This document shows, piece after piece, positions 1 to 13,898 of a DNA stretch of 13,898 nt. The stretch's first letter is position 1. Each line of letters opens with the position of its first letter. The notes under the pieces were generated by a model. That model made no database searches. It saw only the letters and a program-made list of their open reading frames with translations, and was not told where the DNA came from. A program made the translations under genes and the position numbers. This DNA is from a virus (Duplodnaviria > Heunggongvirae > Uroviricota > Caudoviricetes), in the IMG/VR virus record IMGVR_UViG_3300025299_000102. One strand, given 5' to 3'.

Positions 1-2
1 AG

Positions 3-602
3 CGCTACGCTGAGTTGGAAGCCCAGCTGGCCAAGGTGGCGAGTGAGCGCGATGCGTTGATGTTAAAACTGCAAGCCACTAAAGCTGAGGTATCTGAAGC
101 AGCAGCTGCGAAAGCTGCTGCAGCCGGCGAAACCGCGGCCGATAAGCTGGCCCTGACTGAAGCGCTGCAAGAACGTAATGCACTTCAAGTGGAGCTGGAT
201 ATCGGTAAACAGCACCGCGCTCGGTTTGACGATGTTGTTGCCGGCCAAGCCAAAGAGCTGGCCGCAGCGAAAGAGTCTCTGTCCGAAGTGTTGCAATCTC
301 GCAATGCTTTGCAAGCGGAACTCGACACACAGAAACAGCGCCAAGGCTATTTCGACTCAGTTATCAAAGACCAGGCGAAAGCACTGGAAGAATCGGAAGA
401 AAAATTGGCAACTGCTGTGCAAGAACGCAACACTCTGCAAGCTGAGTTCGACAGCCATAAGCAGCACCACGCCTACTATGAATCGGTGGTGAAAAGTCAG
501 GCTCAAGAAATTGAAGCATTGACCAAAAAACTCGCTGAATTACAAGGCCATGTACCGCAAAATGAGCAGGACTCAACAGTTGACCTTGACAAAACCAAGT
601 AA
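3..602 (+). CDS. Coiled-coil protein, 5'-truncated (possibly KfrA-like or another plasmid coiled-coil protein)
   Basis: The frame is open from the window edge (CGC TAC GCT GAG TTG...), so TTG at 15 is probably internal. A/E/K/Q/L-rich heptad sequence, followed by a terminator. The N-terminal domain is outside the window, so the family cannot be confirmed. Confidence 0.8.
   Translation, partial: RYAELEAQLAKVASERDALMLKLQATKAEVSEAAAAKAAAAGETAADKLALTEALQERNALQVELDIGKQHRARFDDVVAGQAKELAAAKESLSEVLQSRNALQAELDTQKQRQGYFDSVIKDQAKALEESEEKLATAVQERNTLQAEFDSHKQHHAYYESVVKSQAQEIEALTKKLAELQGHVPQNEQDSTVDLDKTK
153..530 (+). repeat. Three imperfect 126-bp (42-aa, six-heptad) in-frame tandem repeats
   Basis: LTEALQERNALQVELDIGKQHRARFDDVVAGQAKELAAAKES / LSEVLQSRNALQAELDTQKQRQGYFDSVIKDQAKALEESEEK / LATAVQERNTLQAEFDSHKQHHAYYESVVKSQAQEIEALTKK. 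Confidence 0.9.
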
Positions 603-621
603 GCACGAGACCTGCCCACAC

Positions 622-650
622 AAGCCCGCTTCATGCGGGCTTTTTTGTTT
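622..650 (+). terminator. Rho-independent terminator
   Basis: AAGCCCGC-TTCAT-GCGGGCTT followed by TTTTGTTT, about 20 nt after the stop at 602. Confidence 0.9.
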
Positions 651-821
651 GCGAATGAACGGACTTCATGATATGCGAAAGAATGAGACCTGTTCCCACG
701 CTATACGTAGTGCAGTCTGGACATAACAAAAAGTTGAATATTTTGAGAGGAACAGATACGAGAAGGTATCTTCACTGTCGAATAATTACTACTATTTAAT
801 AGGGAATGTGCAAAATGAAGC

Positions 822-852
822 TTGACAAAGAATGGATTCATTATAAAATGAA
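822..852 (+). promoter_or_regulatory. sigma70 promoter of the HTH gene with overlapping palindromic operator
   Basis: TTGACA (822-827), 16-nt spacer, TAAAAT (844-849). The inverted repeat TTCATT-ATAA-AATGAA (837-852) covers the -10 box. SD-like AAGGAA precedes ATG 903. Confidence 0.7.
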
Positions 853-902
853 CCCAATTACAACCTATACCAGTTCCACGGAACCTACTAAGGAAATAAA
901 TA

Positions 903-1829
903 ATGAGCCTTTTCGACCGTTACACCACCACTGAGTATGTCGAAGCGCTGCGGGTTTTTCTGGACATCAGCAAGCGTAACTTCTTGCGTGAGTATGGCTT
1001 CGTAGAAGACGCCGATGAACCACGCAAGGGCCGCCTGCCGAAGTACAAAGAAGGCCCAATCACCGCGCTGGAAACCATGGTCAACGACAAAGCCGCCCGG
1101 GCTGAATCGCTTGATACCACCATCGGTGAGCGTTTCCGTATTGCCCGCGATTACATGGGGTTGAACGATGCGCAAGTATCGCGAGACCTCGGTGTAAGCC
1201 GTGAGCTGGTTCGTCGCTGGGGTGCTGATGTTCACCGTCCAAGCAAGATGGCTGAGATTGCTGAGTATCTCAACATCCCGCAGGCCTGGTTGGAAGAAGG
1301 CGGCGAGAATACGCTGCCGGCAAACAGCCATATCGGGGTTCGTGTTGGCGAGCAAGCTAAATTCTGGCGTGAGCAGTTGTTCGGCCTGACTCAAGCAGTC
1401 GTGGCTGAAATGCCAGATGGCGCAAGCGCAGACGAATCGTACATGCAGGCATACATCGAATGGGCGGTATACAACCGCTTTGAGCTGGCACAAGCAGCTC
1501 GCCGAGCAGGTGGTCGTTGGCAAATCGCCAACGGTGGCCTGATGTTTGCACCGTGGATTCCAATCCCTGAGCATGGCTTGTCCAAGCGCTTCTGGTCGGA
1601 CGAAGTTGAGTCCATTGTCCAGGAGGAGCTTCGTACCAAGCCATCGGTTTACGGAGCATGGGAAGCAATCCGTCAACGTTGTGAAGCGATGGGCCTGGGT
1701 GCTGACAAGTACCCTAAGCGTATTTCGCTGCATAAACGCGTCGAAAAAGACCGTCGTCGTGCTGAGCAGTTTGGTGTGGATTTGAATGATGTCATTGCGG
1801 CATCGGTTCAGAAACATTCCGAGCAGTAA
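903..1829 (+). CDS. XRE/Cro-C1-family helix-turn-helix DNA-binding protein with additional putative HTH domains
   Basis: aa 74-131 (IGERFRIARDYMGLNDAQVSRDLGVSRELVRRW...MAEIAEYLNIPQAWLEEG) fit the XRE HTH pattern; RBS and promoter are present. Confidence 0.85.
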   Translation: MSLFDRYTTTEYVEALRVFLDISKRNFLREYGFVEDADEPRKGRLPKYKEGPITALETMVNDKAARAESLDTTIGERFRIARDYMGLNDAQVSRDLGVSRELVRRWGADVHRPSKMAEIAEYLNIPQAWLEEGGENTLPANSHIGVRVGEQAKFWREQLFGLTQAVVAEMPDGASADESYMQAYIEWAVYNRFELAQAARRAGGRWQIANGGLMFAPWIPIPEHGLSKRFWSDEVESIVQEELRTKPSVYGAWEAIRQRCEAMGLGADKYPKRISLHKRVEKDRRRAEQFGVDLNDVIAASVQKHSEQ

Positions 1830-1902
1830 GTCGACAGTTTTTGTCGAAGAGGATGCTTATTTTTCTATACTGATTTCTATCGTATACGAGTTGAAGTAAT
1901 GT

Positions 1903-3594
1903 ATGTCGAATAACTGCATTCTCTCGAGGCGCCCGGTTGATACTGACCGGGCCCTTCTTTTGCAAAAAGCCACACCAGGTCTTACGGACCTCGAAGCTCA
2001 GGTGCTGGCTTCCCGCGGTGCCGAACTGTCCAATCACACGCTGCCCAGTCTTCTAGGTATCTACCTGACAGACATCGAGCGCGGTGCACTTCGCCTCCAA
2101 CAAGCCATTCTCAAACAAGAGCAAATCGTTGTCATTGCCGACTACGATTGCGACGGTGCTACTTCCTGCGCTGTAGCAGTGTCTGGACTGCGGGCTTTGG
2201 GTGGAAATGTGGGCTATGTTGTTCCGGACCGGATGGTTCACGGTTACGGCATCTCTCCTTCGGTAGTCGACCTGGCGCGCGAACGATTCCCAGCCGCCCG
2301 GGTACTGATGACGGTTGACAATGGAATCCTGGGCCACTCCGGCATTACGTATGCTGCACGGCTGGGCCTTGACGTAGTCGTCACCGACCATCACCTTCCA
2401 GGGGAAGATATCCCACTTGACGCAGTCGCAGTAATTGACCCCTCCCGGGACGACGACATCAGTGGGCTGACCAAATTGGCGGGCGTGGGTGTGGCTCTGT
2501 GGCTAGTGGTGGCCACGAAAAAGATGCTTGCGCAAGTCGGACGAGAAACGCCCCAGCTGAACTTCCTGCTGCCCTATGTCGCAATTGGAACGGTGGCCGA
2601 TATGGTGCCGCTGGACGTTATTAACCGCATCCTGGTGTCGGTAGGTCTAGACCGTATGCGGACAGGGCAAACGCCTGTTGGTGTGGAGGCGCTCATCAAA
2701 GAGTCGGGTGCGATTTCTTCTTACCTAACGACACAAGACATCGGCTTTGCCATCGCGCCCCGTATCAACGCAGCTGGGCGCCTGGATACGATGGACGCCG
2801 GCATTGACTTGCTGCTGGCCACGGACCCGAAAGAAGCCCGTCGGCTCGCGCGCCTGCTCACCCAAACGAACGAAGCACGCAAGCAGCTTCAGCGGGAGGC
2901 CACTGACGACGTATCAGCAATGATGGATTTTTCGTTCGACGAGAATATGCGTGCTATTGTCCGTGGCAGCGCAGACTGGCATCCGGGCATTGTAGGCCTG
3001 GTGGCATCTCGCTTGAAGGATAACTTCCACCGACCAAGTTTTGTGTTCTCGCTGACCGACGGCTACGCAAAGGGCTCAGGCCGCTCTATCCCTGGATTCC
3101 ACTTGAAGGATGCACTTGAAGAAGTCGCGCGCCGCTGCCCCGGCGTCTTAGCTAAATTTGGAGGCCACGCAATGGCCGCTGGTGCGACCTTGACGAGTCC
3201 AGAGGCGCTAGCCAAATTTGAGGCGGCCTTCTCGGAGGTCGCGCGGGAACGCATCACCCCAGTTATGCTTGATAGCGTACTTTACAGTGACGGCCCCATG
3301 CCCGCGCTCACTTTACAGCCAGCTGCGAAGCTGATGCGCCATCCATGGGGACAAGGCTTTGAGGCACCAGCGTTTGACGACGATGCCGTCATTGAAACAC
3401 TCAAGCCCCTCGGAAAAGACGGTAAGCACTGGCGCATTGAGGCACGTGTCGGCAGCCGGGCCAAAACCACCGTGGTACTGTTCAATCAGCCGGAACCTGT
3501 GGTTGGCCAGGAAGTCCACCTGTATCTGCAGCCGGGCCTCAACCCATGGAGGGGGCAGACTAACCTCCAGTGGTTAGGTCGCGTCCTCCAGTAG
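1903..3594 (+). CDS. recJ: Single-stranded-DNA-specific 5'-3' exonuclease RecJ (DHH/DHHA1)
   Basis: Ordered RecJ motifs DYDCDG, PDRxxHGYG, TVDNG, TDHH, LAGVGV, GTVAD, PRINAAGR, GSGRS, GGHAMAAG; 563 aa is full length. Confidence 0.96.
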   Translation: MSNNCILSRRPVDTDRALLLQKATPGLTDLEAQVLASRGAELSNHTLPSLLGIYLTDIERGALRLQQAILKQEQIVVIADYDCDGATSCAVAVSGLRALGGNVGYVVPDRMVHGYGISPSVVDLARERFPAARVLMTVDNGILGHSGITYAARLGLDVVVTDHHLPGEDIPLDAVAVIDPSRDDDISGLTKLAGVGVALWLVVATKKMLAQVGRETPQLNFLLPYVAIGTVADMVPLDVINRILVSVGLDRMRTGQTPVGVEALIKESGAISSYLTTQDIGFAIAPRINAAGRLDTMDAGIDLLLATDPKEARRLARLLTQTNEARKQLQREATDDVSAMMDFSFDENMRAIVRGSADWHPGIVGLVASRLKDNFHRPSFVFSLTDGYAKGSGRSIPGFHLKDALEEVARRCPGVLAKFGGHAMAAGATLTSPEALAKFEAAFSEVARERITPVMLDSVLYSDGPMPALTLQPAAKLMRHPWGQGFEAPAFDDDAVIETLKPLGKDGKHWRIEARVGSRAKTTVVLFNQPEPVVGQEVHLYLQPGLNPWRGQTNLQWLGRVLQ

Positions 3595-3610
3595 AACGCC
3601 GGCGCCGGCC

Positions 3611-3644
3611 GAAAAATAGAGCTACCAGAAATGGTAGCTCTATT
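3611..3644 (-). terminator. Terminator between convergent recJ and small-ORF unit (possibly bidirectional)
   Basis: Perfect 13-bp stem AATAGAGCTACCA-GAAA-TGGTAGCTCTATT (3615-3644); the A-tract at 3612-3616 gives a U-tract on the minus strand. Confidence 0.85.
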
Positions 3645-3651
3645 GAGTTTG

Positions 3652-3783
3652 TCATCGTGGATTACGACGGTGACGCAGACACTTCAACAGAACGTGTCCC
3701 AGCGCAAAATAGTTCTTGAAGCCGCGGATGCAGCCAAGCCAAATTGCTTGAGAAAAAGTCATGCTTTCGTAGTCGTGCTTCAT
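3652..3783 (-). CDS. Small 43-aa protein not in the ORF track (MKHDYESMTFSQAIWLGCIRGFKNYFALGHVLLKCLRHRRNPR)
   Basis: Manual translation. Strong SD (GAAAGGAA-ATTACC-ATG); lies downstream of the 121-aa gene, and the terminator stem starts 7 nt after its stop. Confidence 0.65.
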   Translation of the reverse strand: MKHDYESMTFSQAIWLGCIRGFKNYFALGHVLLKCLRHRRNPR

Positions 3784-3836
3784 GGTAATTTCCTTTCGAG
3801 CTTTCGCCCACTCAATATTTGTCCTGTTGGTCCTGG

Positions 3837-4202
3837 TCAGTGGTCAGCACTGTGGTGCTTGCAGTCTTTGTACAACCCATAGACCCAGAAAACCAGTTCC
3901 ACAAATACAGCCAAGTACTTGGCTCCTTTAAACATCAGAACCAGCCACTCGTCGGCGCCGGCCGCATAATCTACGAACAAAGTATGGAACACATACTTGT
4001 CGAAGACCAGGGTTAAGGCCAACATCCCAGCAAACGTCACCGAAGTGACTGCCAGACTGGTCCAATATGACACCATTTTTCTGAACGTAGCCTTAGCCCC
4101 ATTCTTCCAATGATGGTCAGCAGGTTTCGTCAATTTGACGTCGACTGCTTTGGCTGCTTTACGGGCAGCACGGTTACTCTTTGGCAATTTTTTTGTACTC
4201 AT
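3837..4202 (-). CDS. Small membrane protein (two predicted TM segments, basic N-terminus)
   Basis: Strong SD AAAGGAGG-CGAAAA-ATG; hydrophobic stretches YWTSLAVTSVTFAGMLALTLVF and YLAVFVELVFWVYGLY. Confidence 0.8.
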   Translation of the reverse strand: MSTKKLPKSNRAARKAAKAVDVKLTKPADHHWKNGAKATFRKMVSYWTSLAVTSVTFAGMLALTLVFDKYVFHTLFVDYAAGADEWLVLMFKGAKYLAVFVELVFWVYGLYKDCKHHSADH

Positions 4203-4237
4203 TTTTCGCCTCCTTTAGCGGTGTTATATGGTTGACA

Positions 4238-4275
4238 CCAAGAGCAGGCGGAATGCCTGCGTCTTGGCAGGCATT
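4238..4275 (-). promoter_or_regulatory. Two overlapping, mutually exclusive inverted repeats upstream of the 121-aa gene
   Basis: A: CCAAGAGCAGGC (4238-4249) pairs with GCCTGC-G-TCTTGG (4255-4267, one bulge). B: AATGCCTGC (4252-4260) pairs with GCAGGCATT (4267-4275). The function is inferred. Confidence 0.45.
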
Positions 4276-4530
4276 GCAATGTCCTCAACCTGTATAGGCC
4301 GACAACCAAGTAATCCGTCTAGGTACGAAATTTATACGTACCGGGTGATTGGCTTGCCTCCATACAAACGGGCAAGCCAGCTCCACCCAGGGAGGCGTTA
4401 ACCCACCGCTGCGCGAGCAGGCCCAGCGCTTCAAATCGCAGTTGAATTCGCAACCAGGGTTGGTGATATGCCGGCGCATCTTTTCCAACCAACGAGCGCT
4501 TAGCAAGGAGGGGAGAAGCCACACCTGGGA

Positions 4531-4608
4531 GTAGTACTACCGAGATTAGAATGATTACTATGATTAGGGCGTGTATATCCACACGAAATTTGACTTGATT
4601 AGTAGTAG
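4531..4608. other. AT-rich part of putative oriV (unwinding element) with DnaA-box-like site
   Basis: Palindrome GTAGTACTAC (4531-4540). GATTA(G/C) recurs with a 9-bp period at 4544, 4553 and 4562, and again at 4597. ATATCCACA (4575-4583) is one mismatch from TTATCCACA. Adjacent to the iterons. Confidence 0.55.
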
Positions 4609-4626
4609 ATTTTCACGTCGCAACCA

Positions 4627-4714
4627 GCTAAATACTACGGCCGGCCAGCTCCAATACGATGACCGGCAGGTTCCAATACGATAACCGGCAGGCTCCAATA
4701 CGATGGACGGCAAG
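4627..4714 (+). repeat. 22-bp iterons (3 good copies + 1 degenerate), putative Rep binding sites
   Basis: CTCCAATACGATGACCGGCAGG (4649), TTCCAATACGATAACCGGCAGG (4671), CTCCAATACGATGGACGGCAAG (4693), and degenerate GCTAAATACTACGGCCGGCCAG (4627). Head-to-tail with a period of about two helical turns, upstream of rep. Confidence 0.85.
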
Positions 4715-4792
4715 TTGCGCTTCAGGTTGCGGGCTCGGTGTGACTTAGCCGCCAATTGGCGCCGTCGTCGAAGGACTTGCCGTCCATCGTAA

Positions 4793-4842
4793 TTGCGGAT
4801 ATACAGTTTACATGGTATACTAAGCACTTCAAATCTGAAGTG
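4793..4842 (+). promoter_or_regulatory. Promoter of RHH-rep operon with downstream operator-like inverted repeat
   Basis: TTGCGG (4793-4798), 17-nt spacer ending in TGG, TATACT (4816-4821); CACTTC-AAATCT-GAAGTG (4825-4842). Confidence 0.7.
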
Positions 4843-4848
4843 TCCGCC

Positions 4849-5040
4849 ATGAGCAAGAATACAGACCGTCACAAGCCGCACTCGCGTCAATACAATCAAC
4901 GCGTCCCTACCGTGCTAATCGAGGCATTCACGGCCGCCTGTCGTAGTCGGAACCTGAAGCCTGCCATCGTCACGCGAAATCTGATGCAGGGCTTCGTCGA
5001 CCTGGTGGCGGAAGCCGATGCAGGGGTGTCTCAGTCATGA
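4849..5040 (+). CDS. Small ribbon-helix-helix (CopG/Arc-like) repressor, 63 aa
   Basis: QYNQRVP (strand), TVLIEAFTAACRSRN (helix A), PAIVTRNLMQGFV (helix B). ATG 4849 is preferred over the track start 4756 because the promoter lies between them. The stop overlaps the rep start (ATGA). Confidence 0.7.
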   Translation: MSKNTDRHKPHSRQYNQRVPTVLIEAFTAACRSRNLKPAIVTRNLMQGFVDLVAEADAGVSQS

Positions 5041-6098
5041 GCGAGCAATTGGCACTCGACCTGGTCGTCCAATCCCGTGCGGTGGCCCGTGCCGCCCTGA
5101 ATGCATCAGGCCCTCAGCAGGAGATGCTCGACGCTGGCAGCAAGTCTCTAGCCCTGGCTGCCCGCCGCGCCGCGGCGCGTTCCCGGGCGGATGAGCATGC
5201 AATTTTGGAACTTGAGGCTACTGCAACGCCGGCGGCAGTCAATGCCGCCCGCACACGACGTGCGGTGCGCCGCGGTCGGGATGTGTACCTCCCGTGCTGG
5301 TCCGACATTGCCGTCGGCCTGCCAAACGCCTTACTGCGGTCCCAGCTATGGGCGGCCGGGGAGGGCGCGGACACCTGGATGGAAAGCGCGGAAATTGCGA
5401 CGCTGGGCCAGGATACGCGTATTCTCTACTCCGGCCGCCAGCTTACTCAATACGACCGCCGTGTCTTTGCTGCCTGCCTGGATTACTACAAAGAAGGCCG
5501 TCCATTGTCCGACGGCGCCAACTCGGCGTGGGTTTGCGTGTCCTTCTACCAGTTTGCGCAGTCGATGGGCCTGGCTTACACCCTCAACACCCACAAGGCC
5601 ATGCGCGCGAGTCTGATTCGCCTGGAGGCTGCGGCACTCCGCATCGGAACCGGGCATCTGGAGCTGCCGGTGCCACGTCTGCTCGAAGTTGCCTTCGACG
5701 ACGGTTACCACGGCCTGCCGGACAATGAGCTGAAAGGTAGCGACCAGATTGCCTTCCGCGTGCTAGAGCAGTTTGCAGCCCTTTACGGACCTACCACGTG
5801 GACGGCGGTGCCCAAGCCAGCACTTGAGCTCCGCGGCATCCGAGCGTGGCTTGCGGGCTTCTATGCGACCCACAGAGGCCCTCGTGAGCTGCCGTTCAGT
5901 AAGCTGCAAACCTTGAGCGGCATGACCTGTCGGCCAAATGACTTCCGTGCGTGTGTAGTGCGCGCGTTGGACGAACTGTCGCGGCCCGAAACAGACTCGG
6001 AAATTCGAGTGAAGTGTTACCAGGTGAGCGCCGACCGCAAATCGATTTCTGTAATGCTATCGCGCTGGGACCGAGGAACAGCACCTGACCCGCAATAG
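5037..6098 (+). CDS. Plasmid replication initiator, TrfA family
   Basis: YLPCW...GLPNALLRSQLW...ILYSGRQLTQYDRRVF resembles the TrfA-family pattern LPxW...PNxxxRSALF...YxGxxLxQxDxxV; iterons upstream; translationally coupled to the RHH gene. Confidence 0.85.
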   Translation: MSEQLALDLVVQSRAVARAALNASGPQQEMLDAGSKSLALAARRAAARSRADEHAILELEATATPAAVNAARTRRAVRRGRDVYLPCWSDIAVGLPNALLRSQLWAAGEGADTWMESAEIATLGQDTRILYSGRQLTQYDRRVFAACLDYYKEGRPLSDGANSAWVCVSFYQFAQSMGLAYTLNTHKAMRASLIRLEAAALRIGTGHLELPVPRLLEVAFDDGYHGLPDNELKGSDQIAFRVLEQFAALYGPTTWTAVPKPALELRGIRAWLAGFYATHRGPRELPFSKLQTLSGMTCRPNDFRACVVRALDELSRPETDSEIRVKCYQVSADRKSISVMLSRWDRGTAPDPQ

Positions 6099-6164
6099 CC
6101 GGCGCCGGATTGAGGCGGGCCACTGCGCTCGCGCGCTACCTCGCTTCGCTAAATTTTTGATTCT

Positions 6165-6608
6165 GTGATGTCTACCAAGCTCCCATTGACCTTAAAGCTA
6201 TCCGCAGCCGCATTCGCTGCGCTGATGGCGTTCGCCTTGGCGCAATTGGTCACGAACTTTGCGGGCGTACACTGGCTACCCATTTCGGTGATTGCTGCGT
6301 TTTCGGCCTCAGTTGCTATCCAGGTTGCCTTTGAAAAGTTGGAGACAGATTTGTCCCGTCGAATGCGCGTTCCTTCGCCAGTATGGTCCGTTCAGTTGAA
6401 TGGAGTTAACGTCGGCACAGTAACGGATGCCGAGTACGCTGTAATGCAATTCAAAGCTTATGGGAGCTGCCGTAATGTAGTTGGACAAGTAATGAATTTC
6501 GGCTTTCGAAACGTCTACCAGGCTGACATTGGTGGGCGGTTGCGGCAACATTGCAATTGTCCGGCAGATGGGGTGGTAGCATTGGTGACTAGTCGCGCTG
6601 AGGCCTAA
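6165..6608 (+). CDS. Membrane protein, plasmid-type hypothetical (possibly internally deleted)
   Basis: Two N-terminal hydrophobic helices then WSVQLNGVNVGTVTDAEYA; start GTG 6165 or ATG 6168; no clear SD. Confidence 0.55.
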   Translation: MMSTKLPLTLKLSAAAFAALMAFALAQLVTNFAGVHWLPISVIAAFSASVAIQVAFEKLETDLSRRMRVPSPVWSVQLNGVNVGTVTDAEYAVMQFKAYGSCRNVVGQVMNFGFRNVYQADIGGRLRQHCNCPADGVVALVTSRAEA

Positions 6609-6691
6609 GCATACCCTACGATATCTGATAGTGTTTTGTTCACGGTGGCCTATACTCCGGCTGAGGTCAACTACAAGACGAGGAGTATCAA

Positions 6692-7066
6692 ATGCAAGAA
6701 AAATGCGAGCCTAAGAACCGACCAGTAAGCACGGATTTGGGCGTTATCGATATTGAAATTACGTGCGGCAATCAACGAGAAATCTATGACCCTAATGGCC
6801 TAATTTTCGCGATTATTTCGGGCAAGTTGAAGAACTTGCCTCCATTGCAAGGTGTGGTAAGCGATATTTCGGGTGCACCAGCAATCCTGTATCGCTCGAA
6901 TGAAGTTCAACTGGCACTGACGCCGGCTGAGTTCGAACGGCTGACTATGCGTAGCCTTACCGCCCAGGAGTTTTCAGCTCTTCTTGAAAAGTTCGGCAAG
7001 TTCTTTGAAATCCATGAAGATTTCTATGACCTTGAAACAGGCTTAGCCCTGCAACCGAAAAACTGA
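6692..7066 (+). CDS. Hypothetical protein, 124 aa
   Basis: SD GAGGAG; TATACT at 6651-6656; followed by a terminator; protein-like C-terminus FFEIHEDFYDLETGLALQP. Confidence 0.8.
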   Translation: MQEKCEPKNRPVSTDLGVIDIEITCGNQREIYDPNGLIFAIISGKLKNLPPLQGVVSDISGAPAILYRSNEVQLALTPAEFERLTMRSLTAQEFSALLEKFGKFFEIHEDFYDLETGLALQPKN

Positions 7067-7084
7067 GACAGAAATCATTCTCAC

Positions 7085-7120
7085 AAGCCTTCGAGGTACA
7101 AACTTCGAAGGCTTTTTCTT
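7085..7120 (+). terminator. Rho-independent terminator of 6692..7066
   Basis: 10-bp stem AAGCCTTCGA (7085-7094) / TCGAAGGCTT (7105-7114) followed by TTTCTT. Confidence 0.8.
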
Positions 7121-7126
7121 TGGGCG

Positions 7127-7156
7127 AAAGAAAAAGCCCGACGTTGTCGGGCTTTT
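7127..7156 (-). terminator. Bidirectional-type terminator of 7161..7430
   Basis: AAAAGCCCGAC-GTT-GTCGGGCTTTT (7132-7156) with A/T tracts on both sides. Confidence 0.85.
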
Positions 7157-7160
7157 GAGC

Positions 7161-7430
7161 TTAGGCAACCAGGCGAAGTGCCGGTTTGTCCTGATGTTCG
7201 GTTTTAACCTGGGCCACTGCTTTGATTTTTGCGACACCAGGGAAAACCGTGGCTACGCGGTCTTTGTGGTGGCGGGAGCGGTATTCCATCTTGCGGCCGG
7301 AACCGATGGCTGACAGAATCATTTGCGGGCTCAGGCAGTCCTCAACCGCCAGACCAGGTGCGTCCAGCTGAATCTTGGCCGTGATGGTCTTGCCGTTTAC
7401 TTGAATGGTGAATTCTTGAGTGTGCTTCAT
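7161..7430 (-). CDS. Hypothetical protein, 89 aa
   Basis: SD GAGGA; own promoter and terminator. Confidence 0.75.
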   Translation of the reverse strand: MKHTQEFTIQVNGKTITAKIQLDAPGLAVEDCLSPQMILSAIGSGRKMEYRSRHHKDRVATVFPGVAKIKAVAQVKTEHQDKPALRLVA

Positions 7431-7510
7431 AGTTTTGTCCTCAGTTAAATGGTTGCCTTGACGTATAGCGAATTAGCTGAAAACAGCGAAGTCAGGCAGA
7501 AAAGTCGACT

Positions 7511-7540
7511 ATTTTATGGCATTTCTCTATATACTGTCAA
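7511..7540 (-). promoter_or_regulatory. sigma70 promoter of 7161..7430
   Basis: Minus strand TTGACA (7540-7535), 18-nt spacer, TAAAAT (7516-7511). Confidence 0.65.
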
Positions 7541-7568
7541 GAAAAACCGACCTGGTCAACAGGTCGGT
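7541..7568 (-). terminator. Terminator of the kinase gene
   Basis: Minus strand ACCGACCTG-TTGAC-CAGGTCGGT then TTTTC, 4 nt after the kinase stop. Confidence 0.8.
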
Positions 7569-7572
7569 GAGT

Positions 7573-8190
7573 TTAGCTATAGCCAAGGCTGCTGGAGGCA
7601 ATCACATCGTTCAAGACCAATTCATCAGAACCGCGAACCATTAAGTTCGCCCGATGGAAGTCTAAAGACAGGTTGCCGTAGTCCATGGACAGGGTCTGGA
7701 GCTTTTCGAATGCCTCCTTCAAAGACTCCGGAAACCAGGGAGTATCTACCAGCTGCTTAAGCGCGGTCAGCGAACGTTTTGCTTGCCGGTCAGCAGGTGC
7801 GCCAGGGCTGCGCCAAACGCTCATTGCATCCTTTGACAATAAGCAATCTTGCACCGTATCAATTACACGTTTTGCCAGCTTTCGAGTCGGGGCGTCTGCT
7901 TTGCTTGTAGGCTTCAGGCGTTCTGCTTGAAACAAGTACAAGTCTGCGTTGCCTGCGTCTTGAATGCCGACACGCCCGATGATTTTCATCAACCGCGGAA
8001 AGTGCACGCCGTCCAGATAGAACTGGACCGACTCCAGCTGGATGTAATCAGCGGTGAGCTTTAGGACTGCGTCCTCACCGTCATCGTACACTGCGCAGTA
8101 AGTGCCGCGGCCGATACGCTTCTTCCCCACTAAGCCGTGTGCCCGGAGCGCCCTACGCGTGCCAAAGTCGTTAAGTTTCAAAAATGACAT
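7573..8190 (-). CDS. Minimal protein-kinase-like (PKL) fold protein, T7 gp0.7-kinase-like
   Basis: Gly-rich loop IGRGTYCAVY (G27/G29), beta3 VLK44L, catalytic loop LD177FHRAN182LM (DxxxxN) and metal-binding LND195V; SD GAGGG; own terminator. Confidence 0.8.
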   Translation of the reverse strand: MSFLKLNDFGTRRALRAHGLVGKKRIGRGTYCAVYDDGEDAVLKLTADYIQLESVQFYLDGVHFPRLMKIIGRVGIQDAGNADLYLFQAERLKPTSKADAPTRKLAKRVIDTVQDCLLSKDAMSVWRSPGAPADRQAKRSLTALKQLVDTPWFPESLKEAFEKLQTLSMDYGNLSLDFHRANLMVRGSDELVLNDVIASSSLGYS

Positions 8191-8287
8191 GATATTCCCT
8201 CAAAATGATATATACACACCTGGGTATAGCGCTGTCGCTTCGCTAGAACTTGAACTAGGTATGGGGAATTCGCAGGTCATTAACACC

Positions 8288-8303
8288 TTTTCATGGTATA
8301 CTA
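8288..8303 (+). promoter_or_regulatory. Extended -10 promoter element for the 538-aa gene
   Basis: TTTTCATGGTATACTA (TGn + TATACT at 8297-8302), 38 nt upstream of ATG 8341; no canonical -35 seen. Confidence 0.5.
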
Positions 8304-8340
8304 TCGAATATACATATCTTGATAGAAGAGAACAAACGTT

Positions 8341-9957
8341 ATGAAGTCTTCAGACGCCGAGTTGTATCAACACGCGCGCACTGCAGCTAACCAGCACGGG
8401 GCCTCATTTATCGGCCCGGCCGACGCCTACAAATACGGCATGTTTCAGTTAGCCGATGGTCGAACCATCGAACTCCACCTCTACCACGTTCGAGATGGTA
8501 AGTGGCCGAAGGACGTCGACAAATTCCTGGAGCGCCAGGAGATTGGCCGTGGTCGAAGCCAAGAGAAAATGCTGACCCGGCTGAAAGCCCTTGCCCAGGA
8601 CGGTGAGGCAACGCTGCTCGACCAGAGCTGGGCTGGGCCACACGCCTGGTATTCGTTTGAGCTGGCCGATGGCCGTATTGTTAAGATTCGAGGGAGCAAG
8701 CTCGTGACATCCGGCTGGCCGAAAGACATCGATGCTTACCTGGAGTGGAGTGCAGCCCGGCGCCAGGAGCACGCTGAGCCTAAAGGTAAGTCCCAGCTTT
8801 TTGATGAGTTCCGCGCAATCGTGGAATCGAACAATGCCGTCGTGCTCTCGCCAGAATGGCTTGGCGCCCGCATCCCCCACGAAGTGCTGCTAAGCGACGG
8901 CACCATTCGTAGGCTCAAGCCAAATCAGTTAAAGTACTTCGGATGGCCAGCGGTACCCTTCGACGAGCTGCGCAAAATGGCTGCCCCTTATCCCGTCCAT
9001 ATCCTGCCTGACACCGCAGATAAGGAAACGCAGGTGTTTCGCATTTCCGTGAGTGGCGGCGTGTACCTTGAAGGCCCATTTGCCGACCTGAAGGCACTAT
9101 GGGCCGAAGGTGCGCCTGCAGTTATCTCAGATACTTGTGTCTGGGCGGAGCTGAATGGAATGAAAATGGTTCCGGCCAAGTGGCAAGGTATTCTGGCCGA
9201 GTATGAGTTCACAACGCCCGACGGGCCGTCTGTTTGGCGCAAGGTTCCTGCGGCCGACGCGCATGAGCAGCAGCGACAGAATGATGCAGAAGTAGCCAAG
9301 CTGCGCCGGGTTGGGACGTTGAATGGCGCGAAGCTACTGGCACAACCCTTTGCCGGCAAAGACGCCGTGTATGCCTGGGAGAAGGATGGCCAAGTGATTA
9401 TGGCCACCACCCAGGAGCTCATCGAACGCTCCCGCCAGCATGCATTTTTCAACACATTGAAGGGGCGCGTAAAAGAACTGGGCTTGGTGGCAGACTTGGT
9501 GTCCACTGAATGGGAAGGTATGTGCTCCGCCTACCAGTGGCGCCTGGCCGATGGTAGCGAAATCACAGCCAAGCTGTCTCAGCTTCGTACACTCGCTCGT
9601 GAAAAGGGCTTGGAGGCCGCTGCAGCGACGAAGGTTGCTCGCGCACGCACTGATGAGGCACGCGTACTCGATGCTGGTGCAGGTGACCAATCGCTGGCCG
9701 TGTTGCGCAGCTGGGGCGACGAATTTGGCATCAAGCTGCTTAGCACCGACTGGGTTGACGCCAGCGCGAACTATGAATGGGCACTGCCTGATGGGACAAT
9801 CGTGGCGGCGTCACTTAAGAAGGTCCGCAATTGCACCCGAGCAGTTCTTCGGCAGCGGGGGTACTCTGGATTTGATATGCCAGGTGATGTCGCATCCGTT
9901 ATTCGCGAAGATTGCCACCGGCTTCGCGACCGCATTTCCACTAGTAAATCACGGTGA
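8341..9957 (+). CDS. Repeat protein with about 8 helix + beta-hairpin modules (cysteine-free zinc-ribbon-like), putative DNA-binding
   Basis: Recurrent L-x(6-8)-G-x-x-LL-S-x-x-W-x-G-x4-Y-x-F/W-x-L-x-DG with DG/GG turns at aa 39, 110, 186, 239, 294, 349, 404 and 484. No catalytic domain recognised. Confidence 0.75.
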   Translation: MKSSDAELYQHARTAANQHGASFIGPADAYKYGMFQLADGRTIELHLYHVRDGKWPKDVDKFLERQEIGRGRSQEKMLTRLKALAQDGEATLLDQSWAGPHAWYSFELADGRIVKIRGSKLVTSGWPKDIDAYLEWSAARRQEHAEPKGKSQLFDEFRAIVESNNAVVLSPEWLGARIPHEVLLSDGTIRRLKPNQLKYFGWPAVPFDELRKMAAPYPVHILPDTADKETQVFRISVSGGVYLEGPFADLKALWAEGAPAVISDTCVWAELNGMKMVPAKWQGILAEYEFTTPDGPSVWRKVPAADAHEQQRQNDAEVAKLRRVGTLNGAKLLAQPFAGKDAVYAWEKDGQVIMATTQELIERSRQHAFFNTLKGRVKELGLVADLVSTEWEGMCSAYQWRLADGSEITAKLSQLRTLAREKGLEAAAATKVARARTDEARVLDAGAGDQSLAVLRSWGDEFGIKLLSTDWVDASANYEWALPDGTIVAASLKKVRNCTRAVLRQRGYSGFDMPGDVASVIREDCHRLRDRISTSKSR

Positions 9958-9969
9958 ATCTGGCCCCAG

Positions 9970-10004
9970 GTCGTCACGCTATACCGAATAACGTGACGAC
10001 TTTT
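9970..10004 (+). promoter_or_regulatory. 9-bp inverted repeat (terminator-like) enclosing a CGCTATACC motif
   Basis: GTCGTCACG (9970-9978), 13-nt loop, CGTGACGAC (9992-10000), then TTTT and SD GGAG. Confidence 0.5.
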
Positions 10005-10013
10005 GGAGCCTCA

Positions 10014-10442
10014 ATGATGCGCATTCCTTTTTCTGTCGGGTTGCTGGAACTTCATGACCAGCAAAAAAGTCGTTGGGTATTGATAAAGAATGAGGCTTCG
10101 GCCTCGGGCCAAGAGCACTGGTCCTTTCCAGGCTTTACTCAGGGGCCAGGTGCCGAACTCAAATTCGCTGCCGACCTGCATCTCTCGGAGAACGGCTGTC
10201 CCGTACGTTTGCCCCAGCCTGCGGACCTCTCCGCATTTGCGGGCATTCCGATTACTCGAGCACGCGTTACCAATTCTTCGCAAGTACAGCTCGATGGACC
10301 AGAAACGACAAAATGCCGACCAATCCTGCTGGCCGGCATCGCTGACATCGAACAACTTATTGCTAGCGGTGCGCTATGTACTGCGAGCGTCGAGCTCTGG
10401 TTGGATTACTGGAGCGCCGTGGCGCACAGTGATTATCGCTAG
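10014..10442 (+). CDS. Nudix-fold-like protein with degenerate Nudix box
   Basis: VLIKN...WSFPG then a 23-residue span ending E-N-G-C with Nudix-box spacing; C-terminal IEQLIASGAL resembles ADP-ribose pyrophosphatase tails. Start ATG 10014/10017 (GGAG SD); GTG 9954 (GTGA overlap) is the alternative. Confidence 0.55.
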   Translation: MMRIPFSVGLLELHDQQKSRWVLIKNEASASGQEHWSFPGFTQGPGAELKFAADLHLSENGCPVRLPQPADLSAFAGIPITRARVTNSSQVQLDGPETTKCRPILLAGIADIEQLIASGALCTASVELWLDYWSAVAHSDYR

Positions 10443-10933
10443 TTGTCGCCAGGCCCCATTGCGAAGGCTTTGTCGAGCAGTTGCTGTGACTGGGCATATG
10501 CCTGCGCAATCACCTCTTTCCCGACTTGACCGGCGCGCAGCCAGGCTTCAACCCGGCGCTGGCAGAACAATGCAGTGTCAACATGCACTTTCGGCTCCAT
10601 CTTTTCGATGCCTTGGGCAATCTCGCCGGCTTTGAGCCGCTCTTCGAGCTTCAGCGAGCCCGACATTGAGAGCAACACTACTGCTTGGGCACCTGTGTCA
10701 TACACTGGCTTCCGCATTGCCTCAGGCGCCTCACCGGTGGGGAACTGTACCTTCAAAGCCTGCACGCCGCCCAGCGCCAGCCCGGCCATTAGTTCCCCGC
10801 ATACGCGACTTTGCATTGTGACGCCGATGTCATTGAAGGCCTTTGGCAGTGGTGCCTTGTCGGCTGCTGCGGCATGGGCCGTGGCGCCAACAAAGAGCGC
10901 CGCAGCTGCAAATTTCAGAAAGGTAGAAGTCAT
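10439..10933 (-). CDS. Secreted/periplasmic helical protein with Sec signal peptide and two Cys
   Basis: MTSTFLKFAAAALFVGATAHA-AA signal peptide; alternative coupled start GTG 10966; the stop overlaps the convergent gene by 4 bp (CTAG). Confidence 0.75.
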   Translation of the reverse strand: MTSTFLKFAAAALFVGATAHAAAADKAPLPKAFNDIGVTMQSRVCGELMAGLALGGVQALKVQFPTGEAPEAMRKPVYDTGAQAVVLLSMSGSLKLEERLKAGEIAQGIEKMEPKVHVDTALFCQRRVEAWLRAGQVGKEVIAQAYAQSQQLLDKAFAMGPGDN

Positions 10934-10962
10934 TGAATTCTCGGTCGGGATACGATGCGCTG

Positions 10963-11700
10963 TCACTCTGAAATCGCGCCCTGAGGGAGGAATTTCATCC
11001 CCGTTTGGCGCACTAGTTCCGCATAGCTCACCGTACCAGTGAGTTTTGCCTCATCATTGTTGTCGACGACGTAGGCCCAGGCCTGCTTCTTGGCAGGGTC
11101 GTATACCAACTTGAACATGGACGTTGGAACCCAGACCTTGTTTGCGCCCACGGTCGCCACCTGGCCACGATAAATCGGACCGGTCAGCACGTAAACTTCA
11201 TTGCCGCGCTCGACATACTTGCGGGTGGCTTTTTCCACCGCCTTGGCCCATACGCCGCGATTATGCTTTGGAGCCTCCGGAACCATGTTGGCCAAACTGA
11301 AGCTCTGCGCCATTGCTTCCGGCGTGGTGCGCTGAGCTGCTGCAGCGAGATGACCGCGGTCGTAGTTGCTGCCGTGATAGTCGGCCAGACTCGAGCGTTC
11401 GGCCGAAGGTAGGCGAGCCTCTTCGTAGAACCGGTCGGTACGCTGCTCGCCGCGTGCATCCGCAAGGCTGCGCGGAGTCAGGTGCTCCGCGGCGTAGATG
11501 GCGGTTTTGGATTGTCCAGAGTGCAGCACCGCAAAATCGTCGAAACACACGGCACGCAGCTGCCCTGGTTGCGCAGAAGTAGCTTGCGGAGCAAAGCCCT
11601 GGTAGAAGTTCTGGGAGCAGGCTTCAAAGCCTTTGGTACCGCTTGCAGCTGCTGGCAGGCAAACTGCTGCCAGCGCGATAATCGAAGTAACACGAAACAC
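10963..11700 (-). CDS. Secreted DNA/RNA non-specific endonuclease (Serratia NucA/EndoG-like, DRGH family)
   Basis: YDRGHL, RTDRF, QSFSLANMVPE and HNRGVW...E motifs. Signal peptide from GTG 11700 (MFRVTSIIALAAVCLPAAA). The track start 11751 overlaps an extended -10 element. Confidence 0.93.
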   Translation of the reverse strand: MFRVTSIIALAAVCLPAAASGTKGFEACSQNFYQGFAPQATSAQPGQLRAVCFDDFAVLHSGQSKTAIYAAEHLTPRSLADARGEQRTDRFYEEARLPSAERSSLADYHGSNYDRGHLAAAAQRTTPEAMAQSFSLANMVPEAPKHNRGVWAKAVEKATRKYVERGNEVYVLTGPIYRGQVATVGANKVWVPTSMFKLVYDPAKKQAWAYVVDNNDEAKLTGTVSYAELVRQTGMKFLPQGAISE

Positions 11701-11741
11701 TAGGCGACTCTTAGGTAGGTGAGGAACGGAAATGATAGCGC

Positions 11742-11750
11742 AGTATAGCA
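11742..11750 (-). promoter_or_regulatory. Extended -10 element (TGC-TATACT) for the nuclease gene
   Basis: Minus strand TGCTATACT about 40 nt upstream of GTG 11700, just downstream of a terminator. Confidence 0.5.
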
Positions 11751-11781
11751 TAGAATTGCCTTACTTGCATTGCGGCAAGAT

Positions 11782-11807
11782 AAAAAGAAGCCTCCAGAGG
11801 AGGCTTC
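11782..11807 (-). terminator. Terminator of 11820..12569
   Basis: Minus strand GAAGCCTCC-TCT-GGAGGCTTC followed by TTTTT. Confidence 0.85.
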
Positions 11808-11819
11808 GGTGAGGGTCAC

Positions 11820-12569
11820 TTAATCGGGATATCGACACGAAACGTAATCGTGAGATTCCCCGCAAACGTATGCCATCCAGTGGGCGGCCTGGCCTTGCGA
11901 TTTGAATTTGCCGAGGGTGTTCACTTCGCCGTCTGGGTCAACTACCGTGATGCGGTGGCTGAATCCTTCGGCTTGGTCATACGACTCGGTTTCGCAGAGA
12001 ACCAACTTAGGGGTGTGATACTTTGCGTGACGATACAACTCCTCGCCAGTGGCAACGTTGATTATGCGGACAATGCACTGCGTCAGCAGAGATGGGCCAC
12101 TGTCGTTGCGGTACGGGAGAATTGTCGGCGACTTCATAACATCCGCCCCGTCACGACCAATTCGTCCGATGTTGTCATCGGTTTCGAGCCAGTCCCTGCC
12201 GGTTTTGGTGTCCCCGAGGAACACGCGTACACGCGTTCCATCCTTACGAGCTTTCTCCAGCGCGACTTGGACCTTCTTTGGCGTGCGGCCGTCGAACCAG
12301 GTCTTTGTGTCGCCGAGCTTTGAATAGCCCGCCAGCAAGGCTCGGTACTGCTCATACTGAACCACAGTGCCGATTTGGTCTTTCTGTGGCGATACGAGGT
12401 CCAGCAACGAGTACAGTCCCTTTGCCAGCAGCGTATTTTCCGAAGCGGACTTCAGGCGACGACCCAATTCGCGGGCTTGTTCGTAGACCACCTGAAAGCC
12501 GATACAGCCAACACTGTTGCCAGTTGAGACGACGAACAACTTCTGCTCGTTGTTTAGTGCAATATTCAT
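11820..12569 (-). CDS. Conserved-looking plasmid/phage hypothetical protein, 249 aa
   Basis: SD GAGAGG; terminator; the segment RVRVFLGDTKTGRDWLE...IGRIGR...CIVRI recalls a family of MGE hypotheticals (from memory, function unknown). Confidence 0.85.
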   Translation of the reverse strand: MNIALNNEQKLFVVSTGNSVGCIGFQVVYEQARELGRRLKSASENTLLAKGLYSLLDLVSPQKDQIGTVVQYEQYRALLAGYSKLGDTKTWFDGRTPKKVQVALEKARKDGTRVRVFLGDTKTGRDWLETDDNIGRIGRDGADVMKSPTILPYRNDSGPSLLTQCIVRIINVATGEELYRHAKYHTPKLVLCETESYDQAEGFSHRITVVDPDGEVNTLGKFKSQGQAAHWMAYVCGESHDYVSCRYPD

Positions 12570-12636
12570 GGATTTGACCTCTCGTTAAATAGTGACAATC
12601 CGTATAGCGCCAAGGCTTGCTACGCAAGGCGGGAGC

Positions 12637-13131
12637 TTAAATTTGCAGTGCTAGAGGCAGATATTCGTGCGGTTCGCCATTTTCCTGACGGCCAGGTATC
12701 TCGATAACCCTCCGCAGCGCGGCGCCGGCCAGCTGTACGACATGGTGATTTGCGTGATGAGCATCAGCGTAGCGGGGGAAGTCGCAACCGGTCAAGGCAT
12801 GCGCTACCAAGGCAGCAGCCGCACTGCGACTGCGACCCATTCGGCAATGCGCAACCAGGCGATATTTCTGAGTCGAGTAGTGATACGCGCGCACAAACGC
12901 GATAAGCTGCTCCAGCTGGACTGGAGAGCACATGACTTCTGCGGGAAATCCGTACTCTTCCAGCTCATGGGGCTCAATATCGAGGAACTCTAACCGGAGA
13001 TATGCCGCGAACTTGACCAGATTAGCCGGCGGCAGCTGGGCTAAGTCGCCAATGGACATGGCAATCATATCCTGCGCCGGCACCAGGTTCTGGAACGTAT
13101 CCAGGCAAACGAAGTCAACCGCCGAAATCAC
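12637..13131 (-). CDS. Cys-based protein tyrosine/dual-specificity phosphatase-like protein
   Basis: P-loop VAHC96RMGRSR102S (HCX5RS) and upstream LRLEFLD51I (candidate general acid); small stand-alone size. Confidence 0.88.
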   Translation of the reverse strand: MISAVDFVCLDTFQNLVPAQDMIAMSIGDLAQLPPANLVKFAAYLRLEFLDIEPHELEEYGFPAEVMCSPVQLEQLIAFVRAYHYSTQKYRLVAHCRMGRSRSAAAALVAHALTGCDFPRYADAHHANHHVVQLAGAALRRVIEIPGRQENGEPHEYLPLALQI

Positions 13132-13135
13132 GAAA

Positions 13136-13486
13136 TTAACCCAGGCGAATCAACCCGGTTTCGATGGTGTCTACGCTCTTTTCCAGGAAGGAAACGGAGA
13201 CTTTCTTGTTGTCAGGGCCGACAATATCCTTGGACATGCCAAGGGTTGCCTTGAAGGTGCGCTGCAGCGAACTATCCTTGGATTGCACTAAAGCGGTGGT
13301 GATTGCGCCGCATTTGCACTTCTTCTGCCAAGCAGCGCCAGCTGGCGTGCTTTGCAGAAACTGGAAGCCATTCAGAGGCTCCTTGCAAGTTTGGCAGGGA
13401 ACGTTGATAGGCTCTTCCTTCAGTTGCTGAGCCTGCGCTTCAGCGACACGCTCTTCGCGTGTGCCACGTTTTTTTGCTGCACCCAT
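13136..13486 (-). CDS. Small putative Zn-finger protein with MGAAKKRGT N-terminus
   Basis: CQTC...CKC motif; SD AAAGGAGAG; stop 4 nt before the phosphatase start. Confidence 0.75.
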   Translation of the reverse strand: MGAAKKRGTREERVAEAQAQQLKEEPINVPCQTCKEPLNGFQFLQSTPAGAAWQKKCKCGAITTALVQSKDSSLQRTFKATLGMSKDIVGPDNKKVSVSFLEKSVDTIETGLIRLG

Positions 13487-13556
13487 GAACTCTCCTTTAA
13501 ATTAGAGCCATAATATACCATATAATAGCTGCAATAGCTACTCACTTCGGTCAAGC

Positions 13557-13898
13557 TTAGGGTTGCGAGAGCTTTGCCACCAGGAGGTCGAAGGAAGTTG
13601 CGGTGAGGACTGGGATAAAGCCGCCCTCGAGCGCCGATGAGCTCACACGGTCACATCCTGCTTGGTGGTCGACGGGCACCAGGTAGGTTGCCCGCAGCTC
13701 TTTCGCAAAGCGCGCTACCGCCAAATGCGTAAGCCGTCGTGGAGGGGAGAGTTTCACTTCCGTAAGCGATACCAGGTACAGGCGTGCCTGGTTCTCCTCA
13801 TGGAGTAGGTAGCCGGAAGCGGTGACGGCTAAATTTCCGTCAACCTCAAATTTGAAAATGGCCAGGCGGCCGCAGTGCTCAAGTTCGTGTCGGAACAT
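13557..13898 (-). CDS. Hypothetical protein, possibly 5'-truncated at the window edge
   Basis: Open frame from the last base of the window to TAA at 13557; no motif recognised. Confidence 0.55.
   Translation of the reverse strand: MFRHELEHCGRLAIFKFEVDGNLAVTASGYLLHEENQARLYLVSLTEVKLSPPRRLTHLAVARFAKELRATYLVPVDHQAGCDRVSSSALEGGFIPVLTATSFDLLVAKLSQP

Follow-up and report, generated by a model that had tools for sequence, protein, structure and literature searches.

Results

The kinase gene and its expression signals

The window, i.e. the entire 13,898-nucleotide stretch of DNA analysed here, originates from a 571,756-bp metagenome contig and contains a short minus-strand gene whose product carries the sequence motifs of a kinase. 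This gene is flanked by the following features:

7536-7568, minus strand: intrinsic terminator just past the kinase stop codon (9-bp stem with 6 G-C pairs, 5-nt loop, T-run; terminator scan)
7573-8190, minus strand: kinase coding sequence, 205 aa (translation, conservation, AF2 model and hhalign comparison with T7K, the gp0.7 kinase of phage T7)
8191-8340: divergent control region of 150 bp, common to the kinase gene and the gene of a 538-aa repeat protein (conserved blocks aligned with the related loci L006 and L007)
8196-8201, minus strand: Shine-Dalgarno sequence GAGGGA, 5 nt before the ATG (read from the sequence)
8223-8230, minus strand: promoter-like -10 box GCTATACC, a weak version of a recurring box, 32 nt ahead of the kinase start codon
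8294-8302: extended -10 box TGGTATACT of the 538-aa repeat-protein gene (box position)
8341-9957, plus strand: gene of the 538-aa internally repetitive protein, divergent from the kinase gene (63% identical in relatives)

The translation of the kinase gene contains, in this order, all catalytic elements that an earlier note on this DNA had listed, comprising a Gly loop (G27-R-G29-T-Y-C-A-V34-Y), the ATP-anchoring Lys of strand beta3 (K44 in V42-L-K44), an H63-F-P-R-L motif, a catalytic loop with the sequence D177-F-H-R-A-N182 and the Mg-binding, DFG-equivalent Asp (D195 in N194-D195-V). As described there, the protein ends 10 residues past D195, at residue 205. Its close homologues (n = 19, 47-53% identity), some of which are labelled Burkholderia ubonensis, B. 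multivorans or Paraburkholderia, all retain M1, G27, G29, K44, D177, N182, N194 and D195. These invariant residues, together with the 267 clusters of related sequences described below, indicate that the reading frame is not a chance ORF, confirming that the mini-kinase gene is real.

In line with its previous description as a monocistronic gene with its own Shine-Dalgarno sequence and terminator, the kinase gene is preceded by GAGGGA, whose GAGG core is kept in an alignment of Burkholderia-type relatives, and followed by the terminator at 7536-7568, directly past which the next gene possesses a separate sigma-70-like promoter (11/12 match). Based on these three elements, it forms its own transcription unit. 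The -10 box upstream of it belongs to a GSTATACY pattern that occurs five times in the window (at 4814, 8223, 8295, 9978 and 11742), compared with 0.55 expected copies, a number reached in none of 200 shuffles, and all five copies face a downstream gene. Three of them constitute extended -10 sites (TGnTATACT), and the weaker GCTATACC form stands before the kinase gene and before a gene encoding 142 aa. Neither the TG nor the final T is present in the copy upstream of the kinase gene, which therefore resembles a promoter of weak or conditional activity and suggests that the kinase is expressed at a low level or conditionally. Relatives retain the block CGCTATAC in the alignment of the 8191-8340 region. 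The box positions also imply that the true start of the 9954 ORF is the ATG near 10014 and that the start of the Endonuclease_NS gene lies downstream of 11742.

A family of stand-alone mini-kinases

We searched 1.84 billion representatives exhaustively with HMMER (E<=1e-3) and obtained 267 clusters at 50% identity. Without any limit on length, 145 of the 150 best hits measured 160-239 aa, with typical lengths of about 190-220 aa, and only four of these 150 exceeded 260 aa, three of them being giant multi-kinase proteins. Given this near-uniformity at about 200 aa, the short form represents the family norm rather than a truncation, in agreement with the earlier designation of the protein as stand-alone. 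The giant proteins P0130, P0141 and P0166 (1,325-2,317 aa) each contain four to six stretches matching the mini-kinase profile as well as Pfam APH/ABC1-like segments, accompanied in P0141 and P0166 by a cytidylyltransferase domain, and can be described as multi-kinase 'polyvalent' proteins.

The window kinase matches PHROG 3809, a family annotated as 'unknown function', over residues 17-203 (E 2.5e-14), as do all of the 146 representatives sampled. Judged by these profile matches, PHROG 3809, whose members are labelled hypothetical in public sources, is the actual sequence family of the window kinase. Cluster look-ups aimed at named or chromosomal family members yielded unnamed metagenomic sequences. 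The sampled representatives share only 22-47% identity with the window kinase, and L92, D177, N182 and D195 are invariant in their alignment; G29 is kept in 143, K44 in 137 and V34 in 131 of the 146 sequences. Family-wide conservation does not extend to E53, the equivalent of the alphaC Glu. At the DFG-equivalent position, 95 of the 146 members show D-P-[VIL], and Val takes the place of the Pro in 37. In the clade of the window kinase, the motif reads D-V-I, starting with D195 in the window kinase itself.

Generic kinase profiles hardly recognised these proteins. A scan of the 146 members with a Pfam profile set lacking PF27024 gave one match to APH (E 0.089), two to ABC1 and one to Kinase-PolyVal (E 0.067), all at E>0.04, and none to Pkinase. 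The window kinase itself matched neither Pkinase nor APH (PF01636).

Relationship to the gp0.7 kinase of phage T7

At the family level, the mini-kinases are clearly homologous to T7K by sequence. When the 146 family sequences and the T7K kinase domain, each represented by an alignment, were compared using hhalign, the probability was 96.8% (E 2.3e-10) over 141 columns that begin at the Gly loop and end at the DFG-equivalent motif; significance was obtained only with this broad alignment, whereas the 19 close sequences compared with the single T7K sequence yielded 21 columns at a probability of 3%. Moreover, 105 of the 146 members matched phrog_15752, which represents T7 0.7-type kinases (best E 4.9e-13), and 13 matched phrog_2828, the PHROG that holds T7K. 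Foldseek searches of viral models likewise retrieved many 'protein kinase' entries from Autographiviridae (E 1e-4 to 3e-6), with certain unnamed phage proteins, such as one of Acinetobacter phage Presley (TM 0.64), ranking closer. The nearest clusters in the ESM Atlas are predominantly viral (72-94%), and PF27024 occurs in some of them. Together, the hhalign, PHROG and Foldseek results uphold the previous classification of the protein as T7 gp0.7-like, and the T7 motifs that had been quoted for this comparison (LGNGHFSAAY, VIKV, IPNVY, FDMHSGNIM and ITDP) all agree with the T7 record.

Taken by itself, the window kinase is a distant relative. It matched phrog_15752 over 29 residues (169-197; E 5e-4), gave no match to phrog_2828 at E<=1 and bears no precomputed Pfam domain, falling below the threshold of PF27024 (Phage_T7_kinase), to which one family member shows a weak precomputed match. 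The search for T7K homologues in the recent study of this kinase used the PHROG 2828 HMM at E<1e-10 (Bartolec et al., Nature 2026, PMC13645617). Since the window kinase misses this threshold and a tblastn search of 50,697 phage records returned nothing for it, it belongs to a more remote clade. Searches of these records with P0060 and with the Acinetobacter homologue also returned nothing.

Predicted fold

The window protein is predicted with high confidence to adopt a bilobal kinase fold. In the AF2 model, based on the alignment of 19 sequences (pLDDT 93.3, pTM 0.86), an N-lobe of five strands and one helix is followed by four helices (residues 100-171), the strands of the catalytic and Mg loops and a short last helix, such that the kinase fold ends just past the DFG-equivalent Asp. 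The earlier note had stated that the protein lacks the substrate-selecting C-lobe of Hanks-type kinases. This view holds for everything after the DFG-equivalent Asp, as the model and the PDB alignments show no activation segment, P+1 loop or helices alphaF-alphaI, but it does not apply to the C-lobe as a whole, of which the four helices and the catalytic and Mg loops remain.

According to the earlier note, best structural matches to small-molecule kinases would have spoken against its reading; this outcome did not occur. Instead, VIA-align, a Foldseek-independent comparison with 48,161 PDB chains, identified protein kinases or pseudokinases in 47 of the 50 top chains (Z 5.3-6.8), and alignments with solved kinases began at the kinase N-terminus and ended just beyond the DFG motif (residues 1-155 in CDK2), covering 115-140 residues with an rmsd of 3.5-4.5 A and Z-scores of 6-8 (8.1 for PKR); Z-scores of 5-8 are modest and, according to the tool's own note, can arise from a common arrangement, so that the fold evidence alone is insufficient to settle the family. 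Sequence searches of the PDB chains with the window kinase and the 19-sequence profile gave chance matches only. The minimal effector kinases OspG/NleH and HopBF1 were absent among the PDB matches listed, which is not evidence against a similarity to these proteins.

The carrier element and the distribution of the family

Outside the kinase locus, the window contains the following features:

1903-3594, plus strand: full-length RecJ of the element (TIGR00644, E 3e-120, above cut-off)
4540-6098: plasmid-type replicon module, composed of an AT-rich stretch, iteron-like repeats, a -10 box, a small ORF and a TrfA-like initiator
4629-4716: four tandem 22-bp iteron-like repeats
4813-4821: extended -10 box of the replicon module
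about 4849-5040: small ORF, overlapping the start of the TrfA-like gene
5037-6098: TrfA-like initiator, 353 aa, about 1.5 kb from the kinase gene
10963-11751, minus strand: secreted-looking non-specific DNA/RNA endonuclease (Endonuclease_NS, E 3e-44)
12637-13131, minus strand: CX5R phosphatase-like ORF, 164 aa, with the motif HCRMGRSRS (Pfam DSPc, E 0.0035; PHROG 5614, E 1.5e-6)

The 353-aa protein resembles annotated TrfA replication initiators of 135 plasmids, with a best E of 2e-13 and about 28% identity across 65% of its length, and gave no match to any phage. These TrfA matches, combined with the iteron-type anatomy of the presumed origin, support the proposal that the kinase gene resides on a plasmid backbone; thus, all three parts of the earlier headline (stand-alone, T7 gp0.7-like and plasmid backbone) are supported. 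Seventeen contigs encode an identical kinase protein, and 11 belong to the 0.2-1 Mb class. Relatives of the element are present in Burkholderia and Paraburkholderia assemblies, on contigs reaching 578-720 kb, and several contigs in the range of about 570-720 kb are part of isolate assemblies. A megablast search of plasmids with the whole window found nothing, and the profile of the 19 close homologues detected no related loci among genome contigs and viral contigs. No specific description of a 600-kb Burkholderia phage-plasmid family emerged from a literature search.

When compared with its Burkholderia-type relatives, the window shows 80-82% identity for RecJ and the TrfA-like protein and 52% for the kinase, identifying the latter as a fast-evolving accessory gene. 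The CX5R phosphatase-like ORF, located 4.4 kb from the kinase gene, is kept in these relatives at 50% identity; the gene caller applied to the source contig had placed opposite-strand ORFs at this locus instead. The divergently encoded 538-aa repeat protein has no match in Pfam, PHROG, NCBIfam or PADLOC, and its pairing with the kinase was seen only within this element family. PADLOC also gave no match for the kinase or nine of its neighbours. In the Burkholderia-type relatives, a gene of 443-455 aa (He_PIG / Laminin_G_3) lies directly downstream of the kinase gene (10685-12052 in L006-L008; 10721-12052 in L007), at a position where the window has only the terminator, giving the appearance of a variable insertion spot.

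A survey of homologue neighbourhoods, as proposed in the earlier note, revealed two further settings. Using tblastn, we detected a homologue (31% identity over 97% of the length) on 145 plasmids of Acinetobacter, which range in size from about 68 to 155 kb (about 110 kb in most cases); there, it is annotated as a 258-aa protein, about 50 aa longer than the window kinase. These carriers fit the AB group of phage-plasmids (PMC7969092), and one of them encodes a terminase. More distant family members are found, on contigs no longer than 108 kb, among small unnamed genes that are densely packed on the same strand, an arrangement typical of the early or accessory regions of phages. No gene besides that of the kinase is common to the window, the Acinetobacter plasmids and these distant contexts. 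In particular, no CX5R ORF was present within 8-10 kb of the kinase gene in five unrelated contexts, and PHROG 5614 had no match on ZW85p2, an Acinetobacter phage-plasmid carrying a kinase homologue. Several phage-like loci (L012 and L015, as well as L011 and L001) share the order RNA ligase, RNase_T exonuclease, several small genes, kinase and, further along, RadC, and an RNase_T or 3'-5' exonuclease gene is likewise found upstream of the kinase gene on the Acinetobacter phage-plasmid.

Discussion

We favour the view, to which we assign a probability of roughly 0.55, that the product of this accessory gene of a TrfA/iteron element of about 572 kb is a stand-alone, catalytically competent protein kinase, which belongs to the T7K superfamily and acts in a T7K-like manner. 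The kinase activity, protein substrates, promiscuity and anti-defence role that this view entails are properties we infer by homology with T7K, which disarms several defence systems via pervasive phosphorylation (PMC13645617). In such a scenario, a kinase reduced to the N-lobe, a small helical remnant of the C-lobe, the catalytic loop and the Mg-binding Asp would lack a groove for selecting peptides and could thus phosphorylate Ser/Thr, and possibly Tyr, residues of many host proteins. Little sequence preference is indeed to be expected from a protein without activation segment or peptide groove, as reported for T7K. Broad phosphorylation might then help the element to establish itself or to fend off host defences and competing elements. 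Counted against this interpretation are the weak matches of the window kinase itself (phrog_15752 at E 5e-4 only, no phrog_2828 and no precomputed Pfam match), the replacement of the DPV Pro by Val, the Ala at the position aligned with T7K Ser216 and the modest structural Z-scores.

An additional concern is that the element looks stably resident, a lifestyle for which an unrestrained promiscuous kinase would be costly, and this consideration favours a regulated or more specific role. Restraint could possibly be provided by the weak promoter box or by the CX5R phosphatase-like gene. Along these lines, the protein may be a regulatory kinase of narrow specificity that modifies one or a few proteins of the element or host and thereby acts as a reversible switch, possibly opposed by the phosphatase-like protein. 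A tamed activity would be plausible for an element with TrfA, iterons and large contigs in isolate assemblies, and both the weak variant of the promoter box and the conservation of the HCRMGRSRS-containing ORF 4.4 kb away in Burkholderia-type relatives are consistent with it. Nevertheless, we consider this alternative unlikely, because the protein has no activation segment or docking surface to confer specificity, the five unrelated contexts contain no CX5R ORF within 8-10 kb, the Acinetobacter phage-plasmid has no PHROG 5614 match, and the kinase gene is the only gene that these contexts have in common. Quite improbable, in our opinion, is a role as a toxic effector that mediates abortive infection or excludes competing phages or plasmids, which would make the gene a defence rather than an anti-defence determinant. 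Defence genes are often carried by resident elements, and the kinase is a rapidly diverging, independent accessory gene in a variable block, whose relatives show the 443-455-aa insertion after the kinase. However, neither it nor its neighbours were recognised by PADLOC, an adjacent sensor or antitoxin partner is absent, the closest characterised relatives work for the invader, and distant family members are found in phage arrays of small unnamed genes.

There is also a slight chance that the protein phosphorylates small molecules or nucleic acids, similar to APH, choline kinase or ArkI, instead of proteins. Foldseek searches of the PDB placed APH(2'') and maltokinase among the CDKs with E-values around 1e-3, but the solved APH enzymes superimposed with an rmsd of 14-17 A, compared with 8-11 A for protein kinases. 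In the VIA-align ranking, the tRNA kinase TkArkI appeared at rank 9 (Z 6.1), and APH accounted for only one of the 50 top rows (rank 29, Z 5.6). Some look-alike clusters are automatically named 'aminoglycoside phosphotransferase', and the distant multi-domain proteins P0130, P0141 and P0166 carry Pfam APH; in the family at large, a single member out of 146 matched this profile, as opposed to 105 that matched the T7-type kinase PHROG. In addition, the H-x-D signature of the APH/ChoK catalytic loop is absent, the corresponding residues being S175-L-D177. Even less credible is an inactive pseudokinase that serves as a scaffold or decoy: despite the loss of the DPV proline and the poor conservation of E53, 146 representatives that are only 22-47% identical to the window kinase keep all catalytic residues with no or almost no variation.

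Returning to a T7K-like protein kinase as the preferred reading, it is tempting to speculate, although we would give this idea little credence at present, that the clade (at least 267 clusters) comprises a 'domesticated' form of T7K adapted to resident elements, i.e. to phage-plasmids and plasmid-like replicons of half a megabase. In the giant elements of the Burkholderia type, it might act with the CX5R phosphatase as a writer/eraser pair that keeps the host phosphoproteome, including its defence proteins, in an element-tolerant state during long-term carriage, as opposed to the brief burst of T7.

The window kinase shares its predicted fold and the catalytic residues of the Gly loop, the DFG motif and the region between them with Hanks-type kinases such as CDK2, PKR and PknB, but it lacks the HRD histidine, the catalytic-loop Lys, the activation segment, the APE motif and helices alphaF-alphaI. 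Unlike the Kinase-PolyVal domain (PF18762), which belongs to the polyvalent proteins of phages and conjugative elements, it stands alone rather than being embedded in a multidomain protein. The similarities to T7K are more specific. Both kinase domains show the same order of motifs, stop shortly past the DFG-equivalent Asp and are encoded on mobile elements. Moreover, the family and T7K have two derived features in common: the catalytic loop of the family (D-[FLM]-H-x-x-N-[FLI]-M) parallels the DMHSGNIM sequence of T7K, and the 'DPV' motif described as distinctive for T7K homologues (PMC13645617) equals the D-P-[VIL] motif of the 95 family members that possess it. The proline of this motif has been proposed as the basis of T7K hyperactivity (PMC13645617), and it is in this position that the window kinase (D-V-I) departs from T7K (D-P-V). 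The conserved autoinhibitory residue Ser216 of T7K, located just past its DPV motif, aligns with A198 of the window kinase, which is followed by S199-S201, and this position is occupied by A, C, F or V across the family. Also absent from the window kinase are the N-terminal extension of T7K, roughly 60 residues long, and any counterpart of its DNA-binding shut-off (SO) domain (residues 243-359), which gives T7K a bias for nucleic-acid-binding substrates. Without such a domain, the window kinase would not be expected to share the bias of T7K toward nucleic-acid-bound substrates, and its targets should differ from those most modified by T7K. Finally, the carriers differ, T7K being an early-region gene product of a lytic podophage with a 40-kb genome and the window kinase belonging to a TrfA-type element about 572 kb in size.

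T7K homologues have been reported almost exclusively from Autographiviridae, with a few additional examples in jumbophages and prophages (PMC13645617). The SO-less homologues of the jumbophages Munch and G17 and of prophages are, like the window kinase, kinase-only proteins of large elements, and their function and promiscuity were left open (PMC13645617), but they reach the PHROG 2828 threshold of E<1e-10, which the window kinase does not. Given that kinase-only relatives of T7K on large phages have already been published, the gene described here is an incremental extension rather than a surprise. It reveals a more remote, widespread kinase-only clade, missed by the criteria of that study (PMC13645617), which is found on phage-plasmids and on a giant TrfA-type element. 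If the window kinase proved to be active and promiscuous, phosphorylation-based anti-defence would extend from lytic phages to plasmid-like residents, and two hypotheses on T7K could be tested with a naturally occurring protein, namely that the DPV proline drives its hyperactivity and that the DNA-binding domain sets its substrate bias.
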